NCBI GenBank assembly: GCA_965243025.1
Contig: CBDETY010000003.1
Coordinates: 512,001-576,000 of the forward strand
Length of the DNA: 64,000 nt
Direction of reading: 5' to 3'
DNA from: Candidatus Latescibacterota bacterium
GTDB taxonomy: Bacteria > Latescibacterota > UBA2968 > UBA8231
Positions within the stretch are counted from its first letter, which is position 1. Each line of letters opens with the position of its first letter. Below, piece after piece: positions 1 to 64,000 of the stretch. The notes beneath the pieces were generated by a model. That model was given only the letters and a program-made list of their open reading frames with translations, was not told the origin of the DNA and did no database searches. The position numbers and the translations under genes are program-made.

Positions 1-367
1 TCTTCAGCAATCCCGGGTTGACGTCCTCCCGCCTCTCGATTCCGCGGCTGCGCATGAAGCGGTCGACCAGGGTTTCGTCGACGGCGACATCCACCCCCAT
101 GATCGCCGCCATCACCTCGACGGTGAGGTCGTCGGGAGTCGGGCCGAGGCCGCCGCTGGTGATCGCGATCCGCGCGCCGCGGCCGCAGGCGTCGGACAGC
201 ACCCCGGAAATCTCACCCGCGTCGTCGTCGACAATGGCGATGCGCCGCACGTACCCCCCGAGAGCGGCGATCTGGCGCGCCATCCACCAGGAGTTGGTGT
301 CCTGGATCTGGCCGTTGAGCAACTCGGTGCCGATGGAGTAGATCTCTATGGCGGGCAGGTTGTTCAT
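1..367 (-). CDS. CinA-like / molybdopterin-binding (MoCF_biosynth) domain protein, runs off the left edge
   Basis: Not in the ORF track. Manual translation from ATG at 367: MNNLPAIEIYSIGTELLNGQIQDTNSWWMARQI...RIAIVDDD...ITSGGLGPTPDDLT, the CinA N-terminal motifs (GTELL.G...DTN; GGLGPT.DD.T). Confidence 0.85.
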   Translation of the reverse strand, partial: MNNLPAIEIYSIGTELLNGQIQDTNSWWMARQIAALGGYVRRIAIVDDDAGEISGVLSDACGRGARIAITSGGLGPTPDDLTVEVMAAIMGVDVAVDETLVDRFMRSRGIERREDVNPGLLK

Positions 368-385
368 CGCTCTTTCCGGTTCGGG

Positions 386-952
386 TCAACGGGCTTCGAG
401 GGCGCGGCGCACCTCTGCGGCAGGCAACTCGTGGTCCACCGCTGAAAAATCGGTGGTGTCGACCTCCAGTATGTCGCCGTCGAAATCGAGCAGCCCCATC
501 CTGCCGCGCTCGAGCCCGGGACGGATCTCGGCGAAGAGCTCGCGGTCGGCGTGCCCGGGGTGGCGCCCCCTTTCCATACGCTGCCGGAAGCGCTCCACCA
601 GCACCGGACCGGGGGCGTGGCACTGGATCTGGAACAGGTCGAAGGGGAGGTCCGACCGGATCGCGGCAAGCTGCTCAGCGGCTTTATCCGGGTCGAAGTT
701 GCTCTCGGCGATCAGCGACAGGCCTGCCGACAGCAGGCGGCGCACCTGGCGGTAGAGGATCGCATAGGCGGCGCCGCTGAGCTCGAGGGACCGCTCGCGG
801 CCCCCGTATCCGAGGGCGTCGAACAGTGCTTCCTTGATGTCGTCCTTGGCGAGCATCGGGAGGGCGAGCTCGGATGAGAGCCTTGCCGCGACGCCGGTCT
901 TGCCGGTGCAGGGTAACCCGGTCACGAGGACGAGGAGGGGCCGGGAGGTCAT
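386..952 (-). CDS. P-loop kinase (AAA_33-like)
   Basis: C-terminal part of ORF 386..2239. MTSRPLLVLVTGLPCTGKT Walker A, 'KDDIKEALFD'; ATG overlaps the stop of the upstream gene (ATGA). Confidence 0.8.
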   Translation of the reverse strand: MTSRPLLVLVTGLPCTGKTGVAARLSSELALPMLAKDDIKEALFDALGYGGRERSLELSGAAYAILYRQVRRLLSAGLSLIAESNFDPDKAAEQLAAIRSDLPFDLFQIQCHAPGPVLVERFRQRMERGRHPGHADRELFAEIRPGLERGRMGLLDFDGDILEVDTTDFSAVDHELPAAEVRRALEAR

Positions 953-2136
953 CGCGGAGGGGCCGCTCCTCCCGCCGGCGCCCGCTCCCTTTCTTCGTGC
1001 AGCCGCATCATGATCTGGTGATGCCCGAGGCCCTGGCCGCGCAGCTCGTCGAAGCGTCCGGAGTCGACCCCCTCCCAGCTGAGGAAGCCGCGGATGTCGT
1101 AGCGCCCCTCCTCTTCGACGGCCAGGTCCCCCGCCTCGATCATCAGCTCCAGCGGGTATTCCCGCTCGGCGAGCGGCAGGTGGACGACCCGTCGCCGCCG
1201 CGCCGATTCGTAGAGGGACATCATGATCTCGACGGTAACCCGGGCCTGGCGCCCGGCGCCGCGGTGCTCCGGACCCCCCTCGATCCAGGCGATCAGCTCG
1301 CGCACCTGGGCGGCGTTGGTGTTGCCGCCGATGGCGGCGATCTCCTCCTCCCCGAGGTCGATCCCGCGCCAGCCCCCGGTCTCGCCGTTGAACAGCGACA
1401 CCCTGGCCTCGCTGACGGCGAGCATCCCCTCGGAGCCGCGGACCAGAAAGGAGCCGGCCCCGGCGTCCTCCATGTCGAGGTCGCACTGGATCGTCATCTG
1501 GGCGCCGCTGTCGAAATGGACCAGGCCGATGCAGCAGTCCTCTATCGGCGTGTTGCGCTCGTGGCGGTCGGTGCGGCGCTCGACCGCCCCCATCACCCAG
1601 ACCGGCTTCGGGTCGCCGAGGACGAAGCGCCCCCCGTCGATGGTGTGGGTGCCGCAGTTCAACAGGCCGTGCCCGACCTTGTTGTCGACGGTGAGGGCCT
1701 TTCCTATCGCCCCTTCCCCCACCAGCTCCCTGGCGCGCTCCCAGCCGCGCGTGAAGCGCCGCTGGTGGCTGACCACGAGCCGTGTGCCGCCGGCGTCGCA
1801 GGCCTCGACCATGCGGTCGGCGTCCGCCATGCTGACCGCCATCGGCTTCTCGCAGATCACCCCCCCGACCCCCGCACGGGCGGCGGCGATCACCGGCTCG
1901 GGATGCAGCCGGTGCCAGGTGCAGACGCTGACGATGTCGGGCGAACACCCGGCGAGCAGCTCGTCGACGCCGGCGAACTCCTCGAGGGGTCCGTACTCGC
2001 GGACGTACTGGCGGCGCGCCTCGGCCACCGGGTCGGCGACGGCGACGATCTCGACCCCGGCGAGGCGGTACCCCTCGGCATGGGCGTGGCCGATGGATCC
2101 GCAGCCGACGATGGCGGCGGTGTAATTCTTCGACAT
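949..2136 (-). CDS. Gfo/Idh/MocA family oxidoreductase
   Basis: AAIVGCGSIG Rossmann motif, ICEKPMA, 'GTHTID'; GGAG RBS upstream. Confidence 0.9.
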   Translation of the reverse strand: MSKNYTAAIVGCGSIGHAHAEGYRLAGVEIVAVADPVAEARRQYVREYGPLEEFAGVDELLAGCSPDIVSVCTWHRLHPEPVIAAARAGVGGVICEKPMAVSMADADRMVEACDAGGTRLVVSHQRRFTRGWERARELVGEGAIGKALTVDNKVGHGLLNCGTHTIDGGRFVLGDPKPVWVMGAVERRTDRHERNTPIEDCCIGLVHFDSGAQMTIQCDLDMEDAGAGSFLVRGSEGMLAVSEARVSLFNGETGGWRGIDLGEEEIAAIGGNTNAAQVRELIAWIEGGPEHRGAGRQARVTVEIMMSLYESARRRRVVHLPLAEREYPLELMIEAGDLAVEEEGRYDIRGFLSWEGVDSGRFDELRGQGLGHHQIMMRLHEERERAPAGGAAPPR

Positions 2137-2261
2137 GGAGCAGCTCCTTTTCGGCGGGCCCTACAAAGCCGCTTTTGCCCATGCCGGTCAAGCACTTGCC
2201 GCCCTCCTGCGGATGCCGGAGCTTGAGGGCGGGGAGCATCCCCGGGGATGATTATCGATCG

Positions 2262-3827
2262 ATGAACATCGGCAAGCTGCTGACCAAGTCCGCCCGCAGT
2301 TTCCCGGAGTACCCCGCCACGCTGCAGGGGCCGGAGAAGCAGACCTACGCCGGGTTCGACCGGCGCGCCAACCAGCTCGCCAACGGGCTGCGGCGCCTCG
2401 GAATCCGCAGGGGGGACCACGTCGCGGTGCTGATGTACAACTGCCCGCAGATGCTCGAGTCGATGTTCGCCTGCTTCAAGGCCGGCTGCGGCGCGGTGCC
2501 GATCAACTTCCGCCTGCACCCGCGCGAGTTCGCCTTCATCATCGACCACAGCGAAGCGAAAGCGGTCCTGGTTTCTCCCGAGTTCGTCGGGCCGCTGCGG
2601 GAGGTCTCCGGCCTCCTTTCCCGCTCTCCCCGGGTGATCGCGACCGCCGGGGCCGGGGGGGAGGTCATCGACTACGAGGAGCTGCTCGCCGCCGAGTCCG
2701 GGGAGTTCGACGACGCCGACGTCGGCCCGGAGGAGGTCGCCTGGCTGTTCTACACCTCCGGCACCACCGGGCAGCCCAAGGGGGCGATGCTGACGCACCG
2801 CAACCTGCTGGCGATGACGTCGAGCTTCTACGCCGACATGATGCCGGGCTGCGGCCCGGACGACGTGGTACTGCTGGCGGCGCCCCTCTCCCACGGCAGC
2901 GGCCTCTACGCGCTTCCCAACGTCGCCAAGGCCGCCCTCAACGTGATCCCCGCGGGCAAGTCGTTCGCTGCCGGGGAGGTGCTTCAGCTGATCGAGCGCC
3001 ACCGGGTCACCAACCTGTTCGCCGCCCCGACGATGATCAAGCTGCTGCTCGAGCACCCGCGGCTCGACCGCTTCGACCTCGGGTCCCTGAAGGCGCTGGT
3101 GTACGGCGGCGGCCCGATGCTGGTCGAGGACATGCGGGAGGCGCTGCGCCGGCTCGGCCCCTGCCTCGTGCAGCTGTACGGCCAGGGGGAATCGCCGATG
3201 ACGATCTCCTACCTCTCCCGCAGCGACCACGTCGTCGACGGCACCCCCGAACAGATGGGGCGCCTCGGGTCGGCCGGGATCGCGCGCACCGAGGTCGAGG
3301 TGAAGATCGTCGACGGGGAGGACAACGAGCTGCCCGCCGGAGAGATGGGGGAGATCGCGACCCGCTCCGACCTCGTCATGAAGGGGTACTGGCGCGACCC
3401 GGAGGCGACCGCCGAGACCCTGAGGAACGGCTGGCTGCACACCGGGGACGTCGGCTACATGGACGAGAAGGGGTACCTCTTCCTGATGGACCGCTCCAAG
3501 GACCTGATCATCAGCGGCGGCGAGAACATCTACCCGCGCGAGATCGAGGAGGTCCTCGCAGAGCATCCGGCGGTGCGGGAGGTGGCCGTGGTCGGGGCGC
3601 CCGACCCGAAATGGGGGGAGGCGGTGACCGCGGTGGTCGCCGCGGTTCCGGGGCGCGAGGTCTCCGGGGAAGAGCTGATCGAGTTCTGCCGCGAGCGGAT
3701 CGCCAGCTACAAGAAGCCGAAGAGGGTGGAGTTCGTCGACGAGCTGCCGAAGAACAACTACGGAAAGATCCTCAAGCGGGAGCTGCGCGACCGCTACTGG
3801 CAGGGCCACGAACGCAAGGTCGTGTAA
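2262..3827 (+). CDS. Acyl-CoA synthetase / long-chain fatty acid-CoA ligase (ANL superfamily)
   Basis: YTSGTTGQPKG AMP-binding motif, YGQGE, GWLHTGD, DRSKDLIISGGENIYPREIE, LPKNNYGKILK; start taken at MNIGKLL. Confidence 0.93.
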   Translation: MNIGKLLTKSARSFPEYPATLQGPEKQTYAGFDRRANQLANGLRRLGIRRGDHVAVLMYNCPQMLESMFACFKAGCGAVPINFRLHPREFAFIIDHSEAKAVLVSPEFVGPLREVSGLLSRSPRVIATAGAGGEVIDYEELLAAESGEFDDADVGPEEVAWLFYTSGTTGQPKGAMLTHRNLLAMTSSFYADMMPGCGPDDVVLLAAPLSHGSGLYALPNVAKAALNVIPAGKSFAAGEVLQLIERHRVTNLFAAPTMIKLLLEHPRLDRFDLGSLKALVYGGGPMLVEDMREALRRLGPCLVQLYGQGESPMTISYLSRSDHVVDGTPEQMGRLGSAGIARTEVEVKIVDGEDNELPAGEMGEIATRSDLVMKGYWRDPEATAETLRNGWLHTGDVGYMDEKGYLFLMDRSKDLIISGGENIYPREIEEVLAEHPAVREVAVVGAPDPKWGEAVTAVVAAVPGREVSGEELIEFCRERIASYKKPKRVEFVDELPKNNYGKILKRELRDRYWQGHERKVV

Positions 3828-3841
3828 CCGGGAGGGCGGCA

Positions 3842-5107
3842 ATGGGAAAGAGACGAAAGCTGGGCAGGGGCGTCGCCGTGGTCGGCGCCGGCATGTCGGA
3901 GTTCGGCATGTTCGACGACAGGGACTCGAAGGACCTGTTCACCGACGCCTTCACCGCCATGCTGGCATCGGTCGACAAGGGGGTGGACCCGCGCGACATC
4001 GACGCCCTCTACTTCGGCAACTTCACCAACGACTACTTCGTGGCGCAGTCGCACTGGAGCGCCATCCTGTCCGACGCCGTCGGGCTGGTGCCGAAGCCGG
4101 CGACCCGCACCGAGGGGGCCTGCGCCTCGAGCGCTCTCGCCTTCCGGGAGGGCGCGTTCGCCATCGCCTCGGGGTTCTACGACATGGTGCTGGTCGGCGG
4201 CGTCGAGGAGATGTCGAAGCGCACCACCGCCGAGGTGGCCGAGGGGCTCGCCCTGGCCGCGGTCCCGTACGAGCGCAAGGCCGGGTTCACCTTCCCCGGG
4301 GTGTTCGGCACCATCGCCACCGCCTACTTCGACCGGCACGGGGCCGGCCGCGAGCACCTGATGAACGTCACCATCAAGAGCCACGAGAACGCCGCCCTCA
4401 ATCCCAGGGCCCAGTTCAACCAGTCGATCCGCGACATCATGAAGGGGAAAGCGGAGCGCGCCCGGGCGAAGGGGGAGCCCGTTCCCGAATGGGCCGACGA
4501 AAAAGAGTTCCTCCGGGATGCCAAGGCCAACCCCGCGGTCGCCTGGCCCATCCACCTGTTCGACTGCTGCCCGATAAGCGACGGGGCCGCCTGCCTGCTG
4601 CTCGTCGGCGAGGAGATGGCCTCCAGCTTCACCGACGCCCCGCTCCACGTCGCCGGCCTCGGCCAGGGAAGCGGCCGGGGCCTGCACGCGGCGGAGGACC
4701 TGACCAGCTTCGAGGCGACGCGGGCGGCCGCGGCCGAGGCCTACGACATGGCCGGCATCGGTCCGGGGGAGATCGACCTGGCCGAGGTGCACGACTGCTT
4801 CTCGATAGCCGAGCTGATCCATATCGAGGACCTCGGCTTCTTCGAGCCGGGGCAGGGGTGCCGGGCTGCTGCGGACGGCCAGACCCGTCTCGACGCCGCA
4901 ATGCCCGTCAACACCTCAGGCGGGCTCAAGTGCAAGGGGCACCCGGTGGGGGCCACCGGCTCGGCGCAGCTGATCGAGATCTGGGAGCAGCTGCGGCAGC
5001 AGGCGGGAGAGCGGCAGGCCGGCAGCGGCGATTTGCGCTTCGGGGCCGCCCACAACCTCGGCGGCACCGGCGGCACCTGCACCTACACAATCCTGGAGCG
5101 GAGGTAG
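3842..5107 (+). CDS. SCP2/archaeal-type thiolase-domain protein
   Basis: VAVVGAGMSEFG, EGACASS (catalytic Cys), AEVHDCF, NTSGGLKCKGHPVGATG, HNLGG. Confidence 0.9.
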   Translation: MGKRRKLGRGVAVVGAGMSEFGMFDDRDSKDLFTDAFTAMLASVDKGVDPRDIDALYFGNFTNDYFVAQSHWSAILSDAVGLVPKPATRTEGACASSALAFREGAFAIASGFYDMVLVGGVEEMSKRTTAEVAEGLALAAVPYERKAGFTFPGVFGTIATAYFDRHGAGREHLMNVTIKSHENAALNPRAQFNQSIRDIMKGKAERARAKGEPVPEWADEKEFLRDAKANPAVAWPIHLFDCCPISDGAACLLLVGEEMASSFTDAPLHVAGLGQGSGRGLHAAEDLTSFEATRAAAAEAYDMAGIGPGEIDLAEVHDCFSIAELIHIEDLGFFEPGQGCRAAADGQTRLDAAMPVNTSGGLKCKGHPVGATGSAQLIEIWEQLRQQAGERQAGSGDLRFGAAHNLGGTGGTCTYTILERR

Positions 5108-5109
5108 CT

Positions 5110-5538
5110 ATGTCCGGGGCGGCGGCCGCCCGGCCGGTCAACGACCACTCGTTCGAGCGCTTCCTCGGCGAGGAGAAGCTGATGGGGGCGCGCTGCCGTT
5201 CCTGCGCGGCTCTCTACGTGCCGCCGCGGGCGCTCTGCCCCCGCTGCTTCGGCACCGGCATGGAGTGGGAGCAGATGCGGGGGACCGGGACCCTGGCCGG
5301 GTTCACGAGCATCGCCATCGGGCCGCGGTTCATGGCCGAGGAGGGGTACGGCCGCGGCAACCCCTACTGCACCGGGGTGGTAGAGCTGCGGGAAGGGGCG
5401 CGGGTCGTCGCCCGCATCGAGGGGGTCGACCCGGGGGCGCCGGAAGCCCTGGCGGTCGGCACCCCGGTGAAGGTGAAGTTTCTGCACTGGGACGGAGCCG
5501 GCGGGCAGCGGACCTTCCTCGCCTTCGAGCCGGTGTGA
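5110..5538 (+). CDS. DUF35 Zn-ribbon/OB-fold protein (thiolase partner)
   Basis: CRSC...YVPPRALCPRC zinc ribbon, GTLAGFT, GVVELREG, VGTPVKV; directly after the thiolase with GAGG RBS. Confidence 0.88.
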   Translation: MSGAAAARPVNDHSFERFLGEEKLMGARCRSCAALYVPPRALCPRCFGTGMEWEQMRGTGTLAGFTSIAIGPRFMAEEGYGRGNPYCTGVVELREGARVVARIEGVDPGAPEALAVGTPVKVKFLHWDGAGGQRTFLAFEPV

Positions 5539-5641
5539 GGACTACCCTTCGTCCCATTCCGTCCCAGAACCTCACAGCAAATCGATTATAATCGGGCCGC
5601 CGTGACCCCGCGCTGCCGTTCAGACCCGGACAGCCCTTACT

Positions 5642-6016
5642 TCACGACATGATGGCGTAGGCTTCGATCTCGACGAACAGGTGCGGTTTCAGGAGCGCGG
5701 CGATGACCACCATGGTCGATGCCGGCATGACGCCGCCGAAGGCCTCTCCGTGGGCGCGCGTCACCCCGTCGGCGTGTTCGACGCCGGTGATGTAGACGAC
5801 GGTGCGCACGACGTCGGCGAGCGAAGCCCCGGCCTCGGCGAGGGCGTTCTCGATGATCCGCAGGGCCGCGGCGGCCTGCTCGTATGCGTTCCCCGTGTCG
5901 TGCGGCGGCTGGGCGCAGGTGCCGGCGACGTGGATCTGTTCGCCTACCCTGACGGCGCGCGAGTACCCGTAGGCCGCGGGGAATTCTCCCGGCGCGGGGA
6001 TGTTCTTGCGTTGCAT
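5642..6016 (-). CDS. RidA/YjgF/UK114 family protein
   Basis: GYSRAVRVG, ASLADVVRTVVY, PASTMVVIAAL...VEIEA. Confidence 0.9.
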   Translation of the reverse strand: MQRKNIPAPGEFPAAYGYSRAVRVGEQIHVAGTCAQPPHDTGNAYEQAAAALRIIENALAEAGASLADVVRTVVYITGVEHADGVTRAHGEAFGGVMPASTMVVIAALLKPHLFVEIEAYAIMS

Positions 6017-6066
6017 CGGCTCCTCCTCTTCGTTTCAGCGCTGACAATCGAAAGAAAGGACTCAAT

Positions 6067-7080
6067 ATGGGCCATTACGTCTACGTTCCCACAGCCGGCG
6101 AACCGAGGCTGATGATCCTCGAGCTCGACCCGGCCTCGGGAGGCCTGACCCCGAAGGGGGAGATCGAGCTGCGCGCCCCCGGGGGTGCCATGTGCACGGA
6201 CCCGGACCGGAGGTTCCTGTACGTGGCGACCCGGGAGGAGTCGGACATCGCCGTCGCCACCTGCCGCATCGACTCGGACGGCGGCCTCGCCCCGGTCGGC
6301 GAGGTCGATTTCGAGGGCTGCTACCCCTGCTACCTGGCGACGGACCGCCGCGGCCGCTTCCTGCTGGCTGCCTACTACAGCGACGGCCTGGTCACCGTGC
6401 ACCCGATCGGCAGCGACGGGGCCGCCTGCGGGCCTCCCGCCGACCTCCATGAAACCGAGCGCTTCGCCCACTGGGTGGCGACCGACCCGTCCAACCGCTA
6501 CGCCTTCGTGCCCCACGTCGAGAGCGCCAACGCCGTCTACCAGTTCCTGTTCGACGAGGACACCGGCAGGCTGACCCCCAACGGCAAGACCGCGGCCGGC
6601 CCCGGACAGGGTCCGCGCCACATGGCCTTCCACCCCCGGCTCGACGTGATGTACGCCGACAACGAGCAGGAGTGCAGCGTCACCGTGTACCGCCTCGACC
6701 CGGACAGCGGCAAGCTCGAGGCGGTGCAGACCGAGTCGACCCTGCCTGCCGGCGGGTTCGAGGGGGAGAAGTCGAACGCCCAGCTCCACCTGCACCCGGA
6801 CGGGCGCGCCGTGTACGCCTCGAACCGGGGGCCGGACAGCATCGCCATGTTCGCCGTGGACCCGGGAAGCGGCGCCATCGCCTCCCTGGGGCAGCAGCCT
6901 GCCGGCGAGATGCCCCGCTCCTTCGGGATCGACGCCGACGGCGGCTACCTGCTCTCGGGAGCCGACAGGTCCAACACCCTGATCTCGTTCGCCATCGACG
7001 GACAGGGCGCCCTCGAGCCGGCAGCCGAGTACGACGTCGGCGCCCCGTGCGCGTGGGTGCTTCCCGTAAAGGTGGAATAG
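6067..7080 (+). CDS. Lactonase family beta-propeller (6-phosphogluconolactonase-like)
   Basis: PCYL, AAYYSDG, FAHWV, GQGPRHMAFHP, YASNRGPDSI, PRSF motifs. Confidence 0.9.
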   Translation: MGHYVYVPTAGEPRLMILELDPASGGLTPKGEIELRAPGGAMCTDPDRRFLYVATREESDIAVATCRIDSDGGLAPVGEVDFEGCYPCYLATDRRGRFLLAAYYSDGLVTVHPIGSDGAACGPPADLHETERFAHWVATDPSNRYAFVPHVESANAVYQFLFDEDTGRLTPNGKTAAGPGQGPRHMAFHPRLDVMYADNEQECSVTVYRLDPDSGKLEAVQTESTLPAGGFEGEKSNAQLHLHPDGRAVYASNRGPDSIAMFAVDPGSGAIASLGQQPAGEMPRSFGIDADGGYLLSGADRSNTLISFAIDGQGALEPAAEYDVGAPCAWVLPVKVE

Positions 7081-7084
7081 GCGC

Positions 7085-8191
7085 ATGAAAATCACCGACG
7101 TTACCATCGACTGCTACGCCTGGCCGAAGCCGAAGCCGATCAGCAACGGCAAGTACACCTACAGGACGGTGGTGCTCAACCTCGTGAACGTGCACACCGA
7201 CGAAGGCCTGTCGGGAATCGGCTGGGGCGGAGGCACCGCGGCCACCCGCCCCGGGGCGGTCGGCGAGGCCCTGGTCGCCCACTTCCGGGAGGCCCTGATC
7301 GGGGAGGACCCCTTCGCCTACCGCCGCATCTGGGAGAACATGTGGCTGCCGAAGATCGTCGGTCGCCGCGGCATGTCGACGCACATCATCAGCGCCATCG
7401 ACATCGCCCTGTGGGACCTGATGGGGAAGGCCCTGAATAAACCGGTGCACAAGCTGCTGGGGGGGTTCACCGACCGCATCCCCGCATACGTCGCCGGGGG
7501 CTACTACGAGGAGGGGAAGGGGCTGAAGGAGCTGGCCCGGGAGATGGAGGAGAGCCTCGATCTCGGGGCCAGGGCGGTGAAGATGAAGGTCGGGGCGGTC
7601 CCGATAAACGAGGACGTCGAGCGCGTGCGGGTGGTGCGCGAGGCGATCGGCCCGGACATCAAGCTGCTCGTCGACGCCAACAACGCCTACGCCGCGTACG
7701 AGGCGATCGAGCTGGCGCGGAAGATCGAGCCGTTCGACGTCTTCTGGTTCGAGGAGCCGGTGGCCCCCGACGACTACCGCGGCCACGCCCAGGTGGCGAA
7801 GGCGACGGCGATCCCGATAGCCACCGGCGAGAACGAGTACACCCGCTACGGCTTCCGCGACCTCATCGAGCACGAGTCGGCCGCCATCTTCAACGCCGAC
7901 GCCCAGATCCTGGGGGGCATCACCGAGTTCATGAACGTCGCCGCCCTGGCCGCGGCGCAGGACCTGCGCATCGCCCCGCACGGCGCCCAGGAGATCCACA
8001 TCCACCTGGTGGCGGCGATCGCCAACGGCCTGATCCTCGAGTTCTACCGCGAGACCGTCGACCCGCTGCGGGGCCGCATCTTCAAGGAGCCGCTCAAGCT
8101 CGACGCCGAGGGCTGCGTGGCCGTGCCGGACCGCCCCGGCCTGGGGATGGAGCCGGACTACGAGCTGCTCGCGCAGTACCGCTCCGGCTAG
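7085..8191 (+). CDS. Mandelate racemase/muconate lactonizing enzyme family (sugar-acid dehydratase-like)
   Basis: SAIDIALWDLMGK, KMKVG, VDAN, WFEEP, TGENE, APH, PGLG. Confidence 0.92.
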   Translation: MKITDVTIDCYAWPKPKPISNGKYTYRTVVLNLVNVHTDEGLSGIGWGGGTAATRPGAVGEALVAHFREALIGEDPFAYRRIWENMWLPKIVGRRGMSTHIISAIDIALWDLMGKALNKPVHKLLGGFTDRIPAYVAGGYYEEGKGLKELAREMEESLDLGARAVKMKVGAVPINEDVERVRVVREAIGPDIKLLVDANNAYAAYEAIELARKIEPFDVFWFEEPVAPDDYRGHAQVAKATAIPIATGENEYTRYGFRDLIEHESAAIFNADAQILGGITEFMNVAALAAAQDLRIAPHGAQEIHIHLVAAIANGLILEFYRETVDPLRGRIFKEPLKLDAEGCVAVPDRPGLGMEPDYELLAQYRSG

Positions 8192-8225
8192 CCCCCCGGC
8201 GCCGCGGCCCCCGGGGGCAGGGGCC
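8191..8225. terminator. GC-rich hairpin between convergent genes, possible terminator
   Basis: GCCCCCCGG...CCGGGGGC inverted repeat right after the enolase stop; no U-tract. Confidence 0.3.
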
Positions 8226-8368
8226 AGCCGGTCGGCAGCAACCAGGTCGATGGCGAATTCACCCGGATAACGAGCTGCAGGACTCGGGTTGGCGCCTTCG
8301 GGCAACCGCCGGATTCACGCCGAATCAGCGGCCGCAGGCACTGGTTCTCCGGCAGGACCCCGCCGCGT

Positions 8369-8884
8369 TCATTCGTCATCCGGCGGGCCGGACTGGCCCT
8401 TTCTCCCGGCCAGGTCCCGGTCCATGAGGAAGATGCCGTCGCGGCTCTCGATGATCAGCTCCATGTCGCTGACGATCTGGCGGACTATGGCCTCTTCCTC
8501 GACCTGCTCGTTGACGAACCACTGCATGAAGGTGTGGGTGGCGTGGTCGCGCTCGGCGAGGGCGGCGTCCACTACCTCGTAGATCCTGTCGCTCAGGGCC
8601 CGCTCGCCCTCGAGGGCGAACTTGAAGGCCTCCAGGGGGGAGTTCCACTCGATCTGCGGCGACGTCACCGCCTGCAGGCGCACGCGGCCGTCGCGGTCGT
8701 TGATGAAGGCGTAGATCTTCTCCGCGTGCATCAGCTCCTCGTGGTACTGGATCTTCATCCAGTGGGCGAAACCGTTGAGCTCGAGGTCCTCGAAGTAGGC
8801 GGCCAGCGACAGGTAGGTGTAGGCGGAGAAAAACTCGGAGTTGAGCTGGTCGTTGAGGGCCTGCTGGATCTTTTCGCTGAGCAT
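8369..8884 (-). CDS. ftnA: Non-heme ferritin
   Basis: ALNDQLNSEFFSAYTYL, EELMHA, DHATHTFMQWFVNEQVEEE ferroxidase-centre pattern; 171 aa. Confidence 0.92.
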   Translation of the reverse strand: MLSEKIQQALNDQLNSEFFSAYTYLSLAAYFEDLELNGFAHWMKIQYHEELMHAEKIYAFINDRDGRVRLQAVTSPQIEWNSPLEAFKFALEGERALSDRIYEVVDAALAERDHATHTFMQWFVNEQVEEEAIVRQIVSDMELIIESRDGIFLMDRDLAGRKGQSGPPDDE

Positions 8885-8975
8885 TCCTGTTCCTTTCCAG
8901 GCAAGTGTTCGGCCGCTGTCCGGGCTCCCGGAGCCCCGGGGGAAGCGGTCGGTTCCATTCTGCAGCCCGGTAAAC

Positions 8976-10559
8976 TTACGGCCTGAAGGCCGTCTGCACC
9001 CCGTACTGCTCGTCGTCCCTGAGGGCGTTCCGGTGTTTGAGGTACTCGACCACCAGGAAGACGTCGTGCACGGAGACCGGGTCGACGAGGCGCTCGTCCT
9101 TCTTCAGCAGCTCGACGCGCAGCTCGTTGGTTCCTTGCTTCGGTACCCTGCCCCTGCTCAGGTCGACGTGCAGGCGGTACCCCCGGGTGCCCGCCCCGGG
9201 GCGCATCTGGAAGACGTAGTCGGCTCTGCGGATCTCGCCGCCGTCGATCTCGCCGCCGTTCCAGAACAGGCGAACCTCGTCCTCATGCAGCATCTCGTGC
9301 ATCATCACCCGCAGCTCGCAGCGCCAAAGCTCGCCGGCCTCCTGCCTGGCGGCGATGTCGTCGGCGACGTCGAGGGTCACCGTCCGCGACTCGCCCGGGG
9401 CGAGTTGGTGCGGCAGCTGCTCGCTGAGCCCGTAGGTGACCGCCCCGGAGCGGTCGGGGCCCGGGCCGACGTAGAAGGTCTTGTCCCTGTGGGCGAAGAT
9501 GTCGGGGTAGGCGAGGCAGCGCAGGCGGGCGTAATCCTCGGCGGTGTAGGGATAGCGGTGGGGAGCCGGGTAGTAGCGGTGGTAGAGGATGCCCCGGGCG
9601 CCGGCATCGTAGGCGTTGGCGACCGCGGCGTTGTGAACGAGCGGGCCCTGCTCCTCGCCGATGCTGTCGAGGCCGGCGATCAGGGTCACCTCCGTGCCCC
9701 GGGTGAGCTCGGCGAGCTCGCGCAGCCGCGAGGTCTCGCTGGAGAAGTCACCGCCCACCGGCATGGCGATCAGGGTGTCGATCAGCCCCTCTCCCACCCA
9801 GGCGGCCAGGTCGTGCCCCATCGCCAGGTTGCCCGAGAGCGTGGCGGCCGCCCTGACGACGAGGCGCTTGCGGCGGCCCTGCCGTTCCGCTTCCCGGTCG
9901 CAGGCCTCGCGGATCTCGCGCACCCACTCGGTCAGCGTCGCCGTGTGCCCGGCGACTTCGCGGCGGGCGATGAAGGGGGCGTAGGTGTGGAAGTTGACCT
10001 CGATGCCGTCGGCGGGGTAGCGGCCCAGCAGCTCGCGCACGATCGCCATGCGGTTCTCGCGCACCTCGGGCACAGCGAAGGACAAGCGCCTCGGGTTGTC
10101 GAACTCCGCCTCGGGACAGTCCGGTTCCTCCCCCACCTGCCATTCGGGGTGCGCCCTCTCGAACTCGGAGACGCGGCAGTCGCTGACGCGGTCGTACGGG
10201 GTGTGGTGAAGGTTGAGCAGCAGGTGCGGCAGGAAGCGGAAGCCGCGCGACCGGGCGTGCTCGCAGACCACCATCAGCGGGTCGTGTCCGGCGGCGAGGA
10301 AGGCCTCGAAGTTCTGCGAGGCCCGGTACCAGACCTCGTGGTCGGCGAGCTCGACGTTGTGCCCCCAGCGCTCGCCGGCCTCGGTGGCGTAGAGGAGGAC
10401 GGCGCAGTCGCCGACGACGTAGCTGATGGTATCGATGCCGAGATCGAGGACCTCGTCGATCGGCTCGACGTACTGGCGGATGCCCATCGGCGGCTCGTAC
10501 AGGTAGACGCTAGAGTGGCGTCCGTCGGTCTCGAAAAGGATTTCATGCTGTTCGCTCAT
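8976..10559 (-). CDS. GH10-like (GHL10) TIM-barrel protein with C-terminal beta domain
   Basis: ILFETDG, DPLMVVCEHARSRG, HPEW, LSFAVPEVRE...DGIEVNF, DLAAWVGEGLID; same layout as 60698..62317. Confidence 0.6.
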   Translation of the reverse strand: MSEQHEILFETDGRHSSVYLYEPPMGIRQYVEPIDEVLDLGIDTISYVVGDCAVLLYATEAGERWGHNVELADHEVWYRASQNFEAFLAAGHDPLMVVCEHARSRGFRFLPHLLLNLHHTPYDRVSDCRVSEFERAHPEWQVGEEPDCPEAEFDNPRRLSFAVPEVRENRMAIVRELLGRYPADGIEVNFHTYAPFIARREVAGHTATLTEWVREIREACDREAERQGRRKRLVVRAAATLSGNLAMGHDLAAWVGEGLIDTLIAMPVGGDFSSETSRLRELAELTRGTEVTLIAGLDSIGEEQGPLVHNAAVANAYDAGARGILYHRYYPAPHRYPYTAEDYARLRCLAYPDIFAHRDKTFYVGPGPDRSGAVTYGLSEQLPHQLAPGESRTVTLDVADDIAARQEAGELWRCELRVMMHEMLHEDEVRLFWNGGEIDGGEIRRADYVFQMRPGAGTRGYRLHVDLSRGRVPKQGTNELRVELLKKDERLVDPVSVHDVFLVVEYLKHRNALRDDEQYGVQTAFRP

Positions 10560-10746
10560 CTCTCTTGACCTCCGTTTTCATTCGGTGTTTGTTGCCGCCC
10601 GGAAGCCATGCGGGCCCTCCGGTCCCCGGGGGGAATCGCGATCGGATTCCCGCTACAGACTTCACCCGACGAAGTTTTCCTCCATCTCCGCAAAACCTTC
10701 GAAACCTGCACATCGGCCCAACGCGCGACAACCTCGGAGCCCACCC

Positions 10747-11535
10747 ATGCTGACCCGGCAACAGATCGACTTCTTCGAAACCTTCGGCTTCCTCTGCCTG
10801 CGGCGGCTTTACTCCACGGAGGAGATGGCCGGGATCATCCGGGAGGTGGACGAACTGCTGGCCGCCAACGCCGGCAGGCGCACGGGACCCAGCCACCAGT
10901 CGGTCTCCAATTTCGTCGAGATGGGAACGAGGCTGGCGCGCCTGCCCGAGGAGGACCGCATCCACGGGCCGGTCGGGCAGCTGCTCGGGGAGGGGTTCGT
11001 CTGGGGCAACTCCGAGGGGGTGTCGGGCAGTTTCAACGAGACCAACGACCACCAGTGGCACAGCGACCGCGCCGGCCAGATCGACCTGAACTACAGACGC
11101 CTCAAGATCATGATCTACCTGCAGCCGATGCGCCGCGAGACCGGGGCCCTGCGGGTCATCCCCGGGTCCCACCACGCCCCCTTCCACCGCGGGCTTCTGT
11201 GCCTTCAGTCCCAGCAGAAGGGATCGGCGAAGGCGGCCTTCGGCGTCGAAGGGAGCGAGCTCTGCTCTCACGCCCTCGAGGTCGACCCGGGGGATGCCGT
11301 CCTCTTCGACCACTACCTCTACCACGCGGTGTACGGCAAGCAGAGCGTGCGGCGCTACATCGCCCTGAAGTTCGCCGCCAGGCCGGAGACCGAGACCCAC
11401 TACGAGGCGTTGGGGCCGCATAACCAGGACGCCTCGAGCCTGCACGACAGCTACCGCAACAGCGACAGGCCTCGCATCCAGGAGATGGTGAAGGGGCTGC
11501 TGGAGTGGGAGGAGAAGCTCGGCCAGGCCCTGTGA
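10747..11535 (+). CDS. PhyH family Fe(II)/2OG dioxygenase
   Basis: MLTRQQIDFFETFGFL, WHSD, GALRVIPGSH, PGDAVLFD..LYH. Confidence 0.88.
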   Translation: MLTRQQIDFFETFGFLCLRRLYSTEEMAGIIREVDELLAANAGRRTGPSHQSVSNFVEMGTRLARLPEEDRIHGPVGQLLGEGFVWGNSEGVSGSFNETNDHQWHSDRAGQIDLNYRRLKIMIYLQPMRRETGALRVIPGSHHAPFHRGLLCLQSQQKGSAKAAFGVEGSELCSHALEVDPGDAVLFDHYLYHAVYGKQSVRRYIALKFAARPETETHYEALGPHNQDASSLHDSYRNSDRPRIQEMVKGLLEWEEKLGQAL

Positions 11536-11656
11536 GCTTTCGTCATCCAGGCGCTGGCGGAGCGGCCCGGGGCGCGAGGCCGGAGAAAGATTCCCCGGCC
11601 GGGCAGGCCGCGGGAGGGCCGGCCGCCGTAAGCTCCGGCCGGGATTTACCGCCGGC

Positions 11657-12841
11657 CTAGGCCGCCCAGCCGGCGACGAAGTCGTCGACCTGGAACGGCG
11701 GCATGTCCTCGAAATAGTGGTGCATGGGCTCGCGGTTCTGGTACCCCGGCGCGAACTGCTTCCCGTCGGCGCGCAGGCCGCGGTCGAGGGGGCCGAACCT
11801 GCGCCAGATTTCTTCCGCTTCTCCCGCGCTGAAGCGCTCGGCGAACTGCGGTCCCCAGTTGATGGTGATAGAGTGCTCGCCGTCGGCCGCCCACCGCGGC
11901 AGCTCCGAGCCAGGTGGCTGCTTGAGGACGTGCACGTGGTAGGCGGCTTTCGACAGGTAGACCGTCAGCACCAGCTTCCCCTTGTTTCCCGCCCCCGGCT
12001 GCAGGCCCTCGACCGCTTCGTGAAAAGCCGCCCCGTCGCCGTTCAGCACCCCCCGCAGGGCCTGCTCGGTCAGGTCCTGGGCCCTGGCGCTGCCCCGGTC
12101 CCAGGACTCGAAGGCGGTGCGGCCTTCGGGGGAGAGCTGTTGCATGAAGCCGGTGTCGGCGTAGTAGGGAAAGATGCTGTGGCCCCCGTGGGCGGTGCGG
12201 CGCCGGGTGGTGCTGTAGTTGCTGCCCCAGTGCAGGAGGAAGTTGGAGTAGACGACGCCGTCCCCGGCGGCCAGCTCGATCGGCACGCCCCCGGGGAGCG
12301 GCTCGCGCGGGTTCTTTTTGAGCTGCCGGTCCTCCTCGGCGGTGTTGAGGCGAATGTGGCTTCCAGGCACCGCCCAGAAGACGACGTCGTCGTAGAGCGG
12401 GATGTTCCACTGCAGGTACCTGGGGCCGTTCTCCATCAGGTCCCGCTGCAGCACCGCCATCGGCGCCATGTCGAGGGGGTGGATGTCGCGGTGCCAGGCC
12501 GCCGGGCCGTGGTCCCGCTGCGGGCTGCACATCAGCATCATGCCCGCGACGGAGGCCCGCTCCGGGACGCTCAGCAGCTGGCGGGCGACCCCGAGGGTGT
12601 TCTCCCGCTGCCAGAGCTCGACGGTGCCGGCGGTCGCCGGGTCGATCAGGCGTTCGTAGTGGACGAGCCGGGGCTGGGCACCGGTCTCCCAGGTATCGCT
12701 GTTCTCCGCCGCCCAGGCCGCCTTCTGGCGCTCCACCAGGGTCTCGAACTGCACCCTGAGGTCTTCGAGCTCGTCCGGGGGGATGACGTTGGGAAAGATG
12801 ATGAAACCGTTGTCGAGCAGCTCCTGACGGTCGACTTTCAC
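11657..12841 (-). CDS. Long PhyH family dioxygenase with C-terminal extension
   Basis: GTG start with GGAG RBS; NGFII, WHRD, QWNIPLYDD, VPGSH, AGDGVVY..LLHWGSNY. Confidence 0.82.
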   Translation of the reverse strand: MKVDRQELLDNGFIIFPNVIPPDELEDLRVQFETLVERQKAAWAAENSDTWETGAQPRLVHYERLIDPATAGTVELWQRENTLGVARQLLSVPERASVAGMMLMCSPQRDHGPAAWHRDIHPLDMAPMAVLQRDLMENGPRYLQWNIPLYDDVVFWAVPGSHIRLNTAEEDRQLKKNPREPLPGGVPIELAAGDGVVYSNFLLHWGSNYSTTRRRTAHGGHSIFPYYADTGFMQQLSPEGRTAFESWDRGSARAQDLTEQALRGVLNGDGAAFHEAVEGLQPGAGNKGKLVLTVYLSKAAYHVHVLKQPPGSELPRWAADGEHSITINWGPQFAERFSAGEAEEIWRRFGPLDRGLRADGKQFAPGYQNREPMHHYFEDMPPFQVDDFVAGWAA

Positions 12842-13118
12842 GAGGTTGCTCCCGAATCGATGAGGGTGGTCGTGCCCCGCCTGCCGGGCATGGCGCCGGG
12901 GGGCAGAGGGATGTTCGAATACATTGCAGGGGGCCTGGACAGACAAAGTACTGGCAGCTTGCTGTAACAGTCCATCCGGGCTGCCGCCGGCCCGGGCGGT
13001 CGCGAACCCTTCGCATTGCCGCCCGCCCGGCAACCGTCCCTGACCGAATGAACCACCACAATTCCACCAGTTCCCCTCGATCGGGGATGCCGAAGGGCCC
13101 TCGCGGCCCCCGACCGGG

Positions 13119-14288
13119 TTGCTGAAGCCCGCCTTGTCCACCGACGGACGGTCCCGCCGCGGCATCGAGCTGTTCTGCTGGTACACGATGGCGACGGGAA
13201 GCGCCATCGTCGTCGGCCCCGCCGCCTGCCTCGGCGCCATCGCCGCCGAGCTCGGCATGACCTCGGAGACGCAGATGGGCCTGTTCCTCGGGCTCCCGTT
13301 CTGGGGCCTGGGGACGGTAACCCTGTTCTCCGGCTGGCTCGCCGAGCGGCTCGGGTACCGCCGCATGCTCGCCGCCTCCGCCCTGATCCAGGCGGCCGGG
13401 TACCTGCTCGTCTCGGCGGCCGAAACCATGCCGCAGGCGTTCGCCGCCATCCTCCTGGCCGGCCTCGGGCGCGGCATGCCCGCGGCCCCGCTGAACGCCC
13501 TGCTCTGCTCCCTGCATCCCGGCAACCGGACCGGGGCGATGAACGTCTTCCACGCCTTCTTCTACGTCGGCATGGTGGTGATCTCCGGGCTGGTCCTGGG
13601 GATGTTCGCCCTCGGTTGGGAGTGGCGCCGGGTCTTCGGTTCCTTCGCCGTCCTGGTGCTCGTCTTCGGCGCGGGGGCCTTGCTGGTGCGGTTCCCGCGG
13701 CCGCAGGCGGACGCCCCGGGCCGTCTCGACCTGCGCTTCCTGCTGCGGCAGCCGGCCTTCGCCTGGATCGGGCTCGCCATCCTGTTTTCCGCGGTCACCG
13801 AGATCGGGCCGTCCACCTGGTTCCCCTACTTCATCGAGAAGGCGGCCGGCAGCAGCCACTCACTCGGGGTGCTCAGCCTGGTGCTGCTGGGAACGACGAT
13901 GGCGGCGGGCCGTCTGGGGTGCGCGCGCATGGTGGCCCGGGTCGGCGTCCACGCGGTGCTGACCGCCTGCTGCCTGCTCAGCGCCGCCAGCATCCTGCTC
14001 GCCGCCCTGCCGGTCGGGACCTCCTTCACCGTCTTCTGGCTGACCGTGCTCGGGCTCGCCATCACCGTCAGCTACCCGACCGCGGTCGCCTGCGCCGGGG
14101 ACCGCTTTCCAGGCGCCACCCCCTCGATGTACGCGCTGCTCAACGGCGCCGCCCACGTCGGCGGCGTCGCCGGACCGGCGCTGATCGGGGCGGTGGCCGA
14201 GGCCGTGGGCCTGCGCCCGGCCATGGGGGTGGTGGCGCTGGCGCCGCTCTGCCTGCTGTTCGCGGTCAAACGCGCCCTGCAGCGCTGA
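13119..14288 (+). CDS. MFS transporter
   Basis: About 12 hydrophobic segments; GWLAERLGYRR motif A; start codon uncertain. Confidence 0.85.
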   Translation: MLKPALSTDGRSRRGIELFCWYTMATGSAIVVGPAACLGAIAAELGMTSETQMGLFLGLPFWGLGTVTLFSGWLAERLGYRRMLAASALIQAAGYLLVSAAETMPQAFAAILLAGLGRGMPAAPLNALLCSLHPGNRTGAMNVFHAFFYVGMVVISGLVLGMFALGWEWRRVFGSFAVLVLVFGAGALLVRFPRPQADAPGRLDLRFLLRQPAFAWIGLAILFSAVTEIGPSTWFPYFIEKAAGSSHSLGVLSLVLLGTTMAAGRLGCARMVARVGVHAVLTACCLLSAASILLAALPVGTSFTVFWLTVLGLAITVSYPTAVACAGDRFPGATPSMYALLNGAAHVGGVAGPALIGAVAEAVGLRPAMGVVALAPLCLLFAVKRALQR

Positions 14289-14419
14289 AGCCGATTTCCG
14301 TCCAGGTGGACTTTGGGCACAGCCTTTGCAGAATGGCCATGAAAAGACCAAGTTCTTCGGACCAAGTCGGGAAAGGATGCAATGCCCACCGTCCGTCCAA
14401 CCCTAAGGAAAGAGGTGAC

Positions 14420-15025
14420 ATGATGCTCAAAAAAATGACCCGTTACTCGATAGCAGCCCCTTTTTCGTTCCTTCTGTGGTTTCTGGTGGAACCTGCCGTC
14501 GCCGAGCTGAGTCAGAACATCGCCCTCGACGGCGACTACGCCAGCGGGTTCGTTATCGGAGGGGATGCCTGGACAGCTTCGAGCGGGGGGCAGGAAGTCA
14601 CGTTGGTTTTCAGCGGCCGGGATCTGGTGGACGTCCGCCAGCTGGAGGTGATTCTGGAGCCCGTTCCGCCCAGCGCGTTCGATCTCGAAAGCGCTGTGTT
14701 CAGACCCACCGAACCTCTGGTGACCCTCGGCAAGGGGGTCGAAGTGATCGAGGGGGACCGGCTGCGCCTCGGCGGAGCGAGCGTCTCCGAATCGATCGAG
14801 GGAGATCAGGAGTTCGGAACCTTCACCCTGCTAACGAGCGACGGGTTTACCTCCGGGACGGGCGCGCAGCTCGAAGTGACTTTCCTGTCGCTGGGTCCCA
14901 CCTCCGATGACCGCGATGAGTACGACCAGGAGAACCTCGGTCTCGGTGTCGTGGTTTCGGAAGATGTCGAAACCGCTGCCGAAACGTCGACCTGGGGACG
15001 CATCAAGGCCATTCTGGCACGGTAG
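14420..15025 (+). CDS. Secreted beta-rich hypothetical protein with C-terminal 'STWGRIK' tail
   Basis: GAGG RBS; signal peptide (KK...FSFLLWFLVEPAVA|E), acidic beta-rich body, ends TAAETSTWGRIKAILAR; lower GC3 than neighbours. Confidence 0.7.
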   Translation: MMLKKMTRYSIAAPFSFLLWFLVEPAVAELSQNIALDGDYASGFVIGGDAWTASSGGQEVTLVFSGRDLVDVRQLEVILEPVPPSAFDLESAVFRPTEPLVTLGKGVEVIEGDRLRLGGASVSESIEGDQEFGTFTLLTSDGFTSGTGAQLEVTFLSLGPTSDDRDEYDQENLGLGVVVSEDVETAAETSTWGRIKAILAR

Positions 15026-15028
15026 TAG

Positions 15029-15094
15029 GTACCGTCCGACTTCGACCGGATGGGCTCCGCCGAGATCGAGGCGTTGTTCGAAGGCGGCTCGTGA
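15029..15094 (+). pseudogene. C-terminal remnant of a Phd/YefM-type antitoxin
   Basis: Reads VPSDFDRMGSAEIEALFEGGS*; its stop overlaps the GTG of the PIN toxin; no start or N-terminal domain, preceded by TAG TAG. Confidence 0.65.
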
Positions 15095-15477
15095 ATCTCC
15101 TGCTCGACACGCATGTCCTGCTTTGGGCTGCGGGTGAGCCCGACCGGTTGCCTGCCAAGGCGCGCAGTATGATAGAAGACCCGACTTCGGAACTGGTTTT
15201 CAGCGCCGTATCGCTCTGGGAGGTTGCCACCAAGAACAGCTTGGGACGGGATGATTTCAGGGTCGATCCGCGCGTGCTGCGCCGGGGATTGCTGGAGCAC
15301 AACTACACGGAACTCGTGGTAACCGGCGCCCATGCGGTGGCGGTTACCACGCTGCCGCCGGTCCACAAGGACCCGTTCGACCGGCTGCTGGTCGCCCAGG
15401 CGCAGATCGAAGGGATGACGCTGTTGACGGTGGATGAAGTAGCCGGGCGCTACCCGGGCCCTGTCCAATTACTCTGA
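15091..15477 (+). CDS. vapC: Type II toxin, VapC/PIN domain
   Basis: LLLDTHVLLW, SAVSLWEVATK, HKDPFDRLLVAQA, LLTVD; 128 aa. Confidence 0.92.
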   Translation: MNLLLDTHVLLWAAGEPDRLPAKARSMIEDPTSELVFSAVSLWEVATKNSLGRDDFRVDPRVLRRGLLEHNYTELVVTGAHAVAVTTLPPVHKDPFDRLLVAQAQIEGMTLLTVDEVAGRYPGPVQLL

Positions 15478-15495
15478 CGAACCCGCCCTTCCTGT

Positions 15496-16467
15496 TCAAC
15501 CTCCGGCGAGCACCGATTCGATCACGCGCAGGGTCCCCACCGCATTGGCTGCCGTGAGCAGCGGCTCCGCCCCGTCGAGCACGCAGTCGTGGAAATGCTC
15601 GATCGCCGGCGTGAACGGGGCCACCCCGTTGTCGAAGGAGACCACCTCTTCGCTCGTTCCCGAGCGGATGACGAGGCTCGACCGTTCCTGGGGATGGTAG
15701 GGCCGGGGGATCTCGATCGCCGCTTCCCTGCCGAACAGCACCGCTCCCTGCCCCCCGTAGGCGTCGAATCCCCCCTGGATCGAGGCGGTCCGGTCTCCCG
15801 GGAACTCCAGGATCAGGGTCGCGCGCGTGTCGACGCCGTACTCCGGATCGATCAGGACCTTGGACTGGATGCCGGCCGGTTCCTCCCCGAAGGCGAAGCG
15901 GGAGAAGGTGATCGGGTAGGAGCCGCCGTCGTAGAGGCTGCCCCCGCCCAGGGCGCGGTTCATGCGGATGTTGTCGGTCGGCCGCTGGATGGGGAAGCTC
16001 ATGTGGGCGTGCAGCTGCAGCAGCTCGCCGATGGCCCCCTCGTCGAGGAGCCGGCGCAGCTTCAGGGTCTGGGGGTGGTAGAGGAAGACGAATGCCTCGA
16101 AGAAGACTACCCCCGCCTCTTCACAGGCCGCCACCATCGCCTCGGCGTCGGCCGCGGTGGTCGCCAGCGGCTTTTCGCAGAAGACGTGCTTGCCGGCGGC
16201 AGCGGCCGCCTCGGTCCACTCGCGGTGCATGGTGTTGGGGAGGGGGTTGTACACGGCGTCGACCTCGTCGCTGGCCAGCAGGCTGGCGTAGTCGTCGAAG
16301 ACGCGCGGGATCCCGTGCTCTCCGGCGAACGATTCCCCCCTTTCGGGGCTGCGGCTGGCGACCGCCGCCACTTCCCCCCGCCGGGTTTCCCGCACCGCGG
16401 GAACGAAAGCGGTTTCGGCGATGCGGGCGGTGCTGATGACTCCCCAGCGCACCTTGTCTGCGCTCAT
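15496..16467 (-). CDS. Gfo/Idh/MocA family oxidoreductase
   Basis: VRWGVISTARIA, DAVYNPLPNTMH, KHVFCEKPLA, GGGSLYDGGSY; GGAGG RBS. Confidence 0.92.
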   Translation of the reverse strand: MSADKVRWGVISTARIAETAFVPAVRETRRGEVAAVASRSPERGESFAGEHGIPRVFDDYASLLASDEVDAVYNPLPNTMHREWTEAAAAAGKHVFCEKPLATTAADAEAMVAACEEAGVVFFEAFVFLYHPQTLKLRRLLDEGAIGELLQLHAHMSFPIQRPTDNIRMNRALGGGSLYDGGSYPITFSRFAFGEEPAGIQSKVLIDPEYGVDTRATLILEFPGDRTASIQGGFDAYGGQGAVLFGREAAIEIPRPYHPQERSSLVIRSGTSEEVVSFDNGVAPFTPAIEHFHDCVLDGAEPLLTAANAVGTLRVIESVLAGG

Positions 16468-16547
16468 GTAGATCCTCCTTCTCTGGTCGGGCTTGCGAAT
16501 CCCTGCTTTTCCCAACGGCGGAAAGCGGTTCCCGCCGGACTGGGAAT

Positions 16548-17333
16548 TCAACCCCCCTGACGATCCGGCCCGGGGAGCAAGCGGGCGAGGTGCTCGTCGG
16601 CGGCGTGATCTTCGTTGAGGCCCAACTGCATGCGCAGCAGCTCCTTCTGGCGTTGGCTCAGCCTGTCGTACGACGCCGCCGGGAAACCGTCGTGGGGATC
16701 GAGCTGGAACATCAGCATCGACTTGCGGTAGTGGGCGAACAGGGCGTGGCGGTTGCGGCCGGTGCTGTTGGCGCCGCCGGCGTGCCAGCACTGGCCGTTG
16801 AAGACCAGCACGCTTCCCGCCGCGGCCTCGGGTTGAAACACGTGCCTGACCTCCATCCCCTCCGGCGGGCCGGCGAGGCCGCTCTTGTGCGAGCCGGGCA
16901 CGATGCGGGTGCCGCCGATCTCGGGGCTGAAGTCGTCGAGCATCCACACGGTGTTCATCATCACCGGGGAGACGGGGTTGAGCATGTGGGCGGGTATGTC
17001 GCTGTGGAAGTCCTGCTCGCCGTCCCCGGGCCGGACGATGCGCGAGCTGAGGCTGCCGAGGATGAGGGTGGTGTCGAGGAAGTGCTCGAGAACCGGCAGG
17101 ATGGCGGGATGGTCGATGACCTGGAAAAAGACCGGGTCGCGCCCCGGCAGGTTGGGGACGAGCAGGGAGGTGGCGTTGCGGTTTTCGTACCCGTGCAATC
17201 CGATCTCGTCGCCGCAGCGGACGAGGGCGCTTCGCAAGGCCTCGATCTCGCCGGGATCGAGGACCTCCGGAACCAGGGTGAATCCGTAGATCTCGATTTC
17301 GGCAACCGCCTGTTCGAACGGGGTCATGGGCAT
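16548..17333 (-). CDS. PhyH family Fe(II)/2OG dioxygenase
   Basis: YGFTLV, FHSD, WMLDDF, GGTRIVPGSH, CWHAGG. Confidence 0.88.
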   Translation of the reverse strand: MPMTPFEQAVAEIEIYGFTLVPEVLDPGEIEALRSALVRCGDEIGLHGYENRNATSLLVPNLPGRDPVFFQVIDHPAILPVLEHFLDTTLILGSLSSRIVRPGDGEQDFHSDIPAHMLNPVSPVMMNTVWMLDDFSPEIGGTRIVPGSHKSGLAGPPEGMEVRHVFQPEAAAGSVLVFNGQCWHAGGANSTGRNRHALFAHYRKSMLMFQLDPHDGFPAASYDRLSQRQKELLRMQLGLNEDHAADEHLARLLPGPDRQGG

Positions 17334-17410
17334 CCTTTCGCCGGGGCGTCGCTTGTTTCCGCGCTGAAATGCGGTTTAATGTAGCCCAAAACCGCAACCA
17401 GGAGCTGCCG

Positions 17411-18415
17411 ATGACACCTGAGGACCGGGCGCAACGACTTCAGGTCGACACCATTCACGGGCGCCATCTCGAAGACAACCGGCTGGGGGACCCCGCCCTC
17501 CGCAACCTCGCCGTGCTGCTGCCGCGTTCCTACCGCGAGTCGGAGACGCGGCGCTACCCGGCCGCCTACATCCTGCACGGCTTCGGCGGCACCGCCTGGT
17601 CCTGGGCAAACGACTTCTCGCTCTCCTCGGGACCGGGCTGGCGCTCCTTCCTGCACGCCGCCGACGAGCTGATGCGGGGGGAGAGCTGCCGCGAGATGAT
17701 CCTCGTCGCCCCCGACGGCCACAACCGCTGGGGCTGCAGCCAGTGGGTCGACTCGGGGATCAACGGCAACTACGCCAGCTACGTCGCCGACGACGTGGTG
17801 GGGTACGTCGACGCCCATTTCCGCACCGTTCCCGAGCGCAGCCACCGCCTGGTGACCGGGGTGTCGAGCGGCGGCATCGGGGCCTTCCACGTCGGCGGCT
17901 GTTTCCCCGAGATCTTCGCCGCCGCCGCGGTGCGCAGCGCCGACATCTACTTCGAGGTCACCCATGTCCCCTGGCTCGTCGACCTGGTCAACGCCTCCTG
18001 GCCGCAGGGGTTCAAGGGGCCGATCCGGGACAACTACAACTCCTGGATCTGCTACGGCCTCGCCGCCGCCTATTCCCCCAACCCCGACAACCCCCCGTAC
18101 TGCGGCGACCTGCCGATCCGCTTCCCCAACGGCGACCTCGACGAGGAGGTCTGGGAGAAGTGGCTGCACTTCGACCCGGTCCGGGCCTGCGAGAGGTACG
18201 CGGCCGCCTTCCGCAGCATGCACCTGTTCACCGACTGCGGATTCCGCGACGAGTACCACTTCCACCTCGGGCACCGCATCCTCCACGAGCGCCTCGAGGA
18301 AGCGCAGGTGCCGCACATCTACGAGGAGTACGACGGCAAGCACGGCGACCTGAGCACCGAGCGCACCCTGCGCGTGCTCGAGTGGTTCGACGGGATTATT
18401 CCCGATGAGGGTTAG
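17411..18415 (+). CDS. Alpha/beta hydrolase, putative esterase (Fes-like)
   Basis: VLLPRSY..RRYP, LHGFGG, GVSSGG nucleophile elbow, DCGFRDEY, EEYDGKH; GGAG RBS. Confidence 0.85.
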   Translation: MTPEDRAQRLQVDTIHGRHLEDNRLGDPALRNLAVLLPRSYRESETRRYPAAYILHGFGGTAWSWANDFSLSSGPGWRSFLHAADELMRGESCREMILVAPDGHNRWGCSQWVDSGINGNYASYVADDVVGYVDAHFRTVPERSHRLVTGVSSGGIGAFHVGGCFPEIFAAAAVRSADIYFEVTHVPWLVDLVNASWPQGFKGPIRDNYNSWICYGLAAAYSPNPDNPPYCGDLPIRFPNGDLDEEVWEKWLHFDPVRACERYAAAFRSMHLFTDCGFRDEYHFHLGHRILHERLEEAQVPHIYEEYDGKHGDLSTERTLRVLEWFDGIIPDEG

Positions 18416-18678
18416 CCGCGCCCGCGGGTCCCGAGTGGAACTCGGGCCGCCCCGGATGGGGAACTGCCCCGGGCTGAAGCCAGGGGTGCGACCCGGGGCA
18501 GCCAAGGCGGGTCAGAAGGAATTGCCGAAACCCGGGGTGTGGCCGGTAAGCCGCAAGGCCGCAGCCTCGAGTGCTGGCGGCGGCACCGGTTCGGGCGATC
18601 CTGGAGCCGTCGAGCCGGATTCAGGGGATTGCGGGCGGCCCCCGAAACCCGAGATCGAACCCCGGCGGTACCGGCAGC

Positions 18679-19467
18679 CTACAGCACCTCGGCGCGGCTG
18701 AACAGCTCCTTCCCGCGGTCGGTCAGCTGCTCGAAGCTTTCGCGGTGGATCTCGACCCGCCTGCCGATGCAGAACCAGGACAGGGAGTAGCAGATCACCA
18801 GCTCCGGCCGCGGCCCGTCCGAGGTGTTGGGGGTGCCGCGGTGCAGGGCGCGCGGGTCCTGCACCCAGAAGGTGCCGCGGCGCATGTCGAGGCGCCGCGG
18901 GTGCGCGTCGAAGCCGCCGCGGGAGAGCAGCTCGTCGTACCTGCCCTCGAGCTCCGCTTCGGCCAGGTACTGCGTGCAGGGCAGCACCTCGATGCTGCCG
19001 TTCTCCTCGCTGGTGTCGACGAGCGGGATCTTGATCCCGAAATGAGGGTGGCGGGGGTTGCCGATGCCGGGGGTGAGCAGCTTCGTGTCCCGGTGCCAGC
19101 GCTGCAGGGTGCTGCCCGGCCACGGGTTGTTCGAGTGCAGGCAGGTGATCTGGAAGTCGTCGGTCTCCCAGTAGGATTCGAGAAACCCGAGGATGACGGG
19201 GTTGGCGTAGATCTCCGGGTCGAGGAACGGCGGGTCGAGCGGCCAGTTCAGGGTGTAGCGGGAGGGCAGCTGCATGCGCCCCTTGCCGGTGCGCAGGTCG
19301 CCGACCTCGGCGGCGCCGATTTCGGTCTCGCGGGCCCGGACGTGCTCGAGCAGCGGCATGAAGGCGTCGCAGAGCCCGTCAATCTTTCCGGGAGCGACGA
19401 GATCCTCGAAGAGGGTGAAGCCGTTGATCTTGAACTCGGCGATCTTGAGCTGCAGGTCGTACTCCAC
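18679..19467 (-). CDS. PhyH family Fe(II)/2OG dioxygenase
   Basis: NGFTLF, QRWHRD, IPLVD..EENG, ALHRGTPN...RP. Confidence 0.88.
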   Translation of the reverse strand: MEYDLQLKIAEFKINGFTLFEDLVAPGKIDGLCDAFMPLLEHVRARETEIGAAEVGDLRTGKGRMQLPSRYTLNWPLDPPFLDPEIYANPVILGFLESYWETDDFQITCLHSNNPWPGSTLQRWHRDTKLLTPGIGNPRHPHFGIKIPLVDTSEENGSIEVLPCTQYLAEAELEGRYDELLSRGGFDAHPRRLDMRRGTFWVQDPRALHRGTPNTSDGPRPELVICYSLSWFCIGRRVEIHRESFEQLTDRGKELFSRAEVL

Positions 19468-19582
19468 GGAACCATCTCCTGGTTTGTTGCGGCCTCCTGG
19501 CCGGCCGGCAATGACGGCCGTCGGAAAATTGGCTGCAGAGGAGCCGGATCAGGGCGGCCGAAGGCAAGTCGCCCCTGCCAGT

Positions 19583-19609
19583 GTTCAACAGGCTGCCAGG
19601 CGGTTGAAC
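19583..19609. repeat. IS/MITE-end-like motif GTTCAACAGGCTG followed by inverted GGCGGTTGAAC
   Basis: The 13-mer GTTCAACAGGCTG occurs at 19583-19595 and again at 20651-20663, both intergenic. Confidence 0.4.
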
Positions 19610-19774
19610 AAGCCGCCCCGCCGGCCGCGACGCAAGGCCGCGGCGGATGGACTTTTCCCACCGGCTCCCATACTCTGAAGCGGCATCTTCAGGCAGACAA
19701 CCCGTTCCAACTGTCACACCGGCCGCCGGAGCCGCCCTCGCTGGAGAGACTCACGGGGCCGAGGAGAGCGACCA

Positions 19775-20545
19775 ATGGACAACCTGTTTCTCGACGCGGC
19801 GGGCGGGCCCCGGCGGGTGCGCGGCGTCACCGTCAACAGCGGCTCGCCGCTGCTCGTCCGGCTGGCGGCGCGTATCGGCTGGGAGGCGGTCTGGATCGAG
19901 ATGGAGCACGGCCCCGCCGGGTTCGAGCGCGTCGAGGCGATGTGCACCGCGGCCGAGGCCGGCGGCACCGCCCCGCTGGTGCGCCTGCCGGACGGAGAGC
20001 GCAACAACGTGCTGCGCGCCCTGGAGTCGGGGGCGCGCATCCTCGTCGTGCCGATGGTGGACGACGCCGGGCACGCCCGCAGGGTGGTAGAGTACGGCAA
20101 GTACGCCCCCGTGGGGGCGCGCGGCTACAACACCCGCACCCCGGGCATGGATTTCGGGCTCGAGGACCCGGTGAAGGCGATGGCCAGGGCCAACGAGCGC
20201 ACCTTCCTCTTCACCCAGATCGAGACCCCCGAGGCGGTCGCCAACGCCGGCGAGATCCTCGCCGTCGAGGGGCTGAGCGGCATCTTCCTCGGGCCGGGGG
20301 ACCTGTCCGTAAACCTCGGGGTAACCGGGCAGATGACCGACCCGCGGCTGCGCGGGATGGTGCTCTCCTGCATCGAAAAGGCGAAGGCCGCAGGCAAGCT
20401 CAGCGGCATCTTCACCCTTCCGGGGCCGCTCCTCGAAGCGGCGATGGATGCCGGCTGCGACCTGGTGATCTGCGGCGGCGACGTCATGGATCTCGGCAAG
20501 GCCTGGGCGCAGCTGCTGGCCGCGATCCCGCCCCTGCAGCAGTGA
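19775..20545 (+). CDS. HpcH/HpaI aldolase family protein
   Basis: WIEMEHG, PLVR, VPMV, QIET, FLGPGDLS. Confidence 0.9.
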   Translation: MDNLFLDAAGGPRRVRGVTVNSGSPLLVRLAARIGWEAVWIEMEHGPAGFERVEAMCTAAEAGGTAPLVRLPDGERNNVLRALESGARILVVPMVDDAGHARRVVEYGKYAPVGARGYNTRTPGMDFGLEDPVKAMARANERTFLFTQIETPEAVANAGEILAVEGLSGIFLGPGDLSVNLGVTGQMTDPRLRGMVLSCIEKAKAAGKLSGIFTLPGPLLEAAMDAGCDLVICGGDVMDLGKAWAQLLAAIPPLQQ

Positions 20546-20809
20546 CCCTGCGGGAACACCTGGAGGAGTAGAAAAGAGAGGTCCACCGTCTTTCCCGGGT
20601 ACCTCTCGGCCGCTGAAGCCGCGGAAGTGGCGCCGGGCGATGGACCCGGAGTTCAACAGGCTGTTCCGCCGCAGCCCCGCCAAAACCGGGATGCAGAATT
20701 GTGCGGATTCCGGCGCACGAAGGGCTGCCCCCGCTGGCCGGGAGGCACGTCACCAGGACGCTGATGCCGGACTTCGCAGTTCTCGTCCGGTTGCCGCGGG
20801 CAGGCAGGC

Positions 20810-21550
20810 TCAGCGGAAGTGGCTGTCGGCGGCGTGCAGGGCCCCGAGCCCGCGCTGCATGCGCAGCAGCTCCTTCTGGCGCTGGTTGAGCTGTCCGTAC
20901 CACTCCGCGGGAAACCCGTCGTGGGGATCGAGCTGGAACACCAGCATGTGCTTGCGGTAGTGCCCGAACAGAGCGTGGCGGTCGGCGCTGCTGTTGTTGG
21001 CTCCCCCGGCGTGCCAGCACTGGCCGTTGAACACCAGCACGCTCCCCGCCGGCGCCGACGGCTGCACGACGTGGGCGACCTCGAACCCCTCGGCAGGGGC
21101 CCCCAACCCGCTCTTGTGCGATCCCGGCACCACCCGGGTGCCGCCGTTCTCCGGGCTGAAGTCGTCGAGCATCCAGACCGTGTTCATCATCACCGGCGAG
21201 GCCATGTTCAGCATCCCGACGGGGATGTCGCTGTGGAACTCCTGGTCGCCGTCGCCGGGACGCACGATGCGGGAGTTGAGGCTGCCGAGGATGAGGTTCT
21301 CCCCGAGGAAGTGCTCGAGCAGGGGCAGGGTGCGCGGGTGGTCGATGCAGCGGAAGAAGACCGGGTCGAGCACCGGCAGGTTGGCGACGTGCCGCGCCGA
21401 TCCCCGGTGGGCGTGCTCGGTGCCGACCTCCCGGTCGCAGCGGATCAGGGCCTCGCGCATCTGCCCGGCCTCCGCGGCGTCCAGCACCGCTTCGAGCACG
21501 GTGAAGCCGTAGATCTCGATCTCGTGCACAGCCTGTTCGAAGTCGTTCAC
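20810..21550 (-). CDS. PhyH family Fe(II)/2OG dioxygenase (close paralog of 16548..17333)
   Basis: FHSD, SPVMMNTVWMLDDFSPE, VPGSHKSGL, FNGQCWHAGG shared with the paralog. Confidence 0.88.
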   Translation of the reverse strand: MNDFEQAVHEIEIYGFTVLEAVLDAAEAGQMREALIRCDREVGTEHAHRGSARHVANLPVLDPVFFRCIDHPRTLPLLEHFLGENLILGSLNSRIVRPGDGDQEFHSDIPVGMLNMASPVMMNTVWMLDDFSPENGGTRVVPGSHKSGLGAPAEGFEVAHVVQPSAPAGSVLVFNGQCWHAGGANNSSADRHALFGHYRKHMLVFQLDPHDGFPAEWYGQLNQRQKELLRMQRGLGALHAADSHFR

Positions 21551-21797
21551 GGTTTTTCCTTGTCCGAGGGGTTGAGATTGGGGCGGTTACCGGGGGGACG
21601 AGCTGCCGGTGAAAGCGCCGCCGCGGCGCATTGCCGCGGCCCCTTCGTGTTTCCAGTGCAAGAACGGCGGCGGCAGACCCCAGCGCTTCACCCGCGGGAA
21701 CGGTACGGGAGACCTTCTTTCCAGTTCGTAACAAAATGTTGCAAACTCGGGCTGAGCATAGCCTGGCATTGTCGGAACGGTCCGGTCCTGCTTTTGT

Positions 21798-21842
21798 TCA
21801 TCTATGCAATTGAAACATTTTGCGTTACATTTGCATAGATGA
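21798..21842. promoter_or_regulatory. Operator-like inverted repeat overlapping the ATPase start codon
   Basis: TCATCTATGCAATTGAAAC-N7-GTTACATTTGCATAGATGA; 17 of 19 arm positions complementary; AT-rich in a GC-rich genome. Confidence 0.6.
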
Positions 21843-23005
21843 TACTCCGCAAAATCAAGCCGGCCCTGAACCAACTGCTGGACAGCAACCCTGCGGTTGT
21901 CCTGATCGGGCCGCGCCAGGTCGGCAAGACGACGCTCGCGCGGGAAGTCGCCGACGAGCGCGATGCCCTCTACCTGGATCTGGAGCGGCCGAGCGATCTG
22001 GCAAAGACTTCCGATATCGAGCAATACTGCGCCGAAAACGCCAACCGATTGCTCGTTTTCGACGAGGTGCATCGCGCGCCGGGATTGTTCGCCCCGTTGC
22101 GCGCGATAATAGACGAACACCGGCGTGCTGGTAAGAGGTCGGGGCTGTTCCTGTTGCTCGGCTCGGCCTCCATCGACCTGCTGCAACAGTCGAGCGAGAC
22201 GCTCGCGGGCCGCCTCGTCTATTGCGAGTTGCATCCCGTCAATGTCAGCGAAGTGCCAGTGGACGCGCTGCGCCGACTCTGGTGCAGAGGCGGTTTCCCG
22301 GAGAGCTACCTTGCCCCAGGCGACGCGGAGAGCCTCGACTGGCGCCTCTCCTTCATCCGCACGTACCTCGAACGCGACATTCCCCAGCTCGGGCCGCGCA
22401 TTCCCGCCGAGACCCTGCGCCGGTTCTGGACCATGCTCGCTCACAATCAGGGGCAAACCCATAATGCCGCGGCGCTCGCACGGGGCCTCGATGTCAGCGG
22501 CGTTACCATCGCCCGCTACCTGGACTTGCTGGCCGACCTCCTGCTGATCCGCCGCCTGCCGCCCTGGACCAGCAACGTGGGGCGGCGACTCGTCAAGGCA
22601 CCCAAGGTATATGTCAGGGACAGCGGCGTCTGCCATGCGCTGCTCGGCATCGAGACGCTCGACGACCTGTTCGGGCATCCCGTCATTGGCGGCAGTTGGG
22701 AAGGCTACGTCGTCGAGAACATCGCCGGCGCCCTGCCGGGACGGGCGTCCTGCGGCTACTACCGCACCGCGGGCGGCGCGGAAGTCGACCTTGTGGTCAA
22801 TCTCGGTGCTGGCGAAATCTGGGCGGTAGAAATCAAGTACAGCTCCGCTCCCAGGGTCTCCAAGGGGTTCCACAGCGCATGCGAAGACCTGCGACCCAAC
22901 CGGAAGTTCGTCGTTCACGCTGGCAGCGAAAGCTTCCCGCTGGCAAAGGACATCCGCGCCGTGACGCTGCCGGCTTTCCTCCAGCTACTGGGGCAATCGC
23001 GTTGA
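21839..23005 (+). CDS. AAA_14-type ATPase with wHTH and DUF4143 (PD-(D/E)XK-like) C-terminus
   Basis: GPRQVGKTT, FDEVH, LLGSAS, GGFPES, KAPKVYVRDSG, YYRT..GAEVDLV, AVEIK. Confidence 0.9.
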   Translation: MILRKIKPALNQLLDSNPAVVLIGPRQVGKTTLAREVADERDALYLDLERPSDLAKTSDIEQYCAENANRLLVFDEVHRAPGLFAPLRAIIDEHRRAGKRSGLFLLLGSASIDLLQQSSETLAGRLVYCELHPVNVSEVPVDALRRLWCRGGFPESYLAPGDAESLDWRLSFIRTYLERDIPQLGPRIPAETLRRFWTMLAHNQGQTHNAAALARGLDVSGVTIARYLDLLADLLLIRRLPPWTSNVGRRLVKAPKVYVRDSGVCHALLGIETLDDLFGHPVIGGSWEGYVVENIAGALPGRASCGYYRTAGGAEVDLVVNLGAGEIWAVEIKYSSAPRVSKGFHSACEDLRPNRKFVVHAGSESFPLAKDIRAVTLPAFLQLLGQSR

Positions 23006-23095
23006 GCCATGCTTGAAGCGGTAATGGAAATTCGGCACGACCAACGGCATTCAGCACACCGGCTTTCCTGCGCCTTGTGCTTCACGCCGGCCGCC

Positions 23096-23226
23096 TTGAC
23101 CGAACCGACCCGGGATCACTCGAGCCTGTCGCGCCTTCGCCGGCCCCTGCCCGAAGCCGTGCCCCCGGGCGGTCTTCGGCCGGGTGCCGAAGGTGTCGTC
23201 CGGCCACGCCCTGCTGCAGGGCAACC
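23096..23226 (+). mobile_element. Degenerate transposase fragment (IS5/IS1182-like, DUF772 region)
   Basis: LTEPTRDHSSLSRLRRPLPEAV, then after a frameshift RAVFGRVPKVSSGHALLQG, resembling the 'TPDHSSLSR.RRRLP...VF..VL......LL.G' segment of these transposases. Confidence 0.5.
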
Positions 23227-23264
23227 ATCCCCCGTCCCCCGAACGAAAGCGAGAGGCCCTGAAC

Positions 23265-24365
23265 ATGGCACGAGTTCTCGGTGAAGCGTTCCGCGAGGCA
23301 GAGCGGACCCGCCCCCGAAGGATGCACCGCGCCGCGGTGGTCGGCTGCGGCCGCATGGGCAGCACCATCGACGACGAGCAGATCGGCAGGCCCAGCTACC
23401 CGTGGCCGTGGGCGCACGCGCCGGCCATCATCGAGGCCCGCAACGTCGAGCTGGTCGCCGCCGCCGACGTCGACCAGGCAAAGCTCGACGACTTCCGGCG
23501 GCGCTGGAAGGTCGAGGCCCTCTACCGCGACTACCGCGAGATGGCGGCCAGCGAGAAACCGGATCTCGTCGCCGTGACCACCGGCCCGGAGGAGCGGGCC
23601 GAGGTGGTGATCGGGCTCGCCGAGGCCGGGGTCAAGGGGATCTTCGCCACCAAGCCGATGTGCCGGACCCTGGCCGAGGCGGACGCCATGATCGCCGCCT
23701 GCCGCGGCAACGGCGTCATCCTGGCGATGGCCTGCCACCTCAACTGGTACTGCTGGTACACCAGCGCCCGCGAGGCGATCGCCGCCGGCGTCATCGGCGA
23801 GCTGCGCTCGATGGTCTGCCACTGCTCCGCCTCGCTCTCCAACATCGGCAGCCACACCCTGGCGCTGATGCGCCTGTTCGCCGGCGCCCCGGCGGGCTGG
23901 GTCTTCGGCCACATGGACAGCGACGCCGAGGCCGCCGGCAGCGCCGACCTGTCGGGAACGGGGTACGTCGTGTACGAGAACGGGGTGCGCGCCCTGCTGA
24001 ACTCGCGCTGCGAGCAGAACGCCGGCTTCCAGTGGACGATGGAGTTCATCGGCGAGGGAGGCCGCATCCTGTCGCGCAACGCCCACGCGCAGTTCGAGCT
24101 GTGGACGAAGGACCCGGATACCGGCACCTCGGTGAAGCGCCAGTTCCCCGGGCCCTGGTACCCGCGCAGCTCCATGGTCGACGCCATCGAGGGGGTCTGC
24201 CGCTCCATCGAGGAGGGGGAGGAGCGCACCTGCCCCGGCGAGTTCGGCCGCGAGGCCCTCGAGATCGCCATCGCCCTGAGGGAGTCCCACCGCCGCGGCC
24301 ACGTCCGCGTCGACCTGCCGCTCGCCGACCGCAGCCTGGCCCTGGGGGGGCGCGGCCTTGCCTGA
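23265..24365 (+). CDS. Gfo/Idh/MocA family oxidoreductase
   Basis: AAVVGCGRMG, IFATKPM, IGSHTL; alternative start 23322. Confidence 0.88.
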   Translation: MARVLGEAFREAERTRPRRMHRAAVVGCGRMGSTIDDEQIGRPSYPWPWAHAPAIIEARNVELVAAADVDQAKLDDFRRRWKVEALYRDYREMAASEKPDLVAVTTGPEERAEVVIGLAEAGVKGIFATKPMCRTLAEADAMIAACRGNGVILAMACHLNWYCWYTSAREAIAAGVIGELRSMVCHCSASLSNIGSHTLALMRLFAGAPAGWVFGHMDSDAEAAGSADLSGTGYVVYENGVRALLNSRCEQNAGFQWTMEFIGEGGRILSRNAHAQFELWTKDPDTGTSVKRQFPGPWYPRSSMVDAIEGVCRSIEEGEERTCPGEFGREALEIAIALRESHRRGHVRVDLPLADRSLALGGRGLA

Positions 24366-25467
24366 ACCGTACCGGGTCGCCGTCATCGGCTCGACCGGGC
24401 GCGGCGGCTTCGCCCACGGCCTCGACCTCGCCTTTTGCGGTCTCGAGGGGGCGCGCGTGGTAGCCGCCGCCGACCACGATCCGGAAGGGCTGGCCGCCGC
24501 CGGTGAGAAGATCGGGGTGTCGCGCCTCTACACCGACTACCGCAGGATGCTGGAGGCGGAGAAGCCCGACATCTGCGTCATCGCCCCGGGCCGGGTCGGG
24601 GAGCGGGTGCCGATGGTCGAGGCGGCCGCCGCAGCCGGGTGCCACATCTACCTGGAGAAACCGGCCGCCGGAAGCCTCGCGGAGATCGACGCCATCCTCG
24701 CCGCGGTCGAGCCTGACAACCTCAAGGTCGGGGTCGCCCACCAGTGGCGGGCGGCGGCGCCGGTGCAGCGGGCGATCCGCGAGGTCGCCGCGGGGGAACA
24801 CGGGCGCCTGCTGCGCCTGTGGGGCCGCCCCAAGGACGACCCCCGCGGCGGCGGCGAGGAGCTGCTCCTGCACGGCACCCACATGTTCGACCTGATGATC
24901 GCCTTCGCCGGCCCGCCGCGCTGGGTGTGGGGGCACGTGGCCGTCGGGGACCGCGACGCGGCAGTCGAGGACGCCCGCACCGGTTCGGTCGGTCTCATGG
25001 CCGGGGACTCGGTCTCGGCGGTGTTCGGCTTCGACCACGGCGTCCGCGGCTTCTGGGACTCGACCGCCGGACTCGCCGCGCCCGAGCGCGGCATGGGCGA
25101 TCTCTTCGGGGTGGGGCTCGAGTGCGAGCGGGCCCGCCTCGAGCTGCGCCAGCCGGGGGAGGTCTACCTCTATCCGGCGCCGCGGGTGCTGCCCGATCTC
25201 GGGCTCGACTGGGAGCGCCTCGTCGTTCCCGGCTGGCACGAGGAAGAGCATTTCGCCGAGGTGCGGCGCAACTTCCTGCACGCCGGCAACAGGATCCTGG
25301 CCCGCGACCTGATGGCGGCGGTCGCCGCGGACCGCGAGCCCCTGTCGAGCATCCGGTCGGTCCGCTACACCGTCGAAATGGTCCAGGGGGTGTACGCCTC
25401 CCATCTCGCCGGAGGTGTGCGCCTCTCCATCCCGCTGCAGGACCGCGAACATCCACTGAAAGGCTGA
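24358..25467 (+). CDS. Gfo/Idh/MocA family oxidoreductase
   Basis: VAVIGSTGRGGFAHGL, IYLEKP, RGGGEELLLHGTHMFD; overlaps the upstream stop. Confidence 0.88.
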   Translation: MPEPYRVAVIGSTGRGGFAHGLDLAFCGLEGARVVAAADHDPEGLAAAGEKIGVSRLYTDYRRMLEAEKPDICVIAPGRVGERVPMVEAAAAAGCHIYLEKPAAGSLAEIDAILAAVEPDNLKVGVAHQWRAAAPVQRAIREVAAGEHGRLLRLWGRPKDDPRGGGEELLLHGTHMFDLMIAFAGPPRWVWGHVAVGDRDAAVEDARTGSVGLMAGDSVSAVFGFDHGVRGFWDSTAGLAAPERGMGDLFGVGLECERARLELRQPGEVYLYPAPRVLPDLGLDWERLVVPGWHEEEHFAEVRRNFLHAGNRILARDLMAAVAADREPLSSIRSVRYTVEMVQGVYASHLAGGVRLSIPLQDREHPLKG

Positions 25468-25477
25468 AAGGACTCCC

Positions 25478-26275
25478 ATGACCCGATCCGCCAACTACGT
25501 CGAGCGCTTCAGGGAGGCGGTGGCCGAGGGCCGGCCGGTGGTCGGCACCGAGATCACGCTGACCGATCCGCTCGCTTCCGAAGCCGCCGCCGAGGCCGGC
25601 AGCGACTTCCTCTGGATCGAGACCGAGCACGCCCACCTCGATCTGCCCTCGGTTCTCGCCCATTTGCTGGCGGCGCGCGCCGCGCAGGTGCCGGCCCTGG
25701 TCCGCGTCGGCTGGAACGACGCCGTCCTCATCAAGCGCGTCATCGACCTGGCGCCGGCCGGCATCGTCGTGCCGATGGTCTGCTCCGCCGAAGAAGCCGC
25801 GGCCGCGGTGCGGGCCTTCCGCTATCCGCCCGAGGGGGTGCGCGGCTGGGGCCCGGTGCGCAACATGATGTACTTCGACTCGGCCGACGACTACGTCGCC
25901 GCCGCCGGGGACCAGGTGCTCTGCATCCTCCAGATCGAGCACGTCAAGGCGGTGCGCAACCTCGACGGCATCCTGGCGACTCCCGGGGTCCACGGCATCG
26001 TGCTGGGACCCGGCGACCTGTCGGCGTCGGTGGGCAGGCACGGGAACCGCAACGACCCCGAGGTCGCCGCCATGATCGACACCGTGATCGCCAGGGCCTC
26101 CGCCTCCGGCCTGCTGGTCGGCACCTCGATCGGCTTCGATCCCGATACGGTCAGCGACTGGTTCGCAAAGGGGGTGCAGTGGTTCGCCCTCGGGGATACC
26201 ACCAGCCACATCGCCGAGGGGACCGCCGCGGTCGTGCAGGGGGTGCGGGATCTCGGCTTGTCCCGCAAGTCCTGA
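25478..26275 (+). CDS. HpcH/HpaI aldolase family protein
   Basis: DFLWIETEH, ALVRV, VPMV, RYPPEGVRG, QIEH, LGPGDLS. Confidence 0.9.
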   Translation: MTRSANYVERFREAVAEGRPVVGTEITLTDPLASEAAAEAGSDFLWIETEHAHLDLPSVLAHLLAARAAQVPALVRVGWNDAVLIKRVIDLAPAGIVVPMVCSAEEAAAAVRAFRYPPEGVRGWGPVRNMMYFDSADDYVAAAGDQVLCILQIEHVKAVRNLDGILATPGVHGIVLGPGDLSASVGRHGNRNDPEVAAMIDTVIARASASGLLVGTSIGFDPDTVSDWFAKGVQWFALGDTTSHIAEGTAAVVQGVRDLGLSRKS

Positions 26276-26278
26276 ACC

Positions 26279-27871
26279 GTGGCGGAACCCGGCCCATTCA
26301 TCCACGCCTACACCGACCGGCTCAGCGTGCCGCAGGGGGGCGGGATCGGCTTCTGCGTCTCGACCGGCCTGCCTTCATTCGAGGTGGAGATCGCCCGCCT
26401 CGGCGCCCGGCGGCAGGTCGTGTGGACGCGCAGCGCCATCCCCGGCAGGGAGCACCCCGTACCCGCCGACGCCTCGGAGAGGGGCTGCGGCTGGCCGGTG
26501 TCGTTCGCGGTCCCGGTCGGCGCGGACTGGCCCTCCGGGTACTACCAGGCCCTGCTGCGGGGAGAGGACCGGGCCGGAAACCGGGTGCGCGGGGAGGCGG
26601 CCTTCGTCGTGCGCTCCGCCAATCCCGGGCAGGACGCCGCCATCCTGCTGCAGCGGCCGACCAACACGGAAGCGGCCTACAACTCCTGGGGCGGTTCCAC
26701 CTTCTACACCGGCCCGCGCGGGCCGGCGCGCAGGCTCTCCTTCGAGCGGCCGTTCGCCGGTTTCCCGGGGACGGAGCGGTTCCGGTTCACGGTGAGCGGG
26801 GAGTTCGCCTCCGACCTCGACCGGGGAATGGTCCCCGAGGCCCTGGCTGAATCGCTGACCGCCGGAGGGGTCGAGGTTTCCCCCTGGCGGGGCGTCGACG
26901 TCGAGCGCCCCGGAGAGCGCTGGCACATCCTCGACGTCGGCTTCCTGTCGACGCTGGTGCGGCGGGGGGACCGGATCGCCGTGTTCGACGGCTTCTCGAC
27001 CTGGCTGAGTTGCTGGCATCACTGGGAGCGCCACTTCGTCGCCTGGGCCGAGGCGGCCGGGTACGCCATCGACTACGCCGTCAACGGCGACCTCGAGAGC
27101 AACCCCGAGCTGCTGGAAGGGTACCGGCTGGTGCTGTCGGTCGGCCACGACGAGTACTGGTCGGCGCCGATGCGGGACAGCCTGGAGGGGTTCGTCGGGG
27201 CCGGGGGCAACGCCGCATTCTTCAGCGGCAACGTCAGCTGGTGGCAGGTGCGCAGCGAGCAGGAAGGGCGCGCCCTGGTCTGCTGGAAGGACGAGATGGA
27301 AAGGGACCCGCACTTCGCCTCAGGAGACCACGCCACCCTGTCGACCCTCTGGTGCCATCGCCTGATCGGCCGCCCGGAGAACCTGCTCACCGGGGTCAGC
27401 TTCGCGTACGGCGGGTACCACGGCTTCTTTTCCGGGACGCCGCAGACCGGGGCCTACACCGTCCACCGGCCCGGCCACTGGATGTTCGCCGGGACCGGGC
27501 TGAAACAGGGGGACCTGCTCGGGCAGAAGGACCAGATCGTCAGCTACGAGTGCGACGGCTGCGAGTTCGAGCTCGTCGGCGGCCTGCCGGTCCCGACCTG
27601 CCGCGACGGCACCCCTGACAGCTTCGAGATCCTCGCCACCGCGCCGGCTTCCTTGAGCGACGGCGACGACTCGATCGCCATGGCTTCCGAAGCGATCTAC
27701 GGCCCCGGCGCCGGGAGGCGGCTGACCGAGGGGGCCGCGGTCCTGGGGACCTTCAGCCGCGGGGGAACCGTGGTGACCACCGGGTGCACCGACTGGTGCA
27801 TGGGGCTGAAGGGGGGCGATCCCGCGGTGGACCGCATCACCCGCAATATCCTGGACCGGTTGTCGGCTTAG
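26279..27871 (+). CDS. N,N-dimethylformamidase beta-subunit family protein
   Basis: GCGWP, DWPSGYY, TNTEAAYNSWGG, SFERP, LSVGHDEYWS, FFSGN..WQVR, RPENLLTG, YECDG. Confidence 0.8.
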   Translation: MAEPGPFIHAYTDRLSVPQGGGIGFCVSTGLPSFEVEIARLGARRQVVWTRSAIPGREHPVPADASERGCGWPVSFAVPVGADWPSGYYQALLRGEDRAGNRVRGEAAFVVRSANPGQDAAILLQRPTNTEAAYNSWGGSTFYTGPRGPARRLSFERPFAGFPGTERFRFTVSGEFASDLDRGMVPEALAESLTAGGVEVSPWRGVDVERPGERWHILDVGFLSTLVRRGDRIAVFDGFSTWLSCWHHWERHFVAWAEAAGYAIDYAVNGDLESNPELLEGYRLVLSVGHDEYWSAPMRDSLEGFVGAGGNAAFFSGNVSWWQVRSEQEGRALVCWKDEMERDPHFASGDHATLSTLWCHRLIGRPENLLTGVSFAYGGYHGFFSGTPQTGAYTVHRPGHWMFAGTGLKQGDLLGQKDQIVSYECDGCEFELVGGLPVPTCRDGTPDSFEILATAPASLSDGDDSIAMASEAIYGPGAGRRLTEGAAVLGTFSRGGTVVTTGCTDWCMGLKGGDPAVDRITRNILDRLSA

Positions 27872-27982
27872 GTGAGGGGCGGCCGGCCCCGGGGGCAAAG
27901 CCGGCTTGCGGATCTGCGGTCTCGATGCCCGGGTTTCCGGCCGGCTGATCCCGCCCGGGCTCCTTCGAAAGGGCCGCCCGTT

Positions 27983-28903
27983 TCAGGCCCGGGTCCCGCC
28001 GCAGACGATCCCCGGCACCTGCGCCAGCTCCGGGAGCCCCTTCCGCTGCCGTTCGTGGATGTAGTCCGTGCCCAGCTCTTCCGCGTCGAAGAAGGTGCAC
28101 AATGCCTGCAGGACCGGATGCCGGAAGAAATCCTCCGTGCCCCTGGCGAACGGCATCCAGCAGAGCACGCGGTAGAAGTGGCGGTTGTAGACCATGGCGA
28201 TCATCTGGCGCAGCTCATCCGTGCGGTTGGGCATGCCGCCGTGGTAGAGGCGCATGTCGCGGATGATCAGCGAGCCTTTCTTCGCGGTCGCCTGCAGGAT
28301 CCGGTCCCGCTTCCGGTGCCCGGCGAGCATCTCCTCGTACCCGTCCCCGCCGACCTCGAGCCGGCGCGTTTCCCTGTGCGAACCGAGCCAGACCTCGGTG
28401 GCGCCGTTGGCCTCGGTGAAGTCGATCAGGGGGATGTTGACGACGAGGTTGTGCGGAGGCAGCGGCTGTTCCGTCTCCCCGGGGAACAGCGGCCTGGCGT
28501 CGTGATGGATGTTCTGCTTCCGGGTCTCACGGGGATGCACGGTGTTGGAGCTGTAGAAGTTCCAGTAAAGCCCGTCCCCGAGGATGGCGCGGGCGACCTG
28601 GATCGCGAACTCGTTGTAGCAGATGTCGCGGAACAGCCAGGGGTGGTTCAACGGGGGCGGCAGGCTCTCGTTCGACGACTCCTCGCCGATCGGCCGCCGC
28701 GCCCTCACCTCGTCCATGTCCGCCCGCATCCGCGCCCCCAGTCTTTCAACGTGATCGGGGTTCACCACGTCCTCGAGCAGGACGAGCCCGTCCCGGTCCA
28801 TCACCTCAAGGACCTCGCCGAGACGGCTGTCGCCGAAGGCCTGGGCCTTTCTCTCGGCGTCGTCAGGGCGGATTCGGAACAAGCCTTTCAACAGTTCAAC
28901 CAC
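27983..28903 (-). CDS. PhyH family Fe(II)/2OG dioxygenase
   Basis: DGLVLLEDV, QNIHHD, VVNIPLIDFTEANGATEVWLGSH, RDMRLYHGGMPN. Confidence 0.88.
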   Translation of the reverse strand: MVELLKGLFRIRPDDAERKAQAFGDSRLGEVLEVMDRDGLVLLEDVVNPDHVERLGARMRADMDEVRARRPIGEESSNESLPPPLNHPWLFRDICYNEFAIQVARAILGDGLYWNFYSSNTVHPRETRKQNIHHDARPLFPGETEQPLPPHNLVVNIPLIDFTEANGATEVWLGSHRETRRLEVGGDGYEEMLAGHRKRDRILQATAKKGSLIIRDMRLYHGGMPNRTDELRQMIAMVYNRHFYRVLCWMPFARGTEDFFRHPVLQALCTFFDAEELGTDYIHERQRKGLPELAQVPGIVCGGTRA

Positions 28904-28915
28904 TGCCCGGGATTC

Positions 28916-30100
28916 CTACCCCTCGGGCCGAATACGGAACGTCACCCGCACGAACTTCCCGCCCTCGTCCTGCACGAGCTCCGGCTCGGTGCCGTTGAAC
29001 TCCCGCATCGCCTGCCTCATCACCGGCCATCCCCGCCCCCGTTGCTCCATCAGGCGGGCGACGAGGACGGCGTTGGCCATCAGCTCGTTTCGCGAGCGGG
29101 GGTTCCCCCCGGAGCGCACGTTCTCGACCCTCATGTGGTTCGGCAGGGTGCCGGGGCTGGTCACGACGATTCGATCCCGGAATACTTCCAGCAGAACCTT
29201 TGACCCCGTAATCGCGTAGTCGCGGTGGACGACGGCGTTGACGATCGCCTCGCGCAACGCCTTCTCGGGGATCAGGGGCCTGTCCTCCCGTTCGAGACCG
29301 TGGTAGCGCTCGGTCCATCCCAGCCCCCGAACCCATCCCGACACCCGGCGTACCTGCTCGTCGAGACGACCCTTTCCCTCTCCGGTGAGAATGACCTCGG
29401 AAGCCCGGTCCTCCCCCGAATAGGCGGCGCACTGGACGAAGAAGCTCGTGGTCTGCGGGTGGGCCTGCGGCTCCCTGCCGAAGGCCATCAGTCCGTAAAG
29501 GGTGGGGCGCGGGGTTCCGTCGAACTCTGCGAGGATGCGCCGGTTGCGCAGATCGTCGGCGATGGGCGGCTGGGGTTCTTCCCCGGTATCGAGGCCCTGG
29601 GCGCGCAGGAAGGAGCGGAAGGCTCCGGCGTCTATGTCCTCGATGCTCGCCGAGGGAATGACCTGCTCTTCCGTCAGAACGAAGCCGAAGGTGTTGTACA
29701 GCTCCTGGAGCTCGGTGGGGGACGGCTCGACGCTGCTGCGTCCCCGCCTGATCCAGACGCGCCCCCGATGGTGAAGCGGCTCGAATCCCCGCTGGCGGGG
29801 CACCTCGATCCAGTGCACCCATCCGCTGGCGTGGTTGTGCCGCCCGCAGCGCGCGGGAACCGGGGCGCTGCATCCCGAATGCAAGAAGCTGGTAAGCCGT
29901 TCCTGCGCTGCATCCGGGTCCTCACCCACCCCGACGATTTCACTGCGGTCGTCGACCCCGAGGACGATCAGCCCGCCTTCGGCGTTTGCGAAAGCGCAGA
30001 TCGCCCGGCCGATTCCGGAGAGCTCCGCAAGGTCCCGTTTGAATTCGGTGTTCCCGTCTTCGCCCGCCTCGATTCGACTCGCGACTTCGCGCCATTCCAT
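28916..30100 (-). CDS. AlbA_2 (Schlafen-like) DNA-binding domain + RecG C-terminal-like (HATPase_c_4) protein
   Basis: GEDGNTEFK, ICAFANAEGG..VLGVDD, ALREAIVNAVVHRDY, SPGTLP, SRNELM, MEQRGRG. Confidence 0.85.
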   Translation of the reverse strand: MEWREVASRIEAGEDGNTEFKRDLAELSGIGRAICAFANAEGGLIVLGVDDRSEIVGVGEDPDAAQERLTSFLHSGCSAPVPARCGRHNHASGWVHWIEVPRQRGFEPLHHRGRVWIRRGRSSVEPSPTELQELYNTFGFVLTEEQVIPSASIEDIDAGAFRSFLRAQGLDTGEEPQPPIADDLRNRRILAEFDGTPRPTLYGLMAFGREPQAHPQTTSFFVQCAAYSGEDRASEVILTGEGKGRLDEQVRRVSGWVRGLGWTERYHGLEREDRPLIPEKALREAIVNAVVHRDYAITGSKVLLEVFRDRIVVTSPGTLPNHMRVENVRSGGNPRSRNELMANAVLVARLMEQRGRGWPVMRQAMREFNGTEPELVQDEGGKFVRVTFRIRPEG

Positions 30101-30137
30101 GGGAAACTCCCTGCTTTCCCCCGGTGCAGGATCAGGC

Positions 30138-30899
30138 CTAGTCCAGGCGCACCGGCAGCCCCTCGAGCATGCCGTTCTCGTGCATGTCGACCCACTCGTC
30201 CATGAAGGTCTGGTTCCACTGGTCGGTGAGGGGGTGCTCCATCATGTCGCGGTAGACCGTCCACATGGTGACCAACTCGTCGCAGCCGTCGCGGAACGCG
30301 GCGTACGCGGTCTCCACCGAGCGGATCAGGGCGGCCTGGATGAAGGGGCGCTGCTCCCAGCCGCCGAACATCCGCACGCACTCGCGGATCAGCTTGGTCG
30401 GGTCCCCGCCGACCGCTTTCACCGGGTCGCAGAACGGCAGGATGTGATTGACCCCGGCCTGGGCGACCGCGGCCGCCTGGGTCAGCGAGAAGCAGGTCGT
30501 GCAGTAGGTTTCCACCCCTTCGTCCCGGAAGGCGGCGAACGCCTTGAGGCCGTTCACCGTGCAGGGGATCTTGAGGATGACCTGGTCCGACATCGCCGTG
30601 AACACGCGGCCGACGTCGAGCAGCTCGTCGACGCTGTGGCCGTCGATCTCGACCACCACCGGCTTGTCGGTGATGTCGAGGTAGGCTTTCACGACGTCGA
30701 TCACCGGGCCGTACTTCCCGACCATCTGGTTGAGCACGACCGTGTTGGTGACGATGCCGGCGATGCCGAGGGGCATCCACTCCTTCAGGTCTTCCGGGTC
30801 GCCGGCCAGCCAGATCAGGGGGCCGCGGCCGCGGCGCCGGGCCTCCGTTACCGGTCCGGGCTGCACGCCGTCTGCTGAATTGTCTCGTTCCACTGCCAT
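30138..30899 (-). CDS. Transaldolase/fructose-6-phosphate aldolase family protein (divergent)
   Basis: GIVTNT, VVVEI, VILKIPCT..GLKA (Schiff-base Lys), FSLTQA..AQAG, AALIRS, HPLTD. Confidence 0.78.
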   Translation of the reverse strand: MAVERDNSADGVQPGPVTEARRRGRGPLIWLAGDPEDLKEWMPLGIAGIVTNTVVLNQMVGKYGPVIDVVKAYLDITDKPVVVEIDGHSVDELLDVGRVFTAMSDQVILKIPCTVNGLKAFAAFRDEGVETYCTTCFSLTQAAAVAQAGVNHILPFCDPVKAVGGDPTKLIRECVRMFGGWEQRPFIQAALIRSVETAYAAFRDGCDELVTMWTVYRDMMEHPLTDQWNQTFMDEWVDMHENGMLEGLPVRLD

Positions 30900-31178
30900 T
30901 TCGAGTCCTCCCGAATGGTTCGCCGCCCTGGGGCGGGCCTTTCCTTTGGCTTGCGGGCGGTAGCTTAGGGGGGCGTCGGGGGTCCGTCAACAGAACCGGG
31001 TCCTTCCCGGTCGGGGGTGCGTGCGGCAGGTCCGGTACGGGAAATCCCGGTGAACGAGACAAGCCCGATTGCGCCGCCATCCCATACGGGATTAGTTAGA
31101 GCCCGCAGTCCCGGGATCCCTCGAAAGGCCCTGTCCCGGACCGTTTTCGCCAACAACCCTTCCAGACGGAGCAAGTCC

Positions 31179-32858
31179 ATGAAATCGGGAAGACTCGCCG
31201 CCGTTCTCGCCGCCCTCGCGCTGACCGCAGCCGCGCCCTCCGAAGCGAGCGAAATCGACGCCCAGCGCCTCGTCAACGCCGCCGCTGAACCGGAGAACTG
31301 GCTCACCTACGGCGGTACCTACAACGCCTGGCGCTACAGCCCCCTCGACCAGGTCAACAGCGACAACGTCTCCGACCTGTCCGCGGCATGGGTGTTCCAG
31401 ACCGGGGTCGTCGACGGCGGCTTCTCCTGCACCCCGCTGGTGGCCGACGGGGTCATGTACATCACCTCCTCCTGGAACCGGGTGTTCGCCATCGACGCGG
31501 TCACCGGCGTGGAGCTGTGGCACTACTACCACCCCATGCCGGAGGACTTCGGCCTCATCTACGGCCCCTGGAACCGCGGCGTCGCCCTCGGCAACGGACT
31601 GGTGTTCATGGGGACCATAGACAACCACCTGGTGGCCCTGGACGCCGAGACCGGCGAGGTGGTGTGGGACGTCAACATCGAGGACTGGCAGGAGTGCGGC
31701 TGCAACATCACCGGGGCGCCGCTGGTGGTGAAGGACAAGGTGGTCGTCGGGGTGACCGGGGGGGACTCCGCCCACCGGGGGTACATCAACGCCTACGACG
31801 CCGAGACCGGGAGGCACGCCTGGCGCTTCTACACGATCCCCGGGGAGGGGGAGGAGGGGAACGAAACCTGGCTCGGGGACAGCTGGAAGCTCGGGGGGGG
31901 CTCGACCTGGCTGACCGGCTCCTACGACCCCGACCTCGACCTGCTGTACTGGGGCATCGGCAACCCCTCCTCGGACTTCTACGGCGAGGACCGCCGCGGC
32001 CTCAACCTCTACACCAACTGCATGATCGCCCTCGACCCGGATACCGGGGAGCGGCAGTGGCACTTCCAGGAGATCCCCTACGACGTCTGGGACTGGGACG
32101 CGGCGTACGAGCAGATCCTCGTCGACCTGCCTGTGGAGGGGAAGATGCGCAAGCTGCTGATCAACCCGAACAAGGGGGGCTACACCTACGTCCTCGACCG
32201 CACCAACGGCGAGTTCATCGGCGCCTGGCCGCACGCCGACAACATCACCTGGATCACCGGGGTCGGGCCGAACGGAGAGCTGCAGGGACGGAACGAGCCG
32301 CCCCCGAACGAACCTGTCTACCTCTGCCCCTCCATCTGCGGGGGAAGGAGCTGGAACCACGCCGCCTACAGCCCGAAGACCGGGCTGCTGTACCAGACCG
32401 GCCTCGAGTTCTGCCAGGAGGTTACCGCCGAGAAGCAGGAGGTGGAGAAGGGGGACGAGTGGATCGCCGCCGAGTTCGAGCTGCGCCCGCCGCCCGGGGG
32501 TGAGCCGTACAGCCACTTCGACGCCTACGACCCGGTAACGGGTGAGAAGAAGTGGAGTTACCGGTCGAAGTACGCCCTGCTCGCCTCCTCGCTCGCCACG
32601 GGCGGCAACCTGGTGTTCACCGGCGACCCGGAGGGGCGGTTCCTCGCCTTCGACGCCGAGAGCGGCGAGGTGCTGTGGAGCTTCAACACCGGCTCCGGCC
32701 ACCGCGGCTCGCCGATCACCTACGCCGTGGACGGCACCCAGTACATCGCCGTGCCCTCCGGCTGGGGCTCGGCGGTCGGGGGTCTGCTGCCGCAGATCTG
32801 GCCGGAGATGGAGGACTTTCCCGGCGGCGGGGCGCTCTTCGTCTTCTCCCTGAAGTAG
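31179..32858 (+). CDS. Secreted PQQ-dependent dehydrogenase-like beta-propeller (methanol/ethanol family fold)
   Basis: Signal peptide, NWLTYGG...RYSPLDQVN, TPLVADGVMY, NRGVA, GGGSTW..GSYDP, WDWD, GTQYIAV. Confidence 0.88.
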   Translation: MKSGRLAAVLAALALTAAAPSEASEIDAQRLVNAAAEPENWLTYGGTYNAWRYSPLDQVNSDNVSDLSAAWVFQTGVVDGGFSCTPLVADGVMYITSSWNRVFAIDAVTGVELWHYYHPMPEDFGLIYGPWNRGVALGNGLVFMGTIDNHLVALDAETGEVVWDVNIEDWQECGCNITGAPLVVKDKVVVGVTGGDSAHRGYINAYDAETGRHAWRFYTIPGEGEEGNETWLGDSWKLGGGSTWLTGSYDPDLDLLYWGIGNPSSDFYGEDRRGLNLYTNCMIALDPDTGERQWHFQEIPYDVWDWDAAYEQILVDLPVEGKMRKLLINPNKGGYTYVLDRTNGEFIGAWPHADNITWITGVGPNGELQGRNEPPPNEPVYLCPSICGGRSWNHAAYSPKTGLLYQTGLEFCQEVTAEKQEVEKGDEWIAAEFELRPPPGGEPYSHFDAYDPVTGEKKWSYRSKYALLASSLATGGNLVFTGDPEGRFLAFDAESGEVLWSFNTGSGHRGSPITYAVDGTQYIAVPSGWGSAVGGLLPQIWPEMEDFPGGGALFVFSLK

Positions 32859-32900
32859 GTGCTTGCCGACCGCTGCGGCGTCCAGGAGAAACTCCGCGGG

Positions 32901-33902
32901 ATGCGGGCCGTTTCCAGTCGCGGGCTGCTCGCCGTTCTCCTCGTCTGCAGCGGATTGTTAGCTGCGGCACCCGTGGCGGGGCAGGCCGCTTCGGACCCAG
33001 GTGGTTCGCCCGGAGCCGCTGAAGGGCGCTCCAGGCTCGAAGAGCCTTCCAGTCTCACAGCGGCTTCGGCGACGGCCGGCGACTTCCTTCTCTTTCAGGG
33101 CCAGGTGCTGTTCGCCCGCAACTGCTCCGTGGGGTACTGCCACGGCAAGGGGGGGCGCGCCGGCAGGGGGCCGCGGCTGCGCGGCAGGAAGCTGCCCGCC
33201 GACTACCTGACCCGCGTGATCAGGGAGGGCATCCCCAACTCGACCATGGGCAGCTGGGGCGACCGGATGACCGGGGGGGAGATCGCGTCCATCGTCTCGT
33301 TCATACAGGTGCTGGCGGATCTGAACCTCACCGATCCCGACCCGGTGTTCGGAGGCGGCAGATTCTCCGCCGCGGACGTCCGCAGGGTAGGGAAAACAAC
33401 CGAACCAGTCCCGGTTGCCGCCGCGCCTTCCGGCCTCTACGGGGACCCCGGCAGGGGCCGCTCCCTGTTCTTCGACTCCGGCGACGACCACGGCTGCGCC
33501 CACTGCCACGCCATCGGCGGCCGGGGGTCGGCGGCCGCTCCCGACCTCGGACTGCTGGCCTCGGCGCCGCCGCGGATGCTGCTGCGGGAGATCCTGACTC
33601 CGAACGCCTTCGCGATTCCGGGAGGCCGCGTCATCGAGCTGGTGACGGCCGCGGGGGACACGCTCGAGGTCCTCCGTCTCGGAGAGACCGAAACGCGAGT
33701 GAAGGTTTTCGACGTAACCCGTTTTCCCCCGGTGACGCGGAACATCCGCAAGGACCGGATCCTCAGTGAACGGCAAACTTCCCGCTCCGCCATGCCGGAT
33801 ACCTACGCCGGCCGCTACACCGTGCAGCAGCTCCTCGACCTGATCTCCTTCATCAGGGCCGGATCCGGGTCGCCCCCGGCGGCCTTCGAGGACCTGTTTT
33901 AA
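32901..33902 (+). CDS. Periplasmic c-type cytochrome with two heme motifs (CX4CH and CXXCH)
   Basis: Signal peptide; CSVGYCH...GPRL...GIPNSTM; GDPGRGRSLF...CAHCH...APDL...SAMP; alternative GTG start 32859. Confidence 0.75.
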   Translation: MRAVSSRGLLAVLLVCSGLLAAAPVAGQAASDPGGSPGAAEGRSRLEEPSSLTAASATAGDFLLFQGQVLFARNCSVGYCHGKGGRAGRGPRLRGRKLPADYLTRVIREGIPNSTMGSWGDRMTGGEIASIVSFIQVLADLNLTDPDPVFGGGRFSAADVRRVGKTTEPVPVAAAPSGLYGDPGRGRSLFFDSGDDHGCAHCHAIGGRGSAAAPDLGLLASAPPRMLLREILTPNAFAIPGGRVIELVTAAGDTLEVLRLGETETRVKVFDVTRFPPVTRNIRKDRILSERQTSRSAMPDTYAGRYTVQQLLDLISFIRAGSGSPPAAFEDLF

Positions 33903-34204
33903 TGCCTGCTGCAATCAGCGCAGGAACGAGGGCGCCGATGTGTCCGGCTCCCCAGGCGCGCCCGACGAGCCCTGCCTGGGGTGTCCCGCGAGCGAAGGCA
34001 AAGGGGCGAGGCCGGATGAAGCGGCGGCTGAATTCACGCTTGGCCAAGCAGTCCAAACCCATGGGGCGCCGCATCGACGCGGGGTTCTGAATGCAGCAGA
34101 TTTTCCCCGGACCGTGAAGCCGCGCCTTCTTCCGCGCAATGCGGAACCGCAGGAGGCCGGACCGCAGTTGCTTCCCGCGCCCAGAAGAACGAAAGGAAGC
34201 GGAC

Positions 34205-35074
34205 ATGTACATCAACCTGGATCCCGATTCGGTGGGAATCGACCTCCCCCTGGAGGACCTGATCCCCCTGGCGGCCCGCCACGGCTACGCGGGGATCGAC
34301 CTTCCGTTGAGCCGCATCGGCGAGGGCAGGGAGGCCTTCTCCCTCGAGCAGATCGATGAGGCGATGGCCTCCGCCGGCCTGAGGTTCGGCAGCTTCGGCG
34401 CGACCTGGGACTACGCCGGAGAGCGGGCGGTCTTCGAACAGCGGATGGAGGAGCTGCGCCGGTGGCTGCCGCCCGCCCGCCGCCTCGGCTGCGACCGCGG
34501 GGTGTCGGGGGCGAGGCCCTGCAGCGACTTCCTCGAGTACGGAGCGAACTTCGAGCTGCACGTCGAACGCCTGGCGCCGATGGCGCGGCTGATGGCCGAC
34601 CACGGCATCCGCCTCGGCCTCGAGTTCATCGGCCCGAAGACGCTGAGGGACGAGATGAAATACGAGTTCGTCCACACCCTTCCGCAGATGCTCGACCTCC
34701 TGGCGGCGATCGCCCCGCCGGGAGGAGAGCAGTACGTCGGGGTGCTGCTCGACAGCTACCACTGGTACACCAGCGGCGGCACCGAGGAGGAGCTGACCCG
34801 GCTCCTCGACAACCGGAAGACCGTCCTCGTGCACATCAACGACGGCGTCGAGGGGCGCGGCCGCGACCAGCAGATGGACCTCGAGCGGCGGCTGCCCTGC
34901 GCCACGGGGATCATCGACGCGGCCGGCTTCGTCCGCTGCCTCGAGAAGATCGGCTACGACGGTCCGGTGACGGTCGAGCCTTTCGACGCCGGGCTGGAGA
35001 AGCAGGAGCCGGAAGAGATCGCGAAACAGGTCATCGATTCGGCGAAGCGGATGCTCGCATCGGGGGAGTCATGA
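34205..35074 (+). CDS. Sugar phosphate isomerase/epimerase (xylose isomerase-like TIM barrel)
   Basis: RLGLEFIGP, LLDSYHWY, VHIND, RRLP..G, GYDGPVTVEPF. Confidence 0.85.
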   Translation: MYINLDPDSVGIDLPLEDLIPLAARHGYAGIDLPLSRIGEGREAFSLEQIDEAMASAGLRFGSFGATWDYAGERAVFEQRMEELRRWLPPARRLGCDRGVSGARPCSDFLEYGANFELHVERLAPMARLMADHGIRLGLEFIGPKTLRDEMKYEFVHTLPQMLDLLAAIAPPGGEQYVGVLLDSYHWYTSGGTEEELTRLLDNRKTVLVHINDGVEGRGRDQQMDLERRLPCATGIIDAAGFVRCLEKIGYDGPVTVEPFDAGLEKQEPEEIAKQVIDSAKRMLASGES

Positions 35075-36300
35075 TAAAGGCGGACAGGGACGAGTTCCTC
35101 GAGCAGGGGTTTGTCATCCTGCGACAGGTGATCCCGCCGGGGGATCTCGAAAGAATGCGGCGGTGCCATGAAATCCTGGTCGAGCGCCAGCGGGAGGTCT
35201 GGGCCCGTCAGGCCGGCCCCGACGATCCCCCCGGGGGCGTCTGGGAGACCTCAAACCAGCCCCGGCTGCACATCAACGGCATGGGGGCGGAGCACGACCG
35301 GGAGACGGCACCGGCCATCGAGCTGTGGCTGCACGAGAACACCCAGGGGGTGAGCAGCCGCCTGCTGGCCGAGGAGGACGCCCCCAACACCGAGATGATG
35401 ATGATGTGCAACCCGGTCTCCGACCGCGGGCCGGCTGCCTGGCACCGGGATTTCTACCCGCCGCTGAACGCGCCGCTGATGGCCTATGCCGACGACATCC
35501 TCGAGAACGGACCGCGCTACGTGCAGTGGAACATTCCCCTCTACGACGACGACGTGCTGTGGGTGGTCCCGGGCAGCCACGTGCGCCCCAACACCGGGGA
35601 GGAGAACGCGTCGATGGCGGCCGACCCGAGGACCCCGGTCCCCGGCGGCGTCCGCACCCGCCTGAACGCCGGGGACGGCGTCGCCTACATCCTGCCGATC
35701 CTGCACTGGGGCAGCAACTACTCGACGAAGATGCGCCGCACCGTCCACGGGGGATTCGCCCGCCTGACCCATTGGGACGACACCCGCTGGATGGAGCACC
35801 TGTCGCCGGCGGCGCAGGAGACCTGCACCCGCTGGCAGCGGCGCTCCCTGAAATACGTCGACTCGGCGGAGGCGGCCTTCCGCGCCGTCCTCGCCCGGGA
35901 CGAGGCGGCCTTCCGCGGCGCCCTCGAAGAGCTGCATCCCGGCCGCGGCGACAAGGGGATCGTCAAGTCCGTCATCTGCCTGAGCAAGACGGCGCGCCAC
36001 ATCTGCAACCAGCGCAGCCGCGACCCGGAGGAACTCACCGAGACGGAGAAGACCCGCATGCAGATGGTCCACCCGATGACCCTGCAGTGGGGCCTGCCGC
36101 TGGGGGAGCGCTTCACCCCGGAGGAGGCGCGCCTGCTGTGGCGGCGGTTCGAGCCGGTCGACGAGGTCATGCAGGGGGAGGAGGAGGCCGTCCTGCCCGG
36201 CTTCCAGGGACGGGGGACCCGCTACCTGTTCGAGGAGGTGTCGGCGGCGATGACGGTGGAGAACTGGTTCGCTTCCTGGGAGAGCGGCCGCCTGGGATAG
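35071..36300 (+). CDS. Long PhyH family dioxygenase (paralog of 11657..12841)
   Basis: ATGA overlap with the upstream gene; QGFVILR, WHRD, ENGPRYVQWNIPLYDD, VPGSH, ILHWGSNYS. Confidence 0.83.
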   Translation: MIKADRDEFLEQGFVILRQVIPPGDLERMRRCHEILVERQREVWARQAGPDDPPGGVWETSNQPRLHINGMGAEHDRETAPAIELWLHENTQGVSSRLLAEEDAPNTEMMMMCNPVSDRGPAAWHRDFYPPLNAPLMAYADDILENGPRYVQWNIPLYDDDVLWVVPGSHVRPNTGEENASMAADPRTPVPGGVRTRLNAGDGVAYILPILHWGSNYSTKMRRTVHGGFARLTHWDDTRWMEHLSPAAQETCTRWQRRSLKYVDSAEAAFRAVLARDEAAFRGALEELHPGRGDKGIVKSVICLSKTARHICNQRSRDPEELTETEKTRMQMVHPMTLQWGLPLGERFTPEEARLLWRRFEPVDEVMQGEEEAVLPGFQGRGTRYLFEEVSAAMTVENWFASWESGRLG

Positions 36301-36369
36301 GGCCAGGCCCACAAGGCGCTTCAGCGAGTCGTACCGAGGATTGCCCCCGCTCGCCCGGAAGGACGGGCT

Positions 36370-37155
36370 TCAGGCAGCCTGCTGGGGGTTCAGGGCCCCT
36401 TCCCCGAAGATCACCGGAAAAGAGCCGCTGCCGTCCAGGGTCCTGGTAGCGGCGTCCATGTAGGCGATGCTGAAGGCGCGCCGCGGCCTGCCGGTCCGGT
36501 TGACCCCGGAGCGGTGCAGGACCCAGTTGTGGATCAGCACCGCCTCGCCCGCCTCCACCTCGAGATCGATGACCTTGTCGGGTGAGCAGTGGGCGGCCTC
36601 GTCCTCCTCGGAGGTGTAGTGACCTTCGTTGAGGATCCCCAGCTTGTGGCTGCCCGGCACGATCTGCATGCAGCCCGAGGCCGTGGTGGCGTCGTCGAGG
36701 GCGGTCCATACCGTGGTGGTCGGGTTGGAATCGATCCCCCAGCCCTTGCCGACGTCCTGGTGCCAGGGCAACTCGGTCCCCCTGGTCGCCGGCTTGTTCA
36801 TGAACATCGAGCGGAACACCGAGACGTTCTCGCCGATGCGGCGGCGGGTGAGGTCGCGGAACAGCGGGTGCTGCATGTAGGCGAGGAACAGCGGGTCGAG
36901 GTGGAGCTCGTCGACGCGCCGGTAGTCGAGGGTGCGGAGAGAAACCCCGGTGGTTCTCCCCGGCAGGTCCCGGTAGCGGTGGCTTTCCGGGTCGAGCTGA
37001 AAGGCGATTCCGTCGATGACGACGTTGCCGAGCATCAGGTCGTCGATGCGCCGGCACAGCGCCGACAGCTCGTCGTCGGAGAGCAGGCGCCCGAGGCGGA
37101 CGTACCCCTCCTCCTCGAAGCGGGCTTCGAGATGGTCTGCGAATGACGTGGTCAC
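36370..37155 (-). CDS. PhyH family Fe(II)/2OG dioxygenase
   Basis: EEGYV, MFMNKP, LPWHQD, WTALDDAT..SGCMQIVPGSH, VLHRSG.N. Confidence 0.9.
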   Translation of the reverse strand: MTTSFADHLEARFEEEGYVRLGRLLSDDELSALCRRIDDLMLGNVVIDGIAFQLDPESHRYRDLPGRTTGVSLRTLDYRRVDELHLDPLFLAYMQHPLFRDLTRRRIGENVSVFRSMFMNKPATRGTELPWHQDVGKGWGIDSNPTTTVWTALDDATTASGCMQIVPGSHKLGILNEGHYTSEEDEAAHCSPDKVIDLEVEAGEAVLIHNWVLHRSGVNRTGRPRRAFSIAYMDAATRTLDGSGSFPVIFGEGALNPQQAA

Positions 37156-38042
37156 GATCCGGTTCCTCCGTTTGCTGGAAGGGTCTCCGCCTGGGTTCCA
37201 AGGTCTCGCCGTTTTCGCTGCACTTTGTAGCGCGCTTCCCCGGTAAGGAGGGCGCGGTGTTCGTCGGACAGGGTGGCGACAAAATCGGCGCTAGGCTCGT
37301 ACCCGCGCCAGGTCTGAAACATCGCCGGGGTGTAGCCGCCGAGCACGAGCACGCGCTCGCGGTCGGAGCGCATGATGCCGTGGGAGTGCATCAGCGACTC
37401 GAAGAAGAGCAAGGTCGAGCCGGCAGGGGCCTCGACCTGGTAGATAAGGCGGGGGTCCTCAAGGGCCGCGGTGATGATCTCTTCCGCGCCGACTTCGGGG
37501 GGCACCTTGTGGGTGCCGGGGACCACCGCGGTGCCGCCGTCGTCCGGACCCAGGTCGGTGAGGTTGGTCAGCGCCTTGACGAACGAGTAGTGGTAGAGCC
37601 CGGACTCGCCGACGTGGGAGTAGCCGTTGGAGATGCTGCGGTGGAACTCGTAGCTCTCGTTGGCCGCGCCGGGCCTGCGCACGTGGGCGTCGGACTGCTC
37701 CAGGCGCACGTTTTTTCCCGTGATCTCCTCGGCCGCGGCGACGATCCGGGGATCGGTGAGGTAGTCGAAGAAGCAGGGGGCGAGGTGGGGCAGGTTGTCG
37801 ATGCGGAAGTAATCCTCGTCCGTGGCCGACAGGTGGCAGTCGGGCCCGGGAAGTTCGCCTGTCGCGCGGTACTCCGCCTCCATCCGGTGGATGGTGTCGA
37901 GCAGCTCCCGCACCCGCTCGCGTGAGATGAACTCCTCGAGAACGACGTACCCGTTCACCTCGATGTGCATCCGCTGTGCCGGGGTCAGGACCGGGAACGG
38001 GGAACAGCCGCCGGTTTCGCTTTCGTTGCTCGCGTCGCTCAT
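37152..38042 (-). CDS. PhyH-fold dioxygenase with non-canonical H-x-S motif
   Basis: NGYVVLE, FHRS at the HxD position, LTDLGPDDGGTAVVPGTHK, AGSTLLFFESLMH. Confidence 0.8.
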   Translation of the reverse strand: MSDASNESETGGCSPFPVLTPAQRMHIEVNGYVVLEEFISRERVRELLDTIHRMEAEYRATGELPGPDCHLSATDEDYFRIDNLPHLAPCFFDYLTDPRIVAAAEEITGKNVRLEQSDAHVRRPGAANESYEFHRSISNGYSHVGESGLYHYSFVKALTNLTDLGPDDGGTAVVPGTHKVPPEVGAEEIITAALEDPRLIYQVEAPAGSTLLFFESLMHSHGIMRSDRERVLVLGGYTPAMFQTWRGYEPSADFVATLSDEHRALLTGEARYKVQRKRRDLGTQAETLPANGGTGS

Positions 38043-38099
38043 GGCTCCGGGTAGCGCTTCGGGTAACGAACAGCTCGATCACTTAGAATTACGGTACTA

Positions 38100-39971
38100 A
38101 TGGGACCGGATGAAAAACCAGGAGCGGACCGCTCCACCTTGCTGAATCCCGGGTCAGACCCCGGGGTGTCCAGAGGCTCCCTGGGCGATGCCCGGACCTT
38201 CCGCGCGCGGCCTTCGAATCGAAGGGCTCCGGCGCGCCTCGTCCTTGTGGGGGCGCACCTGCTGGCTTTCCTGGCCTTCCCCTCGGCGGCCGCGGCGCAG
38301 ATCCGATTCAGCGACCAGGCGGAAGCCGCCGGCGTCACCGCCCTCAACGTCTTCGGAGGCATGGAGAAGCGCTACATCCTGGAGGCGCACGGCAGCGGCG
38401 CCGGTTTCTTCGACAGCGACAACGACGGCGACCTCGACCTCTACCTCGTCAACGGAGCCACCTTCGAGACCTGGGAGGAGCGCTCCGGGCCGGGGAACTC
38501 CCTCTACCGCAACAACGGCGACGGCACCTTCTCGGACGTGGCCGCGGCCGCCGGGGTCGACGACGCCGGGTGGGGGGCCGGGTGCGCGGTCGGGGATATC
38601 GACAACGACGGCAACCGCGACCTCTACGTGACCAACTACCGCGCCAACCTCCTGTACGGGAACCGCGGCGACGGCGCTTTCGCCGACCTCACCGCGGACG
38701 CCGGGGTGGCCGGCGACGATTACAGCGCCGGGGCCGCCTTCTTCGACTACGACAACGACGGCGATCTCGATCTCTACGTCGCCAACTACCTCCGCTTCGA
38801 CCTGCGCGACAATCCCCGGGTCGACTGCGACTACGTCGGCGGCATCAAGACCTACTGCGGGCCCCTCGGCATGGAGGGGGCCGCCGACGTCCTCTACCGC
38901 AACGACGGCGGCGGCCGTTTCGCCGACGTCACCGCAAGCTCCGGGGTCGGGGCCTCGGCGATCCATTTCGGGCTCGGCGTGCTCCCGGGGGATTTCGACG
39001 GCGACGGCCTCGTCGACCTCTACGTGGCCAACGACCAGACGCCGAACCTGCTTTTCCGCAACCGCGGCGACGGCACCTTCGGCGAAACCGGCCTGGTTTC
39101 CGGGGTGGCCTACAGCGGCGACGGGGACGAAGAGGCCGGCATGGGGGTCGACAGCGGCGATTTCGACGGCGACGGCGATCCCGACCTCTACGTCACCAAC
39201 TTCTTCCGCGAGAGCAACACCCTCTACCGGAACGAGGGGAACGGCCGTTTCTCCGACTTCACGGTGCAGGCCGACCTCGAGGCGGCGACCCTCACCATGC
39301 TCGGCTGGGGCGCGGCGTTCTCCGATCTCGACAACGACGGCGACCTCGACCTGTTCGTCGCCAACGGCCACGTCTTCCCCGAGGTGGACGACGCCCCGAC
39401 CGGCACCAGCTACCGCCAGAAGAACCAGGTCTTCCGCAACGACGGGAGCGGGTTCGCCGACGTCAGCGCCGCCGCCGGACCCGGGCTGAAGGTCGACAAG
39501 GTCAGCCGCGGCGCCGGTTTCGGCGACTACGACGAGGACGGCGACGTCGACATCCTGGTGGTCAACCTCAACGACACCCCGACCCTGCTGCGCAACGACC
39601 GGGAGGAGGGGAACTGCCTCGTGGTGGAGGTCGAGGGGACGGGGTCCAACCGCGACGGGGCCGGCGCGGAGATCCGGGTGCGGGCCGGAGACCGGACCCG
39701 GGTGCGGGTCGTCGACAGCTCCGGCAGCTACCTGTCGGCCAGCGACATCCGCGCCCATTTCGGACTCGGCGCCCTGGAGGCGGTCGAATCGGTCGCCGTC
39801 AGGTGGCCGGACGGCAGCGAGCAGATTGTCGGGGCGGTCCCCGCCAACAGGCTGCTGTTCGTCCGTCAGGGGGCGGAGGCGGAGATCAGGGGGCTGAAGG
39901 GCCTGCGAGGATCCGGGCGTAGCGGCGAAGCGGTTCCCGGAGAAGCCCCCGACGGCTCGCGGCAGCGCTAG
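38100..39971 (+). CDS. CRTAC1 family protein (FG-GAP repeats + ASPIC/UnbV C-terminus)
   Basis: Repeated DxDNDGDLDLYV, LYRNxGDGTF, SRGAGFGDYDEDGDVD, SNRDGAGA, GSYLS..HFGLG; true start uncertain. Confidence 0.88.
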   Translation: MGPDEKPGADRSTLLNPGSDPGVSRGSLGDARTFRARPSNRRAPARLVLVGAHLLAFLAFPSAAAAQIRFSDQAEAAGVTALNVFGGMEKRYILEAHGSGAGFFDSDNDGDLDLYLVNGATFETWEERSGPGNSLYRNNGDGTFSDVAAAAGVDDAGWGAGCAVGDIDNDGNRDLYVTNYRANLLYGNRGDGAFADLTADAGVAGDDYSAGAAFFDYDNDGDLDLYVANYLRFDLRDNPRVDCDYVGGIKTYCGPLGMEGAADVLYRNDGGGRFADVTASSGVGASAIHFGLGVLPGDFDGDGLVDLYVANDQTPNLLFRNRGDGTFGETGLVSGVAYSGDGDEEAGMGVDSGDFDGDGDPDLYVTNFFRESNTLYRNEGNGRFSDFTVQADLEAATLTMLGWGAAFSDLDNDGDLDLFVANGHVFPEVDDAPTGTSYRQKNQVFRNDGSGFADVSAAAGPGLKVDKVSRGAGFGDYDEDGDVDILVVNLNDTPTLLRNDREEGNCLVVEVEGTGSNRDGAGAEIRVRAGDRTRVRVVDSSGSYLSASDIRAHFGLGALEAVESVAVRWPDGSEQIVGAVPANRLLFVRQGAEAEIRGLKGLRGSGRSGEAVPGEAPDGSRQR

Positions 39972-39978
39972 CACCCCC

Positions 39979-42624
39979 TTGGCACCCGAAGCGGAAATCC
40001 GCTCCCCGGGCCCGGGAAAGCCCGGCGGAACCCTCGCAGCCCTCCTCGTACTGTTCTTCGTCTCCGGGGCCTGCTCCCTCGTGTACCAGCTGATCTGGGC
40101 GCGCATGCTGGTCGTGGTGTTCGGGGTCGGCACCTGGGCGGTGAGCACGGTGCTGGCGGCCTTCATGGCCGGCCTCGCCCTCGGCAGCTTCGGTTTCGGA
40201 CGCCTCGCCGACAGGCGCGGGGATCCGCTGCGGATTTACGGCCTGCTCGAGATAGGGATAGCCGCCGCGGCCCTGCTGATTCCGGCCGGCATCGCCGGGC
40301 TGGAGGGGGTCTGCGCCGCCCTGTCCCGGGTTACCGGGGACGCGGGGTTCGCCGCGGCGCGGTTCGCCCTGACCTTCGCCCTGCTGCTGGTGCCGACGAC
40401 CCTGATGGGGGCGACCCTGCCGGTGCTCAGCCGCTTCGCCGTCGTCAGGGCGAGCGAGGCCGGGCAGGGGGTCGGCAGGCTCTACGCGGCAAACACCTTC
40501 GGCGCCGCGGCCGGCTGTCTGCTGACCGCCTTCGCGCTGCTGCCCCACACCGGAACCTGGGGGGCGACCGCGGCGGCGGCGGCCGGGAACGCCCTCGCCG
40601 GCATCGCCGCCATTCTTCTGAACAGGGCATGCCAGGGGCGGCCAGGGGCCGTGGTTACCGGAAAACCCACCGACGCCGCTAAAGGAATGGGCGGGGCCAC
40701 CGCAGCCGGTAGTTCCGGCATCCCTCCGGACACGGGCGACACCTCCGGTATCCCCCCCGGGGCCGGCAGCCAGGACAGCCCCGGACAAGAGCCGCTCCCG
40801 GGCTGGGTCGGCCCCGCGGTCCTCGCCGCAATGGCGGTGTCCGGGTTCGCCGCCCTCGGGTACGAGGTGGTCTGGACCCGGCTCCTCAGCATCCTCAACC
40901 GGACCACGACGGCGCAGAGCCTCTCGGTCATCCTGATCGCCTTCCTGCTCGGCATCGCCGCCGGGGGAGCAGCGGGGGCGCGGCTGTCGGTCCGCCTCCG
41001 GGACGCCGTCCTCGCCCTGGGAACGGCCCAACTGCTGATCGGCCTCTTCGGACTGCTGTCGACGGCGCTGCTGGGCGGGGTTCCGGCGTACTTCAAAATC
41101 CTCGGAAACCTCTTCGGCATCCCGCCGCTCGCCCAGCTGTTTCTCGCCGCCCTCGTGGTCACCATCGTCCCGACCTGCCTGATGGGGGCCGCCTTTCCGA
41201 TCGCCGGCCGCCTCAACGTCCGCCGTCTCGACCGCGTCGGCCGCTCCGTCGGCGACCTGTACGCGGCCAATACCGCCGGGGCGATCGCCGGCGCCCTCGC
41301 CGCCGGCTTCCTCCTCGTCCCCTGGCTCGGCACCCAGGGCTCGGTGGAGGCCCTGGCCTGGTGCAACATCGCGGCGGGGACCGCCCTGGCCGCACTGTCC
41401 CCGCAGTCGCGCCCGGCCGGGAGGCTCAGGGCGCTCGTCCTCGCCGGGGCGGCCGCGGCGGCTCTCCACGTGGCCATTCCCGGAGACCTGTTCGTCCGCC
41501 TTCTCTCCGGACTGGAGGCGAAAGGGAGGCTCCTCTACTACAGCGAGAGCACCGCCGGCACCGTGACCGTTCACGAAACCAGGGAGGGCCAGCGCTCCCT
41601 GAGGGTCAACGGGACCGGCGAGGTGCGCAGCGACTTCGCCTCGATCCAGACCTTCCGCATGCTCGGCAACCTCGCCCCCCTGCTCCATCCCGACCCGCGG
41701 CAGGTAGCGGTCGTCGCCTTCGGCGGCGGCGTCACCCTGTCCTCGGTCGAGCTCCACCGCCCCACGCACCTGGCCTGCGCCGAGGTCGTCCCCGGGGTCT
41801 TCGGCGCCGCCCCGCTCTTCGCCGAGTACAACAACCGCATCGCCGACCGCTTCGGCGCCGGTCACCTGCGGCTGATAGCCGAGGACGGCAGGAACCACCT
41901 GCTGCGCACCGGGAACCGCTACGACGTCATCATCTGCGACTCGACCCATCCGACCACCGCCGACAGCTGGCTTCTGTACACGCGCGAGTTCTACCGACTC
42001 TGCCGGCAGCGCCTCGAGCCGGGGGGCATGGTGGCCCAGTGGGTGCCGTCCCACGGGCTGTCGGTCGAGGAGTACCGGACCATCGTCCGCACCTTCTCGC
42101 AGGTCTTCCCGCACACATCCCTCTGGATCAACCAGGTCTACACCATCCTGCTGGCGACCCCGGGGCCGCTCGCCGTCGACATGAAGGATCTTGCCGGGAA
42201 GCTGACGCGGCCCGCCATCGCCGCCAACCTCGGCAAGGTCGAGCTCGCCGATCCGGTCGCCTTCCTCGGCACCATCGGGCTGGATGAACGGGGGGTTGCC
42301 GGCTACGCCGGCGAGGGCAACGTGAACACCGACCGGAGGACCCGGGCGGGGTACCGTCAGCAGGGGGAGCGGCTCGACGGCTCCGGGGTGCTCGAAAGTC
42401 TGAGGCCCTGGCTCGTCGGCGAGGCGGGGGGCTGGCTGAAGGCAGGTCCCGGGGACCTGCTGGATGTCGAGAGGAGGCTGCGGGCCCGGGAGCGCAGCCT
42501 GGCGGGGCTGGTCCGCATGATGAGGGGTGAGAACGCGGAGGCGGGCGAGCTGTTCGAAGCCGCCACGGCCATCGACCCGGGGGAGGCCATGGCCCTGCGG
42601 CTGCAACGGATCCTCCGGAGGTGA
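39979..42624 (+). CDS. Fused MFS-like membrane / spermidine synthase-like protein
   Basis: FFVSGACSLVYQLIW, FMAGLALGS, LMGATLP, LYAANTFG repeated twice; SAM-binding-like AFGGGVT, EDGRNHL, YDVIICD, LYTREFY, LEPGG; TPR-like tail. Confidence 0.85.
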   Translation: MAPEAEIRSPGPGKPGGTLAALLVLFFVSGACSLVYQLIWARMLVVVFGVGTWAVSTVLAAFMAGLALGSFGFGRLADRRGDPLRIYGLLEIGIAAAALLIPAGIAGLEGVCAALSRVTGDAGFAAARFALTFALLLVPTTLMGATLPVLSRFAVVRASEAGQGVGRLYAANTFGAAAGCLLTAFALLPHTGTWGATAAAAAGNALAGIAAILLNRACQGRPGAVVTGKPTDAAKGMGGATAAGSSGIPPDTGDTSGIPPGAGSQDSPGQEPLPGWVGPAVLAAMAVSGFAALGYEVVWTRLLSILNRTTTAQSLSVILIAFLLGIAAGGAAGARLSVRLRDAVLALGTAQLLIGLFGLLSTALLGGVPAYFKILGNLFGIPPLAQLFLAALVVTIVPTCLMGAAFPIAGRLNVRRLDRVGRSVGDLYAANTAGAIAGALAAGFLLVPWLGTQGSVEALAWCNIAAGTALAALSPQSRPAGRLRALVLAGAAAAALHVAIPGDLFVRLLSGLEAKGRLLYYSESTAGTVTVHETREGQRSLRVNGTGEVRSDFASIQTFRMLGNLAPLLHPDPRQVAVVAFGGGVTLSSVELHRPTHLACAEVVPGVFGAAPLFAEYNNRIADRFGAGHLRLIAEDGRNHLLRTGNRYDVIICDSTHPTTADSWLLYTREFYRLCRQRLEPGGMVAQWVPSHGLSVEEYRTIVRTFSQVFPHTSLWINQVYTILLATPGPLAVDMKDLAGKLTRPAIAANLGKVELADPVAFLGTIGLDERGVAGYAGEGNVNTDRRTRAGYRQQGERLDGSGVLESLRPWLVGEAGGWLKAGPGDLLDVERRLRARERSLAGLVRMMRGENAEAGELFEAATAIDPGEAMALRLQRILRR

Positions 42625-42630
42625 CTTGCC

Positions 42631-43575
42631 ATGAACCGCCCCTTCGATCCCCTGACCGCCGTCCACTTCCACGAGCGCGACCCCGGAACCGGCTGGACCA
42701 GGGACCCCTGGATCGCCCTCGATCTCGACAGCCCCCTCGATTCGGTCAGCATCCTGACCCCCAACGTCGTCCGGCTGCCGGCGGGGGGCTACCGCATCTA
42801 CTACACCGGCCTCGGGCCCGCCCATCCCGATCCGGATGCGGTCGGCTACATCCTCAGCGCCCGCTCCGACGACGCCGGGCGCTGGACGAAGGAGGAGGGG
42901 ATTCGCGTCGACCTCCACGGCCCCCACGCCGCCACGCGCACCCTCTGCCCGGACGTCATACCGCTGCCCGGCGGCGGCTGGCGGATGTACTACGAGGCCC
43001 GCAGCGGCGACGAGCCCACGGTCATCCTCAGCGCCGTGTCGGCGGACGGCCTGTTCTGGGAGCTGGAGGAGGGGGTGCGCGTCGGCGACGGGGAATGGTC
43101 CTACGGCACCCCCCGCTGCCTCTATCTCGAAGACGGCCGGCGCCGTCTCTACTTTCACCGTTACGTCCATCCCCGCAGCCCCGACCCGAACGGAGGCAGG
43201 CAGATCCTCAGCGCCCTGTCGAGCGACGGGCTGGAGTGGGAGCTCGAGCCGGGCGTGCGCATCGCCCAGGAGACGGCGCGCGAGACCTTCGCGGTCTACT
43301 CGCCCGAGGTCGTCCGCCTCGGCGACGGCAGTTACCGGATGTACTACGCCGCCTGGAGCGAGGGGATGAACGGCGGCGTCTTCACCGCCACTTCGACGGA
43401 CGGCCTGGCATGGCGCAAGGAACCGGAGCCCTGCCTCGACCTCGGGGGGCCGCTGGACGGCAACATGGTTTCCGAGCCCTGCGTCACCGAGCTGCCCGAC
43501 GGCCGCTTCCGCCTCTTCTACGAGGCGAGCGACGGCAGGGGCAAGCGCATTCTCTCGGCGACCTCGATCCCCTGA
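42631..43575 (+). CDS. Five-bladed beta-propeller protein (GH32/43/130-like fold)
   Basis: Five repeats of PxV...G.(Y/W)R(I/M/L)(Y/F)Y...I.SA.S.DG..W..E.G. Confidence 0.7.
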   Translation: MNRPFDPLTAVHFHERDPGTGWTRDPWIALDLDSPLDSVSILTPNVVRLPAGGYRIYYTGLGPAHPDPDAVGYILSARSDDAGRWTKEEGIRVDLHGPHAATRTLCPDVIPLPGGGWRMYYEARSGDEPTVILSAVSADGLFWELEEGVRVGDGEWSYGTPRCLYLEDGRRRLYFHRYVHPRSPDPNGGRQILSALSSDGLEWELEPGVRIAQETARETFAVYSPEVVRLGDGSYRMYYAAWSEGMNGGVFTATSTDGLAWRKEPEPCLDLGGPLDGNMVSEPCVTELPDGRFRLFYEASDGRGKRILSATSIP

Positions 43576-43638
43576 TTTCGGGATCCGGTTCGGCGAAGCA
43601 TCTTTCGGGGGGAAGCCTCGACAATGGGAGACATTGAC

Positions 43639-44670
43639 ATGGAACGGAGAATCGTCACGGCCGGTGAGCTCGATCTCGAGAGCCCGGGGCGGCGCGACTA
43701 CCGGGTCGGTCTGCCCCACACCAGCGTCTGGGGAAGCCACCTGATCCCCCTGACCGTCATCGTCGGCCCGCAGGCGAGGCCGGGGGAGGGCCTGGTCGCG
43801 TTCGGCTCCTGCCACGGCAACGAGTACGAGGGGCCGGTGGCGATCAAGCACCTGCTCAGGGAGATCCGCACCGGGGACGTGCTCGGCCGCATGGTGCTGG
43901 TGCCGGTCCTCAACGCCGCCGCCTTCCGGGTCGGGGCCCGCGAGAGCGCGGGGGACGACGGCTTCAACCTCAACCGGGTCTTCGTCGAGGGGGCGGGCAC
44001 CACCCCTGCCATGGCGGGAATCACCCACCGCATCGCCCGCTTCGTGCGCGAGCACATCTGGCCGCACGTCCACATCTGCATCGACCTGCACTCCGGGGGC
44101 GAGGTGGCCCGCTTCGCCCACTGGGCCGGCTTCTTCACCTGCGGCGATCCAGACCTGAACGAGCGCCGGGAGCAGATGGCGCGCTGGTTCGGGGTGCCCG
44201 TGGTCATGGCGTCGTCCAACTCGCCGCCGGACGGGATCTCGCGGGGACTATTCCAGGATGCGGACGACCTCGGGAAGTACTCCATCGGCACCGAGCTCGG
44301 GTACGGGTCGTCGGTCGACGTCGCCGGCGTCCGCTACGCCCGCCAGGGGGTGCTGGCCGCGGCCATTCACCACGGCCAGCTCCAGGGGCAGATCGAGCCT
44401 ATCGGACACCATGCCGACGGCACCCAGCGCCTGGTGCGGGGAGGCGCATCCGAGCTGGCCCCGTACCCCGGCCATTACGAGCCCCTGCTCGAATGCGGGG
44501 AGCGCGTGAGCGAGGGGCAGACCGTCGGGCTGCTGCACGATTTCCAGCGCCTCGACGAGGAGCCGTTCGAGGTCAGGGCGGGGACCGGCGGCATCGTCGT
44601 GACCCAGGCCTGGGGGGCCCGGGTCGAGCAGGGGCAGATGATCCTGATGGTAGCCGAGGAGATCGGGTGA
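43639..44670 (+). CDS. Succinylglutamate desuccinylase/aspartoacylase (M14) family deacylase
   Basis: HGNEYEG, NLNRVF, DLHSGG, TELG, C-terminal barrel-sandwich; alternative start 43624. Confidence 0.87.
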   Translation: MERRIVTAGELDLESPGRRDYRVGLPHTSVWGSHLIPLTVIVGPQARPGEGLVAFGSCHGNEYEGPVAIKHLLREIRTGDVLGRMVLVPVLNAAAFRVGARESAGDDGFNLNRVFVEGAGTTPAMAGITHRIARFVREHIWPHVHICIDLHSGGEVARFAHWAGFFTCGDPDLNERREQMARWFGVPVVMASSNSPPDGISRGLFQDADDLGKYSIGTELGYGSSVDVAGVRYARQGVLAAAIHHGQLQGQIEPIGHHADGTQRLVRGGASELAPYPGHYEPLLECGERVSEGQTVGLLHDFQRLDEEPFEVRAGTGGIVVTQAWGARVEQGQMILMVAEEIG

Positions 44671-44676
44671 GGGCGG

Positions 44677-45876
44677 CTATCCCCCTGAAGAACCGTAGTC
44701 GAACGGAGACAGCTGGTCGAGAGTGATCTCGACCCCGAAGCCGGGGGCGTCGGACGGTTTCATCCGCCCCTCCTTCGGAATGGCCGCTCCCGGCATCCGG
44801 GCCGCCTGCTCGGGCGGCACCCCGGGTGCCGAGCCGACGAAGCACTCGGTCCAGGGGATGGCCGGCATGGCGTAGCAGGCGTGCTGGCCGTAGGGGGTGT
44901 TGCCCCCTCCGTGCGGAATGACGGAGATGCCGGCCGCCTCGGCGATGGCGCAGATCTTTACGAGCGCGGTCAGGCCGCCCACCCAGTTGATGTCCGGCTG
45001 CAGGATGTCGACGAGGAAGCGGCTCGCCGCCTGCTGGAACGGCGCCGTCGTGTACCAGTGCTCTCCCGTCGCCAGGGTCTGCCAGGGCAGGCGCCGGCGC
45101 AGCTCGGCGTGGGCGTCGAGCTCCTCGGAGCGCAGCACCTCCTCCATCCACTTGAGCTTGCAGGGCCGCATCTCCTCCCCGAGGCGGACCGCGTACTCGA
45201 GGTCGAACGCCATCCAGCAGTCGAGCATCAGCTCGACCTCGTCCCCGACCAGCTCGCGGGTGCCGGCGACCAGCTCGACGTTCTTCCTCAGCCCCTCGAG
45301 GCCGTCGGCCGGTCCGTACGGGCAGGGCAGCTTGGTCGCCCGGAAGCCGAGCTCCATGTACCAGTCGGTGTCGCCGCCGGTCGAGTAGCAGAACAGCTCG
45401 TCGCGGGCCGGACCGCCGAGCAGCTCGTACACCGGGCGCTGCAGCAGCTTTCCCTTGAGGTCCCACAGGGCGAGGTCGATGGCGCTGACAGCGTAGGAGT
45501 GCAGGCCGGCGGCGCCGTAGGGCGCTCCCATGCGCACCATCATGTCGTAGCACTTCTCCGTGGCCAGGCAGGATTCCCCGAGCAGCCGCGGGCCGAGGTA
45601 GTCGTCGATGACCGCAGCCACCGGGCGCCCGTGACTGGCGGTCGCGAACCCCCAGCTGCCGTCCTCGGCCTCGACCAGGCAGCCCAAGCCGCTCCAGGTC
45701 GGGGTCCAGGAAGGGCGGTAAGCGGCGTAGCGCGGGTACCGGGTCATCGGGTTGGCCACCGGGCCGCTCTCCATCCAGGAGGGACGGGGCGCCGTCCTGT
45801 ATTCCTTCTTTTCGGTGCCGGAGGCGGAAGGTTCGGGGAAACTGGCCTGCACGGCGCGGATGCTCCTGATCTTCAT
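44677..45876 (-). CDS. Enolase superfamily, L-rhamnonate dehydratase-like
   Basis: VANPMTRYPRY, SAIDLALWDLKGK, KLPCPYGPADG, LMLDCWM, WMEE, TGEHWY, QPDINWVGG, IPHGGG. Confidence 0.85.
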   Translation of the reverse strand: MKIRSIRAVQASFPEPSASGTEKKEYRTAPRPSWMESGPVANPMTRYPRYAAYRPSWTPTWSGLGCLVEAEDGSWGFATASHGRPVAAVIDDYLGPRLLGESCLATEKCYDMMVRMGAPYGAAGLHSYAVSAIDLALWDLKGKLLQRPVYELLGGPARDELFCYSTGGDTDWYMELGFRATKLPCPYGPADGLEGLRKNVELVAGTRELVGDEVELMLDCWMAFDLEYAVRLGEEMRPCKLKWMEEVLRSEELDAHAELRRRLPWQTLATGEHWYTTAPFQQAASRFLVDILQPDINWVGGLTALVKICAIAEAAGISVIPHGGGNTPYGQHACYAMPAIPWTECFVGSAPGVPPEQAARMPGAAIPKEGRMKPSDAPGFGVEITLDQLSPFDYGSSGG

Positions 45877-46359
45877 GTCGTCACCTGGTTCCGGATTGTC
45901 TGCTGGCGGCCGGAGGTCGGTCCGCGGCCTCCTTTACCAACTTCCTAGCAGGGCACCACAGGTTCGTTGGAACGACATGCGTTGTCCATGCTCCGGATGC
46001 AAGCCGGGTTACCCTGTCGCGTAGAAGATCGGTGGGGTTTCTTCCGTTTTCATCGCTAAATTTGTGAGCAGAAAAGACCGGGTTGCAGGACCGGAAACCA
46101 AACTGCCGTCCGGGAAAGGCGGCCGTCAAGGCGAGGGAAGCAGATGAAGACCATGCTGATTGCCGGAATGTGGTTGCACCTGTTCGGGGCGCACGGTCCA
46201 GGAGCCGTCGAGAACTTCCAGATCAGGGAGTCTCAACAAAGCCCCCCCGGCAGCTACCGTTTCTCGAACCAAGCCGTATCGCCAACTTTTCAGGAGGAGT
46301 TCCGCGTCGCCGAAGGCGAGCAGGATCTCCCCCTGCCTTCCACCAAAGGAGCCCCGAAA

Positions 46360-47007
46360 ATGACAACCCCCTCGATCCGCTGTCCCCGGGTTTCCGGAGA
46401 CGTCGAAGACTTCGGCGCCGAGCATCCGGAGAAATACCGGGAATCCGCACTCCTGCCGCTGCGCCAGTACTGGGAGGGGCCTGACGACTTTCCCGCGGAG
46501 AAGGGGAGCGCCCTGGTCGGGGCGTCAGAGGAGGGCATCAGCTTCTACACCTGCTTCACCGACAGCGACATCTTCTCGACCGCGACCGCCGACAACCAGC
46601 GCATGTGGACCCTCGGAGACGTCGCCGAGTTCTTCGTGAAGCCGGGGGCCGAGCGCAGCGACTACTGGGAGATCCACGTCACTCCCAACGGCTACCTGAT
46701 GGACCTCCACATCCCCGACCGGGAGCGGTTTTCCGCAGGCGAGGTCAGCTGGGATGAGGTGATCGCACCGGACAGCGGGACGCTGCGCCGGGTCTGGCGG
46801 CTCGAGGACAGGTGGGCGGTGGAGGTCCGCATCCCCTGGAAGGCGTTCGGCCTCGATTCAGCCCCGGGCCCGGGGACGGAGTGGTCCTTCGCGGTCTGCC
46901 GCTACAACTACAACGGCGGCCTGGAAGACCCCGAGCTCTCATCCATTGCCCACCTCGGCAGGCCGAGCTTCCACCAGTGGGAGGATTTTACCCGGCTGGT
47001 TTTCTGA
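46360..47007 (+). CDS. Carbohydrate-binding family 9-like protein
   Basis: AAGGAG RBS before ATG 46360; MWTLGDVAEFF, YWEIHVTPNG..MD, WAVEVRIPW, WSFAVCRY, FHQWEDF. Confidence 0.7.
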   Translation: MTTPSIRCPRVSGDVEDFGAEHPEKYRESALLPLRQYWEGPDDFPAEKGSALVGASEEGISFYTCFTDSDIFSTATADNQRMWTLGDVAEFFVKPGAERSDYWEIHVTPNGYLMDLHIPDRERFSAGEVSWDEVIAPDSGTLRRVWRLEDRWAVEVRIPWKAFGLDSAPGPGTEWSFAVCRYNYNGGLEDPELSSIAHLGRPSFHQWEDFTRLVF

Positions 47008-47107
47008 GGCGGCGGCGACTGGGAATGGGATATCCCGGGCTGGGCGGCAATCGCAAGCACGCCGGAAAATGTGCTCGGAAGGGCATCAGCGTAGTCCGGT
47101 TTCAAAT

Positions 47108-47905
47108 CTATCGCTCGGTCCCAACCTTCCGGGCTCGCAGCAGGCAGTCGTCGCTCAGGGGCTCGATCGGCCGGAAGTCGCGGTGGGCGATCCACTCCGG
47201 GCGCTTGAACCGGCGGATGTGGTTGTCGACGCGGCACAGGCTGAGATAGACGATAACCCGGCCCCAGGGGCTGATGTTCGGAGGCGAGGCGTGCACGATG
47301 TTCGAGTGGAACATCAGGACCGCCCCCGGCTTCCCCTTGGGCGCGGCGATCCCCCCTTCGTCCGCCAGGCGGGCAACCGTATCCCCGTCGAGGGTCCACA
47401 ACGGGTACGAGGTCGTCAGGGTATCGTGGCCCGCCTCGATTACCCCCTGCCTGTGGCTGCGCGGGATGATGTACAGAGGCCCGTTGAACTCGCTCACCTC
47501 GTCGAGGAAGAGGGCTGTGTTCATCGCCCTGGCTTCCGGCATCCCGTCGTCACGCGCCCAGGTTCCGTAGTCCTGGTGCCACTGCCAGACATCGCCGCTG
47601 AAGGCGGCCTTGCCGTTGATCTTGTACTGGTGCATGTATACCGGCCCGTCGAGGAGCTGCATAACCGGGCCGATCAGGCGCGGATGGCGCCCGAGTCGGG
47701 CGAAGGCATCGTTGTAGGTATGGGCGGCGAACGCCGTGCGCACCGCCTCGCCGTCCTTCTCGCGCCAGACTTCCTCCCGTTGCATGGCGAAAATCACCGG
47801 CAGCTCGGCTTTCAGGACGCCGACCTCCTCGGAGGTGAAGAGATCGGGAAGGAACAGCCAGCCTTCCGTGTCGAACTGGCGCAGCTGGTCTTCGTTCAAT
47901 CTCAT
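47108..47905 (-). CDS. PhyH family hydroxylase, EctD/proline-hydroxylase-like
   Basis: YMHQYKINGK, WQWHQDYGTWARDDGMP (resembles but does not match the EctD signature), NGPLYIIPRSH, VHASPPNISPWGR. Confidence 0.85.
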   Translation of the reverse strand: MRLNEDQLRQFDTEGWLFLPDLFTSEEVGVLKAELPVIFAMQREEVWREKDGEAVRTAFAAHTYNDAFARLGRHPRLIGPVMQLLDGPVYMHQYKINGKAAFSGDVWQWHQDYGTWARDDGMPEARAMNTALFLDEVSEFNGPLYIIPRSHRQGVIEAGHDTLTTSYPLWTLDGDTVARLADEGGIAAPKGKPGAVLMFHSNIVHASPPNISPWGRVIVYLSLCRVDNHIRRFKRPEWIAHRDFRPIEPLSDDCLLRARKVGTER

Positions 47906-50178
47906 CGGAAGGCGAATCTCCTTTTTTCGAGAAGGACAGGCTCGGCCGCATCCTCCACGATCTTCAGGAAGCGGTTGACTTCAATTTGCGAGAAGCTCTG
48001 CCGGGTGCCCGAAGGCCAGGCGATCTCCAGGCGCTCGACCACCTCCGCCGATCCCAGCCCGATCTCCTGTTGCAGGCTGGAAGAGCCGAAGCTTCCTCCC
48101 GTCCCCGCGGTGAGGCAGATGCGCCGCGGCCGGCCGTGCTCGCGGACGTGCGCGGTGATGACGGCGCCGATGCCGTCCCGGTTCGAGCGCACTCCTTCGA
48201 GCTGCAGGGTGAGCCAGCTGTTGCCGTGTCCCGGGTTCTCGAACAGGACGTCCTGGTACACGTCCCCGGAGAAGGCGCCCCCGATCACCTGGTAGATGTC
48301 CTGGTCGCCGTCGTTGTCGATGTCGCCGAAGGAAACGGCGTGGCCCTTTTGCAGGTGGCCGAAGCCCCCCGACGTGGTTACGTCCTCGAAGAAGGCGCCA
48401 CCGGCGTTGCGGAACATGCGGTTGGGCAGCAGCGCCCGCATCTGCGGGTGGCCGGTGCCGATGTAGCAGTCGAGGAATCCATCGTTGTCGAGGTCGCCGA
48501 AGTTGGCTCCCATCGCGGCGATGGCGCGGTGCATGCCGGCTGCCCGCGTCGCGTCGGTGAAGGTTCCGTTCCCCTCGTTGCGATAGAGCCGCGGGCGGTC
48601 GATGACGCTCGGATTGTCGAAGTAGAGGTCGACGATGTCCGCGGCGCTCTCGAACTCGAAGGCTGCGGCGAAGAGATCGAGCCATCCGTCGTTGTCGTAG
48701 TCCCAGAACCAGGTGGGAAAGCTGGCCTGCGGGCCGGCGACTCCCGCCGCGGCGGTGACGTCGACGAACTCGGGTCCGGCCGTTGTGCCGCCATCCGTCC
48801 ATTCCCCAAGGTTGTTCCGAAAAAGGACGTTGTCCGAGTGCAGTATCGAGACGTAGAGATCGAGCAGCCCGTCGTTGTCGTAGTCCCCCCAGGCCACCCC
48901 CTTGACGTACCCCGCGAGATCGACCCCGGCAATCTCGGCGCGGTCGGTGAAGGTGCCGTCCCCGTTGCTGTGGAACAGCTGATTCGGATGCAGGCTGGAA
49001 GGCGCCGTGCCGAAGGCGTACAGGCGCGACTCGTTGCCGACGTAGAGATCGAGCCAGCCGTCGTTGTCGTAGTCTCCCCAGGAGGCCGAGTGGGTGGGGT
49101 GGAAGGAGAGCAGGCCGGAAGACCGGGTCGCGTCGGTGAAGAAACCGCGGGAGTCGTTCTCAAGGAGGCTGTTGGGGTGGAGGCCGTGTTCGTCCAGCCA
49201 TGCCCCGCGCAGCACGAGGACGTCGCGGTCCCCGTCGTTGTCGAAGTCGGCGTGGGTGAGGTTGAGGCCTCCGACCTGTCCGGCCAGCCCGGCCCGCCCG
49301 GTGTGCTCGTCGAAGGTGCCGTCTCCATTGCTGCGGAACAGGCGCAACGGGTCGCGGAGCCCCCAGGATGACGCCATGACGTCGAGAAAGCCGTCGCCGT
49401 CGAAGTCCTCCATGACGCTGCCCCCGGAGAGTCCGGCGGCGGCCAGGCCGCTGTGCGGGGCGACGTCGCGGAACCTGCCGGCGTCGCCGTCGGAGGCGAA
49501 GGTCTCCGGAGGAATCAGCCAGGTATCAGGCACCCCGTGCGGGTGCTCCCCGAGGGTCATGTAGGCCAGGTTGGCGAGCCAGAGGGAGCCGAGATCGTCC
49601 GGGTGGTCGGAGAGGAGACTGCCGAAATGGGAGATCGCGGTGCGCGAACCAAGGGGTCTCGCGTGCACTCCGGCCGCCGCTATCGGAAGAATGCAGGAGG
49701 CGGAGGTGTGCGCAACGAGGCAGTTCTGCTGCTCGCCGAGTCTCAGGTACGAAATTCCCAGCATGTCGAGGAGGAGCCGGCGAGACAGCTTTCGCGACCT
49801 GGGCTCGGACACTTCCCCGGCGCGTCCCCGCAGGCGTTCGAGCTCGGCGATCGCTTCTTCGGTGAGGCCGGCGCGAAGCAGCTCCGCGCTCAGAGCGAGG
49901 CCGGCGGCGATTTCCGCCTCGGGCCCCGCGCCCCCGGCAAGCGAGCCGGCCAGCTGTTGCCGCAGCCCGCGGGCCCGCTCGGCGTTCAGGTACTCGTTCC
50001 CGGCCGGGTCGGCGGTGGAGGCGAGATTTTCGAGCAGGGCCGCCATCTCCAGGTTGGATGCCGGCAGGGGCCTGCCAGGCGCCGGATCTGTTGCCCAGAG
50101 CAGCATCGCCAGGACGGGAAGCAGGTGCCGGAAGATGTCGACGGCAGGGGAAGCGGGGGGATGCGAAGAAGGGTTCAA
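47902..50178 (-). CDS. CRTAC1 family protein (N-terminal TPR-like helices, FG-GAP repeats, ASPIC/UnbV)
   Basis: DFDGDGFLD and DYDNDGWLD repeats, MGANFGDLDNDGFLD, GHLQKGHAVSFGD, SNRDGIGA, GGSFGSS; start uncertain (TTG 50178 or ATG 50106). Confidence 0.85.
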   Translation of the reverse strand: MNPSSHPPASPAVDIFRHLLPVLAMLLWATDPAPGRPLPASNLEMAALLENLASTADPAGNEYLNAERARGLRQQLAGSLAGGAGPEAEIAAGLALSAELLRAGLTEEAIAELERLRGRAGEVSEPRSRKLSRRLLLDMLGISYLRLGEQQNCLVAHTSASCILPIAAAGVHARPLGSRTAISHFGSLLSDHPDDLGSLWLANLAYMTLGEHPHGVPDTWLIPPETFASDGDAGRFRDVAPHSGLAAAGLSGGSVMEDFDGDGFLDVMASSWGLRDPLRLFRSNGDGTFDEHTGRAGLAGQVGGLNLTHADFDNDGDRDVLVLRGAWLDEHGLHPNSLLENDSRGFFTDATRSSGLLSFHPTHSASWGDYDNDGWLDLYVGNESRLYAFGTAPSSLHPNQLFHSNGDGTFTDRAEIAGVDLAGYVKGVAWGDYDNDGLLDLYVSILHSDNVLFRNNLGEWTDGGTTAGPEFVDVTAAAGVAGPQASFPTWFWDYDNDGWLDLFAAAFEFESAADIVDLYFDNPSVIDRPRLYRNEGNGTFTDATRAAGMHRAIAAMGANFGDLDNDGFLDCYIGTGHPQMRALLPNRMFRNAGGAFFEDVTTSGGFGHLQKGHAVSFGDIDNDGDQDIYQVIGGAFSGDVYQDVLFENPGHGNSWLTLQLEGVRSNRDGIGAVITAHVREHGRPRRICLTAGTGGSFGSSSLQQEIGLGSAEVVERLEIAWPSGTRQSFSQIEVNRFLKIVEDAAEPVLLEKRRFAFR

Positions 50179-50344
50179 ACCGGTTGATCGCCCGCGGGAC
50201 ACAGGGTTATGTTGGTGCCGCGCAGCGTAAATCAACGGATACCCCCGAACCGGTGACAACCGGAGCCTGCCTGCCGCCTCTCCGCAAAGGCGGGGAAACA
50301 GCAGCCGTTCCAGGGCAGGCCATTCAGCCCCCGGGCGCAGGAAA

Positions 50345-51234
50345 ATGAGCACGCCAGCGACCTTCGATCTGCACCTCCACAGCTACTGGAGCCACGACGC
50401 CTCCGCGGCTCCGGAGAGCCACCTGCGCCGGGCGCGCGAGCTCGGGGTTCGCTGGATCGCTCTCACCGAGCACTACCACCTCGATTCGCTTCCGGAGCTT
50501 CTCGAGGCCGCGGCAGGCTATCCGGAGGTGACTCCGATCCCCTCGACCGAGCTGACCGTCGACACCTCTATCGGCGAGGTCGACCTCCTCTGCCACGGCT
50601 TCCCGCTTTCGCAATCCCCGGAGCTGCGGGAGCTGCTCGACACCTACAGGGAATGGCGGGTCGAAACGGGCAGGGCCGTCGTCAGGGGCCTGCGCGAGCT
50701 GGGTTGCGACATCGACGAGAACGGCTTCATGGACCTGGCCAGGACCTACCGTCCTGCGGATGTCGTCGACCGGCACGGGCTCACCCAGGTAAAGGGGGAC
50801 GCCCTGCGCCGCTACCTCCTCGAAACCGGCAGGATTGCGGGCGAAGCGGAGTTCGCGGGGTTCCGGGCCAGGGCAAAGGAACTGGGAGCCGCTCCCCCGT
50901 ATCCCACCGCGGCAGAGGTGGTACCCGCGGTCAGAAGACTGGGAGCCGTGGTGTCGATCGCCCACCCCACGACAACTTCGGCCAGGGGGACCGCGGCCGC
51001 ATGGATGCCCTGCGGGAGGAGATCGGTTTCGACGGCATCGAGTGCGCCCACCCGATGGTCCCGCCGGAGTTCACCCCGTTCTACCGGGCTTACTGCGTCG
51101 AGCACGGGCTGGTGTCGACCGGCGGCTCCGATTCCCACACCGAGGCGGACATCGCAGCGGGGTTCGCCGGCCACGCGGGAGCAGACGAGTGGATGGAGGA
51201 GCTGCTCGAGCGCCTGCCCGCCGCCCCGAAGTAA
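50345..51234 (+). pseudogene. PHP-domain metallophosphoesterase, split by a one-base frameshift (real or assembly error)
   Basis: DLHLHS..SHD, LTEH and SIAHP in one frame; FDGIECAHP and TGGSDSH in another; junction at the C-run 50965-50968. Confidence 0.8.
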
Positions 51235-51274
51235 CCGAGCCGTCCCGCGGCCCCGGGCCCGGGAGCGGCGTCCC

Positions 51275-54200
51275 ATGCCGCGGCAGGGGGGCAGCCAGCC
51301 TCCTGTTCGCCGCCGTCCTCTGCCTCCCGCTCCCTGAAGTCTCCGCCGCCGGCCAGGCGGCTCGGCTCGCCGCCGACATGGAATTCCTGATCTCGCACGG
51401 CTCGCGCGCCGTCGGTTACCCGGGCGCCGCCGCGGCCGCCCGCCTGATCGAGAACCGTTTCGGCGACCTGGGTCTGAGCGACGTGCGCCGCCGGGAGTAC
51501 CCGGTGGGTATGCCGATGGACCGCGGCGCCTCCCTCACGGTGGCGGAGAGCGGCCTGTCGGCGCCGCTGCTGTGCATGTGGCCCAACCTGGTGCGCACCT
51601 CCACCCTTCCGCCGGAAGGACTGAGCCTGCCGCTGGTGCACGCCGGCAGCGGGGAGTGGGCTGAGCTCAACGGGAGCGAGCTCGAAGGCCGCGCCGTGCT
51701 CATGGATTTCAACAGCGGCCTCAACTGGCTGCGGCCGGCCTCTCTCGGGGCGGTGGCTGTGATCTTCATCGAGCCGGAGGAGACGACCGCCCGCGAGGCC
51801 CAGCGCAAGTACGCAGTCGCCCCCCTCGATGTTCCCCGCTTCTGGATCGACGCAGGCTCGGGGAAGCGGCTGCGCCGGCGCCTCCAGGAAGGAGGGGAGC
51901 TTGCCGTCACCCTGCGGGGGCGCATGGATTGGGAGATGCGCCCGGCCTGGAACCTGTCGGCGCTCCTGCCGGGCTCCGACCCGGAGCTCTCCGGGGAGAC
52001 GGTGGTGCTGCAGGCCTACTACGACGCCGGCTCGGTGGTTCCGGCCCTGGCCCCGGGAGCGACCGCGGCCTGCGGGACCGCCGCCCTGCTCGAAACGGCG
52101 CGCCATCTCGCCGCGCAGCGTCCTGCCCGCAGCGTCCTCTTTCTCGCCACCTCCGCCCACTACCAGGCGCAGCAGGGGATCGTCGACTTCATCAACCGGC
52201 GCGCCCGCACTCACGACGAGTACTCAGCCCGCTTCGGGGAGCCCCTCGACATCGCCCTTTTCGTCGGCCTCGACCTCTCCGGCGGCAGCGATCAGCTCGG
52301 TATCTGGAACAACCTGCGCGGCGATGAGCTGCGCCGCTTCTTCCTTCCCTACTCCCGCGTCTTCATGGCCCACGGGGAAGCGGCCGCAGGGGAGCAGGGC
52401 CGGAATGCGGAGCGCGCCTTCCTCAACGGCGTCAGTCCGGTCCGCGGCAGGAGCTGGGAGTCCCTCGCGCCGGGGGGAATCAACCCGGACGCCGGATGGG
52501 CTCACGCCGCCGGGGTGCCTGCCCTCACCCTGGCCACGGTCAACGACGGCAGGCCGCTGGAGTCCACCCCCCTCGACCGCGGCGTCGACATCCCCAAACT
52601 CGACCGCCAGGTGGAGCTGCTGAAGAGGGCGCTCGCCGGAGTGCTGGACGATCCCGGGCTGTCGTCCGGGCGCGCCGGCCTTGCAGGGGTGGCCAGGGAC
52701 CGCATGCGGGATCTCATCGTTCAGGCGCGCCAGTATCCCCGGCGCAGCCAGGTACCCGACCGTCCGCTCCCCGGCGCCCTCGTGGTGCTCAATACCTATG
52801 ACAAGCAGGTGACCGGCGTGCACGGGCAGCGGGTGGCAATCGCCGACGGAGACGGCAACGCCGTCTTCAGGGGGATTCCCTCCACCGTGGAGAAGCTGGC
52901 CGCCTTCGAGCTCGACCCTGCATCCGGGGCGATCCTCGCAGCCCCCGACCTGGCCAAGCGCGCCATCAAGCACCACGGAAAACCGCTGCCGGACGGTTGG
53001 CTCCCGGCCGCGGCGGCCCGGTCCGTCAACATCAAGACGGTCGTGCTGTTCAGGACTCGAGGCCGGGAGATCTACTCCCTCATCCGTCCGCGATCGCTCC
53101 TGGGCTACGGCGGGCCGACCGTCATGGACCAGGGAGGCGCGGAGCCGCGGCAGTTCGGGTTCCTGCTCAGCAAGTACCCGGAAGAACCGGCCGGTGTCCT
53201 GTTCGGTCCGGCCCTGAGAGGCGAGGAGAACCGCCTGCGGTTCCTGTTCGGGGGACTGCTGGAACAGCGCCTGCTGCTGCTCAACAGCCAGGGGCACGGC
53301 AGCGAGGAGGAGGCGCGCGGCATCGGCTACTCCATGGGGGAGGAAACCCTGACCCGGCTGACGGAGAAAGCGGCCCGCGACATGTGGCGGCTCGACGAGC
53401 AGAGGCTGGTCAAGCTCCGCGAGCACTCGATCAGCAGCCGGGGTCTCGAGCTTCTGCACAAGGGCGCCGGTGACCGGCTGGAGGAGGCCGCCGCCGCGGC
53501 TGAGGAGCTGCGCTGGGACCGCTACGTCGCCATGGCGCGGGAGGCCCTCGGTCTCGAGGCGCGCGTCTATCCCGAGATCCTCGCGACCCTCAACGACGTG
53601 ATCAAGGGGATGGTCTTCTTCCTGGCCCTGCTGGTTCCCGCCGCCTTCTTCGGCGAGCGCCTGTTCTTCGCCGCCGCCGACATCCGCCGGCAGCTCCTCG
53701 GGCTGGCGCTGCTGGTGCTGCTGATCTGGATGATCATCTCGCAGGTGCACCCCGCCTTCGACATCGCCCATCCGCTGGTGATCGTGCTGGCGTTTCTGAT
53801 CATGACCATGGCGGCCCTGGTCATGTGGATGGTCAGCGCCCGCTTCAACAGGACCGCGGCCGAGTACCGCTCCCGGGTTTCCCAGGTGCACCGGGCGGAT
53901 ATATCGCGGCTCGGGGCGGCGTACGTCGCTTTCATGCTCGGCATCTCGAATATGCGGCGCCGCAAGCTGCGCACGGCGATGACGCTGACCACTCTCACCC
54001 TTCTGACCTTCTCGGTGCTGTCGTTCACCTCTTTCGAGGACCGCATCCGCTTTGTGGCGATGCCGGCCCCTTTCGAAGGGGACCGGGAGGGTCTGCTGAT
54101 TCGCGACCGCAACTGGGGGAAGCTCGGCTACCCCGCCCTGGACTACGCCCGGTCCCACTTCGGCGCGGCTGCGGTCCTGGCCCCGCGCTACTGGCACTCC

Positions 54201-57200
54201 GGCCTCGAGGGAGGGGCCAGCTACGTCGAGGTGCGCCGCGGGGAGAGGGTCGCCCGGGCCCTCGGGATGATCGGGCTCGCCCCGGGGGAGCGCCTGGTTA
54301 CCGGCGTCGACCGCTGCCTCGTCGCCGGCAGCTTCTTCGAGGCGGGGGACGAGGCGAGCTGCCTGCTTCCCGACGAAATGGCGGAGGCGCTCGGCATCTC
54401 CGCGGCGGACGCCGGCTCGGCCCGCGTCCGCGTGTTCGGCCGCGACCTCCTGGTGCGCGGGATCTTCTCGGCCGAGGCACTCGACGGCCTGCGCGACCTC
54501 GACGGCGGCAGCCTGACCCCGATCGACACCCGGGTCGCCGCCTTCGACCCGCTCGACCAGCTGCTGGAGCAAGGGAGAGAGGGTGAGGAGGAAGCCGCGG
54601 TGCTGGAGATGACCGCGGCCCTGCGCCTGCCGGGGGCCAACGTCCTCATCACTCCGCACCGGACGCAGCAGGACTTCGGGGGTGCGCTTTTCTCCGTGGG
54701 CGGGCGCTTCCGCGAAGACGCACGGCCGGTCGAGCTCATCGAGAAGTACCTGCTGCGCGTCGCCGCCTTCATGTACGCCGGCATCGACGACGACGCCGGC
54801 GGCATCTCCGTGTACCGCTACAGCTCGGTCGGGTTGACCTCGGTCCAGGGGCTGGGAGCGCTGGCGATACCGGCGGTGATCGCGGCGATGATCGTCCTCA
54901 ACGCCATGCTCGGGGCGGTGTACGAGCGCTTCCGCGAGATCGGCATCTACTCCTCGGTCGGCCTGGCGCCCGTCCACATCTCCGTGCTCTTCCTCGCCGA
55001 GGCGACGGTGTACGCCATCCTCGGGGTGACCATGGGGTACCTCCTGGGGCAGGGGCTCGGCAAGCTGCTGATCGCCCTCGACATGCTCTCGGGGATCACC
55101 CTCAACTACTCCTCGGTCTCCGCGGTGGTCGCAGCCCTTTCGGTGATGGCGATCGTGCTGCTGTCGACGCTCCACCCGGCGCGGGCCGCGGCCCGGGCGG
55201 CGGTCCCCGAGGCGGTCCGGCGCTGGCGCCCCCCGGACCCGGACGGGGACCGCTGGGACTTCGCGTTTCCGTTCAACGTCAGCGAGTCCGAGGCCGCGGC
55301 GACCTGCGGCTTCCTGCACTCCTTCTTCACCGCCCACGGCGGCGCGGTCGGCGGCAGGATGTACACCGAGAAGGTGGTCCTGCGGCGGCATGAGACCCCG
55401 GACGGGCTGGCGTACCGCATCGGCTTCCGCATGTGGCTGGCGCCGTACGACCTCGGGGTCAGCGAGGAGGTGGGCATCGAGCTGGCCCCTGTCGACGACG
55501 CCCCGGGGATGTACGCGATCGCCATCGAAATCGAGCGCCTCAGCGGCGAGCAGCTGAACTGGCGGCGGCTCAACGGCCCGTTCTTCAACACGCTGCGGCG
55601 GCAGCTCCTGATCTGGAACACCCTGCCCGCCGAAACCCGCTCCGGGCACCGGAGCACCGCGGAGCGGCTGCTGGGAGCCGCGGCCGCAAAGCCGGAGGAT
55701 CCGGCCTCGGCGGAACCGTCGCTCCCGGGCTCAACCCCGGGAGAACGGCCGCGGGAGGGAGGCGGCGAGCAGCGCCCGTCCCCCTTCTCGTGGCGGGCCG
55801 TAGGCATAGGTACCGCCGGCGCCATGGCGGTCGGGGTCGGGGCTCCCTACTGCGTCTTCATGCTCAAGGGGTCGTGGATGGCGATCAACAGCACGGTGCC
55901 GATCGCCCTGTTCTACTTCTTCATCGTCGTCGTCATCGCCAACGTCGTCCTCGGCCTGGCCGCGAGGAGGTGGGAGCTCCGCAAGGCGGACCTGATCCTG
56001 ATCTACGTCATGCTGACCATGGCCGCTGCGGTCCCCAACCAGGCCTTCGTCGGCTACGTCATCCCCTGCATCGCCGGGTTCTTCTACTACGCAACCCCGG
56101 AAAACAAGTGGCTGGACATGTACCTCGCGGACGTCCCGAAGTGGATGGTCCCCGAGGTCCGGGCCGCGGAGCTGCTGCACGAGGGCCTTCCCCCGGGCGA
56201 GCCGGTGCCCTGGCAGGGCTGGGCGGAGCCGCTGACCTGGTGGTACCTCTTCTTCCTCGCCCTGAGCCTGATGATGGTCTGCCTGAACGTGATCCTCCAC
56301 CGCCAGTGGTCGGTTCACGAACGGCTCGAGTACCCGATGGTGCAGGTGCCGCTGCACATGATCGAGCGCTCGCAGGGGGCGTTCGCGCCGCTGGGACCCT
56401 TCTTCAGGAACCACTGGACCTGGATCGGCTTCCTCGTGCCGTTCCTGCTGCTCGGCCTGCACGGCCTGCAGCACTACTACCCGGCGGTTCCCGTCTTCAG
56501 TCCGAGCTTCGGCGCCCTGACCCTGATGGACGGGGCCTTCGTCCTCAAGTTCCACACCAACTACGCCTGGATCGGGATTTCCTACCTCGTCAACCTCGAC
56601 GTCACCATGAGCATCTGGGTCTTCTGGATTCTCGGGGTGTTCCAGAAGGCGCTGTTCGGGAAACTGGGGGTCGCCCCGACCGAGACCCTGAGCTTCTACT
56701 CCCTGCACTCGGCCGACCTCGCCCACCAGGCGACCGGCGCCTGCTGGGTCTTCGTGGTCTGGGGCCTGTGGGTCGCCAGGCGCCACCTGGGGCAGGTGCT
56801 GTCCAACGCCTTCGGCCGCAAGGCGGTCGACGACTCGGAAGAACTGATCTCCTACCGCGCCGCGGTCCTCGGGTTCGCCGCCAGCCTCCTGTTCATCGGC
56901 GCCTGGCTGTGGAAGTCGGGGATCCCGCTGGTGGTGCTGCCGATGTTCCTCGTCTCGGCGCTGATCTTCTACATCCTGGTCACGCGCGTGGTGGCGACCG
57001 CCGGGGTGGCCACGGCGCGCTCGCCGATGATCTCGGCGTTCGTCGTCATCTCCGGCCTCGGCAGCGCCTTCATCGGCACCAAGGGGCTGGTGGCGCTGAC
57101 ATTCACCTACCTTTGGCACTCGGAGATGCGCCTGTTCCCGATGGTCGTGTGCGCCCAGAACCTCAAGCTCGCCGAGACCGTCCGCGGCCCCAAGGGGAGG

Positions 57201-57698
57201 CTGTTCTGGGCGATCTGCATCGCCCTGGTTGTCAGCCTGCTGGCGGCGACCTGGATCATCCTTCACCTGTGCTACACGTACGGGGGCATCAACCTGCACA
57301 CCTTCTTCATGCAGAGTCAGTCGGTTCGCCTGTTCAACGACATGGCGCGCCACATCCAGCACCCGGTCGGCCCCGACCTGCGCGGCTGGGGGTTCACCGG
57401 CGCCGGCGCCGCCATCGAGGCCGGCCTGATCTACGCCCAGAAGCGGTTCTTCTGGTGGCCGCTGCACCCTGTGGGCTTCGTGATCGCCAACGGCTGGCTG
57501 ACCAGCCAGATCTGGTTCGCGGTCTTTCTCGGCTGGCTGGCGAAGCTCGTCATCATCAGGAACGGCGGCATGCAGCTGTTTCTCGCGGCGCGCCCCTTCT
57601 TCATCGGGCTGATCCTCGGGGAGGCGACGGCGGCCGGAACCTGGCTGGTCATCGACTATCTCGCCGGCAGCACCGGCAACCACATCACCCACATGTAG
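51275..57698 (+). CDS. Giant membrane fusion: M28/nicastrin-like ectodomain + two FtsX/MacB-like permease blocks + DUF6785/DUF6784-like multi-TM domain
   Basis: Open frame 51291-57698. Putative ATG 51275 with GGAG RBS is one base out of frame (G6 run). Motifs SRAVGYPG, QAYYD, NMRRRKLRTAMTL, ERFREIGIYSSVG, RQWSVHERLEYPMVQVP, WWPLHPVG. Confidence 0.8.
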
Positions 57699-57704
57699 CT
57701 GCCG

Positions 57705-59408
57705 ATGCGGGAGCGCCTGACACGCCTCGGGAGGGGAACCGCCGCGCCGATTGCCGCGGTAGGCCTGGCGTACCTGCTGACCCTGCTCTGCTTCGAGCGG
57801 GACGGCATGTGGACCACGGACAACGCCGCCAAGTTCCTGCAGGTGCGGGCCCTGCTGCAGAGCGGCTTCGCGAGCTTCGCCATTCCGTGGCCGGGCAGGA
57901 GCATCGACCCGGAGTTCGTCTACAACCCCCTGCCGTTCCACTTCTCGTCGGTGCGCGGCGGCGAGCTGTACTCGGTGTTCTCTCCCGCCTTCGCCATGGT
58001 GTCGGCGGTTCCGTACGCGCTCCTGGGATACTGGGGGCTCTACCTGCTGCCGTTCGCCTCGGCGCTGCTGATGCTGCGGGCGGTGGCGGAGCTCTGCGCT
58101 CTCGCCGGCGGCGGCGCCGGGGCCCGGCGGGCGGCGGTGCTGGTCGCCGGCCTCGCCACCCCGGTGTGGTTCTACGGCGTCGCCTTCTGGGAACACTGCG
58201 TCGCGGCCTGTCTCTGCCTGTGGGCGCTGCTGTTCTTCGCCCGCTTCGTCGATTCCGGCGCGAGCCGGGACCTGGTGCGGGGCGCGGTGCTCGTCAGCCT
58301 CGCGGTCTATCTCAGGGACGATCTCTACCTGCTGTGCGCGCTGCTGGCCCTGTCGGCAGCTGCCGCCCGCAGAGCGAACCGGCTGTCGACCGCGCTCCGG
58401 TGCGGGGGCGCCATGGCGGTCTGCCTGGCTCCCCTCTGGATCTGGCAGTGGCAGGTCATGGGCAGCCCGCTCGGGCAGCACCTGTCGACCCACCTGTTCT
58501 CTTCGGCGGGAATCCCGGGGCACCTCCTCGACCGTCCGAAGGTGTTCTACAACCTGCTGGCCGCCGCGAGCCCGGCCCCGATCGTTTCCATTTTCCTGTC
58601 GGCGCCGTTCCTCTACGCCTGGCTGCGCCGGCCGCGCTTCGACGACGCCGGCTTCGGCGCCGCCCTGCCCCTGTTCGCCGCCGCAGCGACGGTGAGCGCC
58701 CTGATCTCCTACGGCGGCTACCTCCTCTTCGACAGCACCCTGGCCTACCTGCTGGCCTCGTCGAACAGCCTGTTCGCGGCCGCGCCCCTGGTGATTCTCG
58801 CCTTCCCGCGCTGCGGGGAAGAGGGAGGAACGCGCCGGTGGCTGGGGCGGCTGGCGGCCGCCTACGCCCTGCTCTACGCGGCGGCCGCCCCCGATCTCGG
58901 CTCCTCCGGCCTGCACTGGGGCAACCGCTTCCTGCTGATCCTCTACCCGGTCTGGTCGCTGCTGGCCGCGGTCAACGTCGAGCAGTGGCGGCGGCGGGAA
59001 GGAGGCGGCCGGCGGTCCTGGAGGGACTGGAGCCTCGCCGCGGTCGTCGCCGTCAGCGTCGGGGCGCAGCTGTTCTCCGTCGAGCTGCTGCGCCGCAAGA
59101 AGGAGTTCTCCCACCGGCTCAACGACTTCGTCGCCGCGAGCCCGGAGCAGGTCGTGCTGACGAGCGAGCGCTGGGCGGGGCACGAGCTCCACCGCGTCTT
59201 TTTCGATAAGCCGGTCTTCTACGTCGAGTACCCCCACGCCATGGACGCCCTGCGGCAGAAGCTGAGGCAGGCGGGGTACGACAGCTTCCTGTTTCTGACG
59301 CGGCGGCAGCGAGTCGCCGCGCGGCAGCCCGGGGTCGAAATCGGGGACGGCGGCTTGAACTGGTACGGGATGAAGGCATTTTCAGTCGGCATGGCGTCGC
59401 CGCGGTAG
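57705..59408 (+). CDS. Multi-pass membrane protein, GT-C-like putative glycosyltransferase
   Basis: First TM followed by WTTDNAAKFLQ, YSVFSPAF, TPVWFY...FWEH, WGNRFLL; about 12-13 TM segments and a soluble C-terminal tail. Confidence 0.6.
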   Translation: MRERLTRLGRGTAAPIAAVGLAYLLTLLCFERDGMWTTDNAAKFLQVRALLQSGFASFAIPWPGRSIDPEFVYNPLPFHFSSVRGGELYSVFSPAFAMVSAVPYALLGYWGLYLLPFASALLMLRAVAELCALAGGGAGARRAAVLVAGLATPVWFYGVAFWEHCVAACLCLWALLFFARFVDSGASRDLVRGAVLVSLAVYLRDDLYLLCALLALSAAAARRANRLSTALRCGGAMAVCLAPLWIWQWQVMGSPLGQHLSTHLFSSAGIPGHLLDRPKVFYNLLAAASPAPIVSIFLSAPFLYAWLRRPRFDDAGFGAALPLFAAAATVSALISYGGYLLFDSTLAYLLASSNSLFAAAPLVILAFPRCGEEGGTRRWLGRLAAAYALLYAAAAPDLGSSGLHWGNRFLLILYPVWSLLAAVNVEQWRRREGGGRRSWRDWSLAAVVAVSVGAQLFSVELLRRKKEFSHRLNDFVAASPEQVVLTSERWAGHELHRVFFDKPVFYVEYPHAMDALRQKLRQAGYDSFLFLTRRQRVAARQPGVEIGDGGLNWYGMKAFSVGMASPR

Positions 59409-59465
59409 CCGGAAGCGGATCGGCGGCGCCTCGCGCACCCCATTGACAGAAACCGGAGGAACCAC

Positions 59466-60560
59466 GTGTCCGAGCGCAGATTCACCCGTCGCAGCGACCG
59501 CGACCTCGTCCGGGTCGGCGTCATCACCGGAAACGGCGGCCACACCCTGGGCATCTGGGGGGAGAAGATGAACCCCACCGGCGATTTCATCCGCACCACG
59601 GGGATGATCCTGACCCACGTGTGGAGCGTGCGCCCGCAGTTCGCCGCGCAGGTGGCCGGCAAGTTCCGGGAGACGGTCGCCGTCGAGGACCCGCGCGACA
59701 TGATCGGCCAGGTCGACGGCGTCATCGTCGACGACATCACCGCGATCTCCCTCTACCCGGCGCTGTCGCGGCCCTTCCTCGAGGCCGGGATCCCGACCTT
59801 CGTCAACCGCCCCTTCGCCACCTCCCTGGCCAAGGGCCGGGAGATGATCGACTGCGCCGAAAAGCACGGCGCGGCCCTGTACACGATGTCGTCCTGGGAG
59901 GCTTCGGAGAGCATCGGCGACCTGCGGCTCAAGCTGGCCAACATGGGGGCGATCAAGGGGTACGTCGCCCACAACTCCGCCAGCGACTACTACTCCCACG
60001 GCCTGCACGGGGTCTGGTACATCTACGCCGCCCTCAAGGAGGAGATCGAAAAGGGCCGGGTGCGCCTGGCCGCGGCGGCGTACCACACGCATGACTGGCG
60101 GACCCCGGGGGGCGTGATCGTCTTCGAGCACGAGGGCCCGCAAGGCCCCTTCCACGGGGCCCTGCACCAGGTTTCGGGAGCGGACGGAAACGGGTACATG
60201 CGCGTATTCGGACCGGCGGAGTTCGGCGACGCCGAGGGCCGCGTCCCGGCGAGCCCCCAGCATTTCATGTACAACACCTGGAACTCGGCGCAGCTCGTGC
60301 TCCAGGAGATGTTCGAGACCGGCAGGTCGCCGGAAACCGCGGAGACGATGATGGAGAAGCTGCGCATGTTCCTGCTGCCGTTCTACTCCGTTCTCGAGAA
60401 GGGAGGGGAGATGGCGAGGCTGGAGGAGATCGAGGACTGGGAGCTGCCGCGGCCGTCGGAGGCGCTGATGAAGGACGGCCATCCGACAGACAGCGCCTTC
60501 GGGGTCCTTTACAGCGACGGCGAGATCGAGGCGGTCGCCCGCCGGCTCGGGGCGGCTTGA
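59466..60560 (+). CDS. Gfo/Idh/MocA-like oxidoreductase (divergent)
   Basis: VRVGVI..GGHT, DMIGQVDGV, PFLEAGIPTFVNRPFA, YYSHGLHG; GGAGG RBS. Confidence 0.7.
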   Translation: MSERRFTRRSDRDLVRVGVITGNGGHTLGIWGEKMNPTGDFIRTTGMILTHVWSVRPQFAAQVAGKFRETVAVEDPRDMIGQVDGVIVDDITAISLYPALSRPFLEAGIPTFVNRPFATSLAKGREMIDCAEKHGAALYTMSSWEASESIGDLRLKLANMGAIKGYVAHNSASDYYSHGLHGVWYIYAALKEEIEKGRVRLAAAAYHTHDWRTPGGVIVFEHEGPQGPFHGALHQVSGADGNGYMRVFGPAEFGDAEGRVPASPQHFMYNTWNSAQLVLQEMFETGRSPETAETMMEKLRMFLLPFYSVLEKGGEMARLEEIEDWELPRPSEALMKDGHPTDSAFGVLYSDGEIEAVARRLGAA

Positions 60561-60697
60561 GGACAGGATTTTCGGGAGCTGTCCCCTTGCCCTTGTTCCG
60601 CGAACCCCGGTCGCAGCGGCCGCTCCCTTCTGTCCGCGCCGGCGGTAAATTCCCAGAAGGGCCAAGAGGATTCTGACCGACCTGATGGAACGAACCG

Positions 60698-62317
60698 ATG
60701 CCGGTAACCCTGGCTGAAGAGCACCGCCGGGCCGCCGCCCGGCGCCGGCGCATCGTCGTCAACTTCGACGTCACCTTCGCCATCAACGTCCACCACCGGA
60801 AAAACGGCGGCGCCGTCGACCTGCCGCGGCTGATCGATCACCTGTTCGAGTTCGCCGACGCCGGGGGCTCGCAGATCGACGCCGTCTGGTGGAACTGGGG
60901 AGAGGGGAACCAGGCCCCGTACCCCAGCGGCCGGCTGCCGCTTTACGACCACCCGCTGTACCGCGGCTGGGCCGAGGAGGGGACCGATATCGTCGGCATC
61001 CTGCTCGAGGAGACGCGCCGCCGCGGCCTCGAAGCCTTCTTCTCGCACCGCATGAACGGCTCCGACAACGACCTCGGGCCGTTCGCCGTCATTCCCGCCA
61101 AGGCAGCGCACCCGGAGTGGACCTTCCGCACCCCCTGGTGCACCCACGAGCACAACCGCTACTGGGACTTTTCCCACCCCGAAGTGCGGGAGTACGTCCT
61201 GGAGAACCTGCGGGAGGTCGCCGGGCGCTGGCCGTTCGACGGCTTCGAGCTCGACTTCGCCCGCGGGGTCTGTTTCCCGGAGGGAACCGCCTGGCTCCGG
61301 CGCGACTGCATGACCGGTTTCGTGCGCAGCATGCGGGAGATGCTGCTGCAGACCGGGAAGGAGCGCGGGCGGCCGATGCTGCTGGCGGCGCGGGTCCCCG
61401 AAAACCTCGCCGGCTGCCGCTTCGACGGCCTCGACGTCGAGACCTGGGCGCGGGAGGAGCTGGTCGACCTGCTGGTGCCCGGGGTGCGCTCCCTCGACGT
61501 CGACCTCGCCGGTTTCCGGAGGATCTGCGGGGGCACGCAGATCCGGCTCTACCCCAGCATCGACGACCACCACGCCTCGGACGGGTACCAGAACCCTGGG
61601 ATCGAGCTGTTCCGCGGGCTCGCGGCCACCTGGCGGCGGGACGGCGCCGACGGCCTGCACACCTTCAACTTCAACTTCGGCGCCGATGCGCCGTACGCCG
61701 GCCAGGACTGGCGCAGCCACCTGCAGGCGTACCGGGAGCTGGGCAGCCCGGATACCATCAGGGGAAAGGACAAGCTGTTCGTGGTCCAGCGCCGCGGCGG
61801 CGGCCACGGCCCCTCGGTGATCCCCAACCCCGAGGACTGGTACACCCCCCGCTACTGGTACGCCAACACCAACATGCTGGCGCCGCTGCCTGCCGACCTC
61901 GACCACAGCGGCAGGACCGACACCCTGCTGCCCCTGCGGGTCGGGGACGATGTCGAAGCAGAAGCGGAGGCGGCTTCCCTGTCGTTGCGCCTGCTGCTCT
62001 CGGATCCCGACGCCGCCAGGCTACCCGAAAACCAACGCCTTCCGGCGGTGGAGATAGCGGCCATCGGGCATGCCGGAGGCCTGATGAACGAACCGCCCGC
62101 AACCGGCATAGCGGAAAGGATCGAGGTGCGCCTGAACAACTGCCTGCTCGAGCGTTGCGAGGCGGTGGACGGCTGGCTGGTCTTTCCGGTCGAACCGCGG
62201 CTGGCAGCGGCCGGGGAGAACCTTGTCGGGGTCCGCCTCCTCGGAGGGGAGGAGGCGGCGGAGCCGGTGCGGGTCGAGAAGCTCGAGCTCCTGGTGCGTT
62301 ACTCAGGGCAGGGGTGA
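60698..62317 (+). CDS. GH10-like (GHL10) TIM-barrel protein
   Basis: RRRRIVVNFD, SQIDAVWW, FFSHRMN, HPEW, WDFSHPEVRE...DGFELDF.R, DVETWAREELVD, GADGLHTFN. Confidence 0.65.
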   Translation: MPVTLAEEHRRAAARRRRIVVNFDVTFAINVHHRKNGGAVDLPRLIDHLFEFADAGGSQIDAVWWNWGEGNQAPYPSGRLPLYDHPLYRGWAEEGTDIVGILLEETRRRGLEAFFSHRMNGSDNDLGPFAVIPAKAAHPEWTFRTPWCTHEHNRYWDFSHPEVREYVLENLREVAGRWPFDGFELDFARGVCFPEGTAWLRRDCMTGFVRSMREMLLQTGKERGRPMLLAARVPENLAGCRFDGLDVETWAREELVDLLVPGVRSLDVDLAGFRRICGGTQIRLYPSIDDHHASDGYQNPGIELFRGLAATWRRDGADGLHTFNFNFGADAPYAGQDWRSHLQAYRELGSPDTIRGKDKLFVVQRRGGGHGPSVIPNPEDWYTPRYWYANTNMLAPLPADLDHSGRTDTLLPLRVGDDVEAEAEAASLSLRLLLSDPDAARLPENQRLPAVEIAAIGHAGGLMNEPPATGIAERIEVRLNNCLLERCEAVDGWLVFPVEPRLAAAGENLVGVRLLGGEEAAEPVRVEKLELLVRYSGQG

Positions 62318-62483
62318 GATCGAGGCTGCCATTGTGCTGGTACTGAGATACTGGTGCTCGAGTTTGTTTTGTTGACGAGATTTTCAATGGGCGGGATAGC
62401 AAGGCTGCCCGAAAGTTTTGTCCGCGCTCCATTTGGCCGATAGCCGTTCGAAAGCTGCCACCGATAGACGAGGTCAAGGGAAC

Positions 62484-62804
62484 ATGGTGCGCATTCCCAC
62501 ACATCGAGAACCTGTTCATCCCGGCACGATGCTCATCGAGGAGTTCCTGAAGCCGATGGGGCTTACTCAGCAGGAGTTGGCGGATGGGATTCGCGTTCCT
62601 TACCAGCGAGTCAACGAACTGGTGAACCGGCGTCGAGGAGTCACACCCGGTACTGCTCTGAGACTGGCCAGGTTCTTCCGGATGACGCCAGACTTCTGGC
62701 TGAACCTCCAACTCCGTTGGGATCTCTACCACGCCATGCAGTCCGAGGCGTCGGAGTTGAAAAAGATCCACCCCAGCCATGCTGCGGGTGGGCAGGCAGC
62801 ATAA
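62484..62804 (+). CDS. higA: HigA family antitoxin (XRE HTH), no cognate toxin seen
   Basis: PVHPGTMLIEEFLKPMGLTQQELA..RVNELVN..RGVTPGTALRLARFF..TPDFWLNLQ..WDL. Confidence 0.88.
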   Translation: MVRIPTHREPVHPGTMLIEEFLKPMGLTQQELADGIRVPYQRVNELVNRRRGVTPGTALRLARFFRMTPDFWLNLQLRWDLYHAMQSEASELKKIHPSHAAGGQAA

Positions 62805-63040
62805 GCCCGGGTCGCGGGCGACCCAAAGGCCGGGCCCTGTTGCTGGGCGAGGTCAAATGGCGGGAGCGGCCGGATCAGGGCGTCCTTTTCGAGCGTTTAC
62901 GGTACTGTGCCGGGAACTTTCCCCGGTCACGGGGAAGGAAGGTGATTCTGGGTGCCTGGTTGAAGCAGGGTGGAGGAGCTGATCCCGGGCCCGGGGAATT
63001 CGTGGTCGATCCGGAGGGAACACTCGCCGTGCTGCGCTGA
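62805..63040 (+). pseudogene. C-terminal remnant of an ATPase with DUF234-like nuclease domain
   Basis: GRALLLGEVKWRE...VILGAWLK...VVDPEGTLAVLR*; the 'GEVKW' motif with no N-terminal ATPase part. Confidence 0.45.
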
Positions 63041-63328
63041 GGTGGAGCTTACACCGGTGCGGATCGTCTGGCTGACGTTGGATATGCGGGTGAGCGGTTC
63101 CTTGCTACGTCCTGAACAAAGGCAGCCGCTTGTCGGAGGAATTCGGGGTGGATCCGGAGGCGGGAAATCGAAGTGCCTGTCAACGCGCTGTGCAGGACGT
63201 CAGGTTCTGCTGCTATCTGTCTCGATCACGTCGATAATCGGTATCGCCTCCTTGGCAATTTCAATGAACCTGTCCATGATGTTGGATTTCCCTCGTATGG
63301 CGAATTGATTCCGGCCGAGCCGGTTCCC

Positions 63329-63679
63329 TCATTCCGGGGGAAGGCGGAGGGGCAATGCGGCCCGCAGCGCGCCGATTACTCTGCGCTGATCATTCTTCTC
63401 CAAGCGACCCACCGTGCCGAGGATGAGTCCGTTGTCGAGCGTGAACATCTTCATCCGGGCAATGCAGGGTTTTCGCAAGCCGGCCTCGCTCCACTGATCG
63501 AGGGACACGTCGAGATGCCAGGCGCTGCGGCTGGCGCTGGTGATCATCATGAGCAGGGTTGAGGCGTTTTTTCGGTTGAATGTCCGGTCGGACAGAACCA
63601 GTGCCTTGCGGCGTTTGGAGCGGGGCAGGTCGCTGAACGGAAAAGGCACGTCGACGACGTCGAATTGGCTACAAGTCAT
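63329..63679 (-). CDS. Type II toxin, PemK/MazF family
   Basis: FDVVDVPFPFSD..SKRRKALVLS, MMITS, AGLRKPC..RMK. Confidence 0.88.
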   Translation of the reverse strand: MTCSQFDVVDVPFPFSDLPRSKRRKALVLSDRTFNRKNASTLLMMITSASRSAWHLDVSLDQWSEAGLRKPCIARMKMFTLDNGLILGTVGRLEKNDQRRVIGALRAALPLRLPPE

Positions 63680-63890
63680 CGTCTTCCCCGTCCTGCCACT
63701 CCGTCAGGGTCCGTTCGAGGGCTCTTGCCCACTCCAGGTCGATCCTCGAAGCCTTGTGGATTCTGACCTTGTCGCCGTCAACTTCGTAGGCGATGGCGTC
63801 TCCCGGATGCAGATCCAGGGAACGGCGGATGGCTACGGGAACCGTGGTCTGTCCCTTGGATGAGATTGTGCTGATTCTGACCGGATCCAA
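63669..63890 (-). CDS. AbrB/MazE/SpoVT family antitoxin
   Basis: STISSKGQTTVPVAIRRSLDLHPGD; acidic tail LTEWQDGEDDDL; overlaps the toxin start. Confidence 0.88.
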   Translation of the reverse strand: MDPVRISTISSKGQTTVPVAIRRSLDLHPGDAIAYEVDGDKVRIHKASRIDLEWARALERTLTEWQDGEDDDL

Positions 63891-63916
63891 ATGGGGAGGT
63901 CCTCGCAGGTAGGGAA

Positions 63917-63943
63917 AGTAAAGCTTTCTTTGTATTCTTTACT
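63917..63943. promoter_or_regulatory. Probable TA operator palindrome
   Basis: AGTAAAG-N13-CTTTACT in an AT-rich patch just upstream of the antitoxin. Confidence 0.5.
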
Positions 63944-64000
63944 GGTAAGGTGCAGTTGGCCGGGGCGAATTGCAAGTCACCGGCTTCCCGGTCACCCGGC

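Follow-up and report, generated by a model that had tools for sequence, protein, structure and literature searches.

Results

Reading frame and integrity of the gene

The window, i.e., the whole stretch of 64,000 nucleotides analysed here from a Candidatus Latescibacterota bacterium, contains an open frame without stop codon at 50835-57698 (plus strand), the coding part of which (51276-57695, plus strand) comprises 2,140 residues counted from 51276. The third-position GC content of this gene is 0.90, like that of the adjoining genes; open reading frames were called with a crude GC3 filter and the gene boundaries are approximate. Upstream lies a gene for a PHP-domain protein (50345-51232, plus strand), the frame of which is broken by one base missing after 50964. 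This base is present in run X6 and in both congeners, and runs X1, X4, and X5 agree with the window.

The 5' end together with the signal peptide (51189-51377, plus strand) was assessed by DNA alignment with congeners and by a scan for in-frame starts. The ATG start of two congeners corresponds to AGG in the window (51285-51287), and the N-termini of the proteins P0004 and P0005 begin at the position of the congeners' ATG. The hydrophobic core of the signal peptide is encoded at about 51291-51350. In this frame the canonical start codons closest to the AGG are GTG 51189, a possible start at a distance of 96 nt on the upstream side with a Shine-Dalgarno-like GGGAG 9-13 nt before it, and ATG 51378, which falls downstream of the signal peptide. 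The ATG at 51275 used in the first-pass annotation of this DNA is ATC in both congeners, and the frameshift said to need repair before a signal peptide could be read was rejected, because neither an insertion nor a deletion relative to these congeners is seen at the G-run. At the 5' end the contigs of runs X1, X4, and X5 have the same letters as the window.

The two halves of the gene are joined in frame by a Pro/Glu/Ala-rich linker (55680-55780, plus strand; about residues 1469-1502), which had been described before as Pro/Glu-rich and is indeed found both in the translation and in the AlphaFold2 model, where pLDDT drops below 50 at residues 1475-1490. A stop in the linker had been considered as a possible sign of an artefact; the linker is uninterrupted in the contigs of X1 and X4 (54926-57750) and of X5 (55336-56335), which span it with 0 differences. 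Independent contigs from three runs of two studies cover every junction without difference, which rules out an assembly artefact at the linker. Moreover, the congener G002 carries the whole fusion gene in one frame (L063:2428-8742).

Domains of the N-terminal subunit

The N-terminal part of 1,490 residues, hereafter the giant, begins after the signal peptide with a PA-domain-bearing M28-like ectodomain (51360-52640, plus strand; residues ~29-455), recognized by Pfam and by a family profile. Peptidase_M28 (PF04389) matches residues 226-307 with 27.6 bits (cut-off 21.3), covering only positions 1-78 of the 193 of the profile, and the family profile aligns with 2ek8 (E 4.9e-12) and 6hc6 (E 6.7e-11) in both the M28 core and the PA domain insertion. 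The co-catalytic zinc ligands of M28 enzymes we take to be His, Asp, Glu, Asp, and His, plus the catalytic Glu, and the M28 alignments stop short of the last zinc-ligand Asp and His. In the window protein the His of the HxD motif is replaced by Tyr, the bridging Asp by Thr and the Glu-Glu pair by His-Tyr; in the relatives the bridging-Asp position is Glu in at least 90% and the Glu-Glu position is His-Phe in most (alignment A3). Judged by its sequence, the head is a PA-M28 homologue without the canonical catalytic residues. The earlier proposal of a pseudo-peptidase ectodomain is therefore retained, since M28 homology is present and the canonical catalytic positions are substituted. The Nicastrin model of Pfam was not matched at E up to 0.1, and a PDB search with the single ectodomain sequence yielded only chance-level matches (a WD40 protein, a chitosanase, and 2anp with E 0.6).

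The head is followed, in the AlphaFold2 model m3b4976413f35 (mean pLDDT 80), by two beta-rich periplasmic domains (~477-690) and a helical hairpin (~695-743), encoded at 52704-53504 (plus strand), and, according to hydropathy and the model, by three extra transmembrane helices (~747-869; 53514-53882, plus strand), by which the chain is predicted to cross from periplasm to cytoplasm. One single MacB/FtsX-type (type VII ABC) unit comes next (53907-55202, plus strand), as seen by Pfam, PDB sequence matches and Foldseek. In the model it consists of an amphipathic helix (878-895) with the invariant GISNMRRR, TM1 (897-917), a periplasmic domain (927-1183) and TM2-4 (1193-1309), a region that contains ERFREIGIYSSVG. 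Both GISNMRRR and ERFREIG face the cytoplasm and are invariant or nearly so among 73 sequences. FtsX (PF02687) matches residues 1197-1307 with 41.2 bits (cut-off 25.5), with one match per giant paralogue, and PF12704 is matched in relatives. PDB sequence matches of the unit are YtrF, MacB, and LolC; Foldseek returned MacB 5gko (E 1.5e-11) as well as LolC/E, HrtB, and YtrF, the matches including whole MacB, LolC, LolE, and YtrF chains in addition to isolated MacB periplasmic domains.

Two FtsX permease blocks had been claimed for this protein. This reading was discarded in view of the single PF02687 match, the alignment of NMRRRKLRT with the pre-TM1 segment of YtrF and MacB, the whole-chain Foldseek matches and the model, which has three extra helices and one unit of TM1, periplasmic domain and TM2-4. 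The giant ends with a cytoplasmic alpha/beta domain (~1326-1471; 55251-55688, plus strand) seen in the model; neither NCBIfam nor Pfam gave a match for residues 1315-1490.

An OPT-type fold in the C-terminal part

The C-terminal part (55758-57695, plus strand) was assigned as an OPT-fold permease domain by Pfam, AlphaFold2 and Foldseek. DUF6785 matches residues 1505-2003 with 373.5 bits (cut-off 25) and is followed by DUF6784 at residues 2038-2132 with 97.7 bits (cut-off 26.4), so that Peptidase_M28, FtsX, DUF6785, and DUF6784, all suggested at first reading, were matched above their cut-offs. The AlphaFold2 model of this part is of high confidence (pLDDT 95, pTM 0.94), and its sole significant Foldseek match is Yellow Stripe 1 of barley (7wst, 7wsr; E 5e-8, probability 1.00) with TM 0.63-0.70 and 11-12% identity; the next best fold has E 0.026. 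The predicted structure thus points to an OPT/Yellow-Stripe fold of the DUF6785/DUF6784 part, a membership by fold only: the Pfam OPT model (PF03169) gave no match at E up to 0.1, and a PDB sequence-profile search with the DUF6785 profile gave none either. ESM Atlas scores of 0.77-0.79 for the OPT relation are a language-model lead and not evidence. The motifs quoted in the first-pass annotation (NMRRRKLRT, ERFREIGIYSSVG, RQW..ERLEYP, WWPLHPVG) are all present in the translation, and the overall domain order given there stands, except for the frameshift, the second FtsX block and the notion of an ATPase-less system.

The genome has 50 DUF6785 matches, 49 of them outside the fusion gene, in frames mostly of about 650-700 codons with a few up to 1,012. 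These 49 stand-alone genes lie among diverse catabolic genes (FG-GAP/ASPIC, sulfatase, MR_MLE, CBM9, xylose-isomerase-like); their neighbours comprise 105 Pfam families over 76 genes, with no dominant partner. The Pfam families DUF6785 and DUF6784 comprise 4,871 cluster representatives. A further family without Pfam model, famY, is a distant relative of DUF6785 (hhalign probability 81.7%, E 1e-5) that has the ERLxFP motif in common with it.

Fused and adjacent arrangements

Protein clusters with the same architecture number more than 30, at identities of 52-97%. The OPT part is matched by 36 long proteins, most of them 2,086-2,161 aa in length with PF20581, PF20580, and PF02687; PF04389 and PF12704 are present in some of these long fused proteins and absent in others. 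Including the window gene, the genome encodes seven giant paralogues. The frames of the other six measure 1,481-1,674 codons, hence none of them is fused. Together with the 49 of 50 DUF6785 matches outside the gene, this agrees with the earlier view that two normally separate proteins are fused here. Two to seven giant copies per genome were counted in 31 related genomes, and at least 424 stretches with the system occur in species-representative genomes from seven or more phylum-level groups.

The neighbourhood of the giants was compared at 80 loci from Latescibacterota, Gemmatimonadota, Armatimonadota, Omnitrophota, Elusimicrobiota, Planctomycetota, and others. Among the 76 evaluable loci, the gene directly downstream is famY in 53, DUF6785 in 13 and neither in 10, i.e., an OPT-fold gene in 66; on the upstream side, 38 of 64 evaluable loci have an OPT gene. 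Nine of the 13 downstream DUF6785 genes share a reading frame with the giant. In the proposed comparison of fused with adjacent homologues, an OPT-fold gene adjoins the giant in most loci, and an in-frame fusion occurs in 9 of 80. In the window genome all seven giants adjoin or are fused with a large polytopic protein (DUF6785 in two cases, famY in four, UPF0182 in one), and one paralogue (L011) has the same gene tail as the ATPase-bearing clusters described below, namely famY, a ~300-aa protein and a PqqD-like protein.

UPF0182 was rejected as a further OPT relative (hhalign probability 1.3%). In a preprint, UPF0182 is tied to FtsH regulation in Actinobacteria (bioRxiv 10.1101/2025.11.14.688347); no connection was made between this link and the giant/OPT system.

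Seven nucleotides past the stop of the fusion gene starts a gene for another polytopic protein with seven or more hydrophobic segments (57705-59408, plus strand), a putative glycosyltransferase of the LA_3751/LA_3752-like type. It is without Pfam match and aligns with NCBIfam NF047440 at E 3.4e-54 and 184 bits, which is under the cut-off of 200.

A candidate ATPase in trans

FtsX-type permeases need an ATPase, and the first-pass annotation had laid weight on its absence. The observation itself holds, as ABC_tran has no match in the window and the nearest one in the genome is 16.6 kb from the FtsX match of this gene. All seven giants are at least 16.6 kb from any ABC_tran match, whereas all 30 other FtsX matches of the genome have one within 6.6 kb. 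The weight put on this absence is not supported, since there is a candidate ATPase in trans. In other phyla, genes for a short FtsX protein and an ATPase stand within the giant cluster at 4 of the 80 loci (L134, L135, L138, L140), and these ATPases are 69-78% identical to the window-genome ATPase encoded behind a 234-aa FtsX protein. The orthologous short-FtsX/ATPase pair of the window genome (C3:4455966-4457490) is present in one copy, 3.9 Mb from the fusion gene, and adjoins family-2 glycosyltransferases.

Distribution points in the same direction. In 121 Armatimonadota genomes, which are related and not independent, both the giant and the short FtsX protein were found in 97, only the giant in 1, only the short FtsX protein in 0 and neither in 23; here "not found" is no proof of absence, as genome completeness is not given, and the 23 genomes may represent one or a few clades. 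Giant and short FtsX were accordingly found or missed together in 120 of 121 genomes, and they lie within 12 kb of each other in 53 of the 97 that have both. The search for a co-occurring ABC ATPase gave a candidate, encoded in cis at a few loci and otherwise suggested by co-distribution of giant and short FtsX. In view of the in-cluster pairs elsewhere, the co-occurrence and the orthologous pair in the window genome, the system is probably not ATPase-less and most likely supplied in trans. The short four-helix FtsX protein and its MacB/LolD-type ATPase would probably serve all seven giant paralogues, and the short protein is a likely candidate for the second FtsX unit beside the single one of the giant.

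A second orphan ATPase of MacB/LolD type is encoded at C3:1351305-1352054 between uvrB and a dehydrogenase gene. It is conserved at 81-98% in 15 of 18 genomes of the same family, and its best match in four genomes of other lineages is the in-cluster ATPase (55-58%). It may be a further candidate ATPase of the system.

Discussion

Proposed function and alternatives

The interpretation starts from what is observed, namely the domain architecture and folds, a conserved fusion, synteny and co-occurrence. We consider it rather probable that this conserved fusion is a natural one and joins two subunits of an inner-membrane system that is widespread but uncharacterised. Fused genes classically indicate contact between their products, and the present fusion suggests a physical cooperation of the two parts. 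A fused two-subunit machine for capture and import, which is completed by the short FtsX protein and an ATPase in trans, offers in our opinion the best explanation and is probably correct. Its first subunit would be the giant with signal peptide, PA/M28-like head, two beta domains, three helices, MacB/FtsX unit and cytoplasmic domain, and its second the permease of OPT/Yellow-Stripe fold, which is a separate neighbouring gene in most genomes. An oligomeric substrate (peptide or oligosaccharide) might be captured by the head in the periplasm together with the periplasmic domain of the MacB-type unit, ATP hydrolysis in the cytoplasm would be transmitted via the FtsX helices, and the OPT-fold channel, being covalently attached, might then receive the substrate and import it. 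In this proposal we infer the contact between the parts, the use of the trans ATPase, the transport direction and the substrate. Uptake is indirectly favoured because the sole solved relative by fold is an importer and because the stand-alone DUF6785 genes lie among catabolic genes.

A more far-reaching version of this proposal, which we put forward only tentatively, is a hybrid primary/secondary transporter of undescribed kind. A type VII module (giant, short FtsX protein and shared trans ATPase) would catch an oligomeric nutrient with its dead-peptidase head and feed or gate the OPT channel; one ATPase module might serve up to seven interchangeable cassettes with different substrates and, in several uncultured phyla, stand in for importers that depend on binding proteins.

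Systems of the MacB and Lol types act outward on substrates in the membrane or periplasm, which would be as compatible with export or extraction as with capture. The system might accordingly be a machine for export or envelope assembly, in which a substrate (peptide, glycan or lipid-linked) leaves through the OPT part and is extracted or passed on by the type VII unit in the manner of LolCDE or MacAB. All of the structurally solved proteins nearest to the FtsX unit (MacB, LolC/E, HrtB) act outward, the conserved cluster includes the gene for a PqqD-like peptide chaperone, a putative membrane glycosyltransferase follows the gene directly in the window, and the short FtsX/ATPase pair is located beside family-2 glycosyltransferases. 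However, the PqqD-like gene and the glycosyltransferase-like neighbour are no clear pointer to either direction, the only solved OPT-fold protein is an importer, the 50 DUF6785 paralogues lie mostly among catabolic and not biosynthetic genes, and an unsystematic look at the clusters noticed no MacA/TolC-like adaptor or outer-membrane component. We regard export as unlikely.

Still less probable is an FtsX module that has been uncoupled from any ATPase and acts only as a scaffold, or as a receptor on the periplasmic side, for an OPT-fold transporter driven by protons. It would account for the distance of all seven paralogues from ABC_tran matches, for an ATPase of matching type in the cluster at so few loci (4/80) and for the additional cytoplasmic domain after TM4, but not for the concordance of giant and short FtsX in the Armatimonadota (120/121 genomes; within 12 kb in 53/97), nor for the near-invariance of GISNMRRR and ERFREIG in 73 sequences, which would be expected from docking of a cytoplasmic partner. 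Type VII systems that control periplasmic hydrolases exist (FtsEX with EnvC or PcsB), and the pseudo-enzyme nature of the head might suggest a regulator of this kind, in which the dead head controls another enzyme and the OPT neighbours are incidental; this is very improbable, since the OPT linkage is too regular (66/76 downstream, 38/64 upstream), the fusion persists down to 52% identity and the clusters showed no hydrolase gene that recurs. A misassembled long frame, or a copy in decay as a pseudogene, is likewise very improbable despite the AGG in place of the congeners' ATG and the frameshifted PHP gene upstream, as the 6.4-kb frame is stop-free with third-position GC at the level of neighbouring genes, independent contigs cover every junction, fused orthologues occur in many assemblies and an in-frame GTG with GGGAG stands 96 nt upstream of the lost ATG.

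A literature search found no paper on the system or on this architecture. Both halves of the fusion belong to known fold classes, and it is their constant pairing and covalent fusion that are absent from the searched literature. We think it fairly likely that the gene is a Rosetta-stone fusion within an undescribed ATP-driven machine for capture and uptake. Because fusion is a sign of contact, this gene is the best handle on a MacB-type ABC module working with an OPT-fold permease, and a first functional context for DUF6785, DUF6784, and famY would follow. The single-chain version would be a practical target for structure determination, since both partners are on one polypeptide. The window adds the conserved fused form, the paralogue count in one genome and quantitative support for the short FtsX/ATPase module in trans.

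Relation to known systems

With the type VII ABC systems (MacB of MacAB-TolC, LolCDE, FtsEX, HrtBA, YtrEF, YbbAP, BceAB) the giant shares the four-helix FtsX-type unit, the N-terminal amphipathic helix, the large periplasmic domain between TM1 and TM2 and ER.REIG after TM2, with Foldseek probability 1.00 over ~470-500 columns, and the proposed gene set of giant, short FtsX partner and MacB/LolD-type ATPase recalls the LolC/LolE heterodimer. It differs from them by ~870 extra N-terminal residues (PA/M28-like head, two beta domains, three helices), by the extra cytoplasmic domain, by an ATPase that is not encoded alongside in most genomes and by the pairing or fusion with OPT-fold permeases, for which the literature search gave no described type VII counterpart.

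The C-terminal part matches the OPT/Yellow-Stripe-like family (TC 2.A.67; barley YS1, an importer) in the fold of the whole domain, yet it is only 11-12% identical and lacks a Pfam OPT or PDB sequence-profile match; DUF6785 has 50 paralogues in one genome and is here covalently tied to an ABC-type module. The head is homologous by profile to the PA-domain M28 aminopeptidases of Aneurinibacillus (2ek8) and Bacillus subtilis (YwaD, 6hc6), from which it differs by replacement of the first zinc-ligand His, the bridging Asp and the Glu-Glu pair. Nicastrin and the transferrin receptor carry pseudo-peptidase ectodomains, to which the head may be likened as an M28-like pseudo-peptidase, although the Pfam Nicastrin model had no match. 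MsiK and MsmX are shared ("multitask") ABC ATPases that serve several permeases, namely type I sugar importers with binding proteins. One short-FtsX/ATPase pair located away from seven giant genes is reminiscent of this arrangement, whereas the sharing proposed here is deduced from gene counts and co-occurrence only.

The fused gene and its 5' end

The genome under study, a Candidatus Latescibacterota bacterium, is assembled into 6.8 Mb on three contigs, and the window (G+C about 70%) lies on contig C3 (512001-576000). Within it, a plus-strand frame is open from 50835 to 57698, and its translation from 51276 gives 2,140 residues carrying four Pfam families, Peptidase_M28 (residues 226-307), FtsX (1197-1307), DUF6785 (1505-2003) and DUF6784 (2038-2132). 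This is the domain order of the first-pass annotation, and every motif quoted in it was found in the translation. NCBIfam added only sub-threshold matches to MacB, LolC, ADOP and FtsX over the same FtsX stretch. The fusion proper was confirmed, since the linker between the N-terminal subunit of about 1,490 residues (hereafter the giant) and the DUF6785/DUF6784 part contains no stop and is crossed without a difference by contigs of the sequencing runs X1 and X4 from one study (54926-57750) and X5 from another (55336-56335).

A frameshift had been proposed between an ATG at 51275 and the signal peptide; however, DNA alignment with two congeners (about 88% identical) revealed no indel in this interval, and the proposed ATG is ATC in both of them. 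At 51285-51287 the window reads AGG, whereas both congeners have ATG, and this ATG position is where the closest metagenome proteins begin, namely P0005 and P0004, the latter sharing 97% identity in the OPT part and 93% in the N-terminal 1,480 residues. Since the X1, X4 and X5 contigs reproduce the window's letters, this strain genuinely lacks the canonical start codon. In frame, the nearest canonical candidates are a GTG at 51189, preceded by GGGAG, and an ATG at 51378, beyond the signal peptide. The upstream PHP-domain gene (50345-51232, plus strand) has a broken frame, being one base short after 50964. That base is present in both congeners and in run X6; because X1, X4 and X5 read as the window does, the change seems to be a genuine frameshift of this strain rather than a fault of the assembly. 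On the other side, a 567-aa polytopic protein (57705-59408, plus strand) begins 7 nt past the stop of the fused gene; it matches the putative glycosyltransferase family LA_3751/LA_3752 with 184 bits, short of the cut-off of 200.

The peptidase-like head and the OPT-fold part

A profile built from 73 members of the giant family matched PA-domain M28 aminopeptidases (2ek8, E 4.9e-12; 6hc6, E 6.7e-11) across the PA insert as well as the M28 core. In these alignments, which end short of the last two ligands, tyrosine replaces the HxD histidine, the bridging aspartate is threonine in the window's protein and glutamate in most relatives, and the Glu-Glu pair is His-Tyr in the window's protein and His-Phe in relatives. 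The substituting residues are themselves at least 90% conserved in the family alignment. By canonical criteria the head is thus predicted to be a pseudo-peptidase, as the first-pass annotation had suggested.

The C-terminal 650 residues were modelled with pLDDT 95 and pTM 0.94 from a 72-sequence alignment. In the Foldseek search of the PDB, only barley Yellow Stripe 1 (7wst, 7wsr) fell below E 0.001 (E 5e-8, probability 1.00, TM 0.63-0.70), the next best match having E 0.026. A relationship to OPT was not detected by the Pfam scan or the PDB sequence-profile search, and Atlas gave weak 'peptide transporter'/OPT leads. We file this domain as OPT-fold, and not as a member of PF03169.

Conservation and origin of the fusion

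A search with the DUF6785 part, restricted to chain lengths of 1,177-3,745 residues, returned 36 proteins, most of them 2,086-2,161 residues long and 52-97% identical; most combine PF20581, PF20580 and PF02687, and many also carry PF04389 and/or PF12704. The congener G002 has the complete fused gene in a single frame (L063:2428-8742). The joining, in one chain, of an OPT-fold permease to a type VII ABC-type subunit with a degenerate PA/M28 head is therefore conserved. The orthologue in the other congener, G001 (L062, G001:C10:600500-612000), has two frame changes in the ectodomain and one in the OPT part, which are either assembly errors or signs of a broken copy.

With an E limit of 0.001, a library of 1.84 billion proteins contained 4,871 relatives of the DUF6785 part. 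Of the 150 top-ranked, only two are fused, P0018 (2,120 aa) and P0131, a partial sequence; the next best are unfused and do not exceed 39% identity. Hence, as far as the OPT half is concerned, the fused forms make up one clade. A FastTree phylogeny of 83 giants (the seven of this genome plus those of 76 of the 80 loci described below, with a match over profile positions 520-1400 or wider) required two changes of the label 'fused'. It contained a fused clade of eight rows, from which the window's gene and L065, an orthologue at 88% identity from another Candidatus Latescibacterota, are set apart only via nodes of 88-90 support. A single origin of the fusion is compatible with the well-supported branches.

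Genomic partners of the giant

Each of 31 related genomes examined (3 families, 20 genera) has 2-7 giants, and the scan of species-representative genomes yielded at least 424 confirmed stretches, of which 80 loci from Latescibacterota, Gemmatimonadota, Armatimonadota, Omnitrophota, Elusimicrobia, Planctomycetota, Ratteibacteria and Zipacnadia were kept and their neighbours scored by local HMM searches. The commonest downstream partner was famY, a polytopic family of 660-880 aa without Pfam or NCBIfam match (53 of 76 evaluable loci), followed by DUF6785 (13) and neither (10); upstream, DUF6785 was found at 38 of 64 evaluable loci and was absent at 26. Both fused and adjacent homologs occur, as nine of the 13 downstream DUF6785 matches lie inside the giant's own stop-to-stop frame. 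A downstream DUF6785 was never accompanied by an upstream one (12 of 12 evaluable) nor by famY. The comparison of famY with DUF6785 by hhalign (probability 81.7%, E 1e-5, 307 columns), together with an ERLxFP motif in both, shows famY to be a distant relative of DUF6785. Giant and OPT-fold genes thus show regular synteny across phyla: the common cassette is OPT-giant-famY, of which the fused form is a two-in-one variant that has just one OPT-fold partner.

All seven giants of the genome under study, six of them in open frames of 1,481-1,674 codons besides the window's, adjoin or join a large polytopic protein. The partner is DUF6785/DUF6784 in the window's gene (fused) and at L013 (adjacent), and famY downstream at L009 (4426-7077, minus), L011 (5060-7477, minus) and L014 (7700-9787, minus) and upstream at L010 (4193-6172, plus); the fifth famY copy is at C3:104643-106640. 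At L012 the giant is followed by UPF0182 (PF03699, E 8e-288; L012:4154-6985, minus), a pairing also seen in two related genomes (L060:6505-9267; L061:2283-5078, minus). UPF0182 was considered as a DUF6785 relative and rejected on comparison; a preprint ties it to FtsH regulation in Actinobacteria (10.1101/2025.11.14.688347).

The genome contains 50 DUF6785 matches, most of which occupy frames of some 650-700 codons, and only that of the fused gene shares a long frame with a giant. This amounts to a very large expansion of paralogues in an OPT-fold family that is uncharacterised. Some of the matches stand in tandem pairs on C3 (6714948/6716869, 5578733/5580840). The flanks of the 49 stand-alone genes are diverse and mostly catabolic, with 105 families in 76 genes scanned, including MR_MLE (3), CBM9 (3) and sulfatase (2). 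The commonest immediate neighbour is FG-GAP/ASPIC-UnbV (7 of 76), and a repeat protein of this type also lies upstream of the fused gene (window 47902-50352, minus).

The ATPase and a possible mode of action

Apart from the giants, this genome has 30 FtsX matches, each with an ABC_tran match no more than 6.6 kb away; for the seven giants that distance is 16.6-159 kb. An ATPase-profile match occurred in seven of the 80 loci. In four of these the ATPase is of the MacB/LolD type, on the strand of the cluster and paired with a short FtsX protein. At L134, L135 and L138, famY is followed by a ~300-aa protein, a PqqD-like protein, short FtsX (209-228 aa) and the ATPase; at L140 the order is short FtsX, ATPase, giant and famY. 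The four ATPases are 69-78% identical to that encoded at C3:4456704-4457490 in the genome under study, whose gene is preceded by one for a 234-aa FtsX protein (C3:4455966-4456667), itself 58-60% identical to the short FtsX of L135 and L138. The pair of the ~300-aa protein and the PqqD-like protein (peptide-chaperone type domain) after famY is conserved between this genome (L011:4013-5041 and 3667-4098, both minus), where L011 has the same tail as L134, L135 and L138, and clusters of other phyla (for example L135:10560-11908).

Among 121 sampled genomes of Armatimonadota, the phylum of L134, 97 yielded short FtsX and 98 the giant (both 97, short FtsX only 0, giant only 1, neither 23), a strong co-occurrence whose count is not a probability, the genomes being related and of unstated completeness and the 23 without both perhaps representing few clades. 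The two genes shared a contig in 58 genomes and lay within 12 kb in 53. These results show that the short FtsX/ATPase pair travels with the giant and OPT-fold genes. A further MacB/LolD-type ATPase of this genome (C3:1351305-1352054; L064:6306-7055) has no permease alongside and sits between uvrB and a short-chain dehydrogenase gene. Within the family, 15 of 18 genomes have it at 81-98% identity; in four genomes from other lineages, the closest match to it is the in-cluster ATPase (55-58%).

Giant, OPT-fold permease, short FtsX and ATPase probably form one complex, and the unlinked short FtsX/ATPase pair probably powers all seven giants of the genome under study. A periplasmic oligomer would be captured and then imported via the OPT-fold channel; the main rival is that the complex serves export or extraction instead. 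Our literature search, which covered the main texts of openly accessible articles, found no paper on DUF6785 or DUF6784, on FtsX with peptidase M28, or on an FtsX-like M28 permease.

Comparison with type VII permeases

The first-pass annotation had described two FtsX permease blocks in the giant. Residues 456-1490 were modelled with AlphaFold2 (pLDDT 80, pTM 0.71); in the model, two beta domains, a helical hairpin and three transmembrane helices are followed by an amphipathic helix with the invariant GISNMRRR, then TM1, a periplasmic domain of 260 residues, TM2-4 and a cytoplasmic alpha/beta domain. The HMMER alignment places NMRRRKLRT, taken as the end of a first block, on the segment that precedes TM1 in YtrF and MacB, and each giant paralogue has one PF02687 match, versus two in the tandem FtsX permeases of this genome. 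Since, in addition, Foldseek matched the model to the full chains of MacB, LolC/E, YtrF, HrtB, YbbP and BceB (probability 1.00), the giant contains one type VII unit, not two.
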